Below are positions 1 to 64,000 of a stretch of 64,000 nucleotides of DNA, one piece after another. The notes under the pieces were generated by a model. It searched no databases and was not told where the DNA came from. It saw nothing but the letters and a program-made list of their open reading frames with translations. Location: NCBI GenBank assembly GCA_012212665.1, contig GCA_012212665.1_4517.1, one strand, 5' to 3'. The translations under genes and the position numbers were made by a program. Positions within the stretch are counted from its first letter, which is position 1. Every line of letters starts with the position of its first letter. This stretch comes from a phage.

Positions 1-657
1 ATTATTCGTGTAGGTAATCAGGAAAACGGTTACGACCCACAAGCTGTATATGAATTCCATCATAACGGTACTTTTTATGCTCCAAGCTTACTTAAGAGCA
101 GTAGAGTATCAGCTGGTGGTGGTGACCCTGCATGGGGCGGGCCGTGTATTGTACTTGGAGATAACGATACCGGTTTGCTTTGGGAAAACGATGGTATTTT
201 CAACGCATATGCAAACGGCCAAGGTGTGTTTAGTTTTAGACCTGGTTTAGCTCAGACATTCGGTGATGTTAACTTCCACTGTAATGCAGGTATGTATGTT
301 CGTGATAACATTGATGTTAACGACGTTTATATTCGTTCTGATATTCGTTGTAAGTCGGAAATTAAGCTTATTAAGAACGCTCAAGAGAAATCTAAACTAT
401 TGGGCGGTTATACTTATCTGCTTAAAAACTCTGTTACAGACGAAGTTAAACCGTCCGCAGGTTTAATTGCTCAGGAAGTTCAAGAAGTATTACCTGAACT
501 TGTTTCTGAAGATAAAGAGACCGGACTGCTTCGTTTGAACTATAACGGTATTATTGGTTTAAATACAGCTGCAATAAACGAGCATACAGATGAAATCAAG
601 GAATTGAAATCTGAAATTACCGAATTGAAAGCATTAATTAAATCATTGATAAAATAA
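1..657 (+). CDS. 37: Long tail fibre distal subunit gp37, C-terminal part (5' end lies upstream of the window)
   Basis: Frame 1 is open from base 1 to the stop at 657; C-terminal motif GLIAQEVQEVLPELV followed by a coiled coil resembles tail-fibre intramolecular chaperone domains; immediately precedes gene 38. Confidence 0.6.
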   Translation: MIRVGNQENGYDPQAVYEFHHNGTFYAPSLLKSSRVSAGGGDPAWGGPCIVLGDNDTGLLWENDGIFNAYANGQGVFSFRPGLAQTFGDVNFHCNAGMYVRDNIDVNDVYIRSDIRCKSEIKLIKNAQEKSKLLGGYTYLLKNSVTDEVKPSAGLIAQEVQEVLPELVSEDKETGLLRLNYNGIIGLNTAAINEHTDEIKELKSEITELKALIKSLIK

Positions 658-662
658 TAAAA

Positions 663-676
663 GGGCCTTCGGGCCC
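663..676 (+). other. GC-rich hairpin GGGCC-UUCG-GGCCC between genes 37 and 38
   Basis: Perfect 5-bp stem with UUCG tetraloop directly upstream of the gene 38 Shine-Dalgarno (GGAGG); no U-tract follows. Confidence 0.5.
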
Positions 677-687
677 TGGAGGTTTAT

Positions 688-1467
688 ATGGCAGTAGTAG
701 GAATCCCTGGTTGGATTGGGACTTCAGCCGTTGCTGAAACGGGACAAAGATGGATGACGGCTGCTTCAAGGGAACTTCGTTTAGGAAACCCTTCATGGAT
801 GTCCCAATTCGCGGGCCGTTCAAGAGAAATAATTCACACACTTGGAGCAGACCATAACTTCAACGGTCAATGGTTCCGAGATAGATGTTTTGAGGCAGGT
901 AGTGCACCTATAGTGTTTAATATCACCGGAAATTTGGTATCATATAGTAAAGATGTTCCATTATTCTTTATGTATGGCGATACGCCAAATGAATATGTTA
1001 CTTTGAATATTCATGGTGGAGTTCATATGTGGGGACGAGGTGGTAACGGTACTGTAAACGGAAACCCAGGCACTAATGGTGGCGATGTAATCCAAAATGA
1101 TATCGGCGGAAGACTTCGTATTTGGAACTATGGTGTTATTGCATCAGGCGGTGGCGGAGGTGGTGCAGTGTCATTACAGAATAGCTGGGCGCCAAATGCT
1201 ACAGCAGGTGGCGGTGGTGGTAGACCATTTGGCATCGGCGGAGGTGGCGTTAATTGGCCGGGTGGTAATGCTAGTTATGACGCCCCGGGCGGGGCCGGTT
1301 ACACTTCCCAATTCGGCGGAGGCAATGGCGGTGATGCTGGAGGTCGTGGCGGAGATGGATGGGGTAATCACTTATCTAGATCTGGCGGTGGTGCTCCTGG
1401 CAGAGCAGTATTCGGAAGTTCACCGTCATGGGGTGCTACAGGCACAATCTACGGCTCCTGGATTTAA
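688..1467 (+). CDS. 38: Tail-fibre adhesin gp38, T2-type receptor-recognition protein with glycine-rich motifs
   Basis: 259 aa with multiple poly-Gly blocks ([30 protein letters not shown]) typical of T2-like gp38 adhesins; follows gene 37; GGAGG Shine-Dalgarno. Confidence 0.65.
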
Positions 1468-1485
1468 ACGATAATACCTCTCAAT

Positions 1486-1493
1486 TATAAATA
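1486..1493 (+). promoter_or_regulatory. Late promoter (TATAAATA) upstream of holin t
   Basis: Exact TATAAATA about 20 nt upstream of the t start codon; T4 late promoter consensus recognised by gp55. Confidence 0.6.
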
Positions 1494-1512
1494 TTGATAA
1501 ATGGGAGGTAAT

Positions 1513-2172
1513 ATGGCAGCACCAAAAGTATCATTTTCGCCTAGTGATATTTTATTTGGGTTGCTAGACCGCATTTTCAAAGATAACGCCTCTGGAAATA
1601 TTCTTATTTCAAGAGTTGCTGTTGTAGTTCTTTTGTTCCTAATGGCACTAATATGGTACAAAGGGAATATTTTTATGGATTATTACGTGAGGTCGAAATA
1701 TGATACTTACACAGAAGTAATTCAAAAAGAAAGAAATACACGATTTGAATCTGCGGCTTTAGAACAACTACAAATAGTCCACGTCACATCAAGGGCGGAT
1801 TTTAGTTCGGTGTATTCTTTCAGACCTAAAAATCTAAATTATTTCGTCGACCTTATTGCGTATGAAGGTAAGTTACCTAGCACAGTAACTGAAAAATCTA
1901 TGGGAGGATTTCCTGTTGATAAAACGACAGCAGAATATTCGGTCCATTTAAGTGGACTTCACTTTACTTCTAAAACAGATTTTGCTTTCTTACCTACCAA
2001 ATCAAAAACTCCGGAACTGGCGTATATGTATAGTTGTCCTTACTTCAATTTGGATAACATATATGCGGGAACTGTTTCTATGTATTGGTATAAGGGATCG
2101 GATGTGCTAAATGAAGAACGCTTGGCTGCAATATGCAACCAAGCAGCAAGGATATTAGGGCGGGCTAAATAA
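1513..2172 (+). CDS. t: Holin t (lysis timing protein)
   Basis: Strong similarity to T4 holin T (MAAP..SFSPSDILFG..RVAVV..FRPKNLNYFVD..MYSCPYFNLDNIYAG); start taken at the second ATG, which has a GGGAGG Shine-Dalgarno. Confidence 0.9.
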   Translation: MAAPKVSFSPSDILFGLLDRIFKDNASGNILISRVAVVVLLFLMALIWYKGNIFMDYYVRSKYDTYTEVIQKERNTRFESAALEQLQIVHVTSRADFSSVYSFRPKNLNYFVDLIAYEGKLPSTVTEKSMGGFPVDKTTAEYSVHLSGLHFTSKTDFAFLPTKSKTPELAYMYSCPYFNLDNIYAGTVSMYWYKGSDVLNEERLAAICNQAARILGRAK

Positions 2173-2445
2173 TTAGTTGTTAGAATACATCGCTAAATGA
2201 CGATAAATATTTTCAAAACCTTCATTGAATTCACTAATCAGTGTTTTCTTTTCTTCGGCAGTTAAATTTGTAATTAGTTTTCTGAACGAATTCTGATTTA
2301 GCTGCCGACCATCTTTTTTAATTCCAATCTCATTCAAGAATCCGATGAAATTTGCTCGGTCTTCAACAATATCTTCCCTAGAGAATTTAATCAAAATAGA
2401 AGCAATAGTAATAATTTCACGTACGATTTCAATGTCTTTATTCAT
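2173..2445 (-). CDS. asiA: Anti-sigma-70 factor AsiA
   Basis: 90 aa, near-identical to T4 AsiA (MNK.I..VREIIT.ASILIKFSREDIVE.RANFI.FLNEIG...NEGFE). Confidence 0.9.
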   Translation of the reverse strand: MNKDIEIVREIITIASILIKFSREDIVEDRANFIGFLNEIGIKKDGRQLNQNSFRKLITNLTAEEKKTLISEFNEGFENIYRHLAMYSNN

Positions 2446-2491
2446 AACGTTTTATTCATTCCACTTAATTGTTAGGAGTATAGTACCATTA

Positions 2492-2707
2492 TCAGTGTTG
2501 ATTGTAAACGGCTTTTTCTACGCTTTTAACGTAATCAATGTAGTCTTCCTGTTCGTACGAGTGTAAGGCTAAGAACGAGGCCAATAGTTCATTATAGATT
2601 AAAGCCTCACGCTCACGTTCGGCCTCTACTACGTTCTGAAGATTATGACTCATATTGTTCCTTATAACTATCAATGTAGTCCTGTATGTCAAAGAACGAC
2701 ATTTCAT
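2492..2707 (-). CDS. Hypothetical small protein
   Basis: ORF of 71 aa in the asiA-motA interval; start uncertain; partly overlaps the neighbouring ORF. Confidence 0.3.
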   Translation of the reverse strand: MKCRSLTYRTTLIVIRNNMSHNLQNVVEAEREREALIYNELLASFLALHSYEQEDYIDYVKSVEKAVYNQH

Positions 2708-2942
2708 ATTCTAGGACATTAAGAGCCCGTTCTTCAGTATAGTCAGAACCAAAGACGATAGTGATTTCACCAGGCTTCATATGATTGAAATCAACGCTAA
2801 AAGGAATACGAGAACATACTTCGTCTGCCATATCTACGATAACACTACGATACACTTCTCGGTTAACCTGATAAAGCTCTGCAAGTTCTTCACATCGAAT
2901 AACAAGTTCAGTGGCAGGATTTTCTTTGATTTTAGTAAACAT
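2643..2942 (-). CDS. Hypothetical acidic protein, possibly Arn-like anti-restriction protein
   Basis: Position next to asiA as for T4 arn; acidic C-terminus (EYEMSFFDIQDYIDSYKEQYES); start taken at an internal Met. Confidence 0.35.
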   Translation of the reverse strand: MFTKIKENPATELVIRCEELAELYQVNREVYRSVIVDMADEVCSRIPFSVDFNHMKPGEITIVFGSDYTEERALNVLEYEMSFFDIQDYIDSYKEQYES

Positions 2943-3025
2943 AGTCTTTACCCTTATGTTTTTGTTTACGCTTAGATTGAAGTTCTGATTTCTTCTTGTC
3001 CTTATGGACAGAAGCCTTATTGAAA

Positions 3026-3244
3026 TCATGTTTTGCTACAAGATTGTTCATAATGATTTATAACCTCATTTAAACATTTATCGGTAAAAGAAAACTTTTT
3101 AGCCACAGAACATTCGATATTGTGTTCTTTCAAATCTTTAGAGTCAGTATAACCCATCTCAGTAATAAAGTGGCGAATTAAAGCTTTATTCTTATCATTA
3201 ACAGAATTAAAATAATCTGCTTTAGAATCAATTATTCTCATCAT
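3026..3244 (-). CDS. Hypothetical protein
   Basis: ORF of 72 aa, minus strand, tightly packed with neighbours. Confidence 0.4.
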   Translation of the reverse strand: MMRIIDSKADYFNSVNDKNKALIRHFITEMGYTDSKDLKEHNIECSVAKKFSFTDKCLNEVINHYEQSCSKT

Positions 3245-3509
3245 CTAATTTCCTTAATTGATATTGCAACGAGCTAATAATTTCTTCGTTCATTTTAATA
3301 TACATGTCACGCAAGAAAGGTTTTAACCCATCACGAATAATTGCTAACGTATCACCTTTACATAAATTAACCAAATAAGGATGGTCTAAAGCATCCCAAC
3401 CAGGCTGATTAGCATACATACCATAGTTTTCTTCCATCATATGATTAAGGCGTTTGATATCTTGGATACGTGATTCAATAGCATCTTTCTGGAGTTGTTT
3501 AATATTCAT
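3228..3509 (-). CDS. Hypothetical protein
   Basis: ORF of 93 aa, minus strand. Confidence 0.4.
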   Translation of the reverse strand: MNIKQLQKDAIESRIQDIKRLNHMMEENYGMYANQPGWDALDHPYLVNLCKGDTLAIIRDGLKPFLRDMYIKMNEEIISSLQYQLRKLDDENN

Positions 3510-3970
3510 TAATAAAGGTCCTCTGAATAAAGTTCTTTCTCACTTCCGCCACGTTCAATACGTACCTGTCCAGCATACGTTGCAATAATCATTGCTTCTT
3601 CCCGCGTCCAGTAATTAGAGTATTGGTCGATAAAGCCTTGGTCGTCACCACAAACTTGTTGCGAGACTAATTGAGGACCAACTATATCAAGTACTTCAGC
3701 CATATCTTTAGAGTAATGACGAACTCCAGGAATAACCAGAGTTCCACCGCTCTTCAATTTAAACCTATTAGCTGCACATACTATAACACGTTGAACTTTT
3801 TGGTCGTTATTCCAATAGCACGTTTGCCAACAGATTTCAGGAACTTCATTCATTATATCATCAGCAGAATAATTATAACCGTAGGACTGGAATTTTTCTG
3901 CTAGACTTTCAGGAGTCTCACGAGACAAGGCCAAATCTAATAGCTCTAAACGTTCTTTAAATGATTTCAT
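3509..3970 (-). CDS. Hypothetical protein
   Basis: ORF of 153 aa; stop/start overlap with flanking ORFs suggests translational coupling. Confidence 0.45.
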
Positions 3971-4296
3971 TTAAACCATTCCTTAATACGTTGCCAAATA
4001 GATTTTTGTGCTTGTTTATTTACACCAATCGAACGAATAACCGGTTGCGACTGCTGATATTCTTTATAATCTTCTTTATAGATTTCGTAAGCTGCATCAA
4101 CAAATGAACTGATCGCTGCCATGTAGTTTTTACGAAGGCCAAATGGCGCGTCATTATTTTCACGAATAACCGTATATTGGCCTGCTTTAATCTTTACAAT
4201 TGTCCCTAAATAAGCCCCGTGGTACCAAATATCCCATCCTTCCTGAGTAGGTTCTGCACATTTACGAAGTTCGTTAATAATATTCAGCTTATTCAT
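3967..4296 (-). CDS. Hypothetical protein (motA.1 position)
   Basis: ORF of 109 aa directly downstream of motA. Confidence 0.45.
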
Positions 4297-4306
4297 TATA
4301 TATTCC

Positions 4307-4939
4307 TCACAGTACGTTAGTTACAAGGGTAATGATTTCTTTGGACACATTAGGGAAGTCAATGTAAGTATATTTACCACCGATTTTAATCTTAACATCA
4401 TTTTCAAGAGAAGTAAACAGCTTTGATTCAGTTTCTGACATGTTGTATGCAAAGATTCTAAGAGCGCCATCTCGTCGAATTTCAATTTGGCGAATGCCTA
4501 GAACTCGTTTAGCGAATCGAACTTCTAAGTTACTACGGTTTTCACCAATTTCTTTAACTTCAACTTTATCTTTAATATTTTCAAAAACAAAGTTCGCTAG
4601 TTCATGCATTTCAGGAGTAACTCCACGTGCTTTTCTGGTGTTACGTTTCTGGAGAAGTTCTGGAGCATTTTCTTGAGCAAATAGGTCTGCAGCTTTTTGG
4701 ATAATATCCATTGCTTCGCCGGTTGCCACAAGTCCATCACCGGATTTTTCGACTAAACCTTTCTTAATCAATACACCAATGTTAGAGTTAACAACTGACG
4801 CATTGTATTCCGCTTCCAGAGCTTCACGGACATTGGCAGCAGTGGTGAAGTTGTTCTTAATGATATAAACCATTATTGCAGCAGTTTTTTCATTCAGAGC
4901 GTTTTCAGAAGCTTTGATGATGTAAGTAACTTTAGACAT
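4307..4939 (-). CDS. motA: Middle-transcription activator MotA
   Basis: 210 aa, N-terminus MSKVTYIIKAS..NEKTA and internal NSNIGVLIKKGLVEKSGDGL match T4 MotA; synteny with gene 52. Confidence 0.9.
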   Translation of the reverse strand: MSKVTYIIKASENALNEKTAAIMVYIIKNNFTTAANVREALEAEYNASVVNSNIGVLIKKGLVEKSGDGLVATGEAMDIIQKAADLFAQENAPELLQKRNTRKARGVTPEMHELANFVFENIKDKVEVKEIGENRSNLEVRFAKRVLGIRQIEIRRDGALRIFAYNMSETESKLFTSLENDVKIKIGGKYTYIDFPNVSKEIITLVTNVL

Positions 4940-4978
4940 TTTATTTCTCCAATTTGGTTGTTTTGTTTTGATAGGTCT

Positions 4979-5007
4979 ATAATATCATGTTTGAAGCACA
5001 TGTAAAC
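4979..5007 (-). promoter_or_regulatory. Early promoter (GTTTAC -35 / TATTAT -10) for motA
   Basis: Minus strand reads GTTTAC-17 nt-TATTAT about 40 nt upstream of the motA start. Confidence 0.55.
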
Positions 5008-5013
5008 TGTTTT

Positions 5014-5052
5014 GTGAGAAAAAAAAATGCACAAAAGGGAGCTTCGGCTCCC
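5014..5052 (-). terminator. Intrinsic terminator downstream of gene 52
   Basis: Minus-strand hairpin GGGAGC-CGAA-GCUCCC followed by UUUUGUGCAUUUUUUUUU. Confidence 0.65.
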
Positions 5053-5128
5053 TAATCATGTTTGTCTAACCAATACAGCCAAATCACTAGTGCAGCTATT
5101 GCACCGAGAAATCCTAAGGCTAGGGCAC

Positions 5129-6454
5129 TCAAAGTGCCTCCAAGTCTTTAGTGTACTCTGTCACAACATCAGTAGACTTCCAATACTCATTTTCTTCTTT
5201 CTTAGCTTTAGCTTCTTCTGCTAGTTTACGTGCTTCGTCAGAAGTGATATGGAAGATGTTAAGACCTACCAATTTATCGATATGTTCTTTATACATTTCG
5301 ATTTGTGCTAGCTCTTCAGTCAAAGCTTTACGAGTCTTGCCTTGAATCACAATTTCGCCACTGATAACTTTTTTGATGAAGTGTGCCTTAGCAAAAGCCA
5401 GTTTAAATGCTTTTTCAGATTCAATGATTTTGTTATCAATACGTTTCTGAACGTAAGTCTTACGGACTTCAACAAAATCTTTGATTAAGTCCACTACGTT
5501 ATCGTAGACCGTTAATTTACCCTTTTCATTAATCACTGTGATGTTTTGTGAACGACGTTCGATGAGACTAAAATCTTTCATGGTTTTTTCATGACGTAGC
5601 TCTTCATCATCAGGAAGCGAGTACTCTTTACGGAACTTCACCTTAAACCCAAAACCGTGTTCACCACAATCATCTTCCCATGAGATTAGACCTTTGTCTT
5701 CCAACGGGTCAAGAACCTTACTCACATACGTTTCACGGTCGAATTTATATGGGATTTCAGTTATCTGCATTTGAGTGCGAGATGTGAACTTATATGTTCC
5801 GTGAATCTCATAACGCCCATCAACTTCATGCACTTCACCGCGGAATTCCGGGAATTCAACTTTTGGTTTAGTGACATTTTTACCTTGAAGAGCTTGTAAT
5901 ACAGCCTTTTTGACCGATTTAAAACTATGAGGCAGAATATTTGTTGCGTAACCGGTTGCAATACCAGAGACACCGTTCAAAAGAACTGTCGGAATAATAG
6001 GAAGATAGAATTTTGGTGGAACGTGTTCTTTATCTTCATGAGCTGGAGCATATTCGGTATCTTTATAGACATTATAGAAATTTTTGCTTACACGAGCAAA
6101 AATATAACGAGATGCTGCAGCTTTTTGGACTGTTCGAGAACCAAAGTTGCCTTGACCATCTAATAGTGGATAGTTGTTATTCCATGTGTTAGCCATCAAT
6201 GCACCTGCATCTTGTGCAGAAGATTCACCATGGTGATAACCTAAATCTGCAACACCGCCTGCAATTGACGCAAGTTTATGAAATTTTTCTTTATTACCAC
6301 GAGCCAAATCTAATGCACGATGAACCACAAAACGTTGAACCGGCTTAAATCCATCAATCATGTTTGGGATTGCACGGTTTTCAACGGTGTACATAGCATA
6401 TGCTAAGGCTTCGTTATCAATAATACTTTTTAGATTACGAGAATTCAATTGCAT
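5129..6454 (-). CDS. 52: DNA topoisomerase II medium subunit gp52 (GyrA-like)
   Basis: 441 aa; topoisomerase II DNA-cleavage core similarity (GFKPVQRF.., LLDGQGNFGS, active-site region); T4 synteny motA-52. Confidence 0.9.
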   Translation of the reverse strand: MQLNSRNLKSIIDNEALAYAMYTVENRAIPNMIDGFKPVQRFVVHRALDLARGNKEKFHKLASIAGGVADLGYHHGESSAQDAGALMANTWNNNYPLLDGQGNFGSRTVQKAAASRYIFARVSKNFYNVYKDTEYAPAHEDKEHVPPKFYLPIIPTVLLNGVSGIATGYATNILPHSFKSVKKAVLQALQGKNVTKPKVEFPEFRGEVHEVDGRYEIHGTYKFTSRTQMQITEIPYKFDRETYVSKVLDPLEDKGLISWEDDCGEHGFGFKVKFRKEYSLPDDEELRHEKTMKDFSLIERRSQNITVINEKGKLTVYDNVVDLIKDFVEVRKTYVQKRIDNKIIESEKAFKLAFAKAHFIKKVISGEIVIQGKTRKALTEELAQIEMYKEHIDKLVGLNIFHITSDEARKLAEEAKAKKEENEYWKSTDVVTEYTKDLEAL

Positions 6455-6458
6455 ATTT

Positions 6459-6596
6459 TCACCATATTAATGAACGAATAACCATTATAACATCTGAAAT
6501 GAAAAGCACTACTTGGATTAGTCCAAACATCACACCGTAGTACAGAATCGTAAACAACAAGAGCCCGAAGGCTCCTGCTAAGATTTTCTTAATCAT
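6459..6596 (-). CDS. Small hydrophobic peptide (about 45 aa)
   Basis: Unannotated ORF below the 60-aa cut-off (MIKKILAGAFGLLLFTILYYGVMFGL...); occupies the T4 ac/stp position between gene 52 and ndd. Confidence 0.3.
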   Translation of the reverse strand: MIKKILAGAFGLLLFTILYYGVMFGLIQVVLFISDVIMVIRSLIW

Positions 6597-6734
6597 TACT
6601 CGCCTTTTAACACGTTAAGAAGAGCTAAGACCGCTAAGGTACCTTGTGATACGGCCTGTTGAAATACCGTTGTTTCGCCTGTAACTAAAGTGTTAACGAA
6701 TAAAAACGACCAACACAACAATGCAATAATCCAT
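6597..6734 (-). CDS. Small hydrophobic peptide (about 45 aa)
   Basis: Unannotated ORF (MVSWIIALLCWSFLFVNTLVTGE...), stop adjacent to the start of the next small ORF. Confidence 0.3.
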
Positions 6735-6794
6735 GATACCATTTTAATTACCTCACAAATAAATTAAAGGCCTAACTTAATAGGCCTGTATAAA

Positions 6795-7241
6795 TTAATA
6801 ACTCTGCAGAATGAATTTGAAATTATCAGCCAGAAGACGGTTCATTTCGGTGAGTGTTTGATATTCTGATGTATGATTGCGAGTGAATGCCAGAGCCAAT
6901 TGTCCTTTACCATAGCCAGTAGTCAGGGGTTTCATGTTCTTAGCTGCAACAAAGATTACATCGTATTCAATATTGTTAGTGCCCATGGTACGGGCGAGTT
7001 GTGAACGGCCTTGACGAATGTGAGAAAGAATTGCATCCAACCCTTGTTTAGAACGTTGACGACCTACAAAGAATCGTGCTGCCACTTGTCGCCAGTCAGA
7101 TGAACCTTTAACAAAGAAGTAAAAACCTTCACGAGAACGAAACTCTTTAGAAACTTCAGAACCGTATTCACCGTTACGAACTACTGCAACAACTTCACCG
7201 CCAACTGCCAGAAGGTCTTTACGAGTTAAATATTTGGACAT
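6795..7241 (-). CDS. ndd: Nucleoid disruption protein Ndd
   Basis: 148 aa; strong similarity to T4 Ndd (GFYF.V....RFYVGNQRSKQG..A.LSHIRQ.RSQLART...[41 protein letters not shown]). Confidence 0.85.
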
Positions 7242-7285
7242 GCTAATTTCCTCAATTGATTAATGTTTTTGTAATCCATGAGAGC

Positions 7286-7314
7286 ATTATACTCTGCTCT
7301 CAAGAGTTTGTACA
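7286..7314 (-). promoter_or_regulatory. Early promoter upstream of ndd
   Basis: Minus strand TGTACA-17 nt-TATAAT; a near-identical block recurs at 51952..51980. Confidence 0.45.
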
Positions 7315-7317
7315 ATT

Positions 7318-7518
7318 TTATTCGGCCATATCAGAACGTTCAAAAAGCTCTTCAACAGTTAAACATTCAGTGTCATCCTCGATAAAGAATCGGGTCCAAC
7401 ACGTTGGGGCGATGCAGTTATGAGTTTGTCCAGCTATAGAAGCTACACGAATAAGCTGCTGTCCATTATTCAGGACAAATTTTTCACCAATTTCAACATC
7501 TTTAAAAAGCTTAGCCAT
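7318..7518 (-). CDS. Hypothetical protein
   Basis: ORF of 71 aa; start placed at the second ATG, which has a GAGGAA Shine-Dalgarno; promoter immediately upstream. Confidence 0.4.
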   Translation of the reverse strand: MAKLFKDVEIGEKFVLNNGQQLIRVASIAGQTHNCIAPTCWTRFFIEDDTECLTVEELFERSDMAE

Positions 7519-7547
7519 TTTTGTATTCCTCATGTTTAAGTAGGACT

Positions 7548-7577
7548 ACTATACCATAATCCTACTGTGTTGTAAAC
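7548..7577 (-). promoter_or_regulatory. Early promoter, copy 1 of a perfectly duplicated 38-bp promoter block
   Basis: Minus strand GTTTAC-18 nt-TATAGT with TGG extended -10; block 7541..7578 is identical to 8053..8090. Confidence 0.55.
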
Positions 7578-7769
7578 AATTAAATTACATTAAAATATGT
7601 TAAAGCCAACCATGTTCCAGTGAACGAACATGCAATGTAAAAAACCGTATCACAAAATGTTCTTAGTACAATAAGAAGTGCATTTTTCATAAGTACCTCA
7701 ACACAATTGAAAATATTATACAAATCATTGGGATACTAAGCAACCATATTCCTATCCACATTTTAGAGC

Positions 7770-8033
7770 TCATATCTCAACTTCCGTGAGTTCCATATAT
7801 CCTTTGTTGATAACCTCTTTAAGGTCTTTAGAAAGAATAACACCAAAATGGTCGTTCATATGTCCATTAACTAAACGAGTTATTTCGGCTTCAGATGACA
7901 TATAAGGCACGTCTGAGTCCCAATGAGATAGACCTAAATGGGTATAAATCATCCCTTCGTCATCTGCCGTGTTGTACATTGAAACAAATTCGCCTGTTAC
8001 TTTATGTTTTGCGTAGAAAAATTTAAATTTCAT
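7770..8033 (-). CDS. Hypothetical protein
   Basis: ORF of 87 aa with AGAGGA Shine-Dalgarno; preceded by promoter copy 2. Confidence 0.45.
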   Translation of the reverse strand: MKFKFFYAKHKVTGEFVSMYNTADDEGMIYTHLGLSHWDSDVPYMSSEAEITRLVNGHMNDHFGVILSKDLKEVINKGYMELTEVEI

Positions 8034-8059
8034 GGTGTTATCCTCTTTTAGATAGGACT

Positions 8060-8089
8060 ACTATACCATAATCCTACTGTGTTGTAAAC
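8060..8089 (-). promoter_or_regulatory. Early promoter, copy 2 of the duplicated 38-bp block
   Basis: Identical to 7548..7577; GTTTAC -35 and TGgTATAGT -10. Confidence 0.55.
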
Positions 8090-8101
8090 ACTTTTATGAA
8101 A

Positions 8102-8659
8102 TTAAAGATGAAGATACCATCCGTTGTAGTTGCTCTTGCGGACGATTTTCTTTAGGTCTTCATGGTCTCCCACGAACTTTATAGAATAAGAGAAGACGTC
8201 AGGTGAGGTTTCTTTGACATTCAATATAATAATACAGTCAGCGACTCGATGATTCAGGAAGGGCCCTATGTTGATTCCGTTGCCGCCTGGATAATCACCA
8301 CTGTATCCTGTTGTAACAGAAATCCATTTAGAATCCATCTGATGTGTCTTGACTTCTACACGAATTCCACAATATTTGGGATGGGCTAACACATCCCATG
8401 CATATGTGTACGGGTCTTCTACGTCTTCATTACCTTTATTAACATATCCGTCTAGCCAATTTGCTACTACATACTCTGCAAAGACTGCAACCTTACAACG
8501 TCGAACTACATCTTCTTTGTTTTGGTCTGGATTTTGGCTCAGGGAATACCGAGCGGTGTCAGCAATCTTCACTTTCATTTCACTAGTCAAAAACTCATTC
8601 GACAGGATAAATGTCGGAAGATTCTTCAGTCTCAACAGTCCCAAGTTCGTCTTTACCAT
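8102..8659 (-). CDS. Hypothetical protein, possibly DenB-like (endonuclease IV position)
   Basis: ORF between ndd and rIIB as for T4 denB; start ambiguous (M1 at 8722, M22 at 8659, M49 at 8578); no motif confirmed. Confidence 0.35.
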   Translation of the reverse strand: MVKTNLGLLRLKNLPTFILSNEFLTSEMKVKIADTARYSLSQNPDQNKEDVVRRCKVAVFAEYVVANWLDGYVNKGNEDVEDPYTYAWDVLAHPKYCGIRVEVKTHQMDSKWISVTTGYSGDYPGGNGINIGPFLNHRVADCIIILNVKETSPDVFSYSIKFVGDHEDLKKIVRKSNYNGWYLHL

Positions 8660-8879
8660 AGATACCTCTGATGTGTAGTTCACCAAAATAAATGCGGTCT
8701 CCTTCTTCAAGATATTCTGCATCTACAGGTGGGATTTCAATAACAACTTCGTCGCATTCTAACCAGCCGTAGTGTGCATCACCAGGATGTTTTACCAATT
8801 TAGCACAATAAACTGATTTACACTTATGATGACCACGAAGATTAGCAATTTTGGATTCTGATACGTCAAATGGATGAAT
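8595..8879 (-). CDS. Hypothetical protein
   Basis: ORF in the rIIB-denB spacer; start placed at an internal Met; overlaps the preceding ORF depending on start choice. Confidence 0.35.
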   Translation of the reverse strand: MHPFDVSESKIANLRGHHKCKSVYCAKLVKHPGDAHYGWLECDEVVIEIPPVDAEYLEEGDRIYFGELHIRGIYGKDELGTVETEESSDIYPVE

Positions 8880-8894
8880 CATAATTACCCCTAA

Positions 8895-8919
8895 AGAAAA
8901 AAAGGGGACCGAAGTCACC
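8895..8919 (-). terminator. Putative weak terminator downstream of rIIB
   Basis: Imperfect UUCG-loop hairpin (GGUGAC-UUCG-GUCCCC, one mismatch) followed by a U7 run on the minus strand. Confidence 0.35.
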
Positions 8920-8924
8920 AATTA

Positions 8925-9860
8925 TTATTCTGCAAATAATTCAGTAACGTCTGAAATTACTTCATAACGACAAGTACGCATCTTAGCATCACCGTAGTCA
9001 ACCGGGATGGATACAACATCGCGTGGATGAACTTTAACTTTCACAACTTTATCTGAGCTTGAACCAAAGTGGCGAATATAAGATTTAGCACAAACGTGGA
9101 GACCGCGAGAACAGGTTTGAGTATCATCGTCGTTAACTCGAGTACGAGGCATTGAAACAACTTTACCTGGGGAGTTATCAAATGTACCACTATAGCAGTC
9201 TAAATAGTCTTTACGAACTACTTTCCACGCATAGAAATACCCATCTTCAGTGATTTCAATATCGTTTGCAACCAAGAAGTCGAATAAACGTTGTACAGCT
9301 TTTTCGCTTGGGTTTTCTAACAGGTTTTCAAGGAACGGCAGATAGAATTTAAAGTCTTCGCCTTTTTCCATAGAATCAATAATACGATTAACCAGTCCTG
9401 AACGAATTTCTATACCTTGATAAAATAAACTACCACCTTCAATAGTAACATTACCGTCAACAAACTTAGTAATAGCTTTCTTGATGTTAATAAGTTCGAC
9501 AGCTTTACTAAGGTTTCCTGCGACCAGATTAGCTTTAATTTCTTCAAAATTTGCATGACTTGATGGGGTCGCATTGTATGCTACGCGTCCTTCAATGATT
9601 GAAATAAATTTAGATGATGCGTTCCATACGATTTCTGGACGATGTCCGCCGATAATAGGTTCATTATTTTCTTGGACTTGTTCTTCGTCTTCAAATTCAG
9701 CGGCTTTCTCTTCGGCTTTAAAATTCTTAACAATCTTACGAAGAGTGTCAGTGGAAATATTGAAGTAATCAGCAATTTCCCGACGGGTCCATTGGCCTGA
9801 TTTAACCAGATCGTAAGCTTCTAACTGTTCTTCTTGAGACAAGCATTTAATATTGTACAT
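8925..9860 (-). CDS. rIIB: rIIB membrane-associated protein
   Basis: 311 aa; N-terminus MYNIKCL and C-terminal block RTRVNDDDTQTCSRGLHVC.KSYIRHFGSS.D.VVKVKVHPRDVVSIP.DYGDAKMRTC.YEVISDV match T4 rIIB. Confidence 0.9.
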   Translation of the reverse strand: MYNIKCLSQEEQLEAYDLVKSGQWTRREIADYFNISTDTLRKIVKNFKAEEKAAEFEDEEQVQENNEPIIGGHRPEIVWNASSKFISIIEGRVAYNATPSSHANFEEIKANLVAGNLSKAVELINIKKAITKFVDGNVTIEGGSLFYQGIEIRSGLVNRIIDSMEKGEDFKFYLPFLENLLENPSEKAVQRLFDFLVANDIEITEDGYFYAWKVVRKDYLDCYSGTFDNSPGKVVSMPRTRVNDDDTQTCSRGLHVCAKSYIRHFGSSSDKVVKVKVHPRDVVSIPVDYGDAKMRTCRYEVISDVTELFAE

Positions 9861-9869
9861 AATGTTTCC

Positions 9870-12083
9870 TTATTTGGCTGCTTCCACAGCCTTCATGAAT
9901 TTAACGATTTGAGCGACTTGTTCTTTAGAAAGAGTACCACGTCGTCCCATGTAGTCTGACACAATATGATAATTGGTTTCGAATTCAATAACCATTTTAT
10001 CATCATTATCGTAAGCATTATCTTTAAGCTTATCGAAAATTTTAGCACACAATTCTAACTTTTTATTCAGTTCTCTGTTAGTAGCACCTGAGAATCGATT
10101 CCATCCCCAACGATTATTTACTGTTGAGAGTTTTGCAAAATCTTTACTGATTTCTTTGTTTTTAGAGCTAAAATACTTACTAAGGAAGTTAAGCTCTTCA
10201 TTACGAGTAATATGATTCAAATAAGGCTGTGCTCTACGACTTGGTGATACATACTCATCATAATCCACTTTATCGATTAGCGTAATATAGTCATTAATTG
10301 ATTTTTCGAACAAGCATTCTACTTCACCAAGTTTACGAACTTTCTTAGCAATCTGTGGACGAACTACAGTGAACTCTTTAATACCTGACAAATCAGCAAT
10401 ACGGGTCAAGAAATTGGAGTCATAGTTCAACCAACCTTTATCTGCGTCAAGACATTCAGCATTAGAACGATTACGAACTATAGCATAACCTTGGATTTCA
10501 TCTGCTTCACTTGCCGGAATAAAGAGGTCTTCTGATACCCAAACATCGTTTTCATTCTTAAAGAATCGATGAGCACTTGGCGATTTAGGACGAGGCTCAT
10601 TAGTCCGTTTCCTGACTTCAATCCATGGCTTAACGATTTGTAAAAGCTCTGAAGTCTTGTACATGTTAATGTTGTCGCCATCAAAGATAACTTTAAGGCG
10701 TTCCAGAAGTTTCATTGCATCTTCGTCTGTAGGGTCAACGAATAGTACACTTTTACCAAAACCGCGTGGAACTTTACCAGTTAATTTAACCTCGTCTTTA
10801 GACATTTCAATTGAATTAAGAGCTCGCATTAATGGAACGCGTCCCTTAACGTCGTCAATAACAATTTCAACGTTTTTAATGTTAATGCCAATCAAACTGT
10901 TAATTGAAATGGTTGTCGTTGAGCTACCACTTTCACGAATACGACGAAGACGAGGGGATTCAACGATATCGTATACGACGCCAAGATTACACCACTCAGG
11001 CCCCATTTTAAAACGTTTGTACAACTCAGAATAAGTTAGTTGTTCTTTAGAGTATTTCAGTGATTCAATATTGGACCCGGCCTTTTCCATGTATTTACGA
11101 GCGGTATAGCCAAGAGAATCAATTTCACGGAACACATGGCGTGGGTATTTACAATCAATCCATTTCTTAGAATCTTCAGCGAACAATTTAGCATCGATTT
11201 CTGCAACACGTTTATGGATATTTGCTACTGTACGTTTATCAAATGACAATGCTTCACGAGACGGGGCTACATCTAGTTCACCCATAGGGAATTTAATATA
11301 AGCTGTAGTGCATCGCGTCATCATCCATGTTTGTTCTTTAATAACACTTCCGATCGGATATACAATACCGCCATAAACAGCCATGATATTACCACGTTCA
11401 CCCCATGGAGCTTCCTTGGCCAAATATACATCGTCAAATTCCGGGAAGTATTTGATATCTTTAACACCACGAACTTCTGCAATATCACCTAGAGGACGCA
11501 TAACATATGCAATTTCGGATGCAAACTTTTCAAAATCTTCCGGGTTAACCGGTACGACTACTTCTACACCCGTACGGTCATCAGGACCCATCTTATCTAC
11601 AAAGGTCGGCTTAATTTGTGGACCCGTGTCATCTTGGTAGATTACGTAACCACGAACTTCACCATTGTGATAAGACGTAAGGTTAAACGTATCGGTATAT
11701 GCTAGCGGAGCTTTAGAGCCGAGTCCGAATCCACCGATGAAATCGTTACTCGATGTTTTAGTTGAAGCAAAATATGAGTTATAGATTCCTGGCTCTTCGT
11801 CATTACCTCTAATGGTGAAATCACTCATACCAGGACCAAAGTCTCGAACTACAAAACGTGGGTCTAAACGACCTGGAGCCTGAACAATAAACTTATCAGT
11901 GCAACCGTTAAGAATTTGTCCATCGATACAGTTTGTAATTAATTCACGTACACAAGCCAATTCTTTGTTTGTATAAAGGTCATTAGACAAAATCTTATAA
12001 ACTTTGCTATTGCCTTGAATAGTGAATGCTGTGCTCTTACCGCCTGAACCAATAATCGTTTCTTTAGCCGTTTCAATAATCAT
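9870..12083 (-). CDS. rIIA: rIIA protein
   Basis: 737 aa; N-terminal region (LYTNK...VRELITN, PGRLDPRFV.RDFGPGMSDF, NDFIGGFGLGSK, GPQIKPTFV..MGPDD) matches T4 rIIA. Confidence 0.9.
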   Translation of the reverse strand: MIIETAKETIIGSGGKSTAFTIQGNSKVYKILSNDLYTNKELACVRELITNCIDGQILNGCTDKFIVQAPGRLDPRFVVRDFGPGMSDFTIRGNDEEPGIYNSYFASTKTSSNDFIGGFGLGSKAPLAYTDTFNLTSYHNGEVRGYVIYQDDTGPQIKPTFVDKMGPDDRTGVEVVVPVNPEDFEKFASEIAYVMRPLGDIAEVRGVKDIKYFPEFDDVYLAKEAPWGERGNIMAVYGGIVYPIGSVIKEQTWMMTRCTTAYIKFPMGELDVAPSREALSFDKRTVANIHKRVAEIDAKLFAEDSKKWIDCKYPRHVFREIDSLGYTARKYMEKAGSNIESLKYSKEQLTYSELYKRFKMGPEWCNLGVVYDIVESPRLRRIRESGSSTTTISINSLIGINIKNVEIVIDDVKGRVPLMRALNSIEMSKDEVKLTGKVPRGFGKSVLFVDPTDEDAMKLLERLKVIFDGDNINMYKTSELLQIVKPWIEVRKRTNEPRPKSPSAHRFFKNENDVWVSEDLFIPASEADEIQGYAIVRNRSNAECLDADKGWLNYDSNFLTRIADLSGIKEFTVVRPQIAKKVRKLGEVECLFEKSINDYITLIDKVDYDEYVSPSRRAQPYLNHITRNEELNFLSKYFSSKNKEISKDFAKLSTVNNRWGWNRFSGATNRELNKKLELCAKIFDKLKDNAYDNDDKMVIEFETNYHIVSDYMGRRGTLSKEQVAQIVKFMKAVEAAK

Positions 12084-12095
12084 ATTTTTCTCTCA

Positions 12096-12296
12096 TCACA
12101 AGTTACGTTTAAAAATTTCTGCTACTTCAAGAAGTTCTTCTTTAGTAGCTGTATCGGTTTGTATTTTATATCGAATTTCTTTAAAGCGTTCTTTAAAGGA
12201 CTCTGCTGATTCGATATCAAAAAATCTTTGGATAAGCCGGAATTCCCGGAGCACTGCTTTATCAAAAAGTTCCAAGTCCACGTTATACGTTCTCAT
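12096..12296 (-). CDS. Hypothetical protein (rIIA.1 position)
   Basis: ORF of 66 aa immediately upstream of rIIA. Confidence 0.5.
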   Translation of the reverse strand: MRTYNVDLELFDKAVLREFRLIQRFFDIESAESFKERFKEIRYKIQTDTATKEELLEVAEIFKRNL

Positions 12297-12321
12297 AATA
12301 TTCTCTTCAGTAGATTCCTAG

Positions 12322-12372
12322 GGCACTATTACTAAAGACCATATAATCTATCATCTTATGTGTAATAGTGCC
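12322..12372 (-). other. 11-bp perfect inverted repeat (GGCACTATTAC / GTAATAGTGCC) with 29-nt loop
   Basis: Located between the glycosyltransferase stop and the rIIA.1 start; loop contains a TATAAT-like element. Confidence 0.5.
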
Positions 12373-12388
12373 TCAGGCGATTCAGGAT

Positions 12389-13489
12389 TTACGCTGTGAA
12401 GATTTTATCCCACATCGCAACAACTGCATCTCGGTTATACTTCTTCCATACGGCTTCAGCACGTTTAACTCGAGCTTCGTATGTGTCAGTGAATTCTAAT
12501 ACAGCTTTTGTGTAAAGCGCAACTACTTCTTTCTTAGGAGTAGAGGAATCAATTTCTACACGCACAGTATCTGGGTCATATTCGAATGTCGCGTGCGGAT
12601 AATCCTTAAAAACTAACTGAATCACAGGGACACCTTTAGAGATGGCTTCAATAGAACTATTCTCTACCGTACCCGTGTCAGGACACGTATTGATAAGTGC
12701 TTTAGCTGTTTTAAGACGTTCCATGATTTCACTGTGTGGAGCATCAATAATAACAGGATACTTAGCCGGTGGTGCCCATTTACTAGGACAGTATCCTGCA
12801 CCATTTTCGCCTAGTGCTTTAATCGCTTCAAGAGCAACATCAGTACGACGCATTTTAGTGTCATAACGTTGTGCACTAATAATCAGATCAGTCGCCGGAA
12901 GAACTTCAGGTTTCTCATTCAAACAAATAACCGGATAATCTTCGGCTTCAAACAACGGATTTGCTCGCCAATAATCATAATCAATTTTGTCAGTCAGACC
13001 TGAAGTCATATAACAATATTTGCGTTCAAATTCACGGAAGGCTTTAGTAGGAGCATAACTCTTACCACCGTTCTTATGAATTTGAATAGTCTGGTCCCAA
13101 ATTTGAACAATGCCACGAGATACCGGTTCAAATGGTGTTGCCATAAAATTCTTATGAACTTTAGAGAGACCTGCGTCTTTAATTGCCTGAACGGTTAGTT
13201 TGGTCGGTTCCATTGTAACAACGAAATCGTACTCATTAATGCCGGCTAGTTCAACAATCTTACGAGCCATAGTATAACTCATACCTAGACTGAATTTAGT
13301 CAGATGACCAACAGGATGATGATTAACCTTCCAATCACCAAATGTGTCATTATCAAAACCGATATAATCAATATCGGCACCGATAGAAACTAAATATTTC
13401 AACACATTTAAATGTACTGCTTCAAGACCACCTTGTACACGTTCAGGATTAAATGGGACTGCACGAGATGGGATAAACATAACTTTCAT
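12389..13489 (-). CDS. GT-B fold glycosyltransferase (GT4-like), candidate DNA sugar transferase
   Basis: 366 aa; C-terminal motif TGTVENSSIEAISKGVPVI resembles the E-x7-E / EAxxxGxPVI signature of GT4 glycosyltransferases; lies between rIIA and gene 39. Confidence 0.6.
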   Translation of the reverse strand: MKVMFIPSRAVPFNPERVQGGLEAVHLNVLKYLVSIGADIDYIGFDNDTFGDWKVNHHPVGHLTKFSLGMSYTMARKIVELAGINEYDFVVTMEPTKLTVQAIKDAGLSKVHKNFMATPFEPVSRGIVQIWDQTIQIHKNGGKSYAPTKAFREFERKYCYMTSGLTDKIDYDYWRANPLFEAEDYPVICLNEKPEVLPATDLIISAQRYDTKMRRTDVALEAIKALGENGAGYCPSKWAPPAKYPVIIDAPHSEIMERLKTAKALINTCPDTGTVENSSIEAISKGVPVIQLVFKDYPHATFEYDPDTVRVEIDSSTPKKEVVALYTKAVLEFTDTYEARVKRAEAVWKKYNRDAVVAMWDKIFTA

Positions 13490-13500
13490 AATTAAGCCTT

Positions 13501-13533
13501 ATTAAAATTAAAATGAAGCTCCTAAAGGAGCTT
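13501..13533 (-). terminator. Terminator-like hairpin downstream of gene 39
   Basis: Minus-strand hairpin AAGCUCC-UUUA-GGAGCUU overlapping the gene 39 stop, followed by a U-rich tract. Confidence 0.45.
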
Positions 13534-15349
13534 AGGACATCCATTCTTTACGAAGTTCTGAATCATCACCCAACAACATTTCAAAGAGTTCTTTCCAATT
13601 TTCAGGAAGTTTAACTACGTCGTACACAGGGTTCTGAATCATTTCACGATACTCTGACTTTTCAAGGGAGCCTAATCCCTTGATGTATCGAATACTATGC
13701 TTAGGCAGTGTATCTTTAACTTCTTCATACTCAGCTACAGTATAAAACCATTTTTGAGTTTTGCCAATTTGTGCAATAATTACAGGTGTTTTAACAAAGC
13801 GAATACGTCCTTGTTCAAACAATTCAGGCCAATTACTAAAGAAAGCAAGCAAAGCCGGATAGATACTTCCAAGACCGTCATGATCGGCATCGGTCATAAT
13901 TGCAATATTACGATAGTTCGTATTCTCTGCCTTTTCACCAAGAATAAGACCTGTGATAGCACAGATATCGAATAACTCTTTGTTCTTCATCATATCAGCA
14001 TATGACATACCCCAGCTATTCATCACCTTACCACGTAATGGGAATCCACCGTGTAGTTCACGGTCACGAACATCAATGAGATATCCAATTGCCGAATCAC
14101 CTTCTGTTAAGAACAATGTCGTATCTGCATCTTTACCACATTGGTTAGCTTTAATATGCTTATGAACCTTAGCTTTAGTTGCCTTTTTAGCTGCTTTAGT
14201 TTCTGCAGCCTTTTCTGCTGCCAATTTACGAGCTAATGCTGCTTCAACAATAGGCATAATCAAGGCTTCGTTTTTAAGAAGTGCCTGGGCAATTTTCTTA
14301 GCATCTAATTGGATATGATTACGAATATCACCATACGTTGACGTTAAACGTTCTTTAGTCTGAGAATCAAAACGCATGTTGCTCATGTCTCGAATAAACA
14401 TCAACATTGTGAGGCATTCTTTAACACGAGCTTTAGTGACTTCAATACCCTTATATTTCTTTTTAATACCTGGCAAAAGATGTTCGCAGATATCATCCAT
14501 TACACATTCAACATGATGACCACCATTTTTAGTATGGATGTTATTCACATAAGTTAAATGACGGAAGCCATCTGGTGATGTTGTGAATGCTATAGAGACT
14601 TTATCATTTTCTTGAATGATGTTATCTTCACCAAATTGTTTAGCAAATCGTTTAAAATTACCATCGACCTTTTTACCATTAAATGTGAACTTGATATCAG
14701 GATAAACGACTGCCAATGTTTGAAGTCGATCTAAAGTAATATCTAAATAAATTTGAGATAAATTATGCTCTTCAAATGAAGTGAAATCAGGAGTGAAGAT
14801 TACTTTAGTGCCTTTACCTTTAGATTTCTTAGAAGACCATGATTTGTTTTCCATTCCGTTTGAACAGTTAACAGTGATTTCATTTTCGCCATCTGACGTG
14901 ATGCCTGTAAACAACGTAGAGAAGATATTAGTTAAACTACTCCCGACGCCGTTCATACCACCAGTCTTGCGTTCAGAGTCATCACCAAAGTTACCACCGG
15001 CCTTTGGAATAGTCCAGGCTGCTACAGGCCCAGGAATTTGTTCACCTGTTTGGTCGGTAACTAAACCTTGAGGAATACCACGTCCGTTATCTTCCACCGA
15101 AACTTGATTATTTTTAATTTGCACATCAATTTTATTTGCAAACTTAAATGATGTACGAATAGCTTCATCAACCGAGTTGTCAATAATCTCATCGATTAAT
15201 TTAACCAGGCCAGGAACATATTCAACTTGTTGATATTTACCAAACAAAAACCGCTCGTGGGCTTCTTTAGCAGAAGAACCAATATACATACCACTACGTT
15301 TCTTAATATGTTCTACATCTGACAATACCTTAATTTCATTTTTAATCAT
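13532..15349 (-). CDS. 39: DNA topoisomerase II large subunit, single fused polypeptide equivalent to T4 gp39 plus gp60
   Basis: 605 aa continuous ORF with GyrB-like ATPase (GHKL) and TOPRIM regions; T4 encodes this as gene 39 (516 aa) plus split gene 60. Confidence 0.9.
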   Translation of the reverse strand: MIKNEIKVLSDVEHIKKRSGMYIGSSAKEAHERFLFGKYQQVEYVPGLVKLIDEIIDNSVDEAIRTSFKFANKIDVQIKNNQVSVEDNGRGIPQGLVTDQTGEQIPGPVAAWTIPKAGGNFGDDSERKTGGMNGVGSSLTNIFSTLFTGITSDGENEITVNCSNGMENKSWSSKKSKGKGTKVIFTPDFTSFEEHNLSQIYLDITLDRLQTLAVVYPDIKFTFNGKKVDGNFKRFAKQFGEDNIIQENDKVSIAFTTSPDGFRHLTYVNNIHTKNGGHHVECVMDDICEHLLPGIKKKYKGIEVTKARVKECLTMLMFIRDMSNMRFDSQTKERLTSTYGDIRNHIQLDAKKIAQALLKNEALIMPIVEAALARKLAAEKAAETKAAKKATKAKVHKHIKANQCGKDADTTLFLTEGDSAIGYLIDVRDRELHGGFPLRGKVMNSWGMSYADMMKNKELFDICAITGLILGEKAENTNYRNIAIMTDADHDGLGSIYPALLAFFSNWPELFEQGRIRFVKTPVIIAQIGKTQKWFYTVAEYEEVKDTLPKHSIRYIKGLGSLEKSEYREMIQNPVYDVVKLPENWKELFEMLLGDDSELRKEWMS

Positions 15350-15371
15350 GTTGTCTCCTCGTTATGAAGGT

Positions 15372-15397
15372 ATTCTATCATCCGAAATCTAAAGCAA
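15372..15397 (-). promoter_or_regulatory. MotA-dependent middle promoter upstream of gene 39
   Basis: Minus strand TTGCTTTAG (MotA box) -12 nt- TAGAAT; same module as at 49498..49522. Confidence 0.6.
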
Positions 15398-15412
15398 AAA
15401 GGGCCGAAGCCC
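15391..15412 (-). terminator. Intrinsic terminator overlapping the MotA box
   Basis: Minus-strand hairpin GGGC-UUCG-GCCC followed by UUUUUUGCUUU, directly after the stop of the upstream ORF. Confidence 0.6.
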
Positions 15413-15835
15413 TTATTTAAATTTAATTTTCTGAAGTGCATCAATTGCAGCCAAACGCCCTTGTTCACTTTTAACCGTAATGACCACATCACCTGATACG
15501 ATCACTGAACCATCAACAAATTCTATAGAGCCTTTTTTGAAATCGACAGCTGTATCTGATTCCGGAACTTCTTCAAAGAATTTAAATTCTGCACCATAAA
15601 TCAGAATATCACCTTGCATACTAATGATTGTACGTCCAGGTCCATCGGTTTCAGCGGCAATCATTGAAACACCGTAGCCAATCATCTCTTCTACAATAAA
15701 ATCTCTTGATAATAAAACTGTATGCAGAGTAGTGTTAAGACGTTTACCAGTTGTATTAAGAATTCTCAAGAAATTATCTTCTTGGCCTTTGATAATACGA
15801 TATTTCTTACCAACTTCAAAACCTTTAAAAGCCAT
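15413..15835 (-). CDS. Hypothetical protein
   Basis: ORF of 140 aa upstream of gene 39. Confidence 0.5.
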   Translation of the reverse strand: MAFKGFEVGKKYRIIKGQEDNFLRILNTTGKRLNTTLHTVLLSRDFIVEEMIGYGVSMIAAETDGPGRTIISMQGDILIYGAEFKFFEEVPESDTAVDFKKGSIEFVDGSVIVSGDVVITVKSEQGRLAAIDALQKIKFK

Positions 15836-15837
15836 AA

Positions 15838-16017
15838 TTATCCCTTCTTAAGTAAGTCGTAAAAACCACCATTCACATGTTTAGGAGCAGAAACCCGACG
15901 AGTAGACAGACGATGACATTCAGGGCAAACATCGTTTTCTCGTTCAGAAATCCTTTTAATTTTTTCATATTCATGGCCACAATCTTCAGATTGACATTTA
16001 TAGTCGTATAACGGCAT
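15838..16017 (-). CDS. Small zinc-ribbon protein (FmdB-like CxxC...CxxC)
   Basis: Unannotated 59-aa ORF MPLYDYKCQSEDCGHEYEKIKRISERENDVCPECH..., two CxxC pairs; tightly packed between flanking genes. Confidence 0.45.
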   Translation of the reverse strand: MPLYDYKCQSEDCGHEYEKIKRISERENDVCPECHRLSTRRVSAPKHVNGGFYDLLKKG

Positions 16018-16019
16018 TA

Positions 16020-16442
16020 TTATTCCTTAAAATGTGCTTTCAACATTTGATACAAAGACCATGCCTGGTCGTTATTTTCGATAGTAACTTTCATTACTGG
16101 GAATTCTGTGAAATCTTCTATCTGTTCTTGCTCTTCAGATGCTTGATACGGATTTCCCACTTCATCAAAAAACTCTGCTTCACTAGTAGAGAGCCAGATA
16201 AAGTTTTCATCAAGAATATCACCGCCTGTTGCGTATCCAACCATGCCAGTAGATGTCACAATTTTAGTAGGACGACCAAGATGGTCAACATCTAATACTT
16301 TAAATGGTTCCAGGCCAAGACGTCGCGCATAAATCCCATTATCAGTGTGGTCTTTAATAAACTCTTCTTGGGCACGTTTATCTTTAAATTTGTACCATGA
16401 GTTAACGCGGAATTTATTAGCCATTAGTAAGTTTCCTTCCAA
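16020..16442 (-). CDS. Hypothetical protein
   Basis: ORF of 140 aa. Confidence 0.5.
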
Positions 16443-16651
16443 TAAGTTGTACCGTTTTCAGTGATTTCACGGAAGATACCATAGATAGGCATTTCATCAC
16501 CGAGTTTTTCGTAAACGTAAACCACTTCAGTGTAGCATAAAAATTCAGTCCAGTTTTTCTGTACAACAACTAAATCAGGATTAAACAGAACATCTTCAAA
16601 CTCATCGATGTTTGAATCAGTAGTTACGTTTTTAATGATTTGACGTTTCAT
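16424..16651 (-). CDS. Hypothetical protein
   Basis: ORF; start placed at the internal Met preceded by a GAGGAG Shine-Dalgarno. Confidence 0.4.
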
Positions 16652-16679
16652 AATATTCTCCTCTTGTTTTGATAGGTCT

Positions 16680-16708
16680 ATAGTATCATAGACCATAGTT
16701 GTTGTACA
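16680..16708 (-). promoter_or_regulatory. Early promoter
   Basis: Minus strand TGTACA-17 nt-TACTAT embedded in the GGTCTAT/ATAGACC inverted repeat. Confidence 0.45.
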
Positions 16709-17233
16709 TCATTTTAGCAAAATAAAATCAACTTGTTCTGCCAATGAACGTCTAAACATTAATTGACAACTTCCGAGGATGAAATCAGGTGCTTCATAGA
16801 CCGCGATGTAGTATCCTTTAGCTTTCAAGAGTTCAACATCTACCTGGTCATCAAACCATGCATAAACAGCGTCAACACTTTCAAATCCAAAATAGAACCC
16901 TTGAGCCCAATCTTCGTTCAATTCAAATGTGTGCTCAATTCTATAGTATCTTAAGATATTTTGTTCAAGGAGTTTGTCTTCATTTACTGTAGGACGATTA
17001 GGGACATTATAGTTGTCGCCGTGATGGTAGAAGTTACCTGAGAGTATTCCATGCTTATCAAGGAACTCCCATGTTTCTTCAGAGTTGTCGGTGCCTGACC
17101 AACCGTAAGGTGAGCGAGGTTCTTTATTCCAGGAGATTTCCCAAATTCTGACGGCTTTACCATCTTCGATAGCAACTCCTGGTAAAGATTCACGTTGGGT
17201 ACAAAAACTACGTTCTACGCGGTAAACTAACAT
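16709..17233 (-). CDS. Hypothetical protein
   Basis: ORF of 174 aa with AGAGGAG Shine-Dalgarno. Confidence 0.5.
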   Translation of the reverse strand: MLVYRVERSFCTQRESLPGVAIEDGKAVRIWEISWNKEPRSPYGWSGTDNSEETWEFLDKHGILSGNFYHHGDNYNVPNRPTVNEDKLLEQNILRYYRIEHTFELNEDWAQGFYFGFESVDAVYAWFDDQVDVELLKAKGYYIAVYEAPDFILGSCQLMFRRSLAEQVDFILLK

Positions 17234-17259
17234 ATTATTCTCCTCTAGTCGATAGATTT

Positions 17260-17288
17260 ATAGTATCAAAACTAGAGGAGAAGTAAAC
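17260..17288 (-). promoter_or_regulatory. Early promoter inside a Shine-Dalgarno-sequestering inverted repeat
   Basis: Minus strand GTTTAC-17 nt-TACTAT; 12-bp arms UUCUCCUCUAGU / ACUAGAGGAGAA flank the -10, and the 3' arm contains the Shine-Dalgarno of the downstream gene. Confidence 0.55.
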
Positions 17289-17292
17289 AACT

Positions 17293-17712
17293 TTATGCGA
17301 AAGCAGCTGGGCTATATTTTTTAATTTGGAATTCAGGAACTACCATGAACTGACCAGCGAAAACGATGTTATAAAGCTTAACACCATCTTCAACCCATTG
17401 GTCACTAATAAATCCGGCGATTTGCTTAGTTTTCCATGGCGTTCCATCAGTTGCCGCAGCAATAGTGAATTCATGGTCTTTTTCAACAGAAACTGATCTG
17501 CATAGTCCCCATTTGAACGCTTTTTCTTCTGGCTCAATGAACTGGCTTGAGACGTAGCCAATATTACCGTTAGCATCACGAACTTTAACTTGGTTACGAC
17601 CAAAAACCGGATCACTCACAGAAAGAACTTCAACCAACTTCCCGGCAACTTTAGAGCGAGAAGCAACAGATACATATACGTAATCACCTGTAGAGAGATT
17701 TACAATATTCAT
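17293..17712 (-). CDS. Hypothetical protein, member of a tandem paralogue family (shared C-terminal SDQWVEDG..LYNIVF motif)
   Basis: 139 aa; C-terminus GFISDQWVEDGVKLYNIVFAGQF.VV shared with the next two ORFs. Confidence 0.55.
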   Translation of the reverse strand: MNIVNLSTGDYVYVSVASRSKVAGKLVEVLSVSDPVFGRNQVKVRDANGNIGYVSSQFIEPEEKAFKWGLCRSVSVEKDHEFTIAAATDGTPWKTKQIAGFISDQWVEDGVKLYNIVFAGQFMVVPEFQIKKYSPAAFA

Positions 17713-17721
17713 AATAATTCC

Positions 17722-18207
17722 TTAAGCTTTACGAGGAGACACATAGCGAGTGATTTCAGATTCTTTAACAACTCGGAAGTCACCTAAGAATACGATATTG
17801 TATAACTTTTCACCATCTTCAACCCATTGGTCACTAATGAAGCCACACATAGTATCAGTTTTGTTTGGATAACCGTATTCATCGATGAAGTCAAATTCTT
17901 TATCAGTCTGGAATTCAACACCTTTACACAAGGCCCATTTGAACTGTGCATTAGGCTCTGTGGATTCAACTTTTTCTCTTGAAGCAAAAGCACCACTCAC
18001 AGGAGTTTCCAAGAACTTTGCACGAACATAAGCAAATTGGGTGTCCTGTGTCCCATGACTAGGAATAATACGAACTTTTACCTCAGAATCTTCATCTTTA
18101 ACGCCTTCTTTAAGTTGAATACTTACAACTTCGACCAATTTTCCTGCTGCTTTAGAACGAGATTTGTTAGATACGCGAACGATTTCACCAATAATACCAA
18201 GATTCAT
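17722..18207 (-). CDS. Hypothetical protein, tandem paralogue family member
   Basis: 161 aa; C-terminus GFISDQWVEDGEKLYNIVFLGDFRVV; N-terminal region also resembles the 17293..17712 product (KSRSKAAGKLVEV.S). Confidence 0.55.
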   Translation of the reverse strand: MNLGIIGEIVRVSNKSRSKAAGKLVEVVSIQLKEGVKDEDSEVKVRIIPSHGTQDTQFAYVRAKFLETPVSGAFASREKVESTEPNAQFKWALCKGVEFQTDKEFDFIDEYGYPNKTDTMCGFISDQWVEDGEKLYNIVFLGDFRVVKESEITRYVSPRKA

Positions 18208-18236
18208 AATTTTCTCTCTTTGTTTAAGTTGAATTC

Positions 18237-18266
18237 ATTATACTCCATCCGTCCTTGGATGTACAA
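18237..18266 (-). promoter_or_regulatory. Early promoter (variant of the TTATACTCCAACCATCCTTGGTTGTAAAC family)
   Basis: Minus strand TTGTAC-18 nt-TATAAT upstream of the 17722..18207 gene. Confidence 0.45.
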
Positions 18267-18268
18267 CA

Positions 18269-18763
18269 TTAATTAAGGATATTAACCACAGCACTACGTG
18301 GAACTACACTAAAATCACCTGCATGAACAACGTTCAGAAGTTCAACACCGTCTTCAATCCACTGGTCAGTTACCCATCCATTTACTGGACCTGCGAACGG
18401 GCGTCGAATTGAAACATATTTACACAACAAATCAGTAGGCTCAATAGGCTTAATCAGAGTACCGTACATACAAGCGATATCCATATCAATACAGATGTCT
18501 TTAACGGGTTCTACTTCTTCAATCAACAGTTCAAAGTCGGTGCTTGGAAGGGCGGTAGTAGAAATTGTACCATATGAATTTTTAATTTCTAAGAATAACC
18601 AAGGGCCTTCAGCTTGTTTGATGAAGTTAACAATAGTGAAACTATTGCCTTGAGTGGCACCTAAAATTTCACAAAACTTTTCGTAAGCTCGCACTGAAGC
18701 ACTGTACCAGTTGATTTGTTTTTCGTCTTTCAGGATGTAAGTAGCCGTAGTATTGATATTCAT
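18269..18763 (-). CDS. Hypothetical protein, divergent tandem paralogue family member
   Basis: 164 aa; C-terminus GWVTDQWIEDGVELLNVVHAGDFSVV. Confidence 0.5.
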   Translation of the reverse strand: MNINTTATYILKDEKQINWYSASVRAYEKFCEILGATQGNSFTIVNFIKQAEGPWLFLEIKNSYGTISTTALPSTDFELLIEEVEPVKDICIDMDIACMYGTLIKPIEPTDLLCKYVSIRRPFAGPVNGWVTDQWIEDGVELLNVVHAGDFSVVPRSAVVNILN

Positions 18764-18794
18764 AATGTTTTTCCTGTTTGGTTAAGATAGAAAG

Positions 18795-18824
18795 ATTATA
18801 CTCCAACCATCCTTGGTTGTAAAC
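18795..18824 (-). promoter_or_regulatory. Early promoter (conserved family block)
   Basis: Minus strand GTTTAC-18 nt-TATAAT; 30-bp block nearly identical to 60774..60803 and 61794..61822. Confidence 0.55.
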
Positions 18825-18829
18825 TGATT

Positions 18830-19507
18830 TTATCGCTGTTTTACACTTATCGGGTCAGGATTCTCAGGGACATCTTCAAGGCCAAGCGCATAACGCTGAG
18901 CATATTTTAACATCAAAATATCTTTAGCACAATCATGAACACTATCATGGGCAACGAATCCTTTTAGCGTACCCATCGGTAATGGACACATACTTAATCC
19001 TCGTGTCAACGAGTAAGCTTCGATTGCCGTACGAATATCGCGTTGAGCCCAGAATTTAACCGGTTCTAATTTATCAGTATCAATATCTGGTTCAAGAACA
19101 CCTTCATCACGATAGAGATCACGAATCAAATCGACCAATATCGGGAAGTCAAAGCTCATACCACGGCACCACATCTGTGATTTCCATTGGTCAACTTTAT
19201 TAGCTCGACAATAATCTAAAAAGATTTTAATGCCTTCAAGCGTAGTGACATCGTCTTCAGACGGGGCCAGGTTTTTACGTGCTTCTGCCGATTGTTCTTT
19301 CCACCATTTCATAGTGGATTTAGCGAAAACTCGCTTCCCTTTTTGAGAAGCTAAATTAAATTTAATTCGCTTACCTCGTTGAACAAGTTCTTCGAATGAT
19401 TCAACAACTTCAGGGTCTGAATTATATGCAATAACCGCAAGGTCAATAACAGCCGCTTTTGATGTATTGCCGAATGTTTCAAAATCTATAATAACATCAG
19501 TGCTCAT
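18830..19507 (-). CDS. dexA: Exonuclease A (DexA), DEDD-type 3'-5' exonuclease
   Basis: 225 aa; N-terminal D.E motif (VIIDFETFG); T4 synteny with dda. Confidence 0.8.
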   Translation of the reverse strand: MSTDVIIDFETFGNTSKAAVIDLAVIAYNSDPEVVESFEELVQRGKRIKFNLASQKGKRVFAKSTMKWWKEQSAEARKNLAPSEDDVTTLEGIKIFLDYCRANKVDQWKSQMWCRGMSFDFPILVDLIRDLYRDEGVLEPDIDTDKLEPVKFWAQRDIRTAIEAYSLTRGLSMCPLPMGTLKGFVAHDSVHDCAKDILMLKYAQRYALGLEDVPENPDPISVKQR

Positions 19508-19516
19508 AATTTTCTC

Positions 19517-20830
19517 TCAAATAAAATGGACGTCAAAACGACCACGAGTTGTGCCGACATACAATAACTGTTTAGCTAATTCTGAATCAGCATAATGGAT
19601 ACACGGTGTATAAACAAAGGCCGTGTCAACAGACATACCCTGGGCCTTATGGAAGGTTGATACTGGTAGTGCCTTTACCTTAGTGAACATACGTTTAGCA
19701 TCCCAGAATTCACTCCATGGAGCTTTACCACCTTTATTCCAGAATTTGTATGTTTCTGCAGTCTTAGCCAAAAACAAATTGAATTTATAAAGCTCTTCTT
19801 CAGAAGAAATAACCTTTATATCCTCGCGGACATATTCTTCGTCATCCCCATATGTTTCTACTGTAAGATTCCAGTATCGTATCATATATTCGCCTGAAAC
19901 ACCACGCGCTTTAACGAATGTAGTCGTTTCTACAGCATCTCGAATACGAACGAATTGCCCGTTATTGAAAAGCATTTCAGTCATATTTTTGCCATCTAGC
20001 TTATACGTCTTGGTAAACGGCTCTTGTAGAACAATGACTTCATCTTTAATAAATGGCTTTTCTGTTTCGAGAAGTTTTCGGCGAATAATTGAATTTAACT
20101 TGTCCACCGACTTATTTGTGAATGCCATCATTCGATTTTCGAAAAGGTCTTCAGGAGTTTTAACGACATTAAAATAGTTCATCATATACGATTTAAGGTC
20201 TGTATATCCATGAACACCATGCCCGTCAACTACTTTATCATAAATCCATTTGCCATTACGAATATCGGTCGCAACATCAATAATTGGTGCATTGCTACGT
20301 TTAACTTCTGTAAGGTCGCATTGCACGAAGTCTTTGTGCGTGAAGAAAGGACTTAGATACGCAGTGGATTCGCCGGGGTCGACCGGACGAATCTGACATC
20401 GGTCACCGATTCCAATTACTGTACACCATTTAGGGATACTAGCTAACATTATTTTAAACAGAGAACGGTCACACATTGACGCTTCATCAAATAACAGTAC
20501 ACGACACAAGGCTAAGTCGGGAACCTTTTTCTGTTCAAATAATACGTTTTCTTCGTATGTAGTTGGGTTGATTTTAAGAATGCTATGAATAGTCGATGCT
20601 TCTTGACCCGCAAGTTTGCTTAGAACCTTTTTAGCAGCATGTGTAGGGGCTGCTAAAATAATACCTGATTCTCCGGCGGAAATAAGAGCTTCAACGATGA
20701 ATCTAGTAAGAGTTGTTTTACCTGTACCAGCAGGCCCGTTAATAGTTACGTGATGTTTCTTTTCTTTAATAGCTTTCATAACAACGTTGAAGGCGTTTTT
20801 CTGGCCTTCGGTCAAATCATCAAATGTCAT
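19517..20830 (-). CDS. dda: Dda DNA helicase (SF1B)
   Basis: 437 aa; Walker A GPAGTGKTT and SF1 motifs; matches the T4 Dda N-terminus. Confidence 0.9.
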   Translation of the reverse strand: MTFDDLTEGQKNAFNVVMKAIKEKKHHVTINGPAGTGKTTLTRFIVEALISAGESGIILAAPTHAAKKVLSKLAGQEASTIHSILKINPTTYEENVLFEQKKVPDLALCRVLLFDEASMCDRSLFKIMLASIPKWCTVIGIGDRCQIRPVDPGESTAYLSPFFTHKDFVQCDLTEVKRSNAPIIDVATDIRNGKWIYDKVVDGHGVHGYTDLKSYMMNYFNVVKTPEDLFENRMMAFTNKSVDKLNSIIRRKLLETEKPFIKDEVIVLQEPFTKTYKLDGKNMTEMLFNNGQFVRIRDAVETTTFVKARGVSGEYMIRYWNLTVETYGDDEEYVREDIKVISSEEELYKFNLFLAKTAETYKFWNKGGKAPWSEFWDAKRMFTKVKALPVSTFHKAQGMSVDTAFVYTPCIHYADSELAKQLLYVGTTRGRFDVHFI

Positions 20831-21138
20831 CGTAAAGTCCCTGCAATTGGAATACTAACAATACGGCCAGTATCTAGAATTCGTTGATACAATCTTTGCG
20901 TCTCCGCATCTAGTTTAATGTGTTTCATTTCAAGCTTATTAAACCAGAACTTACGCGGAGTTTCGACCATTCTTAGAACTCCCATTTTTAAATCTGTTTT
21001 ATACTGTGTTTTCAAAGTATCGAAAACTTTATCTGCAATATCCTTTCTAAAAAATACTGCAGGACGATGTTCATCAAGTGGAACTGGGACAGTAAATCCT
21101 TCCATATCTCGATAAACTATTGCATATACATAAACCAT
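20827..21138 (-). CDS. Hypothetical protein (dda.1 position)
   Basis: ORF of 103 aa; ATGA-type overlap with the dda start. Confidence 0.5.
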   Translation of the reverse strand: MVYVYAIVYRDMEGFTVPVPLDEHRPAVFFRKDIADKVFDTLKTQYKTDLKMGVLRMVETPRKFWFNKLEMKHIKLDAETQRLYQRILDTGRIVSIPIAGTLR

Positions 21139-21140
21139 AA

Positions 21141-21887
21141 TTAACCTTTAATCAGTTGGAATAATGATGCGCTAAGTGGTAGGCCACGTTTCAATTTTAA
21201 TTTACCAATGAAACCAATCTTTTCAAAACGTTGCAAACCTTGGATAACTTTATCATATGTATCGAAAAGCGATTCAGCGTCAGTTAATTTAGTTTTAGTT
21301 TTCCAGTCAGAGCCTTTAAGAAGAACGTTGAGTTTAGTAAGTTCATGTCCTTCTGCTTGATGTGAGCCATTAATGCGTGCTTTCAAAGCAACAATTCTAA
21401 GTTTAGACTCGTTGGATAAAGGTTGATTTTTCATCATGTTCGCCATATGCTTAACACGATTTTCACGTTTTGCTCGGATTTTTAAAATAGTACCATAAAC
21501 CTTTTTAATTTGGGCCCATTTCTTCTCGTCGAGATTAAGTTTCTCTACTTTGCGGGCAGAAGGATTAGCGATACGTCTTGCAATGGCATCACGTTTCTCA
21601 ATAAGTTCTTCTAATGTTAAATCAGAACGAGCCGTGTTATATTTTTTCTTAACTGGGATAACATTACCTTTAATGTAGCCGATATCATTATTAAAACGTT
21701 CTAAGGATAATTTCTCACCTTCAACAGAGTTATTGAAAGATTCACCTGAGTAAGCGCAGACCTTTTGATCAAGAATGTTTTTAAGGTAATTAAAGTCTAA
21801 GTTAAAATCCTTAGAGCGCCTCTTCGCAGAAGCTCTGGTGTGGTCAAGACGACGATTGATTTTGTTAATTTTATTATTTGATACCAT
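21141..21887 (-). CDS. Hypothetical basic protein, possibly Srd-like (by position)
   Basis: 248 aa, Lys/Arg-rich; sits between dda and modA where T4 srd lies; no motif confirmed. Confidence 0.4.
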   Translation of the reverse strand: MVSNNKINKINRRLDHTRASAKRRSKDFNLDFNYLKNILDQKVCAYSGESFNNSVEGEKLSLERFNNDIGYIKGNVIPVKKKYNTARSDLTLEELIEKRDAIARRIANPSARKVEKLNLDEKKWAQIKKVYGTILKIRAKRENRVKHMANMMKNQPLSNESKLRIVALKARINGSHQAEGHELTKLNVLLKGSDWKTKTKLTDAESLFDTYDKVIQGLQRFEKIGFIGKLKLKRGLPLSASLFQLIKG

Positions 21888-21936
21888 AATATTTTCCTCT
21901 GTCTTACGGACGTTAGGTCATTTAGCTGATAAGTTT

Positions 21937-21965
21937 ATAATATCATGCCCTCAGGTAGTGTACAC
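21937..21965 (-). promoter_or_regulatory. Early promoter upstream of the 21141..21887 gene
   Basis: Minus strand GTGTAC-17 nt-TATTAT. Confidence 0.4.
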
Positions 21966-22039
21966 TCCTTTTTCATAAAATGCTTTAATTTTTTATGTGT
22001 TATAATGGTTCTGAGTTCCATCCGGTTATTCCAATCCAG

Positions 22040-22648
22040 TCAGTAACTGACAATAGTCAGATTCCAGATTGTATAATTTCCATCTTGAATAATAGAATCT
22101 ACACGCAGTGTAGTCCCTATAGGGAGCATAAATTCACATTCGTCAGATATAAGTCTAGCATTAGACCGTCTTGTCGCTTCAGGGAAAGCTCCATTGAACT
22201 CACAAGATGGCGCAGCCAGAATCATGTTAAGCATATGTTCACGGAAGTTGAAAGCAAACGGTGCATCTTTGATGCAGAACATATTAAATGTTCCATAAAA
22301 ATTATATGAAGCGAAGTTACGTGCTACACTGAACACCGGGCTGAAGCTCATTACTCTATCAAATTTAATAATACTACCAATGCCTTTATCATCGAGTGTG
22401 GTCATAGTTTTCTTAGAGATTCCACGATACATTGTCTCTGGAACTGAAGACGTCCAATTTCTACGAACAATTGCACTTAAATCTTGTTGAATGCTATCAG
22501 GCTTGTTTTCCATACATTGCCATAGTACACTTTGTTCAATGTCGCTGAATTGCTCATCGATTTTGTACTGAAGCATATCTTGATAATCTGGGCATTGAGC
22601 ACGACGAACCATTTCTTCAATTTCACACTCGTTATACGGCATAAACAT
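22040..22648 (-). CDS. modA: ADP-ribosyltransferase ModA-like
   Basis: 202 aa; R-S-E ADP-ribosyltransferase signature candidates (YRGIS, SFSP, ECEF); paralogue of the adjacent gene; T4 synteny srd-modA-modB. Confidence 0.65.
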   Translation of the reverse strand: MFMPYNECEIEEMVRRAQCPDYQDMLQYKIDEQFSDIEQSVLWQCMENKPDSIQQDLSAIVRRNWTSSVPETMYRGISKKTMTTLDDKGIGSIIKFDRVMSFSPVFSVARNFASYNFYGTFNMFCIKDAPFAFNFREHMLNMILAAPSCEFNGAFPEATRRSNARLISDECEFMLPIGTTLRVDSIIQDGNYTIWNLTIVSY

Positions 22649-22676
22649 TTAGGTTTCTCCTGTGGTTGATAAAGGT

Positions 22677-22705
22677 ATAGTATCATCATCGGAAGAGTTT
22701 GTACA
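22677..22705 (-). promoter_or_regulatory. Early promoter upstream of modA
   Basis: Minus strand TGTACA-17 nt-TACTAT. Confidence 0.4.
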
Positions 22706-23287
22706 CTAAAAATTCAACATTTTCAAATGAATGATTTTGTATAACCGAGATAAAGGGTCATATTCTAAGTCTTCAATTTCTACAATCTCAAATCTAGAGA
22801 TACTTGAGACCATGTATTCTTGTTCAGATTCAATCATATCTAGGACGTCAACACGTTTTTCTTCCATAACATGCTTAGGGTTCTTTCCGGCGAGTACAAT
22901 GTTAACCATGTTTTGGTAGTAATCGAAAATGAACGGAGCATTCCTGAGACTAAGAATAGTGTACGTTTGATATTCCCAACTCCCAGAGAACTGTCTGGCC
23001 GTACCAAAGTCTGTTGTAAACGATGTTACTCGTCCGGGAGACCAATGACATCCAACAGAAAGAAGGGAAAGACGTTCTACTTCTTCTGGAGTTACACCAC
23101 GGTAGAGTTCTACTGGTACTGTAGAAGTCATATGCTTACGAACAAGATGGTCTAATTCATAGTGGAAATCTGGGTCTTCCTTAGAATCAGTGCAAGCCCA
23201 GAGAATGTTTTGTTCTTGTTTAGTGAATTTATCATCAATTAGTGCTGCGAGATATTCGCGTTCTTGAAGTTCAGATTGACATGTCAT
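22706..23287 (-). CDS. modB: ADP-ribosyltransferase ModB-like
   Basis: 193 aa; shares architecture with ModA-like (NILWAC, LYRGV, SFTTDFG, E-rich C-terminal half). Confidence 0.65.
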   Translation of the reverse strand: MTCQSELQEREYLAALIDDKFTKQEQNILWACTDSKEDPDFHYELDHLVRKHMTSTVPVELYRGVTPEEVERLSLLSVGCHWSPGRVTSFTTDFGTARQFSGSWEYQTYTILSLRNAPFIFDYYQNMVNIVLAGKNPKHVMEEKRVDVLDMIESEQEYMVSSISRFEIVEIEDLEYDPLSRLYKIIHLKMLNF

Positions 23288-23342
23288 GATAGACCTCCAT
23301 TTAAAGATAAGCCTATCATAACACGAGAGGAGGGAATGTAAA

Positions 23343-23507
23343 CTACTTTTTAAGCTTTCCTACTAAAGGTCCATCAGGGCCAGGTTGTTCTAACATGAAT
23401 AACGATGCTTTAAAAAGCAATGTCAACCCTTTCACCATTCGATACCATGTCTCAAAGTCTTTTTCCTTGATTTCTAGTAAGAATTTCTCTTTAAATTTCT
23501 CTTTCAT
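23343..23507 (-). CDS. Small hypothetical protein (54 aa)
   Basis: Unannotated ORF whose ATG overlaps the TGA of the upstream gene (ATGA coupling). Confidence 0.3.
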   Translation of the reverse strand: MKEKFKEKFLLEIKEKDFETWYRMVKGLTLLFKASLFMLEQPGPDGPLVGKLKK

Positions 23508-23692
23508 TTCCAAGGACTCCATGGTGGAGGGTCGTCATAATAAGAGGCAAGGTCTTTCAGGGCTTCAACAGGTAAACTAAAGCCGTGTCGTTGTATAATA
23601 CTATCTAGTTCATCAACAAGTTCACTACGATGCACTTTAGGAGCCTTGACTTCAGGCTCATCAAACATACTCATAAGGTCCATATTATTCAC
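23504..23692 (-). CDS. Hypothetical acidic protein
   Basis: ORF of 62 aa. Confidence 0.45.
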   Translation of the reverse strand: MNNMDLMSMFDEPEVKAPKVHRSELVDELDSIIQRHGFSLPVEALKDLASYYDDPPPWSPWK

Positions 23693-24149
23693 CTAAATAA
23701 AAACTAGCAGGTTCAGAGAATGTTTCTAGTGCTACACCTTTTGTCTTAAAAAATTTCCAAATAGCTCGTTGCAAATGGATTAAATCTGCTAATGATGTAA
23801 TAAAGTATTTTTTGGCAAAATACGTATGGTCTCGCTTTTCAAACAGGTCTAAACGCTTTTCAGGATTCACATAAACAGCATTTTCTGTAGATTCATAACC
23901 TAAGTCCTTTATGCCTTCTTCAAGACTAAACGGAGAATTTTTAGAATGAGTAATAGCTCCAACTCGCTCTACACGAATTTTGTAACCTTTAGGAATCTGC
24001 AATTTGCAGAATTCTTCTACGATATATTGCGGATTATTTAGACTTTTGTTAATGAGAATAGCTATTTCTAGTGGAGTCTTATCTTCTACTGGTATATGTT
24101 TAAATGACTTGGCTTCAAGCAAATACATTTTAAATAACATAGCATCCAT
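23685..24149 (-). CDS. Hypothetical protein
   Basis: ORF of 154 aa. Confidence 0.5.
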   Translation of the reverse strand: MDAMLFKMYLLEAKSFKHIPVEDKTPLEIAILINKSLNNPQYIVEEFCKLQIPKGYKIRVERVGAITHSKNSPFSLEEGIKDLGYESTENAVYVNPEKRLDLFEKRDHTYFAKKYFITSLADLIHLQRAIWKFFKTKGVALETFSEPASFYLGE

Positions 24150-24355
24150 TATAATTTCCTCGATGGTTCACCCATATAAAGTTTTACAATACGTTCGCCT
24201 TCATCTTCGACGAGCTTTTCTTCATGTTTCTGGAATTCTTTAGCCATATTCTCTTCAAGAACATCTAACCAATCTTCTGGACCGACACCATCGTCCCAGC
24301 TTTTAAACCATTTAACTATCTTGTTCATTCGCAGCTCCCTGAGCTTGAACCACAA
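24149..24355 (-). CDS. Hypothetical protein
   Basis: ORF of 68 aa; start overlaps the stop of the upstream ORF. Confidence 0.45.
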   Translation of the reverse strand: MWFKLRELRMNKIVKWFKSWDDGVGPEDWLDVLEENMAKEFQKHEEKLVEDEGERIVKLYMGEPSRKL

Positions 24356-24513
24356 TCAGAATAACTTGACCCGGAATCACCAGGCCAAGACGATACGTAT
24401 GAATGATTATAACTTGAAGAGCTTGAAGCAGACTTAGGACGAATAACTTCTTCCATCATGCCGTCACCAATGTATTCCCAACTTTTTTCGTGTGTATCAG
24501 GAATAGGCATCAT
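24325..24513 (-). CDS. Hypothetical Ser-rich protein
   Basis: ORF with Ser/Gly/Cys-rich C-terminus (SSSSSYNHSYVSSWPGDSGSSYSDCGSSSGSCE); start placed at an internal Met to avoid overlap. Confidence 0.3.
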   Translation of the reverse strand: MMPIPDTHEKSWEYIGDGMMEEVIRPKSASSSSSYNHSYVSSWPGDSGSSYSDCGSSSGSCE

Positions 24514-24526
24514 ACCTTCGCCTGGT

Positions 24527-24754
24527 TTAACAGCAAATAACTTCTTCAGTATCGTAAGCATTAATTGTTCCTCGAACAAAACGAACACCACCATCATCCC
24601 AACGGATTTCGGCATTAAATTTGACGTCTTCACCATCCATCATGAATGAGTGTACGACTACGTCATCATAATATCCAAGTCCGTATTTCAACGAAACTTC
24701 TTGTGCAATCAAAGCGCCTAATGTGTTATTAGGTTTAATCCAACGATTTAACAT
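24527..24754 (-). CDS. Hypothetical protein
   Basis: ORF of 75 aa with GAGGAG Shine-Dalgarno, promoter upstream. Confidence 0.45.
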   Translation of the reverse strand: MLNRWIKPNNTLGALIAQEVSLKYGLGYYDDVVVHSFMMDGEDVKFNAEIRWDDGGVRFVRGTINAYDTEEVICC

Positions 24755-24782
24755 AATGTTCTCCTCTTGAGTAAGTAAGAAT

Positions 24783-24812
24783 ATCTTAACATAGTTTTTA
24801 GTGGATGTAAAC
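24783..24812 (-). promoter_or_regulatory. Early promoter
   Basis: Minus strand GTTTACATCC-...-TAAGAT; same GTTTACATCC start as the promoters at 30411..30440 and 53380..53408. Confidence 0.45.
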
Positions 24813-24820
24813 TCTAGAAA

Positions 24821-24846
24821 CGAAAAAAGGAATCCCGAAGGATTCC
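24821..24846 (-). terminator. Intrinsic terminator downstream of soc
   Basis: Minus-strand hairpin GGAAUCC-UUCG-GGAUUCC followed by UUUUUUCG. Confidence 0.65.
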
Positions 24847-24855
24847 TTAAATTAT

Positions 24856-25092
24856 TTAACCACTTACTGGTGTAGGGGTAAACATTGCAGCGTTCTTAGT
24901 ACGCCAATCTGCTGCGTCAGTCACCACAGTAGTGTAAGCAGCTTTTTCAGACGGGAAAGTCTGATAATGAGAATCTGCAATCCGATGTTCGTTTGAATAA
25001 ATCTCAAACGGAACAGAAACTTCCATACCTTTAACTTCTTTGCCTTCACCAGCAGGATGCGTAAAGGTTTTGATGTTTACATAACCACCCAT
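24856..25092 (-). CDS. soc: Small outer capsid protein Soc
   Basis: 78 aa; matches T4 Soc (GYVNIKTF, HYQTFPSEKAAY.TV). Confidence 0.85.
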   Translation of the reverse strand: MGGYVNIKTFTHPAGEGKEVKGMEVSVPFEIYSNEHRIADSHYQTFPSEKAAYTTVVTDAADWRTKNAAMFTPTPVSG

Positions 25093-25123
25093 AATTAACT
25101 CCTTTGTTGTTTAATTACAGGTG

Positions 25124-25131
25124 TATTTATA
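25124..25131 (-). promoter_or_regulatory. Late promoter (TATAAATA) upstream of soc
   Basis: Exact TATAAATA on the minus strand about 30 nt upstream of the soc start; soc is a late capsid gene. Confidence 0.6.
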
Positions 25132-25137
25132 ACTTAA

Positions 25138-25659
25138 TTAGTAACCATTATCCTGACGTTCAAAGTTGTGTTGGTTTTTCAAGTAGTAAAGTTTAAAGAT
25201 TTCTTCAGCAGAAAGACCAAGACCTTGGAACATATTTAGAACGAAATGCAGAATATCAATCATTTCAAATTTAATTTCAAGCTGGTCTTCAGGAGACAGT
25301 TCATCGATACGACGATTTCGATATTCAGCATGTTGTGCTTTCCATGGCTTCCATACACTGCTAGCGGCTTTTTCACCATTGCTCATACCACCAAGTGAAG
25401 TCAGCAGTTCACGGAATTCATCATCAATATAATCTTTCTGATTACGCAGCCAATCAACAACATCACCAGCAGTAGCCAATTCATCAGGATGTTTGTTATG
25501 TTCAGGCTTGTCATTTGCCAGACGAACCTGTAAAGATTTCTGCATATCAAGCATTACCTGCAGTGGGTCTTTATCTTCGTGAATCAGAGCATTAAAATAA
25601 GCTTCTTCTGCTTTATCAACACCAGAAATAAGTTGTGAACATTCATTAAAGTGCGCCAT
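25138..25659 (-). CDS. 56: dCTP pyrophosphatase gp56 (MazG-like dCTPase/dUTPase)
   Basis: Near-identical blocks to T4 gp56 (MAHFNEC, DPLQVMLDMQ, ETAGDVV.W.R.QKD.IDDEFRELLTSLG, SPEDQLEIKFE..DI.HFVLNMF.GLG); start at MAHF. Confidence 0.9.
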   Translation of the reverse strand: MAHFNECSQLISGVDKAEEAYFNALIHEDKDPLQVMLDMQKSLQVRLANDKPEHNKHPDELATAGDVVDWLRNQKDYIDDEFRELLTSLGGMSNGEKAASSVWKPWKAQHAEYRNRRIDELSPEDQLEIKFEMIDILHFVLNMFQGLGLSAEEIFKLYYLKNQHNFERQDNGY

Positions 25660-25747
25660 TATTTTTCCTTTCAATTCAGTATAAGAGAGTTAATTCTAAT
25701 ATTAATTTTATAAAGCGTAATAAATAATAGGTAACTAAGGAGATATT

Positions 25748-25945
25748 ATGTTTAAACTTCCATCGTTAATCAACGCTATTAAAGGCAATAAAAAGAAAAC
25801 TGCTATCGCCGCAATAGTTGTAGGTGGCATTATTTCATGGAACTTCGGGATTGCACCATTGTTAGTTGCCCATGGTATTATAGTTCCTTCTGTTCCATTG
25901 GATACTGTAGTTGATTTGGCCTTTGCTATTATAGGGCTTGTTTAA
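25748..25945 (+). CDS. Small membrane protein (plus strand)
   Basis: 65 aa, two predicted TM segments, strong AAGGAG Shine-Dalgarno 7 nt upstream of the ATG; convergent with gene 61. Confidence 0.45.
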   Translation: MFKLPSLINAIKGNKKKTAIAAIVVGGIISWNFGIAPLLVAHGIIVPSVPLDTVVDLAFAIIGLV

Positions 25946-26964
25946 ATCTTCGAATAACGAGATAATCTCATTTTAGCATGCAACCCACTTGAAATATTCT
26001 GTTTCATATATTCTAAAATTTCTTGTGGTGTTGCATTTTCTTTCATTACCATATCATTCACATCCTTTGAACTCCATGGAGCTCGGTCCCAGAACATAAC
26101 ACGTTCGCCTGCATCTACTAATCGCTTCATACGAGCTATAGTATCCGGATGCCTAGGTTCATTATCCATCACCCATACCCGACGTTCTTTAAATGGTACC
26201 ACATCTAAATCTATTGAACCGCCTGTAATAGCGATTGCATTGGGTATGAATAAACTATCAATAGGGCCTTCCATTACCCAGACGTCTCCTTCCTTAACAC
26301 GTTCAACACCATAAATTTTTGTTGCAGACTCAAACGCTTTAATAGTTATATATTTCTGAGGAGCATCTTTGCGAAGTGCACGTCCTTGAAATGACTCAGC
26401 CTTCCCGTCTTTATTAAAAATAGGAATCACTAAACGCGGTTCTGGAATCTCTTTCTTATACGTGCCTGGTTGAATCTTGTTGACCAATTTAGGCCATTCT
26501 AATGTGAACCATAATCTGTTCCACGATTCTTTAGGAATACACCGAGACTTAACATATTTCACAATAGGATGCTCTTCAGGCAACTTGTCCAGACGAGAAC
26601 AAGACGGCAAAGAATTTATAGTCTTTTTCTCCGGTTCTGGTTTATGTTCAGGAACCTTTTCAATCTTTGGTTCCATTCTAGCTTTTTCTTTACGAACTTC
26701 CATTAGATATTCACGATAAAGCTCTTCGTCATACTCTTTTAAGTATCCGGAAATCGTATTATGATATTGACAGTTATAGCAATGCACATTACCTGGAGTA
26801 CCGCCATAATACCATCCGCGGGCTTTCATTGCATCTGTCTGAGAGTCGCCACAAACTGGACAACGAAACGTTAATTTAAATGTGCTTGAATTATTGATTT
26901 GTCTAAAACGAGGGAGGTGAGAAAACGCACGATAAGCAAATTCATTATCTATCCATTCAGCCAT
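25942..26964 (-). CDS. 61: DNA primase gp61
   Basis: 340 aa; N-terminal zinc ribbon CPVCGDS...CYNC and TOPRIM-like core; T4 synteny 61-41. Confidence 0.9.
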   Translation of the reverse strand: MAEWIDNEFAYRAFSHLPRFRQINNSSTFKLTFRCPVCGDSQTDAMKARGWYYGGTPGNVHCYNCQYHNTISGYLKEYDEELYREYLMEVRKEKARMEPKIEKVPEHKPEPEKKTINSLPSCSRLDKLPEEHPIVKYVKSRCIPKESWNRLWFTLEWPKLVNKIQPGTYKKEIPEPRLVIPIFNKDGKAESFQGRALRKDAPQKYITIKAFESATKIYGVERVKEGDVWVMEGPIDSLFIPNAIAITGGSIDLDVVPFKERRVWVMDNEPRHPDTIARMKRLVDAGERVMFWDRAPWSSKDVNDMVMKENATPQEILEYMKQNISSGLHAKMRLSRYSKI

Positions 26965-27003
26965 AGTATTCTCCAGAGGCCTTAAATTAATAAGGCCATC
27001 ATA

Positions 27004-27498
27004 TCACAACTTATTGATATTTACTTTAATTCGCTTTCTTTTCTTGGAAGGAATTTGTTCTGGACCTTTATTTACGACTGCACCTGTAGTTGTTCCTGAT
27101 GCAATAGCTTGAGGGCTGCCACCTGAATCACCGGCCACCATATCCTCAAATAAAGGGAGTTCTTTAAATATTTCTTTCTGCTGTTCTTCCGTAATGTTAT
27201 AGCGTGAAGCTACAGCACTCCAGGCAGACATCATTGAGGCCATTCCATTAAGACCTGGAACAGTACTCATCATTCGCTTCATTGAACGAACTGAAGCGTG
27301 AAAAGGTGTATAAGCCGCTTTCTCTTCGGGAGTAGAAGGACGTTTAAGAACACTTCCACGTTCGTCGATTATTTTGGCTTCGTACGCTTTCCATTCGGTA
27401 AAAGGTTTTTGCATTAGTCGAATAAACTTATATGCGTAAACAGAATCTATTGCAGTGTTAATAATACCCATAGGTACCTCCTGAGTATATTTAATCAA
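27004..27498 (-). CDS. Hypothetical protein (61.1 position)
   Basis: ORF of 164 aa with basic C-terminal tail. Confidence 0.5.
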   Translation of the reverse strand: MIKYTQEVPMGIINTAIDSVYAYKFIRLMQKPFTEWKAYEAKIIDERGSVLKRPSTPEEKAAYTPFHASVRSMKRMMSTVPGLNGMASMMSAWSAVASRYNITEEQQKEIFKELPLFEDMVAGDSGGSPQAIASGTTTGAVVNKGPEQIPSKKRKRIKVNINKL

Positions 27499-27688
27499 TC
27501 ACAAAGATCGCTTTATCACCGTTCGCATCTGTGACTTCATATGTAGTGTCTTCATAGTGTGGAATATTCCAAATTACACCATCATTAGCTTTTACGCTAA
27601 TATGGTATTGGTGTTTTGAAACAACTTCATAATCTTCAAAACTTGTAAAAACACTAATTTTAGAACCAGTGCAAATTGCAGTAGTCAT
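27491..27688 (-). CDS. Hypothetical protein
   Basis: ORF of 65 aa. Confidence 0.4.
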   Translation of the reverse strand: MTTAICTGSKISVFTSFEDYEVVSKHQYHISVKANDGVIWNIPHYEDTTYEVTDANGDKAIFVID

Positions 27689-27689
27689 T

Positions 27690-28349
27690 TTAACCTCGAT
27701 TCATAAATGCATTAAATATTTGGTCATCAACAGAAATTTCTAATTCGGCTTCAATTGCTTCAGCCTTTTCTTCAGGTGGTAATTCGTATCCACACACTAC
27801 AATTTTTTCATCGATATCAAAATATACAGAAGCAATACGATTAATGTTACTTTCAGTTAAGTCTAAATCAACATCAACATCTTTTTGACCTACACTTAAA
27901 GGATAACTAATACGGGTTATTTTATTATCTTTAACAAAGAGTCCACCAACATACTCTGTACTACGTTTGAAGTTTACACGTTTCCGAATTGAAAGATATG
28001 ATACATCTTTACCGTGAGCTCGGCTCATAGGACATAATGAATAGCTAGAATAAGAGATGTCAAATCCTACACCTTCAATATGAGCCAACGTGTCATGAGT
28101 AAACCAATTATAATCATATGCCAAATCCATTAAATTATAATATGTGAAAGGCACTGGATTAACATCATATGTTGTACCTTTAAAATCAGCCCAGGCAACG
28201 ATTTCGTTATCTTTAACAATTACAAAAATTACACCAATATGGTATCCGTTATTATTTTCATTCGGCGTTATATTATAACATTGTGCATTAGGAAATTTAC
28301 CATATTTAAATGGTGCGTTTTTGTGCATGTAATAAATCATATTATTCAC
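27690..28349 (-). CDS. Hypothetical protein
   Basis: ORF of 219 aa. Confidence 0.5.
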   Translation of the reverse strand: MNNMIYYMHKNAPFKYGKFPNAQCYNITPNENNNGYHIGVIFVIVKDNEIVAWADFKGTTYDVNPVPFTYYNLMDLAYDYNWFTHDTLAHIEGVGFDISYSSYSLCPMSRAHGKDVSYLSIRKRVNFKRSTEYVGGLFVKDNKITRISYPLSVGQKDVDVDLDLTESNINRIASVYFDIDEKIVVCGYELPPEEKAEAIEAELEISVDDQIFNAFMNRG

Positions 28350-28635
28350 CTGTGATTTCGGTTACGATATCTTTGTTATCGAAATTAGGGTCACAATACA
28401 AAACATAGTTGTACTGCATGATACCGCCAGACTTAAGTTGTTCAACAACTTTATTAACCATATTAGGACGGTCTCGTTTAGTGATGTTCATGATATCAGA
28501 GAAGATTTGTTGTTCAACATCTTCTTGATTTGCAGTCATTGACCACTCACAGAGGTCTTTATCATAACCTGCTGTAACTGGAGCTGGTGCACATGATACT
28601 GCGAGTAAGATTGCTGCCAATGATAACTTTTTCAT
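28342..28635 (-). CDS. sp: Spackle periplasmic protein (superinfection exclusion, lysozyme inhibitor)
   Basis: 97 aa with signal peptide; GYDKDLCEWSMTA and KSGG.MQYNYVLYCD match T4 Sp (gene 61.3). Confidence 0.8.
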   Translation of the reverse strand: MKKLSLAAILLAVSCAPAPVTAGYDKDLCEWSMTANQEDVEQQIFSDIMNITKRDRPNMVNKVVEQLKSGGIMQYNYVLYCDPNFDNKDIVTEITGE

Positions 28636-28663
28636 TTTAACTCCTTAGTTGATTTGATAGGAC

Positions 28664-28694
28664 TACTATACCATAGTCCATCTATAATGTAAAC
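28664..28694 (-). promoter_or_regulatory. Early promoter upstream of sp
   Basis: Minus strand GTTTAC...TGGTATAGT; shares the GGACTACTATACCATA block with 7541 and 8053. Confidence 0.5.
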
Positions 28695-28698
28695 AAGT

Positions 28699-28947
28699 TT
28701 ATTCTTTTTCGCGAATAATAATTACTTGTTGAGGCTGCTGAGCAGATTTCTTTTCGGCAACGATAGACCAAATTAAAGTTCCAATCCAACCAACCATCGT
28801 CCAGTTAAAGAGTAAAGATACAAAGAAGATTGCTGTTGTGCTTTTTGTGCCACGAATAAGTGCGATTACCCAAGGCAACATGTAAATGATGATCGAACCA
28901 ATACCTGCGATTAAAACTGCTACTGAACTAGCTACGAATAATTCCAT
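28699..28947 (-). CDS. Small membrane protein, superinfection-immunity-like
   Basis: 82 aa with two TM helices; motif WVIALIRG resembles the superinfection immunity protein family. Confidence 0.45.
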   Translation of the reverse strand: MELFVASSVAVLIAGIGSIIIYMLPWVIALIRGTKSTTAIFFVSLLFNWTMVGWIGTLIWSIVAEKKSAQQPQQVIIIREKE

Positions 28948-29008
28948 GTTAATTTCCTCTTGATTTGTTATGTTTATAGTATCTTGTTTTAACTTTGGCG
29001 TAAACCAA

Positions 29009-29377
29009 TTAATTAAATTTGTTTAAACGTTCAATACACTGGACGTAGTTATTCGCGATTTGTTTCTGGGTAGGCTCTTTACCAGTTGTTTCAACATAGC
29101 GAATGAATGCGATTTCAGTAGCCTGTAAGCAATGTTCTTTAACGCGTTGTTCTTTTGACAATGCTACAGTATCAGAGTCACGATAACGTTGAGCATGGGC
29201 ATCAGCTTGAATCATTCGATTACCTACAGTAACCGGGTCTTCTACTTCAACTTTAGGTTGGTTGTACTGTTTAACATTCGGGTTATAAATCAATTGGCCA
29301 ACATTATTAGGGATAAAGCCGTGAGCACCACATCCAGTTAATCCAAATACCATTGCTAAAGCGATTAATTTTTTCAT
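29009..29377 (-). CDS. Putative lipoprotein
   Basis: 122 aa; signal peptide with lipobox LTGC. Confidence 0.5.
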   Translation of the reverse strand: MKKLIALAMVFGLTGCGAHGFIPNNVGQLIYNPNVKQYNQPKVEVEDPVTVGNRMIQADAHAQRYRDSDTVALSKEQRVKEHCLQATEIAFIRYVETTGKEPTQKQIANNYVQCIERLNKFN

Positions 29378-29448
29378 TTCAATTTCCTCTGTAGTTGATA
29401 GAAAGATAGTAACACAGTATGCGGTGCTTGTAAACAGTTATTTTAAAA

Positions 29449-29637
29449 TTATCGAAAATCTGCTTCGAAAACTTTCTCGTCATTAATAAATGCTTTAACT
29501 AATGCATTGTTCACTTCAGCAAGTTGTACCGTAACCCACTCGATTTCTTCGCGATCACCTGATAATATGATATCTTTAGTGAACATCTCGCCGCTTTTAA
29601 ACCAGCCAATAAAAGTAACTTTAGTTAATTTGCTCAT
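29449..29637 (-). CDS. dmd: Dmd antitoxin (inhibitor of host RnlA/LsoA toxins)
   Basis: About 62 aa; matches T4 Dmd (V.F.GWFK...MFTK.I......V....AEVN.ALVKAFI.D.KV.E.D.R). Confidence 0.75.
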   Translation of the reverse strand: MSKLTKVTFIGWFKSGEMFTKDIILSGDREEIEWVTVQLAEVNNALVKAFINDEKVFEADFR

Positions 29638-29951
29638 ATTTCCTCGCAAAATGCCCATTCAGCATGATAAACTGTAGCACCTTTAGTATCATTCATTTGA
29701 ACTACATCTACCGGAGAAATTACTCGATAGAGACGTGGTTCACCTCCATAAGAGCGTGCTGCTCGTCCTGCGTAAATCTTTGCTAAACCGATATCTTCAG
29801 TAAAGAATACACGATTCAAGTTTTTCTTACGTCCGGTTTCAGACAGAACTCCTGTTTCTTCAGGAGGACAAAGCATGTTTTCGATTTTAGCTGAACTACT
29901 TGAACCGTGATAAAAAATCTTAAATTCTGCTTTACAATCGATGGTTTTCAT
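29634..29951 (-). CDS. Hypothetical protein
   Basis: ORF of 105 aa with GGAGAA Shine-Dalgarno. Confidence 0.5.
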   Translation of the reverse strand: MKTIDCKAEFKIFYHGSSSSAKIENMLCPPEETGVLSETGRKKNLNRVFFTEDIGLAKIYAGRAARSYGGEPRLYRVISPVDVVQMNDTKGATVYHAEWAFCEEI

Positions 29952-29978
29952 TTTGTTCTCCAGTAGTTGATAGGTCTA

Positions 29979-30006
29979 TAATAACACAACTACTGGAGAA
30001 GTAAAC
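29979..30006 (-). promoter_or_regulatory. Early promoter inside a Shine-Dalgarno-sequestering inverted repeat
   Basis: Minus strand GTTTAC-17 nt-TATTAT; 12-bp arms CUCCAGUAGUUG / CAACUACUGGAG flank the -10 and the 3' arm carries the Shine-Dalgarno. Confidence 0.55.
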
Positions 30007-30381
30007 TTAAAAACGTAATTTAGATATATCTGCGTTGATTTCGTTTTGGTTTGCGTCGTATGCAATTAAACGAACCGCTTTAGATGGGTCATTCAATGCA
30101 TAGAAATGATGGAACATTGCTCGAACGATATCACCATTTACGAGTTCTACCTGGATAGGAGAACCTTTTTCGAGTTGGAAATGTTCATAAGCTTTGATGG
30201 TTCGCAGATAATCAAGTTTTTGATTTCCAGCTCCAACTATTTGTACGATACGTTTGCCCATGTTTTCCATACGAGATACAATAGTTTTAGGAGCAAGAAT
30301 AACGTAGGTTGCCAGTGGAGAAACTACTTCAACAGTTGTGTTTTCGGTGATTGCAGTAAAAATTGCTTGAGACATATTCAT
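30007..30381 (-). CDS. Hypothetical protein
   Basis: ORF of 124 aa. Confidence 0.5.
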   Translation of the reverse strand: MNMSQAIFTAITENTTVEVVSPLATYVILAPKTIVSRMENMGKRIVQIVGAGNQKLDYLRTIKAYEHFQLEKGSPIQVELVNGDIVRAMFHHFYALNDPSKAVRLIAYDANQNEINADISKLRF

Positions 30382-30410
30382 AATGTTTTCCTCTTGGTTG
30401 GTGTAAGTTC

Positions 30411-30440
30411 ATCATATCATGCCTAGAGGAAGATGTAAAC
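30411..30440 (-). promoter_or_regulatory. Early promoter
   Basis: Minus strand GTTTACATC-...-TGATATGAT. Confidence 0.45.
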
Positions 30441-30447
30441 CCCGAAA

Positions 30448-30463
30448 GGAGACCGAAGTCTCC
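30448..30463. terminator. UUCG-tetraloop hairpin downstream of gene 41 (terminator-like, strand ambiguous)
   Basis: GGAGAC-CGAA-GUCUCC; a T-run follows on the plus strand and UUUCGGGG on the minus strand. Confidence 0.4.
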
Positions 30464-30469
30464 TTTTTA

Positions 30470-31912
30470 TTAAAATTTTAACTCATTGGCTAAGCTATCT
30501 AGGTCCGCCCGTGTTGCTTTGGCTTTACCTACGCGTTCCGTGCGATTCACCTCTGCCTGACGCATCTGAGCACCTGCGTTTTCATTTACCGTGTTAGGTG
30601 TGTTCATGCCTTCTTGCTCAATCTCAACCCATTTCTGATTGCCTTTACGTACACCCATCAAGAACTTGTTCCACTTATTCTTATCACCGTATCGTGATTT
30701 GATTTGTTTGATAAGTTGTTGTTCAGCTTGTGCAAGTTCTTCGGTTTCAATTACAGCCAACATGAAATCTGCCGTTGCTGGTAAACCTGCTGATTCTGCG
30801 ATATCACTCATGTTCATGTCTGAAGCATCCCATGCTGCACGTCCTACTTGAGCTGCAGTCCATAGAACTGTTTCAGATTCTACTGCTAATGCACGAAGTT
30901 CTTCTGCGATAGCTTTAACTAATGTGTAGCTATTTTCAGTGTAAACTCTGATACGACAAGACCCACAAATACCTAAGTAATCGACTATGATTACAGACGG
31001 CACAAAGTTCTTCTTGAGTTTCAATTCATTAAGCAATGCACGGAATGTATTAGCATTAGCTCCACCAGTAGGATACTGTTTGACTACTAAACGTCCTAAT
31101 GTTGATTTTGAACGCCATTTTTCCATCTTGGCTTTATATTCAGCATAAGATACATTACCATCATCGATATCATCGAGTGATACGTCAAGCATGTTTGCAT
31201 CTATACGCTTAGCACAAACTTCTTCAGCCATTTCCATGGAAATATAAAGAACATTATGTCCTGTTTGAAGATAATCTGCAGCAAGTGAACAAAGGCCTAA
31301 AGATTTACCAACGTTAACACCGGCCATTAAAACGTTCAGTGTACCTGTTTCTGCACCGCCTTTGGTGATTTTATTCAAAATGTTTAATTTGAACGGGACC
31401 TTACGTGCTTTATTTAGATAAGAAAGCCAGCGTGCTTCATAGTCTTCCATCCAGTCATGACCAACATAACTATCAAACGAAATTGAAAGTGCTTGACGCA
31501 TAATATCAGGAATAGCTCCTACGTCAGGCATTTTCTTGTTACGTTGTTCTGGAGGTAGTTCAGCATTAGACTGAATCTCAATGATTTTGGATGTAGCATT
31601 ATACATCGCTTTTTGCTGAACATATTTCTCAGTTTCTTTAACCAACCATTCATGGTCTTCAGGAGTGTCAGCCAATTTTTCAATTAGGTCTGAAGTTCCT
31701 TTATATTCGGCTTCAGTTAAAGAACTGTTATCTAAAGCCACCTTTAATGCATTGATAGATGGCATTGCATTATATTCGTTAACGTGGCTCTTTATAATTT
31801 TAAAGACATTTTTTGCCGGTCCACGCTCAAAATACTCAGAATCCATATAAGGCCAGACCTTAGAAAAATAAGCCTGGTCATATACGAGATGAGACAAAAT
31901 AATTTCTACCAC
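30470..31912 (-). CDS. 41: Replicative DNA helicase gp41 (DnaB-like)
   Basis: 480 aa; Walker A GVNVGKS and DnaB-family motifs; T4 synteny. Confidence 0.9.
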   Translation of the reverse strand: MVEIILSHLVYDQAYFSKVWPYMDSEYFERGPAKNVFKIIKSHVNEYNAMPSINALKVALDNSSLTEAEYKGTSDLIEKLADTPEDHEWLVKETEKYVQQKAMYNATSKIIEIQSNAELPPEQRNKKMPDVGAIPDIMRQALSISFDSYVGHDWMEDYEARWLSYLNKARKVPFKLNILNKITKGGAETGTLNVLMAGVNVGKSLGLCSLAADYLQTGHNVLYISMEMAEEVCAKRIDANMLDVSLDDIDDGNVSYAEYKAKMEKWRSKSTLGRLVVKQYPTGGANANTFRALLNELKLKKNFVPSVIIVDYLGICGSCRIRVYTENSYTLVKAIAEELRALAVESETVLWTAAQVGRAAWDASDMNMSDIAESAGLPATADFMLAVIETEELAQAEQQLIKQIKSRYGDKNKWNKFLMGVRKGNQKWVEIEQEGMNTPNTVNENAGAQMRQAEVNRTERVGKAKATRADLDSLANELKF

Positions 31913-31921
31913 GATAACTCC

Positions 31922-32263
31922 TTAAAAGAATTTAAATTTTTTCTTGGTTCGTTCATTAAAAGCTTGTTGTACCTGCATTGTAACACATTTTTCAACATGT
32001 GGTGCAAGTTCTGCTTTTCTGTCCTGGTCAAGAACTGCAAAGTCCATTACGATTTTACCATCAACCCAATCTAGTTTTGTAATATAGACTATATGATGGG
32101 AACCATCTTCAAGTGTAATCAGAATCTCTTGAATGACATTTTCCATTGCTGAACGGATAATTTTAAGAGATTCATTAAACACTCGTTCTTTGCGAATGTC
32201 TTCCCCTTCCGAAGAAGGGGATTCATCAACGATTTCTAGATTTAAATCATCGAGATTATTCAT
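31922..32263 (-). CDS. 40: Head vertex assembly protein gp40
   Basis: About 113 aa from internal Met MNNLDDLNLEIVDES; position between 41 and uvsX. Confidence 0.55.
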   Translation of the reverse strand: MNNLDDLNLEIVDESPSSEGEDIRKERVFNESLKIIRSAMENVIQEILITLEDGSHHIVYITKLDWVDGKIVMDFAVLDQDRKAELAPHVEKCVTMQVQQAFNERTKKKFKFF

Positions 32264-33428
32264 CGAAATCTTCCATTTCGTCAAGGTCGTTTTCAATATC
32301 TGCTGCAGACGGAGCATCAGAAGCTTTAACCGGAACTTTAGTTGTTGCTTTGCAATTAATAAGGTCGTTAACAGCGTCATCAACTTCTTTAATAGAAGAG
32401 ATAGCGCCTAGTTTATATTTAGTTTCAATTGCATCTCGGAAAGGTTTGTGTTTAAACAACGGTCCCCAGAATTCTACACAATCAGTAGCTTTAGCACGCC
32501 ATGATTTCTCTTCACGAACCATTTCGCCTGTTTCTTCGTCAAGAAATTCGCGAGCATACCAACCGGCTTTAGGTTTAACTACAAAACCAATTTCAGTTGC
32601 CATTTCTAGCAAGCCACTGAATGGGTCAATACCGCCATCAAAATTAACCGTGATCGGGAAAGTAGATTTCTCTTTAACTGTACGAGATTTTTCTGCTTTC
32701 AACGTGAAGTCATAACCGGTCAATTCTGTACCTTCTTTAACCTGACGTTTAGAGATAAAGAATACAGTGTTAGCAGAGTAAAGAATACCTGTACCACCAC
32801 CCATAATCTCTTTAGGATATAGTCCGCCGATTTCCATTGCTGTATGGTTGATTGCAACACATGGAATATCTTTAATAGTCAGATACGGGGTTACAATACG
32901 GAAAAGAGATTTAAGTGCCTTAGCACGAGACATATCACCTACGACTTTCTCGTTCAATGCATCTTCGGTTTCTTTCTTAGATGCAGTATTACCGATTGAA
33001 TCGATAAAGATAATAACTTTATCACCGCGTTCAATAGCGTCAAGCTGATTAGTCATATCAACTTTAAGTTGTTCGACGGACTGAATTGGTGTGTGAACTA
33101 CACGGTCTAAATCAACACCCATTGAACGAAAATAAGATTCTGAAGCACCAAATTCCGAGTCATAAAACAAACAGATTGCATCTTTATATTTCTTCATATA
33201 CGCTGCAACCATAGTCAGCCCAAACAATGTTTTAAAATGTTTAGAAGGTGCAGCAAAAATAGTCAAGCCTGATTGCAATCCTGCATTCAGAGCACCACCT
33301 AGTGCGATATTCAACATCGGAATACGAGTAGGGACTTCATCACGATTATTAAACAGCTTAGACTTAGTCAAGTCTGCAGTCATTTTAGAAGTAGAAGCTT
33401 TAATCAGACGAGATTTTAAATCAGACAT
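32256..33428 (-). CDS. uvsX: Recombinase UvsX (RecA-like)
   Basis: 390 aa; RecA-fold Walker A (AAPSKHFKT) and T4 UvsX N-terminus MSDLKSRLIKASTSK. Confidence 0.9.
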   Translation of the reverse strand: MSDLKSRLIKASTSKMTADLTKSKLFNNRDEVPTRIPMLNIALGGALNAGLQSGLTIFAAPSKHFKTLFGLTMVAAYMKKYKDAICLFYDSEFGASESYFRSMGVDLDRVVHTPIQSVEQLKVDMTNQLDAIERGDKVIIFIDSIGNTASKKETEDALNEKVVGDMSRAKALKSLFRIVTPYLTIKDIPCVAINHTAMEIGGLYPKEIMGGGTGILYSANTVFFISKRQVKEGTELTGYDFTLKAEKSRTVKEKSTFPITVNFDGGIDPFSGLLEMATEIGFVVKPKAGWYAREFLDEETGEMVREEKSWRAKATDCVEFWGPLFKHKPFRDAIETKYKLGAISSIKEVDDAVNDLINCKATTKVPVKASDAPSAADIENDLDEMEDFDE

Positions 33429-33526
33429 TGTATTTTTCCATAGGCATCATTATATTTTACTCATGTTTAAAAGATAAGACGATTATATACTAAGGGTTAT
33501 ACAGCATTTAAAACTTTAAATGGCTC

Positions 33527-34075
33527 TTAACGAGCCCATTTGATGATTTCTGTAATCAAACCATTACGTTCGCTTGCATTAAATCCTATAACTTTGTTAG
33601 CACCATCATGATTAAGTAATTGATATGTTTGGATTTTGTTATGAATTGCAAACTCTTCAAAATGTGAAATGACTGTATTAAAACCGAATGAAGACAAAGT
33701 AATAAGGTCGTCTTCAAAACTTTCAGTCATTTCATTACGTGTTAAAATAATTGTGAACACATCATGGTTTTGGCAAAGACGAACATAGTCCTGTTCATAA
33801 ACGTCAAGAACCGAGTCCGCATCTTGTCGAATACGTCCATAAACCCAGTTACTAATATATCCACGGTCTAACAGATAAATCTTAGTAGGGTCTAAATAAT
33901 TCAACATCGTTTCGAAACAGCCAACTTCATTTCGAGACTTAACATCGAAACGTCCATCAACTGTTCGTTTAGGGAAATCAATCTTTACATATCTTTCACT
34001 AATTTCCATTATGTCATTAATGAAAGTTGTTTTACCAGCATTATCTGGGCCGTCTACTAAAATAATTTTAGCCAT
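33527..34075 (-). CDS. P-loop nucleotide/nucleoside kinase-like protein (thymidylate kinase / dNK fold)
   Basis: 182 aa; Walker A GPDNAGKTT and LLDRGYIS (DRY/DRH-like) motif; part of the uvsX-43 insertion. Confidence 0.5.
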   Translation of the reverse strand: MAKIILVDGPDNAGKTTFINDIMEISERYVKIDFPKRTVDGRFDVKSRNEVGCFETMLNYLDPTKIYLLDRGYISNWVYGRIRQDADSVLDVYEQDYVRLCQNHDVFTIILTRNEMTESFEDDLITLSSFGFNTVISHFEEFAIHNKIQTYQLLNHDGANKVIGFNASERNGLITEIIKWAR

Positions 34076-34076
34076 T

Positions 34077-34976
34077 TTATTCCTCGATTACGACATCTTC
34101 GTATTTAGGTATATTATACGGTGAAGAAATTAAAGCATTAAAGTAGATGAACTCACCAAGACCTGGATGGAATACTTCTTCAGGATTTTCGAAATATTGA
34201 ATCTTCGGACGTCCTTTAAGAATTTGATAGTACTCAGTTTTAGTTGGATTAAAAATTCGAATCAGCGCTTCTTCAGGATACTTATTTCTGTCGAAGCTAT
34301 TATTTGGATCGGTTATATAAAGCGGTTGACCTAATTGAATTGCACATTCAACCACTTGTTCAAAACGATAACATGGGTCACTAATTCGAAATGGATGAAA
34401 AATACCATCTAGATGAATAGGAGCCAAATCACCTACAAGACGCTGCATGATGGAAGGACGTATAACTTTCTGAGTTACGATAATCTTATTACCATCTGCA
34501 CCTGCGTTAACCAGCACTTCCTTTTGACGTTCATTCAACACAGTAGTTTGAAGTGAACGATTAACTGACAACATATCGGTTTTTAAGAATTCATCAATAT
34601 AAAAGCGTGGTTTATTAGGGTCTGCAGTGATATTGAAATTGAATTCTACGTCAAAAGCGCCATCATATCCAGTGATATCTGTGATTAGAAAATCACAATC
34701 ATAATAAGCAATTAATGAATCAACAACAAATTCATTTTCAGACCAGAAATATTTACGAGTGTTATACGCGTTATCTTTATACCATAATGGAACAAACTTA
34801 AATTCTGGGAAAAGACGTTCACATTCTTTAATATCAGATGCATTACGTGGATATGTAATCACATCACCCGGATTAGCACGGTGCAAATGAAGTTGGAAGT
34901 TGCCATCCTTAAGGATAGCATACTGTCCAGTTTCATAAGACCGCATACTCAAGATTGGTACGCGGAAAATAGCCAT
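34077..34976 (-). CDS. Hypothetical protein at the T4 beta-gt locus; candidate modification transferase
   Basis: 299 aa, no recognisable motif; occupies the position of beta-glucosyltransferase between uvsX and gene 42. Confidence 0.4.
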   Translation of the reverse strand: MAIFRVPILSMRSYETGQYAILKDGNFQLHLHRANPGDVITYPRNASDIKECERLFPEFKFVPLWYKDNAYNTRKYFWSENEFVVDSLIAYYDCDFLITDITGYDGAFDVEFNFNITADPNKPRFYIDEFLKTDMLSVNRSLQTTVLNERQKEVLVNAGADGNKIIVTQKVIRPSIMQRLVGDLAPIHLDGIFHPFRISDPCYRFEQVVECAIQLGQPLYITDPNNSFDRNKYPEEALIRIFNPTKTEYYQILKGRPKIQYFENPEEVFHPGLGEFIYFNALISSPYNIPKYEDVVIEE

Positions 34977-35692
34977 TAGTCAAGGAATCCTTTAACATAA
35001 TCAAAATCACGTTCAAACACATGGGCACTTACCATGGTATGAGTATAATCACCAACTTCTACACCGCATTCGTTAGCGATATAATGAAGTAATTTTCCTT
35101 GGAGATAAAAATCCAACTGCATAACAACAGCACAGTTCTGAGAACGCATATGGCAGTGGGTATAAAGCTTACCATCACGAATATAATAAGTCACTGAGTC
35201 AGTACATGGATATTCAAGTGTTTCGTCCGAATCAAGCAAAGCCTGATCAGAACTTTCTAGAATTTGGAACACAACTCTTCGAGAGTTAGGTTTCTCTTTA
35301 AGTTCTTTTAGAAGAGCTGGTAATTGGGCCGCAATGCGAGGACCATAGAAAGTGTTGAAGTTCGCCGGCAAAGCGTCTGATTTAGGTTTAGAAATAAATT
35401 TAGCGACATTAGGATATGCCTTAAACGCTTCTTCTGCATCAGTACCACCAGAAATCATAAACTTCCAGAAGTCTTCGGCATATTCATAAGAGATGCGGTT
35501 AATACGTGGGTCGGTCATTTTGAATGATGATGGATTGTCAACAACTACTGTCATGGACCCAATTTCATTACAACGTCCAATACGAGAATCAGTTACGAAT
35601 TCAGGGTTTTCTAAAATTTCACGATTGACTGCTTTAAATGCGGTTTGAAAATCTGCGGCTTTGATATATTTCATTGTGTTATGTTTTCCCAT
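34976..35692 (-). CDS. 42: dCMP hydroxymethylase gp42 (thymidylate synthase family)
   Basis: 238 aa; active-site region YPCTDSVTYYIRDGKL...HMRSQN aligns with T4 gp42 (FMCTNTVQYLIRD...NMRSND). Confidence 0.85.
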   Translation of the reverse strand: MGKHNTMKYIKAADFQTAFKAVNREILENPEFVTDSRIGRCNEIGSMTVVVDNPSSFKMTDPRINRISYEYAEDFWKFMISGGTDAEEAFKAYPNVAKFISKPKSDALPANFNTFYGPRIAAQLPALLKELKEKPNSRRVVFQILESSDQALLDSDETLEYPCTDSVTYYIRDGKLYTHCHMRSQNCAVVMQLDFYLQGKLLHYIANECGVEVGDYTHTMVSAHVFERDFDYVKGFLD

Positions 35693-35734
35693 GTTTACCT
35701 CAATACAATTTATTATATACTCAATTCATAAAGC

Positions 35735-35974
35735 TTATTTGAATTTCTTGGCAATGTTGATATAACGTAAAGCTTCAGAATCTATACTTCCAAGAACACT
35801 ATGAAGGAATGCATCAGTGTAGTATTCCAATTGAACAGGTTCTTTAATCACTTTAGCCGCTTTGGTTTCAAACAGGCCCATAAGGGCCTTTTTAAGAATT
35901 TGTTCGTTAGTGTTCAGTTTCATAGTCAAAATCTCTTCGTTAAGTTTATAATTAAAACTTTTTCTAGAAATCAT
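35735..35974 (-). CDS. Hypothetical protein (imm position, but not hydrophobic)
   Basis: ORF of 79 aa between gene 42 and the Cys-rich protein. Confidence 0.4.
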   Translation of the reverse strand: MISRKSFNYKLNEEILTMKLNTNEQILKKALMGLFETKAAKVIKEPVQLEYYTDAFLHSVLGSIDSEALRYINIAKKFK

Positions 35975-37131
35975 TCCGGGTACCTCAAAGCGTCATCAGA
36001 GTTAGTTATATCAATAATAGATATGGAGTTTTCTGCTAACCCGTTTTTAGATAATTGACGTTTATAATACCTTTCACAATATGTACACGTTGACCCACAG
36101 ATTTCATTAGCACAATCAAAATCTGGGTGTCTGAACCACCTTTTTTCTAAAAAGCCATCTAACAAAGAGGTTTCAATATTTACTGTATGTGAAAACTCAG
36201 TCTCATTTTCAAGAGTGAAAATAGTCTCTAAAGGCTTCCACAGTTCTAACAAATTACCTTCAAACTTTTCAGAAGCGTATGCTTCAAGAACTTTCAAAAT
36301 GTAGTCTGTGCTACCTGTACGTCCTGAAACTTTGAATTGAGTGATACCAATATCATTATAAAGTTTCAAATCTTGAGGACGAACAAAACGAGTTCTCAAC
36401 CAGTTAAATGGGTCTGTATCACGAGCTTTAATACAGTGCTGCATAGGATATCCATTTAAGGATTTAGCATCGTCAGCGGTAACATCAGTACTATGGAAAA
36501 TATAGCAAGAGTCACGATAGCTACAATGTGTTGTATACCCTTTACCAGCATTAGAACAGAACTCATTTACAAGAACTTCAAATATTATATTGTTCTTATT
36601 GCAAAACTCTGCTGCACGCTTCAGGAAAGAAACTGAACGGTTCTTATGAATTCCGCAGCAGACCTTTTTGATGTTATATTGGTCATGTAAGTATTTGATT
36701 TGAGTTACAGCATCGACATGTAGAATTGTTGAAACTTCAATCTCAATATCTTTATTGACTTCACGAACAATTTCCATAACAACAGGGTTAGCGATAGTAA
36801 TACGCCATACGCCTATTGACCAAAGATACTGAACATAATCCTGAATAGCTTTCTTCTTCCACTCAACTAGTTCTCTTTTTGAACCAGGATTTATCGTGTT
36901 GAGTGTATAGTTAAAGCAAATACCTAATTCGTTACAACGTTTAACGTAGTCTTCTAACATCTTTTTGTCAACGTCAGGAAGCCTAAAATCAGGTCTGGCT
37001 GCTACAAAAGCCATTTCTCTTGTAGAGCCATATACTTCGTTTATCAAGCTATTAGGATAGGTTTTATTGAGCTCTACGATTTTATCAAGAAGAGCTAAAT
37101 CAAAATTCGTTCCGATTTTAAAAGTATTCAT
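35971..37131 (-). CDS. Cys-rich putative metalloenzyme (possible peptidase U32-like / Fe-S protein)
   Basis: 386 aa; C-terminal CANEICGSTCTYC cluster (C-x4-C-x3-C-x2-C) and EVLVNEFCSNAGKG block loosely resembling the U32 family signature; assignment tentative. Confidence 0.45.
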   Translation of the reverse strand: MNTFKIGTNFDLALLDKIVELNKTYPNSLINEVYGSTREMAFVAARPDFRLPDVDKKMLEDYVKRCNELGICFNYTLNTINPGSKRELVEWKKKAIQDYVQYLWSIGVWRITIANPVVMEIVREVNKDIEIEVSTILHVDAVTQIKYLHDQYNIKKVCCGIHKNRSVSFLKRAAEFCNKNNIIFEVLVNEFCSNAGKGYTTHCSYRDSCYIFHSTDVTADDAKSLNGYPMQHCIKARDTDPFNWLRTRFVRPQDLKLYNDIGITQFKVSGRTGSTDYILKVLEAYASEKFEGNLLELWKPLETIFTLENETEFSHTVNIETSLLDGFLEKRWFRHPDFDCANEICGSTCTYCERYYKRQLSKNGLAENSISIIDITNSDDALRYPE

Positions 37132-37191
37132 TTTTTTTGCATCTCGCGTTAATTGATGCGATGGTTTTTTTTGCAGGTCTTACTTAAATTA

Positions 37192-37593
37192 TTATAGATT
37201 CGGTTTATACGATTTAAATGTTTCGAATTCGCCTTTATTCATAAGAGCTTTGAATTCGTCAGGACGCATAGCTTTGTCGTCGATAATCCAATCATATACT
37301 GGTTTATGTGTTAGCAAATTATGGTACTTCAAGCCAATGTTTGCCAAGTTCTGAATCAGACTTGGGAGAATGTCAATTGCTATACGACCAGGACCTACTG
37401 ACTTCATACCGCGAGCAGTGTAAAGCGTTATGGTATGCCCTGCATCATACAGGGCATTAATGGCGGTCACCATTTCGACGTCTGGTTTGAAGTTCACATA
37501 ATCACGATTGTTATTCCACTCTGTTATACAATCATCGACATCAAAACAAAGATTAAGCATGTTTTCTACACGGTGCATTAGATTCGTTCCCAT
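37192..37593 (-). CDS. HAD-superfamily phosphatase (KdsC-like small sugar-phosphate phosphatase)
   Basis: 133 aa; motif I FDVDDCIT (DxDx[TV]) near the N-terminus. Confidence 0.55.
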   Translation of the reverse strand: MGTNLMHRVENMLNLCFDVDDCITEWNNNRDYVNFKPDVEMVTAINALYDAGHTITLYTARGMKSVGPGRIAIDILPSLIQNLANIGLKYHNLLTHKPVYDWIIDDKAMRPDEFKALMNKGEFETFKSYKPNL

Positions 37594-39266
37594 TGATGAG
37601 TGATATCGCCACCGATTGGACGATAGGAAACACCAGTTTCTTTATCAGTTAGTACCCATTTACCAGGATTTTTTGTAATCAGAGTAGCCGTTACAGGTTC
37701 TGCTACGTCATAACTAATAGAGCCGTCTTGAAGTACACGGCCCATGTTACGTAATTGCTTAGTCAGAAGTTCCATACCTTTATAATATGCGGCAACCGCT
37801 TTAAGTGGATTATTCTTGAAATAACCACCTAATGCAATCCAGATAATTGCTACTGCCAAATGATGATACTCGTTAAACGAACTCATCTTTCCATATTTGT
37901 AAACTAATGGATTGATGTTAATAGTCACATTACAAGTTGTTTCATCAATAGTAAACTGACCCCAGGTCGGATTAGCATTGAATTCATCATAACCTGAAAC
38001 AGCATAAAGCACTTTAGCTTCATCATACAATTTTGGCCCGTAAATCTTGGTTTCACCAAAATATCCACGAGGGTCGATAAACTTGACTTCGCCGTTATCG
38101 GTAATCATAGTATTACTGAAGTTCGGGTCACCATGAATAACAGAGTACTGTCCCTGAGAACGGTTATGATAACGAATAAGATGTTCTAAAGCTTGTTTCA
38201 ACATTGGCTTCAGACGTCCAATCTTAGTGTAGTTCACATGTGTGATTTTACCAAATGAATCAATCAATGGCTGAATGCTTTCACAACGATCAATAACTTT
38301 CGTATAGAACTCTTTAGTGAAATCACGGCGAACAGTTTCAGGACTTACAAAATAAGTGTCCGTGCTGAATTTCAGTGCATCTAAAATTGCATCAACAATT
38401 TGTGGACGAGCAAGACTTGATTTGGATTTAATATATTCAAATGCCGGCTTACCTTTAATGCGTTCCATAATAAAGTGGCCGCCAGGATGATAACTTACAA
38501 TCCGTGGAACTGAATCTGATTTAACTTTCTTATACCAATTGACTTCATCTTTTTGAAGTGCAACGCCCTGTTCTGTTAAAGCAATCTTTGTTACAGTTTC
38601 TTCGCCAATTTCAACTGCATTAAAACTACGATTCAGTTCACGAACTTCATGAGCCTTTTCAAGTTTAGGCATATCACCTAAATCAATTAGATTCATAAGC
38701 TCTGATTTATTGAATGCACTGCCGTAAAGGAATTCTACGAAATCACGACCTTTGCAGTATTCGTGAATTTCCTCATCAGTAGAACCCATGTAGAATTCCC
38801 AGTCTTTGAACTGATAAATTCCTACAACATTACCACCTGTTGAACCTACGTTAGTGATATTTTCACCATCGAAATTATATCGACATTCATCACCCTTAAC
38901 ATAGATTGCGTTAACATTCCAAGACCATGAACCAAAGTCAGGAATAATATCACACCAGTTAACAATTACGTTATGGCCATCTAAATCTTTGTATAATTTA
39001 GCAAGAGCATAAGCAGAACCATACGCTTCATCAACTGTACGAATAGTCACATTGAACCCTTCTTGCTCGCAATAAGCTCGAACAGTTTCAGCAAATTTTG
39101 AATGAACTACTACAATAATTTCATCTGCGCCAAGGTCAGAATAAATTGTATACAAATTGCTCAGAATAGTGTCTTGTTTATAGTTAACAAGCACCTTAGG
39201 AATATGGTGCGTTATTGGATACAAACGAGTTGCCAGTCCAGCACCAAGAATAACAGCTTTTTTCAT
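37578..39266 (-). CDS. Bifunctional sugar-1-phosphate nucleotidyltransferase / anomeric sugar kinase (APH/choline-kinase fold)
   Basis: 562 aa; N-terminus KAVILGAGLATRLYPIT (G-x-G-T-R-L nucleotidyltransferase); C-terminus VIHGDPNFSN...FIDPRGYFG (APH/ChoK catalytic motifs). Confidence 0.7.
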   Translation of the reverse strand: MKKAVILGAGLATRLYPITHHIPKVLVNYKQDTILSNLYTIYSDLGADEIIVVVHSKFAETVRAYCEQEGFNVTIRTVDEAYGSAYALAKLYKDLDGHNVIVNWCDIIPDFGSWSWNVNAIYVKGDECRYNFDGENITNVGSTGGNVVGIYQFKDWEFYMGSTDEEIHEYCKGRDFVEFLYGSAFNKSELMNLIDLGDMPKLEKAHEVRELNRSFNAVEIGEETVTKIALTEQGVALQKDEVNWYKKVKSDSVPRIVSYHPGGHFIMERIKGKPAFEYIKSKSSLARPQIVDAILDALKFSTDTYFVSPETVRRDFTKEFYTKVIDRCESIQPLIDSFGKITHVNYTKIGRLKPMLKQALEHLIRYHNRSQGQYSVIHGDPNFSNTMITDNGEVKFIDPRGYFGETKIYGPKLYDEAKVLYAVSGYDEFNANPTWGQFTIDETTCNVTININPLVYKYGKMSSFNEYHHLAVAIIWIALGGYFKNNPLKAVAAYYKGMELLTKQLRNMGRVLQDGSISYDVAEPVTATLITKNPGKWVLTDKETGVSYRPIGGDITHQWERI

Positions 39267-39307
39267 GTTGTGGTCCTCATTGGTAAGTAGGTGTATCGTA
39301 CACTATT

Positions 39308-39451
39308 CTAGTTAAAGCATTCATACTTTGCTTGTAGTCCAATCATAATCCATCCGATTATAAGAGTCGGAATCATTACTGGAGCCGTTAAGCTCCAGTA
39401 GATAGTCATGACAAGCATCAATAGTAAAAGTCCTATTGTTATTGCTTTCAT
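39308..39451 (-). CDS. Small hydrophobic peptide (47 aa)
   Basis: Unannotated ORF MKAITIGLLLLMLVMTIYWSL...; its ATG overlaps the TGA of the SIS gene (ATGA). Confidence 0.3.
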   Translation of the reverse strand: MKAITIGLLLLMLVMTIYWSLTAPVMIPTLIIGWIMIGLQAKYECFN

Positions 39452-40083
39452 TGTTCGCCTCGTAACATGGCACCTAGTGCACCACCAGGGTGGAACTTAA
39501 GGAAGTCATTAGAGGTAAATCCACGTTCAGACGAAAGGTTGATAGCAAACGTATCGATAAGCGCTAACAACAATGTAGTGGACATGGTCGGAGCCAGAGA
39601 ATTCTCATCAACCTCTACCGCGATGCCTGTACAGAACGTATAATCAAAAAGAGCTTCGTATTCTTGCGGAATGTCAGGGTTACAATGTAACAGAATCTGT
39701 TTAACCTGAGGACGAATCATACGAAGATGTTTAGCAACACCTATCATTTCTTCAGTCTTACCAGAACGACTGATGTGAACTAATACATCATTAGGCGCAA
39801 TGAATCCTGCATCACCGTGAGAATAATGCCCGGTGTTCAAATACATGCTAGGAATACCTAGTGAAGCAAAAGTCTCGGAAGCTTTAGTTGCGATATTAGC
39901 GTTCTTACCAACACCTGTAATAATTACTCGGCTTTCATAATTACTCAGTCCAGGGCGACGAAGAGTTTCAAGAATAGCATTATATCGGGCAGAGTTTTGA
40001 CTAATTACTTTAGCCATAGTGGCAAGAGATGAAGCTTGTTTTACGATTGCGTCAATAGCGATAGTGATTGGTGTAGTTTTCAT
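39448..40083 (-). CDS. SIS-domain sugar-phosphate isomerase, arabinose-5-phosphate isomerase (KdsD/GutQ)-like
   Basis: 211 aa; motifs ITGVGKNANIA, HGDAG, SRSGKTEE, APTMSTT, FHPGGALG align with the KdsD SIS domain; no CBS domains. Confidence 0.75.
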   Translation of the reverse strand: MKTTPITIAIDAIVKQASSLATMAKVISQNSARYNAILETLRRPGLSNYESRVIITGVGKNANIATKASETFASLGIPSMYLNTGHYSHGDAGFIAPNDVLVHISRSGKTEEMIGVAKHLRMIRPQVKQILLHCNPDIPQEYEALFDYTFCTGIAVEVDENSLAPTMSTTLLLALIDTFAINLSSERGFTSNDFLKFHPGGALGAMLRGEQ

Positions 40084-40123
40084 ATTTCTCTCATTTAATT
40101 AGTTTACCGTCCATGGCATTATA

Positions 40124-42835
40124 TCAAAAATCGAACATATCGAACAGAGATGCTTTCTTCTCGTAATCGAGTTTCGCTGCTGATGTGAATCCTTCAAGTG
40201 GTTTAATAAATGTCTTCTCAAGGAGAACAGTGTAGTCCATCCAATGAAGTACGTCGTCTTTAATTAAATCTGTGATTTCAGTACCAGAAGGCCATGCGAT
40301 ACATTTATCACCGAATGGGTTTCCTTCACGTAAAGGCAGAACATATACTTTTTCACCTTCTACAACTTGTGGAGCATCAATATTACCTTTGATAGCTCTG
40401 TTATATGTCAGAATTCCACGAATATGGAACGGGCATTTAGGACCAGGGAATCCACCAACGTCGTATTTAGCAATGTTATTCGCAGAAGATACTGACGCGA
40501 TGCTAATATAATTCAATTGACGGAATTCTTTTTCAAACTCTTTAAAATATTCTTGTAATGATTCTTCACCTTCCTGAAGCATACGACGAATACATTCCTT
40601 AAGAGCTTTCTGTACTGCTTTAGGAGTCGAAGATTTCTGTGTTTCGAGACCCATGATTTTGAGTTTAGGCTCAGCGTAACGAGTACCTTCCATATCCCAC
40701 ACGTTTAATGCATAACGTTTCTTACCTGTCCAAAATCCGCCAATACCTTTAGAACCAAGCGGAGGACCAGCGATAGCTTCTCGGTCCATGAACATTAAGT
40801 GTTGTTTATTGTTCATGTATTCACACATTTCACAGAAACCTCTATCAATAGCTGGTTCCATACGTTCACGTGCAAACTTATCTAAGAAGTCTACCCAATG
40901 GTTGGTATCACGGAATTTAGATTCACCAACCTTATCGATAATTTTATCAGCAGATACGTAAATAGAGTCTGTATCACCATAAAGAACGAAAGCTTCACCT
41001 TCTGTACCGCAAACTTCGTTCAGATATTCATTAACTTTACGTTCAATCCACTGTAAAGCCATTTGCCCGAATGTTGTGATTGCAGTTGCATTACGCAAAT
41101 CATAATAACGGAACCAAACGTTTCCAAGTGCACCATAAAGCGAGTTGATGAGCAATTTACGGTTAATCTGTGCAGTCATACCTGCAACTTCAGTACGTTG
41201 AGCTCTAAACAACATTTCATTAAGAGATTTAGCAGACAACTTTTTAATCTTTTCTTTAATCTCATCACTGAAGTCAAAACGATAATCAACGTCTAATGGT
41301 TCATCAACAGAAAGATTAGGATTATGTAAGGCTTCTTTAATTATTTCACCATTACGTTGAGCTGCAAGCATGTAACCTTTATGTTCTTTACGTTGATTAA
41401 AGACCTTAGTGATTTCAGTTGGAACTACACCATCACGGTCTTTATAATACATCATGCCGTTAGGAGAGCAACTGTACACATCTGAAGGACGTTCAGCGAT
41501 TGCGTTAATATAATCATGCAATGGAGCTACTTTAAACGTTCCTGCTATTGTTTCTGGGCTAATATTCACTTGGCGAATAATACTTGGATACAGAGATGTA
41601 AGGTCGAAACTCATTACATATTTGTATCGATTTGGAATAGGTTCCTTAACAAAAGCGCCAGGATAAGGTTGAACCGGGTGAGAACGACCTTGTGGAATCA
41701 CCTTGTTCTGCTCTTTAAGGCTATTAAAAATAATAGCATCCCATGTTTTAATTGGACTGAACACGGATTGAATCTGAATTTTAGCATAATAACCCATGTC
41801 CAAACTCAAGTTAATGAACTGGCGTTTAGCATCAATTTGCAATACACGATATACGTCGATGATGTTATAAGAAATATATCGTTGATGATTGCTTTCACGA
41901 AGTTTAGAAATAGGACCGTCATATTTCAGTTTACCAACGTTCAATTCAAATTCTGAAATGTAATCCAGAGAATATGACGGTTGGTTCGTGAAAGAGAACT
42001 TTTTGTAAAGGTCAATATAATCAAGAACAGAGATACCAAACAATGTAATGATTTCACGAGAACCATACATGTTTTCGATAACTTTAACACGAGTTTTACG
42101 ATGTGGTGATAAACGTTTCGCAGTAGATTCGCCAAAAATATTCTTGATTCGGTTATACACATATGGAATATCAAATGACTCAACGTTCCATCCAGTCAAA
42201 ATGACAGGAGTTTTCTGTTGCCAGAAGTTGAGATATTCCATCAACAATTCTTTTTCATTATCGAATGGCATATAAATGATTTTATCGATAATTTCGGATG
42301 GAACTTCATCACCACCTTGTTCTTGAAGCTTAGCCGCAATTTCGATAGACCATTCTTCCACATTACCGTATGGAGAATTCAATAGATCAAATACGTAGAA
42401 CCTGTCGTCAATTGAGTCATAATGGGTGATAGCATCAATCGGATGTTTTGCTTGTGACGGCTCAGGGAACCCATCCGGAGATGTTACTTCGATGTCGAAG
42501 TTAGCCACACGAATTTTTGTATGGTCGTATTTGATTTCATAGTTATAAGTGTCAGACAAATACGCCAATTTGAAATCGTCCATGCCAAGTGCTTCAAGTC
42601 CGATATCTTCCATGCGTTTAATCCATTGGGAGGCATCACGCATATTAGCGAACAACTTACGAGTACACGGTTTACCGTAGATATCGAAATATTTCGTAGC
42701 CTGGCTTTCTGGACAATGAGCAAACAGTGATGGTTTATATTCTACTTCACGAGTACGTTCACGACCATTAGAATCGATGTAACGTTCAAAAATTGAATCA
42801 CCAATCTGTTCAACCGTTAAGTAAAATTCTTTCAT
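40124..42835 (-). CDS. 43: DNA polymerase gp43 (family B)
   Basis: 903 aa; exonuclease and polymerase motifs (FDIE, YGDTDS, K.KK.YA); T4 synteny regA-43. Confidence 0.95.
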   Translation of the reverse strand: MKEFYLTVEQIGDSIFERYIDSNGRERTREVEYKPSLFAHCPESQATKYFDIYGKPCTRKLFANMRDASQWIKRMEDIGLEALGMDDFKLAYLSDTYNYEIKYDHTKIRVANFDIEVTSPDGFPEPSQAKHPIDAITHYDSIDDRFYVFDLLNSPYGNVEEWSIEIAAKLQEQGGDEVPSEIIDKIIYMPFDNEKELLMEYLNFWQQKTPVILTGWNVESFDIPYVYNRIKNIFGESTAKRLSPHRKTRVKVIENMYGSREIITLFGISVLDYIDLYKKFSFTNQPSYSLDYISEFELNVGKLKYDGPISKLRESNHQRYISYNIIDVYRVLQIDAKRQFINLSLDMGYYAKIQIQSVFSPIKTWDAIIFNSLKEQNKVIPQGRSHPVQPYPGAFVKEPIPNRYKYVMSFDLTSLYPSIIRQVNISPETIAGTFKVAPLHDYINAIAERPSDVYSCSPNGMMYYKDRDGVVPTEITKVFNQRKEHKGYMLAAQRNGEIIKEALHNPNLSVDEPLDVDYRFDFSDEIKEKIKKLSAKSLNEMLFRAQRTEVAGMTAQINRKLLINSLYGALGNVWFRYYDLRNATAITTFGQMALQWIERKVNEYLNEVCGTEGEAFVLYGDTDSIYVSADKIIDKVGESKFRDTNHWVDFLDKFARERMEPAIDRGFCEMCEYMNNKQHLMFMDREAIAGPPLGSKGIGGFWTGKKRYALNVWDMEGTRYAEPKLKIMGLETQKSSTPKAVQKALKECIRRMLQEGEESLQEYFKEFEKEFRQLNYISIASVSSANNIAKYDVGGFPGPKCPFHIRGILTYNRAIKGNIDAPQVVEGEKVYVLPLREGNPFGDKCIAWPSGTEITDLIKDDVLHWMDYTVLLEKTFIKPLEGFTSAAKLDYEKKASLFDMFDF

Positions 42836-42889
42836 TTAATTTCCTTTAGACGAGTTATTGTCTTTTGTTTGTTGATGAACTTATTATAC

Positions 42890-42907
42890 TCCAAATGGGA
42901 CCGAAGT
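42890..42907 (-). promoter_or_regulatory. Hairpin upstream of gene 43 (candidate translational operator)
   Basis: Minus-strand AUGGGAC-UUCG-GUCCCAU, about 55 nt upstream of the gene 43 ATG, between regA and 43. Confidence 0.35.
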
Positions 42908-42916
42908 CCCATTGCT

Positions 42917-43285
42917 TTAATTACCAATTGTATATTTTGCTTTCAAAGTCCAGTCATCTTTCTGTTTAAAAGAGATAACACGGAAGTTATTAGTCAGGCC
43001 AAACAGATCTTCACGAGCAGAGTCTTCAATAACAATCAATCCCCAGTCTTCAAGCAACTGAGCAATCGAATCACGTCGCTGATAGTCTTCACCGTCAATA
43101 TCAACCTGACGTCCGTCCATACGCAGCATTTCTTTAAAGTGGACGATGTAATATTTACCTTGCTTTTGGAGGATATGACAGGACTGATAAAGAACTTTAT
43201 CCTTGTTATTAGCGATGCCCATACGGGTTAGAGTCTCTTTGACTTTCAGAAAATCTTCGGGGTTCTTCAATTTAATTTCGATCAT
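42917..43285 (-). CDS. regA: Translational repressor RegA
   Basis: About 122 aa from MIEIKLKNPEDFLKVKETLTRMGIANNKDKVLYQSCHILQK; matches T4 RegA. Confidence 0.85.
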   Translation of the reverse strand: MIEIKLKNPEDFLKVKETLTRMGIANNKDKVLYQSCHILQKQGKYYIVHFKEMLRMDGRQVDIDGEDYQRRDSIAQLLEDWGLIVIEDSAREDLFGLTNNFRVISFKQKDDWTLKAKYTIGN

Positions 43286-43287
43286 TT

Positions 43288-43851
43288 TTACCATTCCAAT
43301 GCTAATTTTTTAAATTGTTTTTGTTCTTTCACGTTTTTGGTAACTTCTTTGAGAAATTCATCAGTGACCATGGCCTTCAGTTCTTTAAGGACTATTGGCA
43401 GCTTGTTATTTTTTTCAAGGAGCCGCTTATACTCAGTAGCATCATTCATGTCGATTGTGTAATGTTTCATCAACAGTTTGATAACTAGTAACTCTGAAGT
43501 GTCTTCGACTAGTTTAGCCCATTTAGAGAATCGACGACCACGAGGAATTGCCGCCATCATATAGTTGAAGTGCGCTTCATCACTTAATTCAGAACCGACT
43601 AAGTTCATCATGTAAACAGCTGGCATACATTCTGGGAACTGGGATAATGAGTTCTCAACCATAAATTTTGAGTAGTCGACCTGAGCAATTGACATAGATT
43701 TCTTTTCATTAATAGCATTAATGATTTTAAAGAATTCATTCTCAGGTTTTTCTTTAAACATATCAGCACATTTTTGAATCGCATCGGCGTCATTAGACTT
43801 CCATGCAATTTGGTGCTCGTTAAGCTGGACGTCATCATCAAATAAGTTCAT
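43288..43851 (-). CDS. 62: Clamp loader small subunit gp62
   Basis: 187 aa; blocks [29 protein letters not shown] and VKEQKQ.KKLALEW match T4 gp62. Confidence 0.9.
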
Positions 43852-43852
43852 A

Positions 43853-44815
43853 TTATTTCCAAGTCAGTTCGCAGGTCAGTTGAAGAAGCATATACATAAC
43901 ATGTAATTCAATATTACTTGCTAATCCATGAAACTTATTATTTTCGCCTGCGATTTCATAAAGCGAAATAATACTTTTACCAGGTGCAACTTGGTCATAA
44001 CATTCTGAAACTAATTTATCGATGAACCATGAATAATCTGCGGCATATTTTGGAGCTAATGCACGAAGCTGTTTGATATCTTTGTTCTTCATTGCTTCGA
44101 TAACATCAGAGACTGTGCCACGGTCATTAGTTACGATAGACAAAATACCCGCATCAAGAACACCTTTAGACGAGTACTGGTCTAATTGACCAATTGTACG
44201 ACGAAAGTCCGGGAAGTTCTTTTTAACCAGAGCTGCAACAACTTTCATATCAGCGATTTCGATATTTTCGTTCTTACAGATTTCAACCATACGATGAATC
44301 ATTTTCTTCATCATCGAGATTTTATCTTCTTCGGTTGGACGTCCGAATTCGATAACTCGACAACGACTACGTAATGGTTCAATAATTCCATCGATGTTGT
44401 TAGCAGTAATAACAATAGAGCAGTTACTAGAGAATTCTTCCATAAACGTACGAAGATGGCGTTGTGATTCGGCGAGGCCACTACGGTCGAATTCATCAAT
44501 AACAATAACTTTAGGCTTGCCTTCCATTGAGACCGAACGAGCGAATGCAGTTAACGGACCACGCACAAAATCAATCTTACAATCAGAACCGTTGACGAAC
44601 ATCATTTCGGCATTGATATCATTACATAGTGCTTTTGCTACGGTTGTTTTACCTGTACCAGGAGAAGGAGAGTGCAAAATAATATGAGGAAGTTTTCCTT
44701 TAGATACTAAAGACTTGAATGTTTCATGGTCATACGCAGGCAGAATACATTCGTCAATGGAAGAAGGACGATATTTCTGTTCTAGAATGTGTTCTTTGGA
44801 ATTGATAGTAATCAT
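43853..44815 (-). CDS. 44: Clamp loader large subunit gp44 (AAA+ ATPase)
   Basis: 320 aa; Walker [11 protein letters not shown], Walker B VIVIDEFD. Confidence 0.9.
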
Positions 44816-44841
44816 GTAATTTTCCTCATTATCATTAAACT

Positions 44842-44857
44842 GGAGGATTTCTCCTCC
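44842..44857 (-). other. Hairpin GGAGGA-UUUC-UCCUCC in the 45-44 intergenic region
   Basis: Perfect 6-bp stem about 27 nt upstream of the gene 44 ATG. Confidence 0.45.
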
Positions 44858-44890
44858 ATAATCGTACTACATTAAACGTAAAGCTTTGAC

Positions 44891-45577
44891 TTAGAAGTCG
44901 TGGGTAGAATCGGCTTCCATCGCAATAACATAACTTACTTGAGAGCTTTCAAACTTGGCTGCAACTTTATCACCAGCTCCCCACAACATTACTTTATAGT
45001 TACCTGGCTGGATTTTCATATTAGCCATATTGATTACGAAGTTAAAGTTGTTAGAACCATCATAATCGGTAAGAGTCAAAGAGTACTTAGGACGAGTTAG
45101 TCCAGAATCTTCAACTTTATTATAGCCATTGATAACAATTTTACCATCTTTATTTGTAATAGCAATTGTATCAATCTGAAGACCACGTGAAACTCGAAGC
45201 AATTGTTGAAGGTCTTCAGCTTTAATTTCAGTAATCACAGAAGCCACTGGGAATTGAATTGGCTTATTAGGAAAAACAATGGTGCTCTTGTCGGCAGCAG
45301 GCCAATAAACTGTGGAACGTGTATCTGCAATTTTAATATTGCCATCAGTGTGCATTGAAATTTCAGCATCATCAGACACTAGACTCAAAATGCTTAAGAA
45401 GCTATTCAAATCATAAAGTGCTACGTCAAAATCAATTTCATCAGAGATATTTGCTTCCGCATAAGTGGTGCCATTAACTGCACGGGTCATAATAAATTTA
45501 CCTTGACTCAGCAGAATACCGGAGTTAATAGAGGCAAAGTTTTTCAGAATAGCGATAGTATCTTTAGACAGTTTCAT
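44891..45577 (-). CDS. 45: Sliding clamp gp45
   Basis: 228 aa from MKLSKDTIAILKNFASINSGILL; matches T4 gp45. Confidence 0.9.
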   Translation of the reverse strand: MKLSKDTIAILKNFASINSGILLSQGKFIMTRAVNGTTYAEANISDEIDFDVALYDLNSFLSILSLVSDDAEISMHTDGNIKIADTRSTVYWPAADKSTIVFPNKPIQFPVASVITEIKAEDLQQLLRVSRGLQIDTIAITNKDGKIVINGYNKVEDSGLTRPKYSLTLTDYDGSNNFNFVINMANMKIQPGNYKVMLWGAGDKVAAKFESSQVSYVIAMEADSTHDF

Positions 45578-45617
45578 TTTATTTCCTTTCAAGACAATTC
45601 AAAGTATAACAAATTTA

Positions 45618-46034
45618 TTACGCAGCAACCATCTGCTTTTTAATAGCTTCAGGCAGCGATTCAATATATTCTGGAATTTTAGAAGCAACAATTTCGCCGG
45701 CTGCAATTAATTGTTCGTCGGCATCAACACAGTAGAAATCTTCCAGACGCTCAGAACCATCTTTATCAAGAACGATTTTTCCACCAGCTTCAATAGAATC
45801 TTTATAGTGCTTACGCATCAGATGAATCCACATATCAGATACATCGTTATCAATAAAACCATAAATCATAAAACGAGTTTCTTGTGGCAAAGATTGAAGC
45901 TTTTTAGCACTTGCGTCATCACAATGCAGGACCCATGCTTTACGAACACGATTATGGTTATGTGGGTTAGCGTCAGTACGGATAGAAGTAACTTTCAGAT
46001 CAGCAGCAGTGAAACCTTTAGCAGTAGTAAACAT
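45618..46034 (-). CDS. rpbA: RNA polymerase-binding protein RpbA
   Basis: 138 aa; position between 46 and 45 as in T4. Confidence 0.6.
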   Translation of the reverse strand: MFTTAKGFTAADLKVTSIRTDANPHNHNRVRKAWVLHCDDASAKKLQSLPQETRFMIYGFIDNDVSDMWIHLMRKHYKDSIEAGGKIVLDKDGSERLEDFYCVDADEQLIAAGEIVASKIPEYIESLPEAIKKQMVAA

Positions 46035-46046
46035 ATTATTTCTCTC

Positions 46047-46247
46047 TTATTCGTAGAAGTCAGTAACTGTCCATGCGGAATTGCGATTAGACATTATTTT
46101 ATTATACTCATCTTTAAAAGCAGATTTGAGCATTTGTTCAGTAACAATATGTTCTTCACCTGAAAACGTATTGGTCAAAACATATTTTTTAATTTCAGGG
46201 ACAACGAGAAGATGTTGACCGGTTGAATACTCCATGTTGTTCTCCAT
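46047..46247 (-). CDS. Hypothetical protein
   Basis: ORF of 66 aa. Confidence 0.45.
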   Translation of the reverse strand: MENNMEYSTGQHLLVVPEIKKYVLTNTFSGEEHIVTEQMLKSAFKDEYNKIMSNRNSAWTVTDFYE

Positions 46248-46289
46248 TTAATTTGATGTGGTCATTATAACCACATCGTGTTAAAGCGT

Positions 46290-47978
46290 TTATGAAACAG
46301 ACATTACAGTAAATCGTCCAACTTTACTCATCTGAAGATGTTGTCCATAAGCTTGTGGGTCATGGTCTCTGTGACTAATTATAAACACGTTTGCATCGGT
46401 TAGAGAGTTAAGAATTGTTGAAATAGCTTTAATACCTTCAGAATCAGTCGCGGAATCCATGACTTCGTCCATAATTAATGTATTGATTCTAACACCAGAG
46501 ACCTTTTCAGCAATATCTCGCCATGTAAACAACAATGCGATATCGATACGTGCCTTTTCACCTTGACTAAATGAAGCATAACTAAAATCTTCACGACCAC
46601 GTGATTTTATAGATTCATTGAATTCTTCATCAATAGAAAACACGTAATCGGCTTCCATGATTTTAAGATAATGGTTAATCTGCTTGTTGAACAGAGGCAC
46701 ATATTTTTTAATGATAGCACCTTTAATACCAGAATCTTTTAACATATCTGTGATAATACCACGATGGTATTTTTCAAGAACGATATCTGATTTTGTTTTA
46801 ATGATTTTATCAAGTTCTTTTTGAAGCAAAGCTATCTCATCGGCATGGTCGATAAATTCCGCCGAGGCTTGCTCTATTGCAGCTTTAACTTTCTTAGCTT
46901 TATCAATAGTGGCAATCATTGCTTGTTTCTTGGTACGGATATCGGATGCAAGGTCCTGTTTAGTCTTAACATTAGCTCGATATTCGTCCACTAGGACACT
47001 CAGATTATCTCTGTGGCAGGTAAGTTGCTCGAATGAGTGATTACATTCATGAAGCTTATCGGTAATCTTAGAGACAATAGGGTCACCCTGGTGCAACTGT
47101 GATGCGCAAGTAGGACATGTACCGCCATCATGATACATCTTAATAACTTTGTTATATGAGTCAATTTTAGATTTAATCAAGAATGCTTCTTGTCCGATCT
47201 TGTTGAATGCCTCAGTAGGGTCTTCGTCAAGAACGATATTAAGTAGACGCTCGTTAGCTTCTTCAATTTCTGCTTTTAATGAACGAGCTTCTTTGGCTAG
47301 GTCGTCATACATATTCTGTAGACGCGCTACATTATCGCCAGATAATTTCTTTTGACGTTCGATATTCTCGTTATAAATCTTAATTTGTTGGATAATACCA
47401 TCTTTCTTGGCATCGAGAACTTGTCCCTGGGAATTAAGTTCTCGAACTTGAGACTTATTGATTTTATCCATTTCAGCTAGTGTTCCAACTTCTAATAAGT
47501 CTTCAACAAGCTTTCTGCGAGCAGGGGTGCTAAGAGCCATGAAAGGGGTATACCCTGCCGTCCCAAGCACAACGATTTGTTTAAAAGACGCGTATGACAT
47601 TCCGATGCTACGTTCAAATTCTTCTTGGAAGTCCCGACTGCTGGCAGATTCATCAAGACGAACACCGTCAACGGAGATTTCGAAAATATTGGGCTTTTGG
47701 CCGCGTTTAATGAAGTATTTTTTACCATCGAATTCCATCCAAAGCTCAACTAAGAGCTCTTTCTTGTTCGTGCTATTAATGATTTGTCCTTTCTTAACAT
47801 CACGAAATGGTTTACCGAAAAGTCCGAAAGTAATGGCTTCTAACATCGTAGATTTACCACCACCATTTTTACCAGTGATTAATGTCTTTTGGACTTTATC
47901 TAATTGGATATCAATAGGATTCCCACCTACCGACATGATGTTTTGATAACGAACACGATTTAATTTAAATGATTTCAT
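46290..47978 (-). CDS. 46: Recombination nuclease subunit gp46 (Rad50/SbcC-like ATPase)
   Basis: 562 aa; Walker A GKNGGGKST, coiled-coil middle with CxxC hook (CPTC), signature/Walker B near the C-terminus. Confidence 0.9.
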   Translation of the reverse strand: MKSFKLNRVRYQNIMSVGGNPIDIQLDKVQKTLITGKNGGGKSTMLEAITFGLFGKPFRDVKKGQIINSTNKKELLVELWMEFDGKKYFIKRGQKPNIFEISVDGVRLDESASSRDFQEEFERSIGMSYASFKQIVVLGTAGYTPFMALSTPARRKLVEDLLEVGTLAEMDKINKSQVRELNSQGQVLDAKKDGIIQQIKIYNENIERQKKLSGDNVARLQNMYDDLAKEARSLKAEIEEANERLLNIVLDEDPTEAFNKIGQEAFLIKSKIDSYNKVIKMYHDGGTCPTCASQLHQGDPIVSKITDKLHECNHSFEQLTCHRDNLSVLVDEYRANVKTKQDLASDIRTKKQAMIATIDKAKKVKAAIEQASAEFIDHADEIALLQKELDKIIKTKSDIVLEKYHRGIITDMLKDSGIKGAIIKKYVPLFNKQINHYLKIMEADYVFSIDEEFNESIKSRGREDFSYASFSQGEKARIDIALLFTWRDIAEKVSGVRINTLIMDEVMDSATDSEGIKAISTILNSLTDANVFIISHRDHDPQAYGQHLQMSKVGRFTVMSVS

Positions 47979-48229
47979 ATGTATTCTCTTCGAATGAAGT
48001 CCTCTACATATTTTAACATGTCATCCCTATCAGCAAAATATTCATCTAGTTCTGCATACATAACAACACCTGGTGCGTACTCACAGGTAACATACATTGT
48101 TCCAAAGAAACGAGGAGTTGATTCCTCGTAATTCTCAGTCCATTCAACGATACCAATATAACCGTCACCAATACTAAATTCGTGACGATGGATTTCATAG
48201 TCAGTCTTCGTTATTATACGCATCCTCAA
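47975..48229 (-). CDS. Hypothetical protein
   Basis: ORF of 84 aa between 47 and 46. Confidence 0.45.
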   Translation of the reverse strand: MRMRIITKTDYEIHRHEFSIGDGYIGIVEWTENYEESTPRFFGTMYVTCEYAPGVVMYAELDEYFADRDDMLKYVEDFIRREYI

Positions 48230-48458
48230 TACACGCTTCAGCCATTTTAAGAATAGAGCCAGGAGTATCGTTGTCCATTATATTAAAGCTAAATTCAATA
48301 GCCCAGTCGGTACAGACATGAACGGCTTTAACTTCATTGCCTTCAACGCGTAACGGCTCAATCCAATACTTGATAGTGTTCTCGAATCCATCATCATCTT
48401 TAACGTCTATTTCAACTTCAAGCCCAAGCCCAGCATTGTTAAATTCATCTAAAGTCAT
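48201..48458 (-). CDS. Hypothetical acidic protein
   Basis: ORF of 85 aa. Confidence 0.45.
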   Translation of the reverse strand: MTLDEFNNAGLGLEVEIDVKDDDGFENTIKYWIEPLRVEGNEVKAVHVCTDWAIEFSFNIMDNDTPGSILKMAEACIEDAYNNED

Positions 48459-49474
48459 TGTGTTGCCTCAATATAAAGTTCGTTGGAATATTTGACCAGC
48501 GCTTCTCTGTCTTCGTCTGAGATATCTGGAATCGCGTCAATATATTCTTTAATGATATCTTGAAGTGATTTAATCTCGATTTCCTGGTCGTCATCAGATT
48601 CAACACTGTTATCAACTTTAGAAACCATACGAAGAGAGTGAACTACTTTTTCAAGTTCAGATTCAAACTTAGTCAACTCTGAATCAATTTCTGATACTAT
48701 AACACGTACGGCTAGATTAGTATAATCAGAATAATTGATTTTGCCTTTAAATGGATAAGTGATTCGTCGATGCCATGTCGTTTCATTAGGAATAAATTCC
48801 ATACGTTCAACATCAGTGTCAAATACCCAGAATCCACGTGGGTCGTTCTCGTCACCTGCAGTAAGGGTCCATGGTGTCCCAATATATTTGACGTTAGCAG
48901 CTTCAGAGATTGTGTGGAAGTGGCCGGACCAGACTTGTTTATAGGTCTTTAAGAAATCAGGTTCAAGCCCATGAGACTTCATTCCTTTATAGAAATAAAA
49001 GCCATTCAGTTCCCAGTGCCCAACACAATACGCAGCAGAAGAAGTCTTGATATGCTCTAAGATTTCACCTGTATTTTCTTCACACATCCATGGAACGATA
49101 TCAATCAGACATCCATCAAAATCTACAGTAGTTGGATGTTCGTAAATAGTAAAGTTTTCAAATTGAGTTAACAATTCAGAAACAGTGTTAGGTGTTATTG
49201 TATTCTTAAACGCCATGTCATGGTTTCCTATCGTGACATGAACGTGAATGCCTGCTTTAGAAATCATATCAACGATTTCACGATTGAATTCCATTGTACG
49301 ATGTGTTATTGCTTTACGGACGTCGAACCAATCACCGTACTGAATCCAAGTTTTAATCCCGTGTTTCTTAGAGTATTCAATTGCTTGACGAATACCATCA
49401 CGTTGAATATCTTGAACCCATGGGTCATCTTGTTTGACTCCGATATGGAAGTCTCCTAAGTGCAAAATTTTCAT
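48455..49474 (-). CDS. 47: Recombination nuclease subunit gp47 (Mre11/SbcD-like phosphoesterase)
   Basis: 339 aa; calcineurin-like motifs (HLGDFH, GNHD, GHFH). Confidence 0.9.
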   Translation of the reverse strand: MKILHLGDFHIGVKQDDPWVQDIQRDGIRQAIEYSKKHGIKTWIQYGDWFDVRKAITHRTMEFNREIVDMISKAGIHVHVTIGNHDMAFKNTITPNTVSELLTQFENFTIYEHPTTVDFDGCLIDIVPWMCEENTGEILEHIKTSSAAYCVGHWELNGFYFYKGMKSHGLEPDFLKTYKQVWSGHFHTISEAANVKYIGTPWTLTAGDENDPRGFWVFDTDVERMEFIPNETTWHRRITYPFKGKINYSDYTNLAVRVIVSEIDSELTKFESELEKVVHSLRMVSKVDNSVESDDDQEIEIKSLQDIIKEYIDAIPDISDEDREALVKYSNELYIEATQ

Positions 49475-49497
49475 ATTATTTCCTCATTAGTTAATTC

Positions 49498-49522
49498 ATT
49501 CTATCATCCGTTTATAAAGCAA
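49498..49522 (-). promoter_or_regulatory. MotA-dependent middle promoter upstream of gene 47
   Basis: Minus strand TTGCTTTAT (MotA box) -11 nt- TAGAAT; GGATGATAGAAT identical to the gene 39 middle promoter. Confidence 0.6.
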
Positions 49523-49544
49523 AAAAGGAACTCCGAAGAGTTCC
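49513..49544 (-). terminator. Intrinsic terminator overlapping the MotA box
   Basis: Minus-strand hairpin GGAACUC-UUCG-GAGUUCC followed by UUUUUUGCUUU. Confidence 0.6.
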
Positions 49545-49717
49545 TATCCACATAGTACACCGTACAGAGGCTCATTTGGACTTTTAAATCGAATGGGCTT
49601 GTACGTAATAGTTCCTTCGGCTTTAGCTTTATCATAAGACTCTTTAAAACGTCTCATTCTTTCTGCTTTGCCTTTACGGATTTTATCGAAATTTTCAGAA
49701 GTCGGGATGTTCATCAT
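49544..49717 (-). CDS. Small hypothetical basic protein (57 aa)
   Basis: Unannotated ORF with GAGAGGTG Shine-Dalgarno-like sequence; its stop abuts the terminator hairpin. Confidence 0.3.
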   Translation of the reverse strand: MMNIPTSENFDKIRKGKAERMRRFKESYDKAKAEGTITYKPIRFKSPNEPLYGVLCG

Positions 49718-49756
49718 GCATAAGCACCTCTCGGAAAATGCCTAAATCGATTTCTC

Positions 49757-49978
49757 TCATCGTTTCCACCATTTCTTAACTTGAAATGAATCAACCCACA
49801 CGAGTTGTTTTGGGTCTGCCTTTACAATAGGCGGACAAATTTCTGTAATAGAACCGTCGTGATATTCCTTTTCAGAAATTTTAACACAAAGAGGACCACC
49901 CAATTTAACGGTGAACCCTGCGTTCAGCTTCAGACGTTTAAACTTTGTTTGAACTAGCGCCATTAATGATGTCCTCAA
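49757..49978 (-). CDS. Hypothetical protein
   Basis: ORF of 73 aa in the interval where T4 carries alpha-gt. Confidence 0.4.
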   Translation of the reverse strand: MRTSLMALVQTKFKRLKLNAGFTVKLGGPLCVKISEKEYHDGSITEICPPIVKADPKQLVWVDSFQVKKWWKR

Positions 49979-50261
49979 TAGCCTGACGAGTAGTAACCCA
50001 CTGGATTTTAATTAACTTGTCATTATATGGTTGTCGTAGAATATCCCGAGATTTCTTAATAGCGTATTCGTAAGCTTCGAAGTTGTTTTGAATTGCTGCT
50101 TCTTGAGCATGAGCATAAAGACGGTTTAGTTCAAAACGATTCTTTTTAAGAATCTTTTCGGATTTTTTACGTGCTTCAGCTTCGTTTTTCTTTTGGATTT
50201 CTTGTAGCATTTTAGCTACTGCATCTTCTGCTTCTTTATTTTCAATAATCTCGGTAGTCAT
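49938..50261 (-). CDS. Hypothetical protein
   Basis: ORF of 107 aa, Lys/Glu-rich, in the alpha-gt interval. Confidence 0.45.
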   Translation of the reverse strand: MTTEIIENKEAEDAVAKMLQEIQKKNEAEARKKSEKILKKNRFELNRLYAHAQEAAIQNNFEAYEYAIKKSRDILRQPYNDKLIKIQWVTTRQAIEDIINGASSNKV

Positions 50262-50262
50262 A

Positions 50263-50478
50263 TTATCTCATTAAATTAAAATAAAAACGTCCGTCCTCTT
50301 CAATACAGAACTCGTACTCAACTGGAGTCCCATTTATCGAAAATGACACGTCATGTGGGTTCAAAGGGTCGATGTCAAAATTAATTTTAAATTCTCGGCC
50401 CAACAGTTTTACCAAATAAGGGATTGCTTCGTCAAAAGGTTCTTCTAAGTAGTTAGAGATGTCAATTGTCATCCTCAT
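50263..50478 (-). CDS. Hypothetical protein
   Basis: ORF immediately downstream of gene 55; start placed at an internal Met to limit overlap. Confidence 0.4.
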
Positions 50479-51037
50479 ATAAAAAATCCAAACTAGGTGA
50501 ATCGCTAACAACTTCCTTCTTTTCAGCCCCAGGAGCTTTATAAGCGGATTCTTCATAATGCGTCATTTTATCGTAGATGTCTTGAATAAACGTTTCATCT
50601 ACCAACGCTACCATATCATCGTCATGACTGTCGTAGACATTATGAACGAAGTAACTATATTTCTTTGCAACTTCCTTACGTTCTTTTTTGATACGTTGGA
50701 CAAAAGCATTAAAACAAGCTCGAGTTATGTATGCATGTGGGTTATTGTACTTAGTTTCGTCGAAATTATGAAGTCCCTTAATAGAGGCTTCAATCCCATC
50801 TGCAATCATCTCCTGCTTCCAAGACTGGGTATATCCTGAAAAGTTGAAACGTTTGGACAGGCCTTCGGCGATAAGCATAATTGCTAAACCGATGGTATCA
50901 TTCTGACGAATAATTTTGTTTGGGTCTTTATTATTTAAGAGCTCCTTTTTCCACTCGATTATAGCAGCGAGAAGCTCTTTATTATTCACATAGTTATTTT
51001 TAGGTTTTTGTTCAGTCATAAGTACCTCTTGGCTCAA
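50462..51037 (-). CDS. 55: Late sigma factor gp55
   Basis: 191 aa; long identical blocks to T4 gp55 ([77 protein letters not shown]). Confidence 0.92.
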
Positions 51038-51091
51038 TTCATAGGTCTATTATATCATAATATTTAGAGACCTATCTTAAAGCACGAGATA

Positions 51092-51361
51092 CTATCGGAG
51101 CAAACAATAAGCCTGAAACACTTTTTCCATTAAACGTTTGAACTCATGGATATCGATATAAAGCTCAGTAAGACCGGCGTTATAAAGAAAATCTAAAAAG
51201 TTCTCATGTGTTTCGTTATAGTCGCCTTCGTTTAATTGAGATACATGAGATTCCCAAAAACCGACACCTTTAACAAATGGAAAATACGTAACTTTCATAA
51301 AGTTGTCGACGTAAAATTCGCCCAGCTTTTCTTCAGTTATACTGATTCGAGTTAATTTCAT
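51092..51361 (-). CDS. Hypothetical protein (55.x)
   Basis: ORF of 89 aa. Confidence 0.45.
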   Translation of the reverse strand: MKLTRISITEEKLGEFYVDNFMKVTYFPFVKGVGFWESHVSQLNEGDYNETHENFLDFLYNAGLTELYIDIHEFKRLMEKVFQAYCLLR

Positions 51362-51585
51362 TCTAGTTCCTTTGCTGCAAATAAGGCAGCATCCAATGAA
51401 TCAAATTGGTCAACGAAATCAATATTCAACGCATCGTCAACCGTAGCATATAACCACCATTGTTTGAATTCGTATTCTAGAATAAATCCAGGACCTTCAA
51501 TCTGAGGAAGACCTAGGCTATTTGTACCAACTTCGTAACCAGCTAGACGCAGGTCATTAATCAAAGTTTCTGTTAATACGCTCAT
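51358..51585 (-). CDS. Hypothetical protein (55.x)
   Basis: ORF of 75 aa; ATGA overlap with its neighbour. Confidence 0.45.
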   Translation of the reverse strand: MSVLTETLINDLRLAGYEVGTNSLGLPQIEGPGFILEYEFKQWWLYATVDDALNIDFVDQFDSLDAALFAAKELE

Positions 51586-51914
51586 TTTACCGCCTTAACA
51601 ATTTTCAGGTCAACGAATTTTTTCTTACGTTGATTTTTCATACGACGGATAGTCTTTTCAGAGATTTCATGTTTCTGATAAGCTTTAGATTCAACACCAA
51701 ATGCAGCAACGTCAAATTCAGAAAGAATATATTGTACTAGAATTTCGCGAATAGAATTACGTCCAATTTTCTGGTCGTGTTTTTGCATGATTTCATAAAG
51801 ACGGAATTCCCACGCGTCAAGAACTTGAGGAGTAACAATATTGCCGGATTCCAGAAGAGCAACAACTTTATCGAAAGCGAAAGAATTAACTACGTTTTTG
51901 ATTTTAGTAGACAT
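51582..51914 (-). CDS. Hypothetical protein (55.x)
   Basis: ORF; start placed at the internal Met preceded by a GAGGAAA Shine-Dalgarno. Confidence 0.45.
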   Translation of the reverse strand: MSTKIKNVVNSFAFDKVVALLESGNIVTPQVLDAWEFRLYEIMQKHDQKIGRNSIREILVQYILSEFDVAAFGVESKAYQKHEISEKTIRRMKNQRKKKFVDLKIVKAVK

Positions 51915-51951
51915 ATTATTTTCCTCGGTTATTTTATTATCCAATGAGAGA

Positions 51952-51980
51952 ATTATACTCATCTCTCAAGAGTTTGTATA
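51952..51980 (-). promoter_or_regulatory. Early promoter (copy of the ndd-type promoter block)
   Basis: GAGAATTATACTCATCTCTCAAGAGTTTGTA closely matches 7281..7315. Confidence 0.45.
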
Positions 51981-52220
51981 TTATTTTTTAAGCATGAAAA
52001 GTAAGTAATTTGTATCACGTGGAGTAATATCAACACCCATATCAAAGATGCCTTTATAGATTGGGTATTTGTTTTCGGTTGTATCGAAGCTGAAACTATT
52101 TCCATCACAACTAACAGTAATAGCATCTGTTAAAATGTCATACTCAATCCTAACAATTGAATTACCAATTTTAACGTCGAGGTGTTTTTTGAATTTGATA
52201 AAATCTAATTCTTGGGCCAT
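51981..52220 (-). CDS. Hypothetical protein (55.x)
   Basis: ORF of 79 aa. Confidence 0.45.
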   Translation of the reverse strand: MAQELDFIKFKKHLDVKIGNSIVRIEYDILTDAITVSCDGNSFSFDTTENKYPIYKGIFDMGVDITPRDTNYLLFMLKK

Positions 52221-52283
52221 GATATTTTCCTCATTTTAAGACGATAGGAAGATAATAACATGTCTTCCTATCGTTGTACATTA

Positions 52284-52496
52284 TTAACCGAACTTTTTAG
52301 CGCCTTTCCAGCCTTCGTACATAGTTGCGCAAGTCAATAGCACAGCATGTTGACATTCTTTGTATTTGTAAATCCAGAACCAACGTAAAAAGTCTTCATC
52401 CTCAACACCGTTGAGTTTCATATTGGCAAAGAATTCGGCACGTTCTTCACGAAGTTGCCATGACACAATATTTTCAGGATTCATTTTGTGTTCCAC
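52284..52496 (-). CDS. Hypothetical protein (55.x)
   Basis: ORF of 70 aa. Confidence 0.4.
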   Translation of the reverse strand: MEHKMNPENIVSWQLREERAEFFANMKLNGVEDEDFLRWFWIYKYKECQHAVLLTCATMYEGWKGAKKFG

Positions 52497-52615
52497 GCCC
52501 CGTTTTCGTCGATGAACTTAATCCAGTCATTTACAGACCATTTAGTTGTATCACCCTTTGGATTAGCATTTAAAGTATATAATCCCTGCTTAAAAAGCAT
52601 TCGTTTGATATTCAT
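52481..52615 (-). CDS. Hypothetical small protein
   Basis: Start placed at the internal Met with a GAGGAAA Shine-Dalgarno; the longer ORF would overlap its neighbour. Confidence 0.35.
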   Translation of the reverse strand: MNIKRMLFKQGLYTLNANPKGDTTKWSVNDWIKFIDENGAWNTK

Positions 52616-52622
52616 AATTTCC

Positions 52623-52916
52623 TCAACTATAACGATAACATTCATTAGCTTTACGTTTGGCTTCAGTATGAGAAGTATTATAATCATAATCTTCTTTACT
52701 GTAAACATCTTTTTTCAACTTACGAACTTCTTTGCGGAGTTGTCGATTCATTTCGTTCTTGACTTCGGAATCAACGCCTTTCATACGTTTCCATTTATCT
52801 GAGCGGAAAATGTTTTCAACCATGTCTTTGTGGCTAACACCGTCAGGAGCTTTACGTTTACCAAAATAGTCGTAATCACGAACTTTCAAATCTTTACGAC
52901 GATACGTTTTACCCAT
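52623..52916 (-). CDS. Hypothetical basic protein
   Basis: Lys/Arg-rich ORF; start placed at an internal Met. Confidence 0.4.
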   Translation of the reverse strand: MGKTYRRKDLKVRDYDYFGKRKAPDGVSHKDMVENIFRSDKWKRMKGVDSEVKNEMNRQLRKEVRKLKKDVYSKEDYDYNTSHTEAKRKANECYRYS

Positions 52917-52923
52917 AAGTACC

Positions 52924-53172
52924 TCAGAGGTTGATTGATACGACACGTTTGATAAAATTCACTTCACTTACTGAAAGGTCTTTGAGACCGATTGATTCTA
53001 AACGCTGAGTAAGCGTCAACATCGGGATATAATCCCATTGTGTTTTAGTCGTTTGATAAGTACGGACGCCATTAGCAATTTCAACATGTAAATCGGAAAT
53101 GGTAATGAATACCAGTCGCTCGTCATTAACTTTAAGGGTTAGAACAACTTTCTTTGAATCTAAACTAATCAT
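52924..53172 (-). CDS. Hypothetical protein (55.x)
   Basis: ORF of 82 aa. Confidence 0.45.
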   Translation of the reverse strand: MISLDSKKVVLTLKVNDERLVFITISDLHVEIANGVRTYQTTKTQWDYIPMLTLTQRLESIGLKDLSVSEVNFIKRVVSINL

Positions 53173-53351
53173 GGCTTAATTTCCTTCGCAATTGAACAAA
53201 AGATACCACGGTCACAAAGCATTTCACCAATTTCTGGATATTTGATTGAACGGTACCAAACATCCAGGCTTGAAACTCTGGTTATCTGTACTGCATTACC
53301 GTTGACAGAATAGTACTGGTCAACCTTAATTTCTTTATCTTCAATTGTCAT
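53169..53351 (-). CDS. Hypothetical protein
   Basis: Start placed at the internal Met with a GAGGAAAA Shine-Dalgarno downstream of a promoter. Confidence 0.4.
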   Translation of the reverse strand: MTIEDKEIKVDQYYSVNGNAVQITRVSSLDVWYRSIKYPEIGEMLCDRGIFCSIAKEIKP

Positions 53352-53379
53352 TTTATTTTCCTCTATAGTAGATGGTTTA

Positions 53380-53408
53380 ATCTTAACACATCTATTGAGG
53401 ATGTAAAC
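53380..53408 (-). promoter_or_regulatory. Early promoter
   Basis: Minus strand GTTTACATCC-17 nt-TAAGAT. Confidence 0.45.
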
Positions 53409-53485
53409 TGTTTTATGAAAATATTTTTGATTTGAGAGGGGCACAAGGAGATAGTGAAGTGAAGATTCCAATGGATTATATTAGA

Positions 53486-53518
53486 AATGAGATAAAGAAG
53501 ACCAGGCGGCACCTGGTC
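53486..53518 (-). terminator. Terminator-like hairpin downstream of the nrdH-like gene
   Basis: Minus-strand GACCAGG-UGCCG-CCUGGUC overlapping the stop codon, followed by a U-rich tract. Confidence 0.45.
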
Positions 53519-53840
53519 AATCTTCTATGATATCGGAGTCATATCCTAATGAAATCAAGGACTTTTTAAACTCTGCAATATTCTTTTGTTTCTTATCATT
53601 TAAAAATATGACAGGATAACGAATATTAAGTGAAGTGAATCCTGCACGTTTAGCAAGAGATACGATTAAAGGACGGTCATATTCAATCTTACCATTATTA
53701 GTGAGGACTTTATAAAATGTATAAGGAGCATTGAGCTCCTTTAAAAGTTTTGTAACAGTATAACATCCCGGACAACGTCCTACTTCTTCAGGGATGCCAT
53801 AAATTTCAATCTTGTTCTTTAAGTTCGAGTTTTGTTCCAC
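53517..53840 (-). CDS. nrdH: NrdH/glutaredoxin-like small redoxin (CPGC motif), probable GTG start
   Basis: KIEIYGIPEEVGRCPGCY...GKIEYDRPLIVSLAKRAGFTSLNIRYPVIF; no in-frame ATG near the N-terminus, but a GTG with AAGGAA 9 nt upstream. Confidence 0.5.
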   Translation of the reverse strand: MEQNSNLKNKIEIYGIPEEVGRCPGCYTVTKLLKELNAPYTFYKVLTNNGKIEYDRPLIVSLAKRAGFTSLNIRYPVIFLNDKKQKNIAEFKKSLISLGYDSDIIED

Positions 53841-54123
53841 GAGAAATAATTCCTTGGTAAGCCCAATAAGGAGGATTAACAGAATCCTCGCCAGAGTTTT
53901 CTTCAGGAAAATAAACCTGGATAACAAATCCAGATTCATCAAAGGTAAAATAAACTGTAGGCAGTTCACCTAACAATTCGGCACGAGCATTAATTTCTTC
54001 GAGATCTCGTTCACGTCCAGCCCAAAAACTAGGATTTAGACTACATTCGTAAAAATAATAGTCATTACCGAACATATCAAACCCCTTCCAACTCTCTACC
54101 ACATACCGCTCAAAACTAATCAT
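53806..54123 (-). CDS. Hypothetical acidic protein
   Basis: ORF of 105 aa; its 3' end overlaps the 5' end of the nrdH-like gene in another frame. Confidence 0.45.
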   Translation of the reverse strand: MISFERYVVESWKGFDMFGNDYYFYECSLNPSFWAGRERDLEEINARAELLGELPTVYFTFDESGFVIQVYFPEENSGEDSVNPPYWAYQGIISRGTKLELKEQD

Positions 54124-54125
54124 AA

Positions 54126-54365
54126 TTAAGCCTTTTTATCAAGAACAGAATTCAGTTTATTAGTAATTTTGTCCAAACGTTCATTGAATTCGCTGGAGGA
54201 TAAACCCTTTTCCGGAGAAATTAAACTAATCACGAAAAATACAACAGTAAAAGGAATAAGAAAAATAGCTCCAACTGCCATAAACAAAAAGAACGTTACA
54301 GTTGTAAGAAAATCAGCTAAACCTTTACGAAATTTATACATATTTACCCTTAATTGGTTAACCAA
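54126..54365 (-). CDS. Small membrane protein
   Basis: 79 aa with a hydrophobic central segment. Confidence 0.45.
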   Translation of the reverse strand: MVNQLRVNMYKFRKGLADFLTTVTFFLFMAVGAIFLIPFTVVFFVISLISPEKGLSSSEFNERLDKITNKLNSVLDKKA

Positions 54366-54455
54366 GCATTGATAAGCACTAAACTACACTGTGAATAAAA
54401 TTCTGGACCAAAATGAAAAATCATATCATTTATAGTATCCATAATATAATTCAAT

Positions 54456-54926
54456 TTAATCATGTTTCCACACCCCATCGGTATTTGACCAAAGTCGCTG
54501 ATTATCTGATCCTCGCCACAACTTTTTGGTCGGAAGATTTTTCTCATACTTCCCATCAATAATAACATCAACATATTTAAGCATTTCTAGTTGTTTAATA
54601 TCTTCAAACTTATATCCTGTCCACAACCAAATGCTTTTATTGGGATAAAGATTTTTAATAGTTTGTACCACAGAGTGAATCACGTCTCTGTTATCAGGAT
54701 AAAGAGGGTCACCTCCAGTTATAGTTAATCCTTCTATATAATCATTATTCAAACATTCAATTAATTGTTCTAGTGTTTCACCAGTGAATGGAATACCATT
54801 TCTAGCATTCCATGTTGATTTATTATAACACCCTTCGCATTTATGCAAACAACCTGTAACGAAAAGAACGACCCTGCAACCAGGGCCATTCACAAAATCA
54901 CAAGGATAAAATCTATCATAATTCAT
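54456..54926 (-). CDS. nrdG: Anaerobic ribonucleotide reductase activating protein NrdG (radical SAM)
   Basis: 156 aa; N-terminal Cys cluster (CRVVLFVTGCLHKCEGC) typical of NrdG; T4 synteny. Confidence 0.9.
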   Translation of the reverse strand: MNYDRFYPCDFVNGPGCRVVLFVTGCLHKCEGCYNKSTWNARNGIPFTGETLEQLIECLNNDYIEGLTITGGDPLYPDNRDVIHSVVQTIKNLYPNKSIWLWTGYKFEDIKQLEMLKYVDVIIDGKYEKNLPTKKLWRGSDNQRLWSNTDGVWKHD

Positions 54927-56740
54927 TGGTGTTTAACCCTATGCATTATTTCTTTATTTTTACCGAGATTAAATCCGCGTTCGTTCGGATTTCCCAGATA
55001 GCCGCATGTTCTTCTTATTGTGTTCATCTTTTTAGGATCAGTTTCTCCACAAACTGAACAAACAAATCCATTTTCAGTAGGAGTCATTTCATGGGTACTT
55101 CCGCATGTAAAACATTTATCTACTGGCATATTAACACCAAAATAATCTAAATGCTGTGCAGCATAATCCCATACAGCCTCAAGTCCCTTTAAGTTATTTT
55201 TCATATCAGGAAGTTCAACATAAGAAATGTGACCACCCGTCGCAATGAAATGATATGGCGCTTCACGAGAAATTTTTTCAAACGGAGTGATATTTTCTTC
55301 TACTGAAACGTGGAAACTGTTAGTGTACCATCCTTTATCAGTAACATCCTTTACACTTCCATATTTTTCAGTATCGAGTTTACAGAAACGATAACACAAG
55401 TTTTCAGCAGGAGTAGAATACAAGCTAAAAGCAAATCCGGTTCTTTCTGTCCACTGTTTAAGACGGGCATTCATTTTAGTTAAAATTTCTTGTCCGATAT
55501 CACGACCAACAAGAATATTCAATTCGTGAATACCAATGTATCCTAAGGACACTGAACTTCTGCCGTTTTTAAATAACTCAATTATATCGTCATCGGGTTT
55601 AAGACGAACCCCGAATGCACCTTCTTGGTAAAGAATAGGAGCAACAGTCGCTTTAACTCCTTTTAAGGAACTAATTCTACACATCAATGCTTCAAAACAC
55701 AAATCCATTCGTTCATTGAACAATTCAACAAATTTCTGTTCGTTAAATTGTGTTCCAACATAAGAATCTAACGCAATTCGAGGAAGATTCAGCGTTACAA
55801 CACCAAGATTATTACGTCCATCAAGAATTTCATTACCAGTCGAATCTTTCCATACGCTCAAGAAACTACGGCAACCCATCGGAGAAACAGGAATAGATGA
55901 ACCAGTGATAGCTTTATTATTCTTAACTGAAATAATATCAGGATACATCCTTTTACTTGCACACTCTAGAGCAAGCTGCTTAATATCATAGTTCGGGTCG
56001 TCTTTATAAAGATTAACACCTTCTTCAACGAACATGACAAGCTTAGGAAAAATAGGAGTTATCCCATCACGGCCAAGACCTTTAATACGATTTTTCAGAA
56101 TTGCTTTCTGAATCATTCGCTCGGCCCAGTCAGTTCCCGTACCAAATGTAATCGTTACAAAAGGCGTTTGCCCGTTTGAACTAAAGAGAGTATTTACTTC
56201 ATATTCATAAGCTTGGAATGCATCATATACATCTTTTTCTGTTTTAGATTGAGCATAATTCAGTGCATCAGCGATTTGCCATTTTTCCGCGTCCTCGATA
56301 TGTTTTGCATAGGTGCGTTTAACATAAGGAGAAAGTACTTTATCTACATTCGCAAAAGTCGTTCCGCCGTATTGATGAGAAGCAACTTGCGCAGTAATTT
56401 GTGCCATAATTGCAGTAGCAACACCGATTGATTTAGGTGTTTCAATCTGCGCATTACCAAGCTTAAACCCGTTCTCAAGCATTCCTTTTAAATCTACTAA
56501 ACAGCAATTAGTAAACGGAAGAGCAGGAGAATAATCAATATCGTGGAAATGGATAATTCCGCTTTCATGCGCTTTCATAATAAAAGACGGGACCATATTT
56601 TTGGCAATGTGTTTAGACACAATACCAGCCATAAGGTCCCGTTGAGTTGGAAAAACACGAGAATCTTTATTAGCATTCTCGTTCAAAAGATCTTTATTAG
56701 TTTTACGAATTAATCCTTCAATTTCTTTTTCAATTTTCAT
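54923..56740 (-). CDS. nrdD: Anaerobic ribonucleoside-triphosphate reductase NrdD (intronless)
   Basis: 605 aa continuous ORF; C-terminal zinc ribbon (CFTCGSTH...CSVCG) and glycyl-radical motif RRTCGYLG. Confidence 0.92.
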   Translation of the reverse strand: MKIEKEIEGLIRKTNKDLLNENANKDSRVFPTQRDLMAGIVSKHIAKNMVPSFIMKAHESGIIHFHDIDYSPALPFTNCCLVDLKGMLENGFKLGNAQIETPKSIGVATAIMAQITAQVASHQYGGTTFANVDKVLSPYVKRTYAKHIEDAEKWQIADALNYAQSKTEKDVYDAFQAYEYEVNTLFSSNGQTPFVTITFGTGTDWAERMIQKAILKNRIKGLGRDGITPIFPKLVMFVEEGVNLYKDDPNYDIKQLALECASKRMYPDIISVKNNKAITGSSIPVSPMGCRSFLSVWKDSTGNEILDGRNNLGVVTLNLPRIALDSYVGTQFNEQKFVELFNERMDLCFEALMCRISSLKGVKATVAPILYQEGAFGVRLKPDDDIIELFKNGRSSVSLGYIGIHELNILVGRDIGQEILTKMNARLKQWTERTGFAFSLYSTPAENLCYRFCKLDTEKYGSVKDVTDKGWYTNSFHVSVEENITPFEKISREAPYHFIATGGHISYVELPDMKNNLKGLEAVWDYAAQHLDYFGVNMPVDKCFTCGSTHEMTPTENGFVCSVCGETDPKKMNTIRRTCGYLGNPNERGFNLGKNKEIMHRVKHQ

Positions 56741-57210
56741 TTTAAACTCTTTCTAAGCTGCTTTTTGAATGAAGCTATTAATTGTGTTTTAGTATCAGAT
56801 TCATTATATTCAAATCCTCTTTGAAGCATCTCGGCCATCATTTCATCTTTACCTAGTCTTGAGAACTCTTTAGTTTTGTCTGGAACAAAATTAGGATGGA
56901 TATTATTATCAGAATAATCTTGTTTCAAATAATCAAGAAGAGATTCAAGCCATTCTAGGTAGTCAACGTTTTGACCTTTCAAACCGGAACGGTTGAACTT
57001 ATGCTTCATTTGACCTTCTGCTGCGTTGCACAGATTACAGAGTAATCCACGAACTCTACCGGCTTTTGGCCCATTTAATTCGTGGTCATGGTCAAGATGG
57101 TTACCTTGAACATCAGGGTCTAATTCACGGTGGCAAATAGGACACTTACCGTTCTGTGCATCATAAAATTTTTGTTTTTCTTCTTTATATTTTGCGCCTG
57201 ATAATAACAT
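56737..57210 (-). CDS. 49: Recombination endonuclease VII gp49 (Holliday junction resolvase)
   Basis: 157 aa; near-identical to T4 endo VII (KYKEEKQKFYDAQNGKC.IC.REL.PDVQ.NHLDHDHELNGPKAG.VRGLLCNLCNAAEGQMKHKFNRSGLKGQ). Confidence 0.92.
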   Translation of the reverse strand: MLLSGAKYKEEKQKFYDAQNGKCPICHRELDPDVQGNHLDHDHELNGPKAGRVRGLLCNLCNAAEGQMKHKFNRSGLKGQNVDYLEWLESLLDYLKQDYSDNNIHPNFVPDKTKEFSRLGKDEMMAEMLQRGFEYNESDTKTQLIASFKKQLRKSLK

Positions 57211-57239
57211 GATAAACCCTTACCTTAAATAGATAAGGG

Positions 57240-57247
57240 TATTTATA
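57240..57247 (-). promoter_or_regulatory. Late promoter (TATAAATA) upstream of gene 49
   Basis: Exact TATAAATA on the minus strand about 30 nt upstream of the gene 49 ATG; T4 gene 49 is known to have a late promoter. Confidence 0.55.
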
Positions 57248-57248
57248 A

Positions 57249-57428
57249 TTTAGTAAACGTTATAAAAGTCTCGATGGAAACGCTTATACTGTCGAATCAT
57301 TCTTTTAGTAGGACGAGTTTCTGAAATAATTGAAGTCCTCATATTTGGATTGTTTGGGGCCCCAATCATAATAAATTTCCAGGATTTTTGCCCATTTTTT
57401 CTTTCACCATAAAATAATTCAGTTTTCA
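57249..57428 (-). CDS. Small basic protein (59 aa), paralogue of 57854..58051
   Basis: Unannotated ORF; C-terminus SETRPTKRMIRQYKRFHRDFYNVY parallels FTVRPTKRQLRKAKRSHRNFYRGY. Confidence 0.35.
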
Positions 57429-57438
57429 TAATAAACCT

Positions 57439-57852
57439 TTAACTTAAACGTCTTTCTAAATATTCAATGTATTCCGCTGCGGCTTGCATCAGATTACCTT
57501 CATAGCCATCGTTATTTTCTTGTCCAGCTAATTTAGCTAACGCATAAGAAATACGTTCACCTTCGAATTCGCCAAGTCCACCATCACAAACTACTCGGTC
57601 AATTTCTTCGAGTTCATCTATTGAATGGGATTCCCAGAAGCACCAAAGAGAAGTATCACGGTCATAGATGCAAAGTTTCTCACCTGTGTTCAACATCACT
57701 TCGATAATGCCATGGTCGCCATAACCATCTTCGGTAGTAGTACCAATTACCTTGATGATCGTATCTTTCTTTAATTCAGGAAACTTGTCTTGTAGTTCTT
57801 CATCTTCTTTAACAATCTTGAACCATTTACCGCGAGTTTCAGAAATATTCAT
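57439..57852 (-). CDS. Hypothetical acidic protein (pin-region)
   Basis: Start placed at internal Met MNISETRGKWFK; the upstream part of the ORF looks like non-coding read-through. Confidence 0.4.
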   Translation of the reverse strand: MNISETRGKWFKIVKEDEELQDKFPELKKDTIIKVIGTTTEDGYGDHGIIEVMLNTGEKLCIYDRDTSLWCFWESHSIDELEEIDRVVCDGGLGEFEGERISYALAKLAGQENNDGYEGNLMQAAAEYIEYLERRLS

Positions 57853-57853
57853 A

Positions 57854-58051
57854 TCAATATCCTCTATAAAAGTTACGATGAGAACGTTTAGCTTTGCGAA
57901 GCTGACGTTTAGTAGGACGAACTGTAAATGGTTGCCCAGAGAAAAAATTCGGATCGGTTTTAATAAGCAAATACCAATCATGTTTGCCATTTTTTAATAA
58001 ACGGTACAATAATTTAACTTGCATAATAATCTCTTCCAATTTCCATATCAA
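57854..58051 (-). CDS. Small basic protein, paralogue of 57249..57428
   Basis: 65 aa; shared C-terminal RPTKR...R.HR.FY..Y motif. Confidence 0.4.
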   Translation of the reverse strand: MIWKLEEIIMQVKLLYRLLKNGKHDWYLLIKTDPNFFSGQPFTVRPTKRQLRKAKRSHRNFYRGY

Positions 58052-58152
58052 TTAATTCATTTATTGAAGGTTCATCATAACATGGTTCTTCGTCGTTGTA
58101 AACCGTTTCGACGTCTGGCTCGACAGTCTCCCATCGAGCAGAATACCACGGT

Positions 58153-58509
58153 TTAACCCCGGAGTTTATTGAGCTCTTCATAATCAATCCAGGATTCTAG
58201 CCCTGACGGCAGGTCACATTCAATGTTCCACAGAAGCTCTTCAATGGCTTGCAGGCGATTATATTCTTCAACGGTAATGGTAACCATTGGTGCAACCGGT
58301 TCTGCCTTTTTAACAATCATATCGTTCATCAGGATGTAAAGGTCATCACGAACGACAGTGTCGTTCCATCCCCATGATTTGGCTTCGTAAGCTAATGTTG
58401 AAGGTAGCACATTTAAAACTTCAATAATAGTTGGAGCATCAGGACCAAGTTCATTGGCACAAACTTCGTATACATCCTGGAAATCTTTAAGATTTAATGA
58501 ATATGTCAT
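58153..58509 (-). CDS. Hypothetical acidic protein
   Basis: ORF of 118 aa. Confidence 0.5.
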   Translation of the reverse strand: MTYSLNLKDFQDVYEVCANELGPDAPTIIEVLNVLPSTLAYEAKSWGWNDTVVRDDLYILMNDMIVKKAEPVAPMVTITVEEYNRLQAIEELLWNIECDLPSGLESWIDYEELNKLRG

Positions 58510-58527
58510 TTAAAATTTTCTCGCAGG

Positions 58528-58824
58528 TTATTGTTCTACCCATGAACAAGAGACTTCAAAATCAGGACCACCGTATTCCCAGTGATATTCACCAACAGGA
58601 ATCCAGTCACCGTGCTCGTTTTCTTCATAGTCCTCAGGCTCAAGGCCAACGAATCGCCATTGGACACCGATGATTCGATTACCCATCATTACTCGAAATT
58701 CGCCCCATGGATTATCGATAGCATACTGAATATCGTTCTTGGCACGAGAGCACATTTCTTGATATAATAAAGCTTCTAATTCACCCTGGTCATAAGGGCC
58801 AGGGAAAGTTAAATCAATACTCAT
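58528..58824 (-). CDS. Hypothetical acidic protein
   Basis: ORF of 98 aa. Confidence 0.5.
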   Translation of the reverse strand: MSIDLTFPGPYDQGELEALLYQEMCSRAKNDIQYAIDNPWGEFRVMMGNRIIGVQWRFVGLEPEDYEENEHGDWIPVGEYHWEYGGPDFEVSCSWVEQ

Positions 58825-59084
58825 TTAAAATATTCTCGTAGTTGGTCAAATCCACCAATGTGACTTCCGTCAGGAGCAAACACCTGAGGCATCGTCAATC
58901 CAACATGTGTTTCACGTCCAAGCTTAGCCAGAAGCTCAGCAATTTTCTCATCATCAAAAACACCTTTTTCCGGCATAACATTAATGAATTCGAATGGCTG
59001 TTTCTTAACAGTCAGCAATCGTTTCGCATTATCGCAATAAATGCATTTATGAATAGTAGAGTCGTACCCGTACACTTTAAACAT
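58821..59084 (-). CDS. nrdC: Thioredoxin/glutaredoxin NrdC
   Basis: About 87 aa from MFKVYGYD; CIYC active site; near-identical to T4 NrdC (KRLLTVKKQPFEFIN.MPEKGVFDDEKIAELL.KLGR.T..GLTMPQVFAPDGSHIGGFDQLREYFK). Confidence 0.88.
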   Translation of the reverse strand: MFKVYGYDSTIHKCIYCDNAKRLLTVKKQPFEFINVMPEKGVFDDEKIAELLAKLGRETHVGLTMPQVFAPDGSHIGGFDQLREYFK

Positions 59085-59490
59085 TATTTTTCCTTTCATC
59101 GATTAAATATGCAACGCCAAATACAATACATGTAATAAAACCTGTGATACAGATAGAAACCAACAACACTGTACCAAAGAACCAAATCAAGTTATCTTTA
59201 GTAGTTTGTTTGATATCCATCTCACGAATTTCTATAGCTATCGTATCACCTTTATTCAGAAGCGTATAAAACGACGGTGATACACGCCTGTCAAAAACTC
59301 GTCCTTGCTCATCTTTATAGACTGCAATAAATTCCAATTTAGAATATTTTCCTGTAGATTGTCCTGAGATTAATTCCACTACCTCCACAGGAATTACTTT
59401 AGTTTCCATGTAAGTATTCTGGCTGTTCCAAATGAATGGAATAATAGCAAAAACTAAAGCTGCGATAAAACAACGAAGGCTATATCTCAT
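59077..59490 (-). CDS. Membrane protein
   Basis: 137 aa; N- and C-terminal hydrophobic helices. Confidence 0.5.
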   Translation of the reverse strand: MRYSLRCFIAALVFAIIPFIWNSQNTYMETKVIPVEVVELISGQSTGKYSKLEFIAVYKDEQGRVFDRRVSPSFYTLLNKGDTIAIEIREMDIKQTTKDNLIWFFGTVLLVSICITGFITCIVFGVAYLIDERKNNV

Positions 59491-59795
59491 TATAATGTTC
59501 TCTCAAAATTGTGGAAGCATTTACGGCATTTCAATTTCAAGTTATCAGTGGTCCAGTTAACCAGTTGGACTTGGATAGTTCCACATTCCGGACATGGGTG
59601 TTTTGCTGCCGATTTGGCAGCATTTTCACGTCGTTCAACCATTTTCATGATTTCGTTCCATGCTGGAGGAACGAACTCTTCTTCACCGTGGATTTTATCT
59701 CGCTGAACAAATTCAATCTTTGAACTATCGTCAATAAACTTAACCAAGCTGTGATTAGTGTTCATATCAATATCCTCTAAAAGACGTAGTTTCAT
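59490..59795 (-). CDS. Hypothetical protein with C-terminal zinc ribbon
   Basis: 101 aa; CPECG...CRKC. Confidence 0.5.
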   Translation of the reverse strand: MKLRLLEDIDMNTNHSLVKFIDDSSKIEFVQRDKIHGEEEFVPPAWNEIMKMVERRENAAKSAAKHPCPECGTIQVQLVNWTTDNLKLKCRKCFHNFERTL

Positions 59796-60745
59796 TATAA
59801 AACCTCAATGGCATTTCGTAAACCATCCGCTTTCGCATTCAGAGCTTTTAACGATTTAGTTTGTTCTGCAATCTGGGCTTCGACTTCTTTCAGACGAGAT
59901 TTGAGATATTCGCGTTCTTCTCTTAAGTTATCAACTTTTTCTGCTTTAGGCTCTTTAATAGTCTTAAGTTTATACTCGTTAGGGGACTTCAGCTTAATTC
60001 GGGTACGAGAACTGTATAACATTGAACCGTTATCTTCGGATTCGTCGAACGTTTCAACAACATCCATAGTCTCTAACAATGTAATAAGTTTATAAGACAA
60101 CGAACGAACGGTTTTGTTATGCTTATTAATTTCTTCAGCTTTCATGGTACCGAGATTACGTGAGTAGTAATAAGGAACCTGGATATCAATTGATAATGAT
60201 GCGTTACCATTACCGGTTGGTTTGAATACTGCAGTAACCCAATCTTTAACATGAACTTTATTTGTACGACCATCGCCACCTGTGAATAATTTACGAGAAT
60301 GTTTAAAAAGCATATTCACTTGGTTATTGAATTCACAAGCAAATTTATCAGCAAATTTAGTTTCAGGAATGGTAGATAACCAATCAGCCAAATGAGTCTT
60401 TTTAACATCATTAACAATAGTGAATTCAACCAAATCGGTTTTAGATGTCACAGATTTAATAAAGCTCGGCTTCATAAAGTTTTTGATGTTATCACGAGCT
60501 ACAGTAGAAGATAATAAACGAGAACGTTTGAACCATTGAAGCAGTGTCCCTAATGAATGAGAATATGCATTTTGAGTATCTTTACAGATATGATTTTCTT
60601 GGCCTGTGTATGTACCAAAATCGCGAAGAATACCACTTACTACATCTCGGTGTGGAACATCAAATCCTAGTGCACCAGAAGCGCGCTGAGCATGAACGTT
60701 AGCGATAAGACCGGCAAAGTATTCAATGTAATGTGAACGTGTCAT
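59795..60745 (-). CDS. Hypothetical protein with C-terminal coiled coil
   Basis: 316 aa; C-terminus LREEREYLKSRLKEVEAQIAEQTKSLKALNAKADGLRNAIEVL; own conserved early promoter. Confidence 0.5.
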   Translation of the reverse strand: MTRSHYIEYFAGLIANVHAQRASGALGFDVPHRDVVSGILRDFGTYTGQENHICKDTQNAYSHSLGTLLQWFKRSRLLSSTVARDNIKNFMKPSFIKSVTSKTDLVEFTIVNDVKKTHLADWLSTIPETKFADKFACEFNNQVNMLFKHSRKLFTGGDGRTNKVHVKDWVTAVFKPTGNGNASLSIDIQVPYYYSRNLGTMKAEEINKHNKTVRSLSYKLITLLETMDVVETFDESEDNGSMLYSSRTRIKLKSPNEYKLKTIKEPKAEKVDNLREEREYLKSRLKEVEAQIAEQTKSLKALNAKADGLRNAIEVL

Positions 60746-60773
60746 AATATTTTCCTCTCGTTAAGATAGGTTC

Positions 60774-60803
60774 ATTATACTCCAACCATCCTTGGTTGTA
60801 AAC
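60774..60803 (-). promoter_or_regulatory. Early promoter (conserved family block)
   Basis: TTATACTCCAACCATCCTTGGTTGTAAAC on the forward strand, i.e. GTTTAC-18 nt-TATAAT on the minus strand; near-identical to 18795..18824. Confidence 0.55.
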
Positions 60804-60807
60804 TGAT

Positions 60808-61767
60808 TTATGATTTTAACGCATTCATTGCGTTAAAAAGTTTAGAGTACTGCAACTGGAGCTTAGTAACTACTTGTTGAGCATCACGAAGCTTAGCTTG
60901 TGCTTTGTCAAGTTCAACAGACAGTTGGTCCATAGTGGCCTTGATTTGATTGTAATGGTAATCTTCGACCGGAAGAAGGTCATTAGAAACATTTAGTTTT
61001 ACTGCAGACAGTTTGCACACATTTGGCAAACCTTTAAACATTGATTTACCCGAAGTAGAATAAGCACTTAGGACTTCGGCCTGTTCAATTGGGGTCCCAG
61101 TAAGCGATGCTTCAAACAATGCATTTTCCTTTTTAAGATTTTGATAATATTCGGAGTCTTTGTGCCACCATGGCGCAGGAACCTTTTTACCAATAGATAC
61201 ACGAGCCTGGATAGCGATATGGCCCTTATTCTTGATAGGGTCGATAATATTAAGCTCACGAGAATAAATTGCTTTAATCTGGTGGATATTATCACCTAAC
61301 ACTTCCAACGCTTGGTGGAATACACGAGCAACGTTATCATTCTTAGGTTTATACGTAAGAGTGAACTCATTCTCACTGATAACCATGATTTCCAACTTAT
61401 CGTAAGTATATTTCAAATGTTTCATGTTAATTGCTTGAGGACGAATACGAGAAGCAATGGCCATCAGATTGTTAAGGTTATTCCGGAACTGCTTAGCGAA
61501 ATATTGTCCTTCACCGCCAATACAAAAATTACGAAGTTTCTGTTTGGCTAATAAACGGCTGAACTCACCATTTTTAATGAACTCTTTAACGGGTGTGTTA
61601 GTAACGCATTCAAATTGGGTAAACATACGAGAAGTAATCCCATAATATGAACAGATTTCCTCAATCTCTTCAGGAGTCTTTACAGGCATACGGATAGGAT
61701 TAGGTCCTGGAGTATATGCGTTCGAGGTAAATTCTTTGATAAGTTCTCTACGTGTAATAAAAGCCAT
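60808..61767 (-). CDS. Hypothetical protein with C-terminal coiled coil
   Basis: 319 aa; C-terminus QLSVELDKAQAKLRDAQQVVTKLQLQYSKLFNAMNALKS. Confidence 0.5.
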   Translation of the reverse strand: MAFITRRELIKEFTSNAYTPGPNPIRMPVKTPEEIEEICSYYGITSRMFTQFECVTNTPVKEFIKNGEFSRLLAKQKLRNFCIGGEGQYFAKQFRNNLNNLMAIASRIRPQAINMKHLKYTYDKLEIMVISENEFTLTYKPKNDNVARVFHQALEVLGDNIHQIKAIYSRELNIIDPIKNKGHIAIQARVSIGKKVPAPWWHKDSEYYQNLKKENALFEASLTGTPIEQAEVLSAYSTSGKSMFKGLPNVCKLSAVKLNVSNDLLPVEDYHYNQIKATMDQLSVELDKAQAKLRDAQQVVTKLQLQYSKLFNAMNALKS

Positions 61768-61793
61768 TTTATATTCCTCATGTTGAAAAATTT

Positions 61794-61822
61794 ATTATAC
61801 TCCAACCATCCTTGGTTGTACA
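61794..61822 (-). promoter_or_regulatory. Early promoter (conserved family block, -35 variant TGTACA)
   Basis: TTATACTCCAACCATCCTTGGTTGTACA block upstream of the 60808..61767 gene. Confidence 0.5.
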
Positions 61823-62818
61823 TCATTCCTTAAGAAGTTTTACTACCTGAATAAGATTAGCTCGTTCTGTTTTATTTTTACCATTTAAGCCTGCTAATCG
61901 TGAGATTTCATCGTCAGTCTGTTGAATAGTTACATTAAGTTCATTAATCAAAGCTTCAAAGTATTTGATTTGCTCAGCATGTTTTGATTCAAATTTCTGA
62001 ACCGGAATAACGTCTTGGTTTAGTTCGTCAATAAGGTCTTTAAGAGCATCTTCTTGGTTGATATCATATTCAACTTCTTTTATTTCTTCAACGAGCTCGT
62101 CTTTATATCTAACGTCTTTTAGTCCTGGTGCTGGTCCTGAAATCTCTTCTTTAAGAGTACAAACATACCCAATACGGTATCCAATGCCGTCTCGCTTAAT
62201 ATCAACTTCGTCGATAAATCCACAATGTTTAAGACCAGAGCCGATTATGTCAAAATATCCTTGACGTCGTCCTTCAAACGTTACACGAACTACTAAGACA
62301 GTTTTGCCACCAACCTTTTGAAGCTCACATTTATAAAAGTCTGTTGAACCTGAATAACGTGGATGAGTTTTAAAGTTCATCTGACGATCTAGGCCCATTT
62401 GTAAACGTGCTGTTACGGCCATAAAACGTGTTTGGTTCTCGTTAAGATGAGCAACAATCCATTTCAAAGGCATTTTACACTGTTCACGACCGAACAAATC
62501 AGTACGTCCTAGATTACGCAGGATATTGTTAGAGTTAATCATCGACAGAACGTTAAGTTTATTCAGCGCGCTGAAGATTCCATCAGCCATTGATTTTCCA
62601 TAACCTTTACACGCTTTAATAAGTGCTCGCGGCAGATTAGTATAGATTTCAGACGGCATATGAAAATCAAATTTACTAGTCAGTAATTGATGAACTTGGA
62701 TAGCAATTTGCTCATAATTAAGTGCTCTGCGATCGTTATGGTCTTTAAACCACACTTTAATCTGTGAAGCACATAAACCGTTAATTTCATGTTTTACCGC
62801 ATCAGATGTAATGCTCAT
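61823..62818 (-). CDS. Hypothetical protein with acidic region and C-terminal coiled coil
   Basis: 331 aa. Confidence 0.5.
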   Translation of the reverse strand: MSITSDAVKHEINGLCASQIKVWFKDHNDRRALNYEQIAIQVHQLLTSKFDFHMPSEIYTNLPRALIKACKGYGKSMADGIFSALNKLNVLSMINSNNILRNLGRTDLFGREQCKMPLKWIVAHLNENQTRFMAVTARLQMGLDRQMNFKTHPRYSGSTDFYKCELQKVGGKTVLVVRVTFEGRRQGYFDIIGSGLKHCGFIDEVDIKRDGIGYRIGYVCTLKEEISGPAPGLKDVRYKDELVEEIKEVEYDINQEDALKDLIDELNQDVIPVQKFESKHAEQIKYFEALINELNVTIQQTDDEISRLAGLNGKNKTERANLIQVVKLLKE

Positions 62819-62880
62819 AACTATTTCCTCAGATTGAATTGGAACTCAAAACCATTATAACCCGTCCTTGGGTAAAGCGT

Positions 62881-63408
62881 TTATGCGTGAACCGTCTTTA
62901 AACGTTCTTCAAATTTCCGAAGAGTACTAATACGTTCTGCTTTCTGTTTTGTATAGTTTGCAATACGTTCTGAAGTGAGAGCGTATCGTTCGTTTACTGT
63001 TTCTTTCATGAAGTCAGGGATTTCACGAGAAGCTTTAATTTCATCAAACTTGTCGAGTACTGCCTGGTCTTCAGCGATTAAATTTTCATACATCTCGATA
63101 TCTTTCTTGATAAACTCGATATCTTCCTGGGTTACTTTGGATAAACGAGACGCTTTATCCTTTTTGTACTGCTCGTTAGTTTCACGAGACCAGAATAATG
63201 TACGTTTTTTGTTAGTGTTTTTGTAGACTTCCACAATTCCAACTGAATCGATGATAACAATCCAATTCCAGCGAGATTTGAAAATCTGACCTCCGTCAAC
63301 GGTAATCTCGTTATCATAAGCAACGTCATTAAAGAACTTGCTTTGTGCTTCAGATTTAAATTTACCGTCGTTATAATTTACCAGGTTGAAAATATCTTTA
63401 GCGTTCAT
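62881..63408 (-). CDS. Hypothetical protein
   Basis: 175 aa with GGAGGT Shine-Dalgarno and upstream early promoter. Confidence 0.5.
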   Translation of the reverse strand: MNAKDIFNLVNYNDGKFKSEAQSKFFNDVAYDNEITVDGGQIFKSRWNWIVIIDSVGIVEVYKNTNKKRTLFWSRETNEQYKKDKASRLSKVTQEDIEFIKKDIEMYENLIAEDQAVLDKFDEIKASREIPDFMKETVNERYALTSERIANYTKQKAERISTLRKFEERLKTVHA

Positions 63409-63435
63409 GTTTTACCTCCAGTAGTTGATAGGTCT

Positions 63436-63464
63436 ATAATAACATAACCATAGACCTTGTAAAC
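63436..63464 (-). promoter_or_regulatory. Early promoter
   Basis: Minus strand GTTTAC-17 nt-TATTAT with the GGTCTATAATA block shared with 4971 and 29971. Confidence 0.5.
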
Positions 63465-63466
63465 AA

Positions 63467-63754
63467 CTAAAAGAAACTTTTTTCAGTATTTTTTCCACTG
63501 AACCAAACAGACTTCGGGATTTTTTGTAATTTTTCAGATTTAAGTTTCTCTTCCTGTTCTTTCTTATATACACTCTTGTCGTACTGGAGCATCTCTATGG
63601 CATTCTTTTGCAAATGATCTAAGGTAATTAAGGCTTTAGTTTTTCCTTTCAAGGAAGAGTCCTGGCGAACTTCCTCGCTATATTGCATCGTAGAACTAAC
63701 CATACGATGTGCATACAGTTCGACTGCGGCTTTGATTTTTTGCATAAAATCCAT
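63467..63754 (-). CDS. Hypothetical protein
   Basis: ORF of 95 aa. Confidence 0.45.
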   Translation of the reverse strand: MDFMQKIKAAVELYAHRMVSSTMQYSEEVRQDSSLKGKTKALITLDHLQKNAIEMLQYDKSVYKKEQEEKLKSEKLQKIPKSVWFSGKNTEKSFF

Positions 63755-64000
63755 AACATATCCTCTTTGATTTGTACATCATTATTTTTAAATATTTCTA
63801 TGCCCTCAGTAGGTTCCTAGTGTCCTTCTTTGAGGTAAGCCATATGATTATTCATCTTTATGGCTTTTGTTACCTCAGGACTTCCTGTAAGCTTATTTCA
63901 GTAAAGTTACTTCAGAGATTTCCTCCCAACCATCTTTATCAGTTGAAATAAAATCTGCTACATAAAGAGCCGTACGTAATGATACATTGCGAAGACGAGA

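Follow-up and report, generated by a model that had tools for sequence, protein, structure and literature searches.

The window (the whole stretch of phage DNA that was analyzed, 64,000 nucleotides of contig GCA_012212665.1_4517.1) opens within gene 37 and continues on the same strand, through a short spacer containing a stem-loop, into a complete gene 38 that ends at position 1467. The features at this locus, including the predicted domains of the two gene products (gp37 and gp38), are as follows:

1-657, plus strand: 3' end of gene 37, cut by the start of the window; frame 1 is open for 218 codons, with the stop codon at 655-657
1-336, plus strand: predicted mature fiber tip of gp37 (its last 112 residues) and putative carrier of gp38, based on alignment to S16 gp37 (chain 6F45_A)
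337-657, plus strand: Peptidase_S74 intramolecular-chaperone and self-cleaving domain of gp37, 106 aa plus stop codon (Pfam PF13884)
662-677, plus strand: C(UUCG)G stem-loop in the spacer between genes 37 and 38, with a perfect 6-bp stem and a TTCG loop (AGGGCC-TTCG-GGCCCT)
678-682, plus strand: Shine-Dalgarno sequence GGAGG of gene 38, read from the sequence, 5 nt before the ATG at 688
688-1467, plus strand: gene 38 open reading frame, exactly 259 aa
688-825, plus strand: gp38 aa 1-46, N-terminal attachment domain predicted to dock on the gp37 trimer (Pfam Gp38_N), with Trp residues W9, W22, and W37
826-1023, plus strand: gp38 aa 47-112, conserved central (beta-helix) part, within the PF05268 match and aligned to 9V85 and 6F45_D
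1024-1467, plus strand: gp38 aa 113-259 plus stop codon, glycine-rich motifs and hypervariable receptor loops (predicted polyglycine-II sandwich), based on a Gly content of 35% and on column entropy

The gene order 37-38-t-asiA is that of T2, RB69, and T4, and asiA and other early genes are transcribed from the minus strand toward the 37-38 region. Based on a comparison of 37-38 spacers, the GGAG of gene 38 is kept in most relatives. The late-promoter motif TATAAATA is absent from the 37-38 interval, which means that transcription of gene 38 depends on read-through; the two genes are probably cotranscribed. Two alternative-frame open reading frames within gene 38 (1097-1474 on the plus strand and 1174-1371 on the minus strand) were read as by-products of stop-free runs of GGN codons. 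Neither an Rfam scan at gathering cutoffs nor a tRNA scan, each run over the whole window, found anything.

Pfam analysis matched gp38 to two families: GP38 (PF05268; 4e-83, 279 bits against a cutoff of 25) over aa 47-259, covering the whole 218-position profile, and Gp38_N (PF21721; 8.1e-21, 74.2 bits against a cutoff of 25) over aa 1-42. The protein also aligned to the solved structures of PP01 gp38 (9V85; E = 2.9e-73, aa 39-258) and S16 gp38 (6F45_D; E = 2.1e-48, aa 8-259), and to T2 gp38 (GenBank protein id: YP_010073898) over its full length with 49% aa identity (E = 1e-49). The T2 system has the same architecture, both Pfam domains, an S74-type gp37, the same gene order, and a UUCG hairpin between genes 37 and 38; however, the beta-helix part and the loops of T2 gp38 have diverged from those of the protein studied here. 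A single-sequence AlphaFold2 model of gp38 (mean pLDDT 31, pTM 0.17) was unusable as a fold model; a three-domain fold, consisting of an attachment domain, a beta-helix, and a polyglycine-II sandwich, is predicted by homology to the solved adhesins. These comparisons support 688-1467 as encoding a T2/T6/S16-type gp38 adhesin, the putative primary receptor-binding protein of this T-even-like E. coli phage. Location at the fiber tip and a role in host range have been shown in T2, T6, PP01, S16, RB51/RB68, and CM8/EV240 swaps (PMC12892980, PMC6851490, PMC3157838, bioRxiv 10.64898/2026.04.02.716166), and by homology gp38 of this phage would likewise occupy the fiber tip of the virion.

Some related records imply a different role, as they label the orthologue "long tail fiber assembly chaperone" (CAU_ECP01 and Shf125875) or "distal long tail fiber assembly catalyst" (RB69 and KMB38). 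According to such labels, gp38 would aid the folding of gp37, as in T4, and would be absent from the virion, leaving gp37 to bind the receptor. However, these are T4 names transferred by gene number, and the T4 and RB69 records themselves state that "gp38" of the T2 type is the adhesin, a protein unrelated to that of T4. T4 gp38 (GenBank protein id: NP_049864) is 183 aa long and unrelated in sequence, having in common with this gp38 only the gene name, the place between genes 37 and t, and an upstream UUCG hairpin; BLASTP detected no similarity between the two proteins (best E = 2, over 14 residues), and T4 gp38 matched no Pfam family. Direct comparison thus ruled out a T4-type chaperone, a role to which we assign next to no probability, whereas similarity to adhesins crystallized on the gp37 tip is strong and extends over the full length. 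The earlier note had proposed a T2/T6-type adhesin following gp37, to be checked by asking whether gp38 lies closer to the T4 chaperone; both Pfam models, the two structural alignments, and the identity to T2 bear the proposal out, and gp38 is far closer to its T2 than to its T4 namesake.

The identity of the partner protein points in the same direction. The gp37 fragment aligned to S16 gp37 (chain 6F45_A) with an E value of 8.5e-32, the SDxRxK motif and the S74 domain included, and its orthologue is labeled "long tail fiber distal subunit" in the PECP20, RB69, and AugustSocin records. Pfam analysis identified PF13884 (9.5e-13) at aa 113-168 of the fragment. The SDxRxK motif, here SDIRCK, is invariant in 17/17 aligned gp37 C-termini; the predicted catalytic residues are Ser113 (codon 337-339) and Lys118 (codon 352-354), and self-cleavage is predicted from the family to occur between nt 336 and 337. 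T2 gp37 also has a Peptidase_S74 domain, whereas T4 gp37 has none and ends in Collar and Phage_fiber repeats, with its own receptor-binding tip. By domain content, the partner gp37 is therefore of the T2/S16 kind, unlike that of T4; with an S74 chaperone of its own and no T4-type receptor-binding tip domains, it further argues against gp38 as an assembly chaperone.

Within the attachment domain of gp38, W9, W22, and W37 aligned to Trp residues in S16 gp38 and in 15 of 16 aligned proteins. In the 6F45 structure, the attachment-domain Trp residues plug pockets of gp37 (PMC6851490). The name of the beta-helix domain follows PMC12892980.

Gly accounts for 51 of the 147 residues of aa 113-259. The runs comprise one of six residues (aa 154-159), one of five (174-178), one of four (184-187), and two of three (210-212 and 233-235); besides these longer runs, the region has nine GG pairs and a conserved C-terminal IYGSW motif. 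When 16 T-even gp38 sequences were aligned, Gly columns of this region were invariant or nearly so, and mean column entropy was 0.60 bits for Gly versus 1.44 bits for non-Gly positions; the conservation of the Gly blocks and the variability of the segments between them are therefore measured, not merely apparent. The earlier note had described a 259-aa gp38 with poly-Gly motifs split by variable segments, which agrees with the length of the open reading frame, the Gly runs, and the entropy values. It had also suggested that these variable segments are the likely determinants of specificity, and this is consistent with the conservation profile and with published experiments in which inter-Gly segments set specificity (PMC3157838, PMC12892980, bioRxiv 10.64898/2026.04.02.716166). 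Five loops were mapped from PP01 via EC121, using residues that exactly match the PP01 loop definitions:

1051-1065, plus strand: loop A, aa 122-126
1174-1203, plus strand: loop B, aa 163-172
1243-1257, plus strand: loop C, aa 186-190
1300-1314, plus strand: loop D, aa 205-209, which holds Q208 (CAA, 1309-1311)
1360-1380, plus strand: loop E, aa 225-231

Based on these features and on what is known of the family, assembly might proceed as follows. The S74 domain at the C-terminus of gp37 would serve as an intramolecular chaperone for trimerization of the protein and would then be released by self-cleavage at the conserved Ser113/Lys118 (SDIRCK). Judging from the 6F45 alignment, aa 1-46 of gp38, with W9, W22, and W37, would dock on the exposed gp37 tip, such that a gp38 monomer would cap the trimeric gp37 of the distal long tail fiber. 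The Gly-rich motifs (aa ~113-240) may pack as a rigid polyglycine-II lattice, which would display the five variable loops for contact with an outer-membrane porin.

The most likely receptor of this gp38 is OmpF, because its receptor domain closely resembles those of RB69, RB51, and AugustSocin (0-3 substitutions) and has Gln at the switch position. Over aa 47-259, there is one difference from RB69 gp38 (I48V), and it lies outside the loops. In the RB68/RB69 proteins (257 aa), the residue aligned with Q208 is number 206. RB69 and RB51 require OmpF (PMC3157838), and OmpF is the primary receptor of AugustSocin/Bas38 (BASEL supplementary table). Residue 206 is the HVS3 switch residue in RB51, where Q206 directs the phage to OmpF and L206 to OmpW (bioRxiv 10.64898/2026.04.02.716166); the public RB68 record has Gln rather than Leu at this residue, and thus the OmpW allele of the preprint is absent there. 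OmpF may not suffice, because RB69 also needs FhuA and a full LPS core (Trojet et al.).

We also considered that the primary receptor might be OmpC, which PP01 and S16 use, or a different porin (OmpW, OmpA, Tsx, or FadL). Among the solved structures, PP01 gp38, a binder of OmpC (PMC12892980), gave the best score, E. coli O157:H7 was the growth host of the nearest isolates, PECP20 and CAU_ECP01, as it was for PP01, and specificity is fragile, as Q206L alone moves RB51 from OmpF to OmpW. PP01 gp38 (9V85), which uses OmpC of O157, belongs to the same family and has the same predicted fold and Gly motif positions, based on the EC121 row of the alignment; however, the PP01-type protein EC121 has only 64% overall identity to this gp38, and none of the five receptor loops has the same sequence, with some also of another length, so that a different receptor is expected and OmpC is less likely. 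S16 gp37 and gp38 (6F45) both align to their counterparts here, but S16 gp38 is more distant than the PP01, T2, and RB69-group proteins and has other loops, a Salmonella host, and OmpC as its receptor. By comparison, the receptor domain matches those of the OmpF users RB69 (1 aa) and AugustSocin (3 aa) and retains Gln at the OmpF/OmpW switch position; a primary receptor other than OmpF is thus quite unlikely.

Modular exchange at the tail-fiber locus is textbook knowledge, and the relatives of this phage place it within that pattern. The gp38 of PECP20 (GenBank protein id: WKM80873.1, "receptor-recognizing protein") is identical at 259/259 aa. The 37'-38-t-asiA stretch of PECP20, CAU_ECP01, and CCU7 is 99.8-99.9% identical in DNA sequence, with the same gene order, and these genomes have the same Mosigvirus backbone, being ~98% identical elsewhere with small indels. 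RB69 gp38 (GenBank protein id: AAP76154) is one residue apart over aa 47-259, a region that includes the beta-helix, all Gly motifs, and all loops, whereas its attachment domain differs at 23/46 positions and its gp37 tip also differs (40/91 aligned residues identical, compared to 88% identity for JS98 and 84% for VR26). RB68 gp38 (the OmpW variant of the RB51/RB68 group) is two residues apart over aa 47-259. By contrast, aa 1-46 are 100% identical to JS98 and AugustSocin.

AugustSocin (Bas38), a Tequatrovirus, has a gp38 (GenBank protein id: QXV76296) identical at 256/259 residues, including the entire N-terminal domain, with the substitutions A54E, I183L, and R220W; the two phages share a gp37 tip type, and their 37'-38-t DNA is 98% identical. 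However, the AugustSocin backbone is that of another genus, and outside the tail-fiber cassette the DNA is 58-79% identical. Within the 37-38-t-asiA cassette, identity is 85-99.7%; for the 3' end of gene 37 together with 38-t-asiA, it is 95-99.7%. Across 16 phages, the gp37 tip type covaries with the gp38 N-terminal type, and the arrangement is therefore a known kind of modular mosaic. Based on these sequence comparisons, gp38 is a mosaic that combines a gp37 tip and attachment module of JS98/VR26 type with a receptor module of RB69 type in a Mosigvirus genome; the modules join at about residue 46-48, and the JS98/VR26 side is Dhakavirus/Gaprivervirus-like.

The spacer between the two genes contains a hairpin (662-677) with a predicted energy of -12.3 kcal/mol in isolation. 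Folded in a 61-nt context, it did not exceed chance (z = -1.3; 21/200 shuffles fold as well). It is, however, kept in every one of the 11 distinct 37-38 spacers that were compared, that of T4 among them, and compensatory double changes occur in 3/6 stem pairs across the 11 distinct orthologous spacers. The case for a real hairpin is thus comparative, because folding energy alone is not beyond chance: the "strong hairpin" that the earlier note placed between genes 37 and 38 is present, with this caveat on the word "strong". The window contains nine such C(UUCG)G hairpins versus 0.3 expected, and their loop orientation mostly tracks local gene direction. The hairpin at 662-677 has the G+C-rich stem, the C-G closed UUCG loop, the intercistronic position, and the covariation that define the T4-type element, and its loop reads UUCG on the plus strand only. 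The T4-type C(UUCG)G intercistronic hairpin is reportedly tied to work by Tuerk et al. in 1988.

An alternative function for the hairpin is that of a terminator, which would end late transcripts of gene 37 or, read on the minus strand, would catch antisense early transcripts before they reach the late tail-fiber genes. On the plus strand, the terminator-like scan found no T-run after the stem, which adjoins the gene 38 Shine-Dalgarno sequence; together with the missing late promoter and the consequent need for read-through into gene 38, this led us to reject a plus-strand terminator. In the minus-strand reading, TTTATTATTT comes after the stem, the hairpin passed the terminator-like scan, and early genes such as asiA are read toward it. 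However, the UUCG loop faces the plus strand, as expected from the orientation of similar hairpins relative to local genes, and asiA is already followed immediately by a stronger terminator-like hairpin (2145-2119). We therefore regard a terminator as doubtful; the hairpin most likely functions as an mRNA-stabilizing or 3'-end-protecting structure.

We are highly confident that the locus as a whole is best explained by a tip adhesin with OmpF as its receptor, a modular mosaic origin, and an mRNA-stabilizing hairpin. A more speculative extension, which we put forward tentatively and consider somewhat improbable, is that the cassette is recent and still spreading between genera, that its OmpF loops may be usable on O157:H7, and that the hairpin may also serve as a minus-strand terminator shielding late genes. 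Nothing here is new at the level of the protein, as the exact gp38 is already deposited and annotated in GenBank (PECP20), and the gp38 family, its architecture of Gly motifs and hypervariable loops, its structure, and its receptor logic have all been published. The value for annotation is that the label of this gp38 should be T2-type adhesin, in place of the "assembly chaperone" that several related records still give, and its near-identity to tested phages allows the prediction of OmpF as its receptor. The locus is a further case of the shuffling of gp38 attachment and receptor modules among T-even genera, which is relevant to host-range engineering.

The order of genes at this locus, 37-38-t-asiA, is the T-even order and is the same in the annotated T4, T2, RB69 and PECP20 records; across the remainder of the window, Mosigvirus genomes, PECP20 and ATK47 among them, match at ~98% identity.

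Features of the locus
1-657, +: 3' end of gene 37; frame 1 open for 218 codons, stop at 655-657
337-354, +: SDxRxK motif of gp37, S113-D-I-R-C-K118, from an alignment of 17 C-termini
662-677, +: stem-loop between genes 37 and 38, AGGGCC-TTCG-GGCCCT; perfect 6-bp stem, TTCG loop
678-682, +: Shine-Dalgarno sequence of gene 38, GGAGG
688-1467, +: gene 38; ATG at 688, ORF of 259 codons
1486-1493, +: late-promoter motif TATAAATA in the 38-t spacer, ~20 nt upstream of the holin start
1513-2172, +: t, the holin gene, 3' of gene 38
2173-2445, -: asiA, past t on the opposite strand
about 1-3500: shared distal tail-fibre cassette, gene 37 to asiA plus a few small ORFs (upstream part at 4800-11200 in PECP20)

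The earlier note had proposed that gp38 is a T2-type adhesin and not a T4-type chaperone, and this reading holds because gp38 is not closer to the T4 protein: it aligned with T2 gp38 over the full length (49% identity, E 1e-49), whereas the best BLASTP alignment with T4 gp38 covered just 14 residues (E=2). The 259-aa protein matched the entire Pfam GP38 profile (PF05268; 4e-83) as well as Gp38_N (PF21721; 8.1e-21), and T4 gp38 matched neither model. Two crystal structures also aligned with it, the receptor-binding domain of PP01 gp38 (9V85; 2.9e-73) and S16 gp38 (6F45_D; 2.1e-48; residues 8-259), and the location of the window protein in the virion is predicted from this homology. Single-sequence structure prediction gave a pLDDT of 31, which is too low for use. 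Using tblastn, we identified gp38 at ≥99% identity in 12 phage records; the PECP20 protein is 100% identical and is annotated as “receptor-recognizing protein.” Orthologues in PQ572755, KM407600, AY303349, OR525701 and MH992122 are labelled “long tail fiber assembly chaperone” or “distal long tail fiber assembly catalyst,” a name inherited from the unrelated T4 gp38.

Alignment of 16 gp38 proteins from Tequatrovirus, Mosigvirus, Dhakavirus, Gaprivervirus and Karamvirus phages bore out the described architecture of glycine motifs split by variable segments. Glycine accounts for 51 of the 147 residues at aa 113-259, where mean column entropy is 0.60 bits for Gly and 1.44 bits for non-Gly positions, and the GRGG, GGGGGG and GGGGGRPFG blocks vary little or not at all. 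EC121 gp38 has exactly the residues by which the PP01 receptor loops are defined, and transfer via EC121 placed these loops at aa 122-126, 163-172, 186-190, 205-209 and 225-231. S16 gp38 is anchored on gp37 by three Trp residues (PMC6851490), and their counterparts here are W9, W22 and W37. Two alternative-frame ORFs overlie the glycine-rich half of gene 38 (1097-1474, +, 125 aa; 1174-1371, -, 65 aa) and are most simply explained as a consequence of GGN/NCC codon runs that lack stops.

A Peptidase_S74 (intramolecular chaperone) domain spans aa 113-168 of the gp37 fragment (9.5e-13); T2 gp37 has this domain too, whereas T4 gp37 has C-terminal Collar and Phage_fiber repeats in its place; S16 gp37 in 6F45 also aligned with the fragment (8.5e-32). 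In the S74 family, a Ser/Lys pair catalyses self-cleavage directly ahead of the Ser, and the SDxRxK motif is invariant in all 17 aligned C-termini. By homology, cleavage is predicted before S113; it would free the C-terminal 106 aa and uncover the gp38-capped tip.

Residues 1-46 of gp38 are identical to those of JS98 and AugustSocin (Bas38) and differ from VR26 at one position but from RB69 at 23 of 46, whereas residues 47-259 show one difference from RB69 (I48V), two from the RB68 record and three from AugustSocin. A parallel split occurs in the gp37 tip, which shares 88% identity with JS98 and 84% with VR26 and matches RB69 at 40 of 91 aligned residues. Judged from these sequences, the attachment module (gp37 tip and gp38 N-terminus) and the receptor module have separate histories; this is the modular design that Trojet et al. 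(PMC3157838) described. With PECP20 standing in for the window, comparison with AugustSocin, a Tequatrovirus, gave 85-99.7% identity between approximately the gene 37 start and window position ~3500 and 58-79% outside, which indicates a recent exchange of the entire distal-fibre cassette across genera. Elsewhere, PECP20 has a 321-bp unit flanked by two 57-nt direct repeats (12623-12679 and 12944-13000; 86% alike, each with a TATAAT-like box); the small ORF PECP20_077 lies in this unit. The window, in the region of about 4931-5016, lacks the unit and has a single repeat copy; this looks like an indel through recombination between the repeats.

OmpF is the primary receptor of Bas38 (BASEL supplementary table), and RB69 and RB51 need OmpF plus FhuA and a full LPS core (PMC3157838). 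RB51, with Q206, uses OmpF, and Q206L redirects it to OmpW (2026 preprint, bioRxiv 10.64898/2026.04.02.716166). The equivalent residue is Gln208 (nt 1309-1311), inside mapped loop D, and together with the near-identity to RB69 and Bas38 it makes OmpF the best-supported receptor prediction, by homology, for the window gp38. OmpC would fit the match to PP01 gp38 and the O157:H7 hosts of the nearest isolates, but none of the loops matches its PP01 counterpart, which makes OmpC less likely. The same preprint ascribes the OmpW specificity of RB68 to Leu at gp38 residue 206, whereas the public record (NC_027979) has Gln; either stocks differ or the record is older than the change.

The hairpin between genes 37 and 38, called strong in the earlier note, is present and conserved, but its energy is unexceptional: it folds alone at -12.3 kcal/mol, and in its 61-nt context z = -1.3 against shuffles. 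All 11 distinct spacers compared keep it, including that of T4 with its unrelated gene 38; compensatory double changes occur at three of the six pairs, and the loop is UUCG in most copies. We take it to be a T4-type intercistronic UUCG hairpin of the mRNA-stabilising class, reportedly described by Tuerk et al. in 1988. Across the window there are nine perfect C(UUCG)G stem-loops, their stems 6-11 bp long, versus 0.3 expected in shuffled sequence.

C(UUCG)G stem-loops by strand of the UUCG
+: 662-677, 5036-5053 (the latter among minus-strand genes)
-: 6555-6580, 15399-15414, 24827-24848, 30445-30466
-: 32202-32221, 42894-42913, 49526-49545

The stem at 662-677 adjoins the gene 38 Shine-Dalgarno sequence, with no T-run after it on the + strand. 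A terminator pattern does fit when the hairpin is read on the minus strand, making a minus-strand terminator a minor rival; we read its role, predicted by homology, as mRNA stabilisation. Only three copies of the late-promoter motif TATAAATA occur across the 64 kb, where chance predicts 7.6, and the window scan found none between genes 37 and 38. The nearest copy, T4-type and the sole one on the + strand, lies only at 1486-1493, 5' of t; therefore, gene 38 is probably transcribed by read-through out of gene 37. On the minus strand, the 3' end of t, just downstream of asiA, contains a 12-bp hairpin (2145-2119) with a T-run behind it, a putative terminator of the early asiA transcript that is antisense within the holin gene. 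T4, T2, RB68 and EC121 have a hairpin at this position with another stem sequence; RB69 and AugustSocin have the window's stem.

The window gp38 itself is not novel, and the structure, modularity and receptor logic of its family are already published. Useful results are limited to a receptor prediction and to a correction of annotation, as a number of related records still read “assembly chaperone.”

Follow-up and report, generated by a model that had tools for sequence, protein, structure and literature searches.

Two copies of a 38-bp block lie in the denB-ndd interval of the analysed 64-kb stretch of phage DNA (hereafter the window). They are best explained, with a probability of about 0.8, as paralogous T4-type early promoters of the sigma-70 class that were homogenised by a short non-reciprocal exchange in this genome, that gave rise to a reciprocal deletion in the relative JM10, and that carry a hairpin which may mark or insulate a cassette boundary. 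The RB69 orthologues of these promoters were predicted as early as 2006; the new element is how the perfect identity arose.

The 38-mer, TAGGACTACTATACCATAATCCTACTGTGTTGTAAACA on the plus strand, occurs at exactly two sites, 7541-7578 and 8053-8090, precisely where the sequence-only reading had placed a perfect duplication. No further match with up to three mismatches was found in the 64-kb window, and none of 100 shuffled sequences contained any match, in line with a chance expectation of 0. No exact direct repeat in the window is longer, and five of the six exact repeats of at least 24 bp are early-promoter blocks. The two copies are direct repeats 512 bp apart; their 60-nt contexts are 88% identical, and the identity ends at the block borders.

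The window derives from an RB69-like Mosigvirus, with Escherichia phage CAU_ECP01 as the best match (97.8% over 3.5 kb; 99.3% identity in the denB-ndd interval). On the minus strand the order is rIIB, a 108-aa ORF, a denB-like gene, copy 2, an 87-aa gene, two mini-ORFs, copy 1, a 66-aa gene, a separate promoter and ndd. The features of this region are as follows.

8925-9860, minus strand: rIIB
8102-8722, minus strand: denB-like gene
8053-8090, minus strand: copy 2 of the block, beginning 11 nt past the denB stop codon; GTTTAC at 8089-8084, TGg at 8068-8066, TATAGT at 8065-8060; putative start at about 8053 (+/-2); precedes the RB69ORF270c-like gene
7770-8033, minus strand: RB69ORF270c-like gene downstream of copy 2, 87 aa (ATG at 8033), phrog_2390
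7687-7773, minus strand: mini-ORF of 28 aa, ndd.5-like, phrog_8851 (PHROG E=4e-11)
7580-7690, minus strand: mini-ORF of 36 aa, phrog_18561 (PHROG E=1e-26), annotated in CAU_ECP01
7541-7578, minus strand: copy 1 of the block; GTTTAC at 7577-7572, TGg at 7556-7554, TATAGT at 7553-7548; putative start at about 7541 (+/-2); precedes the ndd.1-like gene
7318-7518, minus strand: ndd.1-like gene downstream of copy 1, 66 aa (ATG at 7518), phrog_2183 (PHROG E=6e-31), SD GAGGAA; ndd.1 in the RB69 annotation
7286-7315, minus strand: separate early promoter of ndd, TTGTAC-18-TATAAT, with hairpin arms GAGAGCA/TGCTCTC; orthologue of RB69 Pe:165022
6795-7241, minus strand: ndd

The corresponding interval of the T4 group is occupied by other small genes in a longer series, ndd.6 to ndd.1, and the RB69ORF270c-like gene has a homologue in that group with about 70% DNA identity. 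Since the gene content differs between the T4 and RB69 groups, the denB-ndd interval represents a hyperplastic region. The block had been described as driving two adjacent small genes; each copy does precede an SD and an ATG, but the description is slightly simplified, because two conserved mini-ORFs (28 and 36 aa) also lie between the copies. These overlap each other (7580-7773) and complete the 512-bp cassette between the two promoters. BLASTP of the 66-aa against the 87-aa downstream protein gave no alignment. The two proteins are thus unrelated, and a gene-level duplication was rejected.

A diverged third copy upstream of sp had also been reported. It is real, although its coordinates had been off by 1-2 nt.

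28658-28695, minus strand: third, diverged member of the subfamily, 32/38 identical (hand count), directly upstream of sp
28342-28635, minus strand: sp (spackle), phrog_1586 (E=2.9e-42)

We next consider the promoter reading. Both copies read GTTTAC-aacacagtaggattaTGg-TATAGT on the minus strand, and each is composed, in order, of an A/T-rich tract, GTTTAC, aacacagtaggatta, TGg and TATAGT. The extended -10 element TGg stands immediately 5' of TATAGT in both copies, while copy 2 of the relatives typically has TGa. Where GTTTAC-18 nt-TGgTATAGT had been read, the elements are indeed present, but the 18-nt T4-style spacer includes the TGg; in sigma-70 terms the arrangement is TTTACA-17-TATAGT. By direct reading of the sequence, the 25 nt upstream are A/T-rich and UP-like (taacatattttaatgtaatttaatt in copy 1 and tcttcatctttaatttcataaaagt in copy 2). 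Searched with the strict motif GTTTAC-N17/18-TATNRT, the window yields 13 occurrences where 0.21 would be expected, and every one of them is on the coding strand. Additionally, both copies came out on top of the interval in a generic sigma-70 scan, with 10/12 matches plus the TG. The usual distance from the -10 element to the start is 7 nt, from which we infer that host RNA polymerase would initiate at roughly 7541 and 8053; a GAGGA(A/T) SD with an ATG lies 20-23 nt downstream of this putative start in both copies. With starts at these positions, almost the whole 38-bp block would therefore lie upstream of its own transcript.

A middle promoter was considered as well. The MotA box of T4 middle (MotA-dependent) promoters is (a/t)(a/t)(a/t)TGCTTtA, centred at -30. 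The -30 region of the block, GTTTACAACAC, contains no TGCTT, and this candidate was rejected.

T4 early promoters are composites of UP, -35, TGn and -10 elements (Hinton 2010, PMC2988021). The block shares with them the A/T-rich upstream tract, GTTTAC(A), TGn, TAnnnT, the 17-bp sigma-70 spacing and the coding-strand position upstream of early-gene orthologues (PMC1524935, PMC2988021). In RB69, early promoters were predicted by HMM at 165233-165283 (Pe:165283, score 37.9) and 165745-165795 (Pe:165795, score 40.3) (Nolan et al. 2006 supplement, PMC1524935), which by position are orthologous to copy 1 and copy 2, respectively. A literature search for published start-site or RNA-seq data on RB69-type phages returned nothing relevant. 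Because of the motif enrichment, the SD and ATG placement, the composite structure described by Hinton and the RB69 predictions, and consistent with the top sigma-70 scores, the putative assignment of both blocks as early promoters appears well supported, and it already stands in the literature as a prediction for the RB69 orthologues. Each block (UP-like A/T tract, GTTTACA, TGn, TATAGT) would then head a small early-gene cassette in the denB-ndd hyperplastic region.

The comparison with relatives bears directly on the perfect identity. Both blocks are found in RB69, p000v, phiC120, phiE142, HX01, PhAPEC2, PHB12, ESCO47 and two metagenomic contigs, where they differ from each other at the same four fixed sites (34/38 identical). 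Typically, copy 1 reads ACACAG...GGATTATGG and copy 2 reads ACTAAG...GGACTATGA. Unlike in RB69 and about 153 relatives, whose paired promoters differ at the four sites, the pair in the window is identical: its copy 2 carries the copy-1 base at all four sites and differs there from every relative examined. The region affected can be delimited as follows.

8066-8080: minimal conversion tract in copy 2, with diagnostic sites at 8066, 8071, 8079 and 8080 and a further one, 8063, in comparison with the closest relative; the tract could extend at most over 8053-8090

The relatives were surveyed in an annotated phage collection, an IMG/VR survey having yielded only three loci. Copy 2 with its unique flanks gave no match above 95% among 50,697 phage records and 153 records at 91-95%, while six records match copy 1 and its flanks at 99-100%. 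The 38-mer itself occurs in 22 records, each of which has a single copy, and no record has two. The converted copy-2 junction is absent from the phage records, IMG/VR and the JGI metagenomes. Over 7174-8254 (1,081 nt), the window differs from CAU_ECP01 at seven positions, of which five fall within the 18 nt of 8063-8080, and all five carry the copy-1 base.

As judged from this one genome, the data are most simply explained by gene conversion confined to this lineage, in which copy 1 donated a short patch of 15-38 bp to copy 2. By gene conversion or a template switch, the copy-1 spacer would have been moved into copy 2 and left the blocks identical. The closest relative has the copy-1 donor haplotype, in keeping with an intragenomic event. 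A point against conversion is that little homology flanks the tract to support it, 9 bp at one end and 13-14 bp at the other. In CAU_ECP01 and PHB12 the -10 element of copy 2 is TACAGT; if this were the ancestral state here, conversion might, speculatively, also have restored TATAGT. On the sequence comparison, the blocks are best regarded as two old paralogous promoters homogenised in this genome only, with no fresh duplication.

The last point concerns the reading in which a promoter-plus-gene unit underwent a recent tandem duplication. Such an event would leave direct repeats like these, 512 bp from each other and both preceding a small gene. Yet the downstream proteins are unrelated and the identity stops abruptly at the block borders; moreover, about 153 relatives, RB69 among them, have both promoters and both genes at these positions, and their two blocks match each other at 34/38 sites. 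As a source of the identity, tandem duplication is refuted by the population comparison and is barely conceivable.

Independent point mutations, or convergent selection for a stronger promoter in copy 2, would also produce matching blocks, and consensus positions are expected to converge where both are selected as promoters. The four sites, however, lie in the spacer and at the n of TGn, which are non-consensus positions that vary freely among the other promoters of the window. All four carry the exact copy-1 base and cluster in 15 nt, against only two other differences from the closest relative in the surrounding 1 kb, and the copy-2 spacer is otherwise essentially invariant in 153 genomes. 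This makes independent change extremely unlikely.

Since the converted state is unique among all public sequences searched, and paralogous repeats can mislead consensus polishing, we also weighed an artefact, in which copy-1 reads were mis-assigned to copy 2 during assembly or polishing, or an in vitro feature. Against this, blocks of 38 bp with unique flanks and four mismatches are spanned unambiguously by ordinary reads, and a private SNP at 8035 together with otherwise normal divergence looks like a natural genome. An artefact is therefore unlikely, and gene conversion remains the preferred origin of the identity. The SNP at 8035 lies 3 nt before the ATG of the 87-aa gene (ACACCATG here and ACATCATG in most relatives examined); it is independent of the conversion tract, because copy 1 cannot account for it.

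The suggestion that the exact repeats are substrates for recombination is supported both by this conversion and by the Mosigvirus JM10. In JM10, denB is followed directly by ndd.1, and the 512-bp cassette is missing. The single remaining promoter joins the left flank and spacer of copy 2 to the right flank of copy 1; its junction, AAAAGT-GTTTACAACTAAGTAGGACTATGATATAGTAGTCCTAT|TGAAACATGAGG, is unique to JM10, with the crossover inside TATAGTAGTCCTA(T). Given this hybrid promoter and the loss of the cassette, the two copies do recombine in nature. The same pair of blocks would thus cross over reciprocally to delete the cassette, so that one locus exhibits both outcomes, non-reciprocal homogenisation in this genome and reciprocal deletion in JM10. 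Reciprocal excision of a mini-circle followed by its re-integration was set aside as the source of the identity, as it would swap the spacers and not make both copies of the copy-1 type.

The locus supports a picture in which genes of hyperplastic regions are shuffled as modules, with promoter blocks as the linkers between them. Because its two copies match at 38/38 positions, this phage would be expected to show more frequent loss or excision of the 512-bp cassette than relatives with 34/38. It is an ordinary case of recombination between promoter cassettes of these phages; no new kind of element is revealed, and no long-standing question is answered.

The block further contains an inverted repeat around the -10 element, TAGGA(T/C)TA ... 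TAGTCCTA, which predicts a hairpin in each copy.

7539-7566, minus strand: hairpin of copy 1, with an 11-bp stem AGUAGGAUUAU / GUAGUCCUACU and a loop GGUAUA over most of the -10 element; RNA fold -15.2 kcal/mol, z=-3.76
8052-8077, minus strand: hairpin of copy 2, with a 10-bp stem including G.U pairs; RNA fold -11.4 kcal/mol, z only -1.6

In RNA, the hairpin of copy 1 is extended by pairing of GUUUA (from the -35 element) with UAAAC. We examined covariation over 15 distinct subfamily members, which include the sp promoter of the window, the orf212 promoter of JS98 (another genus and another locus) and the T4 promoter upstream of dmd. In the stem register, 85.6% of cells are paired, compared with 28-63% in slid registers. 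Six stem pairs show changes on both sides, a number reached by 0/500 shuffles, although most of the double changes come from three of the 15 related sequences (T4 Pdmd, JS98 and PhAPEC2). The covariation is supportive but not conclusive, because the sample is small and these three sequences dominate it.

As the two arms are located upstream of the block's own start or right at it, the hairpin is foldable only in read-through transcripts, and would form solely on RNA entering from an upstream promoter. After the stem, the tail reads UCUAAAAGAGG in copy 2 and UUAAACAUGAGG in copy 1, and a terminator scan called neither block. With no U-tract, the hairpin is not a canonical terminator, and an intrinsic-terminator reading of the block is not supported. 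An Rfam search of the block gave no match at E<=1.

The inverted repeat flanking the -10 element may also be read as a palindromic DNA site, that is, a cruciform, an operator bound by a dimeric protein of phage or host, or a site for a structure-specific nuclease, with the promoter hexamers secondary; a recombination protein has been speculated to target the stems of the published PeSL elements discussed below (Arbiol et al. 2010, PMC2839356), which would favour such a role. But as DNA the copy-2 hairpin folds at -1.7 kcal/mol (z=+0.5), no better than shuffles, and the cruciform reading was rejected on this ground. The stem also needs G.U/U.G pairs, which occur solely on the mRNA-sense strand and are mismatches in DNA and on the opposite strand. 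The arm sequences vary among family members, which argues against one sequence-specific binding protein. We consider a palindromic DNA site very unlikely, and the inverted repeat is better read as an RNA hairpin within a promoter.

We asked how widely this feature is shared by the early promoters of the window. In a rule-based set (n=18), spacer-leader complementarity was higher for own than for cross pairs (p=0.015-0.024), and the spacer-shuffle z averaged -1.85, with 8/18 below -2 (Wilcoxon p=1e-3). A hand-curated set gave p=6e-4 and a stricter automatic set p=0.05-0.1. As the significance varied among the three promoter sets, we grade the enrichment as moderate and confined to some of the promoters. 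For T4 it did not reach significance, with the feature found in 2/9 promoters.

The T4 dmd early promoter (T4 about 20,560-20,612) is a close parallel. It has the same core, ACTATGGTATAGTAGTC, and a 10-13-bp stem around the -10 element (GACAAGACTA/TAGTCTTGTC; spacer-shuffle z=-6.8). Its arms differ from those in the window by compensatory changes, its outer arm is unrelated, and it stands at another locus before another downstream gene.

Promoters inside RNA hairpins are known from the T4 genes e, soc, 49 and I-TevI, where late promoters are involved and the SD or AUG is sequestered (reviewed in PMC3014915). As in that type of control, only transcripts from upstream promoters fold the hairpin. 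In contrast, the hairpin of the 38-bp block ends 7-12 nt before the SD, which is thus excluded from it. Several sibling promoters in the window, at 30006, 17288, 30440 and 53408, have the SD in the 3' arm.

A promoter subfamily at 29958-30021, 17240-17303, 63416-63479 and 53360-53423, has spacers that pair with the leader, including the SD, in 12-14-bp stems (CTCCAGTAGTTG/CAACTACTGGAG at 30006 and CTCCTCTAGT/ACTAGAGGAG at 17288; RNA folds of -20 to -22 kcal/mol, z about -5.4). Judging from these folds, the SD would be sequestered in read-through transcripts and free in the promoter's own transcripts.

Upstream of copy 1 there is a separate terminator-like hairpin on the minus strand at 7611-7632, CATGTTC-8 nt-GAACATG followed by GTTGGCTTTA, inside the 36-aa mini-ORF and about 30 nt upstream of the -35 element. 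This weak hairpin might attenuate read-through into copy 1.

The arrangement is reminiscent of the promoter-early stem-loop (PeSL) cassettes of RB49/phi1, T4/PST and nt-1/KVP40, in which recombination deletes or inserts ORFs (Arbiol et al. 2010, PMC2839356; Comeau et al. 2014, PMC4122927); the ndd region is itself affected in T4/PST, a published PeSL example (PMC4122927 Fig. 6A). As in those cassettes, repeated units of a strong sigma-70-like early promoter, a stem-loop and an SD/ATG stand between small non-essential ORFs of a hyperplastic region, and recombination of neighbouring copies yields indels between close relatives, represented here by the JM10 deletion. The mini-circle crossovers of RB49/phi1 lie between the -10 element and the SD (PMC2839356), the same zone as the JM10 crossover. 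Likewise, the T-even stem consensus AGNA-loop-TCNT has its counterpart in the AGGA...TCCT of the block.

The differences are equally clear. PeSLs have a stem-loop just upstream of the promoter that serves as terminator or attenuator, whereas the stem-loop in the window straddles the -10 element, the 5' arm falling within the spacer and the 3' arm covering -7 to about +3, and is not located upstream of the -35 element; there is no intergenic room for one there, because stop codons fall 3 and 11 nt before the -35 elements. The block contains no poly-G/poly-C and no U-tract, and a terminator function is not evident. Non-reciprocal homogenisation is not described for PeSLs either, and the term gene conversion does not occur in the 2010 text (PMC2839356). 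As the stem-loop is neither upstream nor terminator-like, we file the blocks as a T4-type early promoter pair that behaves like PeSLs without being canonical members of that class.

By analogy with the PeSL stem-loop, for which such a role has been proposed, we infer that the hairpin may mark or insulate the cassette boundary. A more far-reaching proposal, which we regard as tentative and rather doubtful, is that the hairpin in this subfamily, and in about 40% of the window's early promoters, is a functional RNA element on read-through transcripts, so that promoter and hairpin would form a portable unit, kept uniform by gene conversion and used as a preferred crossover point. Each small-gene cassette could then be insulated in that RNA arriving from upstream is attenuated, processed or silenced at translation. 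If true, this would extend the PeSL idea to the RB69 group, with the promoter inside the stem-loop, and would add concerted evolution of promoter copies as a mechanism.

Further promoter repeats and family members were noted along the way. A second exact early-promoter repeat, of 36 bp (ATTATACTCCAACCATCCTTGGTTGTAAACTGATTT), lies at 18795-18830 and 60774-60809, 42 kb apart, with a 27-bp third copy at 61794-61820. Unlike the 38-mer, the 36-mer block is found in two copies in the majority of 144 Mosigvirus records and is thus a duplicate that has been kept stably; near-exact promoter duplicates are ordinary in this group. The ndd promoter at 7286-7315 is 79% identical over 57 nt to a promoter at 51952-51981, 44.7 kb away, and its arms GAGAGCA/TGCTCTC correspond to GAGAGA/TCTCTC there, a compensatory change from C-G to A-T.

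In JS98 (Dhakavirus), a block of the same subfamily at 1495-1560, about 86% identical and with arms GGTAGGACT/AGTCCTACC, stands upstream of orf212, a novel ORF inserted between cd.3 and cd.2. Such a location suggests that the promoter block moves together with ORF cassettes.

The leader downstream of copy 1 (7519-7545) exists in two haplotypes among Mosigvirus genomes, CTTAAACATGAGG or CTGAAACATGAGG versus TCAAAACA(A/C)GAGG or TCAAATCAAGAGG. The second resembles the leader of the sp promoter, TCAAATCAAC, which hints at further exchanges among members of the promoter family.

Finally, positions 17324-18379 contain three paralogous coding segments in tandem, which share 62-74% identity over 92 nt and include a 28-bp exact repeat at 17382/17811. 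Two of the segments are preceded by early-promoter blocks (17288 and 18824), and a promoter-like repeat copy lies at 18223-18272. The region looks like a tandem array of promoter-plus-gene cassettes.

Follow-up and report, generated by a model that had tools for sequence, protein, structure and literature searches.

A very stable, genus-wide intercistronic stem-loop upstream of rIIA.1 in RB69-like phages

A very stable hairpin fills the 92-nt gap between the RB69ORF003c homologue and rIIA.1 in an RB69-like T-even phage, and it is real, found throughout the genus Mosigvirus, and of a familiar intercistronic kind. We infer that the RNA hairpin forms in vivo and that it has an effect on decay or processing; the reading that it impedes RNA decay, or provides a processing site, in a long mRNA has in our estimate a probability of about 0.45. 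The observations that support this reading are the rank of the hairpin for stability (2nd of 15,984 segments), its read-through position, a layout that recurs, its presence in 155 of 155 records, the lower count of changes at its paired positions, the closure of its mismatch in separate lineages, and a negative outcome for every alternative signal class that was tested.

The hairpin and its junction

The DNA analyzed here is a contig of 64,000 nucleotides (GCA_012212665.1_4517.1), referred to below as the window. It comes from a Mosigvirus, an RB69-like T-even phage; over the 1.1 kb surrounding the site, it is 95 to 100% identical to 155 records, all from Mosigvirus and including RB69, JS09, ATK47, and p000v. 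The flanking genes all lie on the minus strand: 60plus39, the fused topoisomerase II large subunit (13532 to 15349), and the RB69ORF003c homologue, of 366 amino acids (12389 to 13489), upstream of the hairpin, and rIIA.1 (12096 to 12296; Pfam T4_RIIA1), rIIA (9870 to 12083), and rIIB (8925 to 9860) downstream of it. Within rIIA.1 is a middle promoter for the rII genes, GCTT-N-TATAAA, which is annotated in SA79RD. RB69ORF003c was proposed as an arabinosyl-hmC transferase by Thomas et al. 2018 (PMC6024577), and BASEL-collection records carry the same annotation (putative hmC-arabinosyltransferase). Its homologues fall from at least 95% identity to about 43% in Acinetobacter phages, where the gene context is different; no homologue of intermediate identity was found among 5.8 billion proteins, nor were more distant relatives with the same junction. 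Acinetobacter phage Maestro (locus L019, 1501 to 3800) has two tandem ORF003c homologues of about 43% identity just downstream of a dCMP hydroxymethylase gene, with two small ORFs between, an arrangement that fits a role for ORF003c in glycosylation of hmC-containing DNA.

The preliminary description had placed an 11-bp perfect inverted repeat with 29-nt spacing upstream of rIIA.1 and rIIA, and this was confirmed: GGCACTATTAC (12322 to 12332) and GTAATAGTGCC (12362 to 12372) are exact reverse complements. The repeat extends outward to 16-nt arms (12317 to 12332 and 12362 to 12377) that are 88% complementary. In the minus-strand RNA, the 5' arm (12362 to 12377) reads CCUGA-GGCACUAUUAC and the 3' arm (12317 to 12332) reads GUAAUAGUGCC-CUAGG; the outer 4 pairs, one of them G.U, are separated from the perfect 11-nt core by a single A.C mismatch (12373 with 12321). 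The 29 nt between the arms (12333 to 12361) had been taken for a loop containing a forward TATAAT. The TATAAT is present (12342 to 12347, plus strand, antisense to the genes), but the loop is not an open one, as the minus-strand RNA forms an upper stem there, in which AAGAU (12357 to 12353) pairs with GUCUU (12339 to 12335) and AUA (12351 to 12349) with UAU (12343 to 12341) below a 5-nt apical loop, GAUUA (12348 to 12344). The whole comprises about 23 pairs in 61 nt, with 15 pairs (4 plus 11) in the lower stem, a 4/2-nt internal loop (ACAU and UA), and 8 pairs (5 plus 3) in the upper stem. Read from the stop codon of ORF003c, the RNA runs UAA-N11-CCUG-A-GGCACUAUUAC-ACAU-AAGAU-G-AUA-GAUUA and continues as UAU-G-GUCUU-UA-GUAAUAGUGCC-C-UAGG-N9-GAAGAG-N6-AUG. 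The stop codon stands 11 nt before the hairpin, and the Shine-Dalgarno (SD)-like GAAGAG of rIIA.1 (12308 to 12303) begins 9 nt past it, outside the helix.

The minus-strand RNA hairpin folds at about -28.5 to -29.5 kcal/mol, with a local z-score of -3.8. Among 15,984 minus-strand segments of 65 nt it ranks second, at -28.5 kcal/mol against a mean of -9.4 (standard deviation, 3.7), and it is the most stable intergenic hairpin in that scan. The most stable of all (56580 to 56644, minus strand, -29.4 kcal/mol) lies inside nrdD (54923 to 56740), about 100 to 160 nt into the coding sequence. Perfect 11-mer inverted repeats with spacers of 3 to 60 nt gave 11 matches at 6 loci in the whole window, about 6 times the mean of 1.84 matches in dinucleotide shuffles; since shuffles also yield such repeats, a single one is by itself unremarkable. 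Four of the six loci, however, exactly fill intergenic gaps, in a window of which only about 9% is noncoding, and it is this intergenic placement, together with the extreme stability of the fold, that puts the hairpin beyond chance.

The arm 11-mer has no other copy in the window at up to one mismatch, save one match in a coding region, and a repeated element or MITE was rejected because the arms are single copy. A GAATC direct repeat flanking the hairpin is too short to carry meaning. The single-copy arms bear also on the earlier suggestion of a protein-binding palindrome, that is, a DNA-level site for a dimeric protein, or else an extruded cruciform. The arms are equally complementary on both strands, and the region folds as single-stranded DNA at -11.6 kcal/mol (z = -3.8), as such a site would allow; the half-sites are 29 bp apart, however, unlike those of known operators, and 153 of the 155 records contain the element just once per genome (total, 157 places). 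Mainly because of the spacing of the half-sites, we regard a function at the DNA level as very improbable.

Transcription and processing signals

The window contains 16 intergenic early promoters of the form GTTTAC, 17 to 18 nt, (T)G-n-TAnnAT, about 4 nt, CCTATC, the last motif being common to all 16 (for example, at 63464, 30006, 28694, 8089, and 5007, minus strand). A model of the -10 and start block built from these 16 gave at best -5.9 in the target gap, on either strand, compared with 16 to 33 for the real promoters. The site has neither a GTTTAC -35 nor the CCTATC start-region motif of the T4-type early promoter pattern, no MotA box (TGCTTtA 11 to 13 nt upstream of TAnnnT) at up to one mismatch, and no late promoter TATAAATA on either strand of 12297 to 12388; a generic sigma-70 scan returned nothing at the site on either strand. 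The published lists of RB69 early and middle promoters have no entry at the equivalent position, 2448 to 2508, and the nearest entries are Pm:5538 and Pe:6863. On these results the proposal of a promoter in the loop failed. The plus-strand TATAAT has no -35, no TG, and no call in the promoter scan, and as a promoter it would point antisense into ORF003c. The further idea of a promoter occluded by secondary structure offers no mechanism for duplex DNA.

The sole extended -10-like string at the site is ATGATAGATT; on the minus strand, the loop holds GATGATAGATT (TG-n-TAGATT, read from 12355 to 12345). This element differs by one mismatch from GATGATAGAAT, which is the -10 block in two MotA-box promoters of the window (TGCTTTA-N11/12-TAGAAT, minus strand, at 15372 to 15396 and 49498 to 49521) that share the identical block GGATGATAGAAT; the first of these is the equivalent of the published RB69 Pm:5538. 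This likeness was found post hoc, and 11-mers of this type match 6 times in the window against 2.3 expected, which counts against giving it weight.

The likeness nevertheless belongs to an alternative that we consider unlikely, in which the hairpin is a weak or vestigial promoter cassette, a decayed member of a set of promoters whose -10 elements are bracketed by inverted repeats. It would then substitute for the early promoter found at this position in T4, and a -35-independent extended -10 (TGATAGATT) may fire weakly toward rIIA.1. Comparison with the T4 upstream region, as the preliminary description had proposed, showed no homologous hairpin there; T4 has an early promoter, GTTTAC-N18-TATAAT with TG, in a 54-nt gap directly 5' of rIIA.1, with only a 5-bp spacer repeat, whereas Mosigvirus has a 92-nt gap, no promoter, and a long hairpin at this position. 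In Klebsiella phage Roth68, a MotA-box promoter occupies the place, its -10 lying between the arms AGTGAT and ATCACT. Moreover, the other three intergenic perfect repeats of the window each bracket an early-promoter -10, and 10 of 15 early promoters have a spacer-to-ATG segment that folds with z < -2. The missing GTTTAC, MotA box, and CCTATC, the low model score, and the absence from the RB69 lists all speak against the cassette, as does a common G-to-A polymorphism inside the putative -10. Furthermore, the 5' arm is 11 nt from the -10, so no -35 is possible at 17 to 18 nt.

The bracketed promoters are of some interest in their own right. At 17238 to 17282 and 29951 to 30005 (minus strand), perfect inverted repeats of 12 to 14 bp span canonical early promoters; the spacer immediately following GTTTAC forms the 5' arm, the loop holds the -10, and the 3' arm includes the SD GGAG. 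The folds reach -20 to -21 kcal/mol, with z of -6 to -7. Read-through RNA at these two places would be predicted to hide the SD of the next gene, and the early promoters' own transcripts are unstructured, unlike the spacer-to-ATG read-through segment. At 52241 to 52274, a 12-bp perfect inverted repeat (ACGATAGGAAGA/TCTTCCTATCGT) surrounds an extended -10, TGTTATTAT, with a degenerate -35 (ATGTAC) and the SD outside the stem. In the 10 of 15 early promoters with z < -2, the spacer often pairs with the CCTATC start region rather than with the SD. A spacer motif, CCAAGGAYGG(TT)GG, recurs in several promoters (18208 to 18268, 18764 to 18829, 60746 to 60807, 61768 to 61822, and 62819 to 62880), forming a small hairpin between their -35 and -10 elements, and the T4 rIIA.1 promoter carries a related CCACAAGGATGTGG (T4 locus L010, 1446 to 1500).

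In T4 genes e, soc, 49, and I-TevI, hairpins sequester the translation initiation region and have an internal promoter (PMC3014915). The repeats at 17238 to 17282 and 29951 to 30005 are an early-promoter version of that design. The target hairpin resembles it as an inverted repeat with a -10-like element in the loop but differs in that its internal "promoter" fails the phage models and that the SD and AUG (12296 to 12294) of rIIA.1 lie outside the 12317 to 12377 helix in both minimum-energy and centroid folds, so that no SD-sequestering hairpin is present. It shares the anatomy of the bracketed promoters without the parts that recruit polymerase, save the extended -10-like string. That it is a member, possibly a decayed one, of a genome-wide RB69-like grammar, in which inverted repeats bracket promoter -10s, strikes us as rather improbable. 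If this grammar held, RNA read through from upstream would fold, hiding the SD or making a processing site, and locally started RNA would be unstructured, which at this site would set the amount of rII protein made from read-through versus local transcripts; the hairpin might also retroregulate the acquired arabinosyltransferase gene in an RNase III-dependent manner.

The preliminary description had judged the structure not to be a standard intrinsic terminator, and this was borne out: neither strand has a U-tract after the stem, which is followed by CCCUAGGAAUCUAC. Such terminators have a G+C-rich stem and a loop of 3 to 8 nt, with the U-tract coming immediately afterward. A terminator scan of 11500 to 13700 gave a single match, a short hairpin at 13516 to 13533 after gene 39; in this part of RB69 it is likewise the single terminator predicted by Nolan et al. 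2006, and TransTerm for RB69 has no entry at 2448 to 2508. A RegB-type processing site, raised in the same description, found no support, since GGAG, the RegB target that mostly occurs in SD sequences of early genes, is absent from both strands of 12252 to 12536 and the SD of rIIA.1 is GAAGAG. Lacking both a U-tract and GGAG, the hairpin belongs to neither class. In the whole window GGAG is rarer than chance (199 occurrences versus 246.6 +/- 14, every shuffle being at or above the observed count), a shortage that could reflect avoidance of RegB cleavage.

Other classes fared no better. Rfam returned only subthreshold miRNA and snoRNA noise, at 14 to 19 bits against gathering scores of 35 to 86. 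The promoter-early stem-loop (PeSL) cassettes of T4-type phages consist of a stem-loop just upstream of an intact early promoter, in a motif repeated around the genome, and degraded "half" PeSLs have been described too (Arbiol 2010, PMC2839356; Comeau 2014, PMC4122927). Like a PeSL, the target borders an inserted, lineage-specific gene within a variable region and presents a stem-loop, then an SD and an ATG; unlike a PeSL, it has no promoter downstream of the stem, and its arms are unique, so it does not belong to that class. A replication origin was set aside, the T4 oriA being near soc and not rIIA.1. A 15-codon ORF (ATGATAGAT...TACTGA) that starts in the loop and ends 8 nt short of the rIIA.1 ATG was dismissed as a chance occurrence because it has no SD, its start codon is within the upper stem, and the common G-to-A change is nonsynonymous in it.

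RNase III typically acts on RNA that is mostly paired over about two turns of helix, and the cut often falls at an internal loop. The hairpin has this shape, its roughly 23 stacked pairs in 61 nt matching known substrates, and on geometry alone RNase III would be a plausible enzyme. Cutting by the host enzyme in or near the internal loop might leave the ORF003c message with a protective hairpin, as happens at T7 R1.1, or might set off its decay, as happens at lambda sib. No Rfam match points to such a site, however, and a review of posttranscriptional control in T4 (PMC3014915) makes no mention of RNase III; overall we hold this reading to be quite improbable.

Variation across Mosigvirus and its relatives

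The preliminary description had asked for conservation in relatives, and this was found throughout one genus and not beyond it. All 155 public phage records with the junction, every one a Mosigvirus, contain the element, 111 of them with identical sequence across its 61 nt. The hairpin is at least 93% identical across these 155 records, 3 IMG/VR loci, and 4 metagenome contigs, the last of which added nothing new to the variants. No homologous hairpin lies upstream of rIIA.1 in T4, Dhakavirus, Karamvirus, Kagamiyamavirus, Gelderlandvirus, or a Klebsiella phage, and no related element turned up outside Mosigvirus.

Variation was examined in 13 distinct variants drawn from 21 phage and IMG/VR loci, the window, and the four metagenome contigs, a chosen and nonrandom sample. 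These showed 6 substitution events at 46 paired positions versus 7 at 15 unpaired positions (Fisher P = 0.011), a contrast that weakens to P = 0.20 once the two mismatch positions are set aside. The covariation pair count was not in excess over shuffles (437 of 500), as divergence is too low to give a signal, with 97% mean column identity. The A.C mismatch (equivalent to 12320 to 12321 and 12373 in the window) was closed independently in two lineages, by A to G in VIPECOMC06 and by an adjacent double change, CT to TC, in AV118 and AV114; either change makes the imperfect 16-nt arms fully complementary and raises the stability to about -34 kcal/mol, and the double change also turns the G.U into G-C, giving perfect 16-bp arms. 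ESCO47 retains one pair as G.U. RB69 (A.C), WFbE185, TH58/ECO111, and PNJ-6 each carry a change that breaks one pair, and these four lineages are evidently viable. Assigning the functional strand from wobble pairs was abandoned, since with one variant each way, ESCO47 favoring minus-strand RNA and RB69 plus-strand RNA, they are uninformative. By its sequence pattern, the mismatch closure looks like either templated quasi-palindrome correction or selection for pairing, and the variants as a whole fit weak selection for pairing and templated correction equally well.

This ambiguity leaves room for a neutral origin, in which the hairpin is a quasi-palindromic scar where the ORF003c cassette joined rIIA.1, kept through the youth of the genus and perfecting itself by templated (strand-switch) mutation. 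The element is confined to ORF003c/rIIA.1 junctions, and what lies between the topoisomerase gene and rIIA.1 varies, each genus having different inserts: mobA and the split gene 60 in T4, ORF003c in Mosigvirus, and one or two small ORFs in Dhakavirus, Karamvirus, Kagamiyamavirus, Gelderlandvirus, and a Klebsiella phage. The adjacent double change in AV118 and AV114 that perfects the arms is a classic signature of quasi-palindrome correction, and the hairpin is no better conserved than the flanking coding DNA. A mere scar is hard to square, however, with a stability that is extreme for this genome, with two coaxial stems, which is more than one repeat provides, with paired positions that change less than unpaired ones, and with the scarcity of intergenic space in T-even phages (about 9% here), which is usually functional. 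We find a purely neutral scar doubtful.

A stem-loop within a read-through message

In light of the promoter results, the hairpin is transcribed within a read-through message, there being no predicted promoter between gene 39 and rIIA.1. Its layout is not isolated. Five other T-even genera have a 5- to 9-bp hairpin without a U-tract right after the stop codon of the topoisomerase II gene, with an SD and then a conserved ORF of about 50 amino acids beyond it, and the order of stop codon, hairpin without U-tract, SD, and ATG is seen at other gaps of the window as well. Its recurrence in other genera makes this a common intercistronic layout in these phages, of which the target hairpin is an unusually long example.

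For a barrier to decay or a processing site, we propose the following course of events. RNA started at Pm:5538 or Pe:6863 would proceed along the minus strand as a polycistronic mRNA from topoisomerase gene 39 through ORF003c into rIIA.1, rIIA, and rIIB, and the hairpin would form within it. Acting posttranscriptionally, the hairpin would block 3'-to-5' exonucleases or serve as a processing site or an entry point for an endonuclease. The 39-ORF003c segment would thereby gain a defined, protected 3' end, and its stability would be uncoupled from that of the rII genes, which own the middle promoter inside rIIA.1. Several results weigh against this reading: covariation shows no excess, some lineages carry pair-breaking changes, and the paired-position contrast has P = 0.20 without the mismatch positions. 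The changes that perfect the repeat could have arisen by templated quasi-palindrome mutation without selection, and T4 and the other genera manage without the hairpin.

Intercistronic stem-loops that act as stabilizers or processing sites are well known, among them the REP hairpins of Escherichia coli malEFG and RNase III sites of T7 such as R1.1. Like these, the target hairpin is stable, lacks a U-tract, and sits within one transcript after a stop codon and ahead of the following ribosome-binding site, and its two-stem geometry with an internal loop is like that of R1.1. It is unlike them in being single copy and confined to one genus, with no sequence similarity and no Rfam match.

For phage gene expression studies the hairpin is a modest point that leaves the general picture unchanged, and the window's other repeats, those that bracket promoters, are probably the better lead. 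Should the hairpin prove functional, it would show how a horizontally acquired DNA modification gene was joined to the classic rII transcription unit, the gene concerned being for the ara-hmC transferase that isolates RB69 genetically from T4. At that junction, the early promoter that lies next to rIIA.1 in T4 would have been swapped for an RNA structure.

Follow-up and report, generated by a model that had tools for sequence, protein, structure and literature searches.

The transferase gene and its surroundings

The window that we analyzed, a 64,000-nucleotide stretch of phage DNA, contains an open reading frame for a 366-aa protein between an rIIA.1 homolog and the gene for the large subunit of topoisomerase II (Table 1). 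Both the frame and the C-terminal motif that a first-pass annotation had quoted for it were located as described. This motif, VENSSIEAISKGVPVI, spans residues 275-290 (12620..12667 on the minus strand) in the C-terminal Rossmann domain, and in an alignment of 15 members of the RB69 gp3 family, to which the protein belongs, residues E281, A282, and G286 were conserved at 90% or more, with E281 nearly invariant. The DNA of the region is 99.9% identical to that of Escherichia phages CAU_ECP01 and PECP20 and is 90-100% conserved in 164 records of phages that belong to the RB69 group (genus Mosigvirus). PHROG 8302 ("unknown function") aligns with the protein over its whole length, at positions 1-366 of 366 (E 1.6e-222). 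Given this conservation and the full-length match, the frame is not a chance one.

Table 1. Positions of the genes and features discussed in the text
Feature	Position	Strand	Basis or remark
rIIA	9870..12083		Downstream of the transferase gene; 46% to T4 rIIA
rIIA.1 homolog	12096..12296	-	Pfam T4_RIIA1, E 2.1e-30; 71% identical to T4 rIIA.1
366-aa GT-B glycosyltransferase, RB69 ORF003c/gp3 ortholog	12389..13489	-	ATG start, TAA stop
G+C-rich hairpin followed by T-rich tract	13516..13533	-	Between gp39 stop and transferase start
Unsplit topoisomerase II large subunit (T4 gp39 + gp60 equivalent), 605 aa	13532..15349	-	Pfam DNA_gyraseB, HATPase_c, TOPRIM_C
Nucleotide (thymidylate-like) kinase, RB69 gp45 equivalent	33527..34075	-	PHROG 761, thymidylate kinase, E 5.7e-45
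299-aa protein, RB69 gp46:47 and DLP3 gp79 homolog	34077..34976	-	46% to DLP3 gp79, E 7e-92; PHROG 3891
Thymidylate-synthase homolog with D169N/N177D/L143E, predicted 5-hydroxy-dCMP synthase	34976..35692	-	Pfam Thymidylat_synt
Peptidase-U32-like protein, 386 aa, RB69 gp50 equivalent	35971..37131	-	Pfam Peptidase_U32; PHROG 5757
Small HAD-type phosphatase candidate, RB69 gp51/HY126 AfhF equivalent	37192..37593	-	PHROG 1238; role from PMC13326640
Bifunctional nucleotidyltransferase and kinase, RB69 gp52:53/HY126 AfhE equivalent	37578..39266	-	Pfam NTP_transferase; weak kinase-family matches
SIS-domain arabinose-5-phosphate isomerase, RB69 gp55 equivalent	39448..40083	-	Pfam SIS; role from PMC6024577, PMC13326640

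Directly upstream of the transferase gene, across a gap of 42 nt, lies the topoisomerase gene, whose product is 79% identical to T4 gp39 over 474 aa. Several GenBank records mark a terminator at the hairpin in this junction, and an AAGG ribosome-binding site stands 7 nt ahead of the transferase ATG. On the other side, a 92-nt spacer separates the gene from rIIA.1, and rIIA comes next. The gene had been described as sitting where T4 carries rIIA.1, gene 60, and mobA; this is correct for the 60/60.1/mobA segment but not for rIIA.1, and because rIIA.1 is kept, the transferase gene fills only T4's 60/60.1/mobA place. The topoisomerase large subunit is itself encoded by one frame, without T4's gene 60 split, translational bypass, or mobA insertion. 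We measured 20.6 kb from the transferase gene to the 299-aa frame and about 26 kb to the SIS-isomerase gene, in agreement with the earlier estimate of about 20 kb to the sugar-activation genes. Elsewhere in the window, positions 1..2000 are richer in G+C (0.418, compared with about 0.37), and their GC skew is positive, the reverse of that in the remaining sequence, a pattern that suggests a change of coding strand or of gene module there.

Fold and family of the 366-aa protein

The 366-aa protein is a GT-B glycosyltransferase. An AlphaFold model built from 15 sequences, which we adopted in place of a poor one from 6 sequences (pLDDT 62), folds into two Rossmann-like alpha/beta domains, and the active site lies in the cleft that they form. 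The ortholog from phage HY126 has a crystal structure in the PDB: the chains of entries 9iqz and 9ir0 are 98% identical to the 366-aa protein, with seven substitutions between it and the HY126 chain. Entry 9ir0 is titled "phage HY126 glycosyltransferase with UDP," and it is from this title alone that we take UDP binding. Structure prediction and structural comparison bear out the GT-B fold claimed by the first-pass annotation. T4 alpha-gt ranked 36th in the structure search, and beta-gt fell outside the top 60.

All of the nearest structural neighbors are retaining enzymes, among them bacterial GT4-type GT-B proteins (sucrose-phosphate synthase 6kih, BshA, PimA, and WaaG) that share 10-14% identity with the 366-aa protein and, as a group, act on lipids, small molecules, or polysaccharides. 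The 366-aa protein differs from the GT4-type enzymes in its proposed acceptor, which is DNA, in its proposed beta-linked product, and in the EX7E motif, where the second Glu (E281) is conserved and the position of the first is occupied by G273. Neither Pfam nor NCBIfam gave a match to the protein itself, even at permissive thresholds (Pfam to E 10), so that annotation by sequence profiles is not enough to identify it. Among the 15 family members, Glyco_transf_4 was matched by one (best E 1.6e-7), Glycos_transf_1 by two (best E 2.3e-5), and GT4-conflict by three (best E 1.1e-3). No sequence bridge to cellular GT4 enzymes appeared in a large protein collection, in which the family amounts to 5 clusters in a word-indexed search and to 12 matches among 1.84 billion representatives in an exhaustive HMMER search.

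The window had been said to lack homologs of the T4 DNA glucosyltransferases, and tblastn with both T4 proteins confirmed this, returning best E values of 2.4 and 2.9 and no match within the 366-aa frame. T4 alpha-gt (GT72) and beta-gt (GT63) have no sequence similarity to the 366-aa protein, and they differ from it in their sugar, in their base (hydroxymethylcytosine [hmC] versus 5-hydroxycytosine [5hoC]), and in the hydroxyl that accepts the sugar, which is on the base for the T4 enzymes and would be on a sugar for the 366-aa protein.

Beyond the protein's own family, a BFVD fold search placed glycosyltransferases of Rhizobium phage RL2RES and Sinorhizobium phage phiM9 as the closest viral neighbors, at TM 0.67-0.76. 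We assume that RL38JI and these two phages may be members of one phage family. In the RL38JI family, 5-hydroxycytosine is glycosylated with hexoses (PMC13326640). If RL2RES and phiM9 do belong with RL38JI, the structural match hints that enzymes extending the sugars of 5hoC DNA share an origin.

The arabinosylation cluster and the modified base

The transferase gene co-occurs in the window with a 5hoC arabinosylation cluster at 33.5-40.1 kb, consisting of the D169N synthase, the putative first glycosyltransferase, and the genes for UDP-arabinofuranose (UDP-Araf), which is made by enzymes of the RB69 gp52:53/HY126 AfhE type (PMC13326640). Its membership in a DNA-sugar pathway, as first proposed, is further supported by its Acinetobacter phage homologs, which sit within the arabinosylation cluster. 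The Peptidase_U32-like gene in the middle of the cluster has no counterpart at the equivalent place in Acinetobacter phage DLP3, between the gp80 synthase and gp81; a function as a "sugar or heterocycle reductase" has been offered for such proteins as a guess (PMC13326640).

The identity of the modified base depends on the synthase. The homolog in the window is about 98% identical to PDB entries 9iqc, 9ir2, and 9iqu, and it shares only 25% identity with T4 gp42, whereas neighboring core genes are 61-91% identical to their T4 counterparts. When aligned with E. coli ThyA, T4 gp42, and DLP3 gp80, it reads MRSQ-N-CAVVMQL-D against QRSC-D-VFLGLPF-N in E. coli; DLP3 gp80 has exactly this motif, and T4 gp42 retains Asp at position 169. 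The D169N substitution marks synthases that produce 5-hydroxy-dCMP, and DLP3 gp80 was identified as a 5-hydroxy-dCMP synthase by experiment (PMC13326640). To judge from its sequence, then, the gene product bears the marks of a flavin-type 5-hydroxy-dCMP synthase and not of a dCMP hydroxymethylase. From the D169N signature and the motif shared with DLP3 gp80, we conclude that the base is 5-hydroxycytosine and that an ether bond joins the sugar directly to its C5.

Published chemistry of close relatives points the same way. RB69 DNA carries beta-D-Araf-(1->3)-alpha-D-Araf ether-bound to cytosine C5, as determined by mass spectrometry and NMR (PMC13326640), and HPLC/MS found the same mono- and di-arabinosyl cytidines in Mosigvirus NP, in a study that called the earlier hmC assignment erroneous (PMC13390438). 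The NP ortholog is 99.7% identical to the 366-aa protein. The first-pass annotation had named hmC as the acceptor, and the 5-hydroxy signature of the synthase together with the 5hoC chemistry of RB69 and NP (PMC13326640, PMC13390438) overturns that claim.

Distribution of the two candidate transferases

The two candidate transferases differ in how widely they occur. The 366-aa family was found in only 212 phage records: Mosigvirus-type phages, with one copy each, 55 Acinetobacter phages, with two places each, and a single "Tegunavirus" record. Two divergent queries returned the same set of 211-212 records with the same organism counts. The family of the 299-aa protein, by comparison, was detected by tblastn in 349 phage records, nearly always adjoining the thymidylate-synthase homolog, from phages of Escherichia, Klebsiella, Serratia, Enterobacter, Yersinia, Proteus, and Acinetobacter and from Shewanella Thanatos, and it accounts for over 138 clusters of the large protein collection.

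Copy number in the 366-aa family follows the sugar chain in the few phages whose chemistry has been measured. Thanatos is mono-arabinosylated and has a single arabinosyltransferase (PMC13326640); RB69, NP, Bas46, and Bas47 are di-arabinosylated in published chemistry; and DLP3 DNA carries beta-Araf-(1-5)-beta-Araf-(1-3)-alpha-Araf (PMC13326640). Thanatos, RB69, and DLP3 have zero, one, and two gp3-family genes and zero, one, and two beta-arabinoses, respectively, a comparative rule that our analysis adds to the published picture. Because the family is limited to phages that add two or three arabinoses, we regard the 366-aa protein as a chain-extending enzyme.

The 299-aa protein had been ranked as only the second candidate, after the 366-aa protein, for moving the sugar onto the base. 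Its presence in 349 records, including mono-arabinosylated Thanatos, reverses this order. We propose that it is the pathway-wide, first (alpha) arabinosyltransferase acting on 5-hydroxycytosine. Pfam and searches of the PDB by sequence and by profile revealed no glycosyltransferase signature in it, and it has no detectable similarity to the 366-aa protein (BLASTP E 1.6; hhalign against the gp3 family, probability 0.4%); its glycosyltransferase fold is therefore taken from PMC13326640, where proteins of this type are listed as glycosyltransferases in Table 1.

Proposed role of the 366-aa enzyme

Considering these results together, we think it probable that the 366-aa enzyme adds a second, beta-linked Araf to O3 of the first Araf on 5hoC DNA, using UDP-Araf as donor and acting after the 299-aa enzyme. 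What the enzyme acts on, which bond it makes, and when in the pathway it acts are our inferences from the distribution of the family and from published proposals (PMC13326640, PMC13390438). In the pathway that we envisage, the 5-hydroxy-dCMP synthase and kinases would supply 5-hydroxy-dCTP, which replication would build into DNA, while the isomerase, the bifunctional kinase/uridylyltransferase, and the phosphatase encoded at 37.2-40.1 kb would convert ribulose-5-phosphate to UDP-Araf. The 299-aa enzyme would then place alpha-D-Araf on the 5-hydroxyl of cytosine. The 366-aa protein, a soluble GT-B enzyme, would bind UDP-Araf and act on replicated DNA that already contains 5-O-(alpha-D-arabinofuranosyl)-cytosine, adding beta-D-Araf at O3 to yield beta-D-Araf-(1->3)-alpha-D-Araf-O5-cytosine, as in RB69-type DNA. 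The bulk of the second sugar may help the DNA to escape host nucleases and other DNA-targeting defenses.

Biochemical work on DLP3 bears on this role from both sides. In vitro, DLP3 gp77 and gp76 acting jointly transferred a third arabinose onto RB69 DNA, with UDP-Araf as donor, while single DLP3 transferases were inactive on DNA containing 5hoC only (PMC13326640). The sole in vitro activity of the family thus needed two paralogs, and Mosigviruses carry one copy, which is a point against the second-Araf role; the role assigned to gp3 in PMC13326640 is likewise a proposal. Stereochemistry raises a further difficulty. Since one donor gives rise to both alpha and beta linkages, one of the two transferases must invert and the other retain. 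A beta product from a UDP-alpha-D-sugar needs inversion, and the fact that the closest structural neighbors of the 366-aa protein are all retaining argues against this. One way around the difficulty, which we offer tentatively and hold to be rather doubtful as a whole, is that the donor is UDP-beta-D-Araf, that the 366-aa protein acts on duplex DNA as a homo-oligomeric, retaining beta-D-arabinofuranosyltransferase, that the unrelated 299-aa protein is an inverting DNA glycosyltransferase of a new kind, and that the third-sugar activity arose by duplication in Acinetobacter phages.

An alternative is that the 366-aa protein is itself the primary transferase, placing the first arabinose straight onto 5hoC, as in the 2018 proposal with the base corrected, and that the 299-aa protein has its role elsewhere. 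Thomas et al. 2018 considered it the only recognizable glycosyltransferase in RB69 (PMC6024577), and sequence and profile methods gave the 299-aa protein no such signature. Moreover, the only HY126 glycosyltransferase with a structure deposited in the PDB is the 366-aa ortholog, which could thus be what the HY126 authors regard as their main transferase, against a role in adding a second Araf. We consider this alternative unlikely, however, since outside Mosigvirus-type and Acinetobacter phages the 366-aa family occurs in only the one "Tegunavirus" record, while the remaining pathway genes are present in 349 records. In addition, Thanatos is mono-arabinosylated with only a 299-aa-type glycosyltransferase (PMC13326640), the copy number of the gp3 family follows the number of extra sugars, and single DLP3 transferases failed on 5hoC-only DNA (PMC13326640).

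Further still from the evidence are two other readings. Glycosylation of a non-DNA target, such as a nucleotide precursor, a phage protein, or the host envelope, with a merely coincidental link to the pathway, would fit the substrates of the nearest structural relatives (lipids, small molecules, or polysaccharides) and the 20 kb that separate the gene from the cluster in Mosigviruses. It is nevertheless very improbable: both Acinetobacter homologs adjoin the synthase, the kinase, and the first glycosyltransferase, they act on DNA in vitro (PMC13326640), and the family is confined to phages with poly-arabinosylated DNA. Transfer of a pentose onto hydroxymethylcytosine in DNA was the original 2018 reading, when RB69 was assigned ara-hmC (PMC6024577), and it survives in the Bas47 record MZ501047, which annotates a "putative hmC-arabinosyltransferase." We give this reading hardly any credence, because the synthase has D169N, the active-site motif of a verified 5-hydroxy-dCMP synthase, and only 25% identity to T4 gp42, and because NMR and MS (PMC13326640) and HPLC/MS (PMC13390438) found the sugar joined to C5 by an ether bond, without an intervening methylene.

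Relation to known systems

By sequence comparison, the 366-aa protein is the ortholog of RB69ORF003c/gp3 (NP_861693.1; NC_004928, 2523..3620), with 99.2% identity over 366 aa, and the distribution of the family set out above likewise follows from such comparison. RB69 gp3, the HY126 glycosyltransferase (9iqz, 9ir0), and the "Aat" of Bas46 and Bas47 are within 1-3% of the 366-aa protein and have the same 366-aa length, the same position between rIIA.1 and gene 39, and the same 5hoC arabinosylation cluster; nothing of substance differs. That Aat of Bas46 and Bas47 is the ortholog of the 366-aa gene is our assumption from secondary citations. Mahler et al. (Cell Host Microbe 2025) reportedly described Aat as the transferase that adds the second or third arabinose. 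According to a secondary source, deletion of the arabinosyltransferase Aat made Mosigvirus Bas46 susceptible to a defense system (PMC13216743).

The DLP3 proteins are more distant, with full-length identities to the 366-aa protein of 43% for gp77 and 41% for gp76. They share with it the predicted donor (UDP-Araf) and the type of acceptor (arabinosylated DNA), but they are encoded as a tandem pair within the cluster, beside the kinase, the first glycosyltransferase, and the synthase, and both are required in vitro, whereas in the window one copy lies 20 kb away from the cluster and, as we propose, yields only a disaccharide. From the 57% identity between gp76 and gp77, their duplication took place within the Acinetobacter phage lineage, later than its divergence from the Mosigviruses, and the 366-aa protein appears to be co-orthologous to the pair, with no special relationship to gp77.

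The gene, its fold, and its probable role are thus already known. RB69 ORF003c was proposed as an arabinosyltransferase by Thomas et al. 2018 from HHpred and Phyre2 (PMC6024577), the second-sugar role was proposed in 2025-2026, and Lee et al. 2026 modeled RB69 gp3 and labeled it "beta-arabinosyltransferase 2" (PMC13326640). Most GenBank records still name the gene "hypothetical protein," "hmC-arabinosyltransferase," or "DNA alpha-glucosyltransferase," and this annotation needs correction. Arabinosylated 5hoC shields Mosigvirus DNA from restriction enzymes, some CRISPR-Cas systems, and DNA glycosylases, and it also provides type IV systems such as BrxU with targets. Assigning enzymes to sugars would help to engineer phages, to predict host range in the face of defense systems, and to synthesize glycosylated DNA with enzymes.

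Outlying and variant family members

A few members of the 366-aa family stand apart from the rest. The lone "Tegunavirus" record carries one that probably has less than 60% identity. Another (P0009), 38% identical, lies on an unrelated metagenomic phage contig (Logan SRR34261890 contig, 8001..9140) among structural genes (gp13-like, large open reading frames, and terminase), and within 8 kb of it we found no arabinosylation genes; given these surroundings, the family may have other contexts or acceptors. A further distant member (P0008) sits on a contig of 1.5 kb.

Two phages gave two-piece matches. In Escherichia phage LH01, the match suggested a 1-nt frameshift. Shigella phage JK45 (MK962757.1 2223-4423) appeared as a candidate natural knockout, which we rejected, as its transferase gene is intact; the gene is followed by a tandem partial duplicate of its 3' part, encoding 136 aa (locus 1494..1904), which could be either a real duplication or an assembly artifact.
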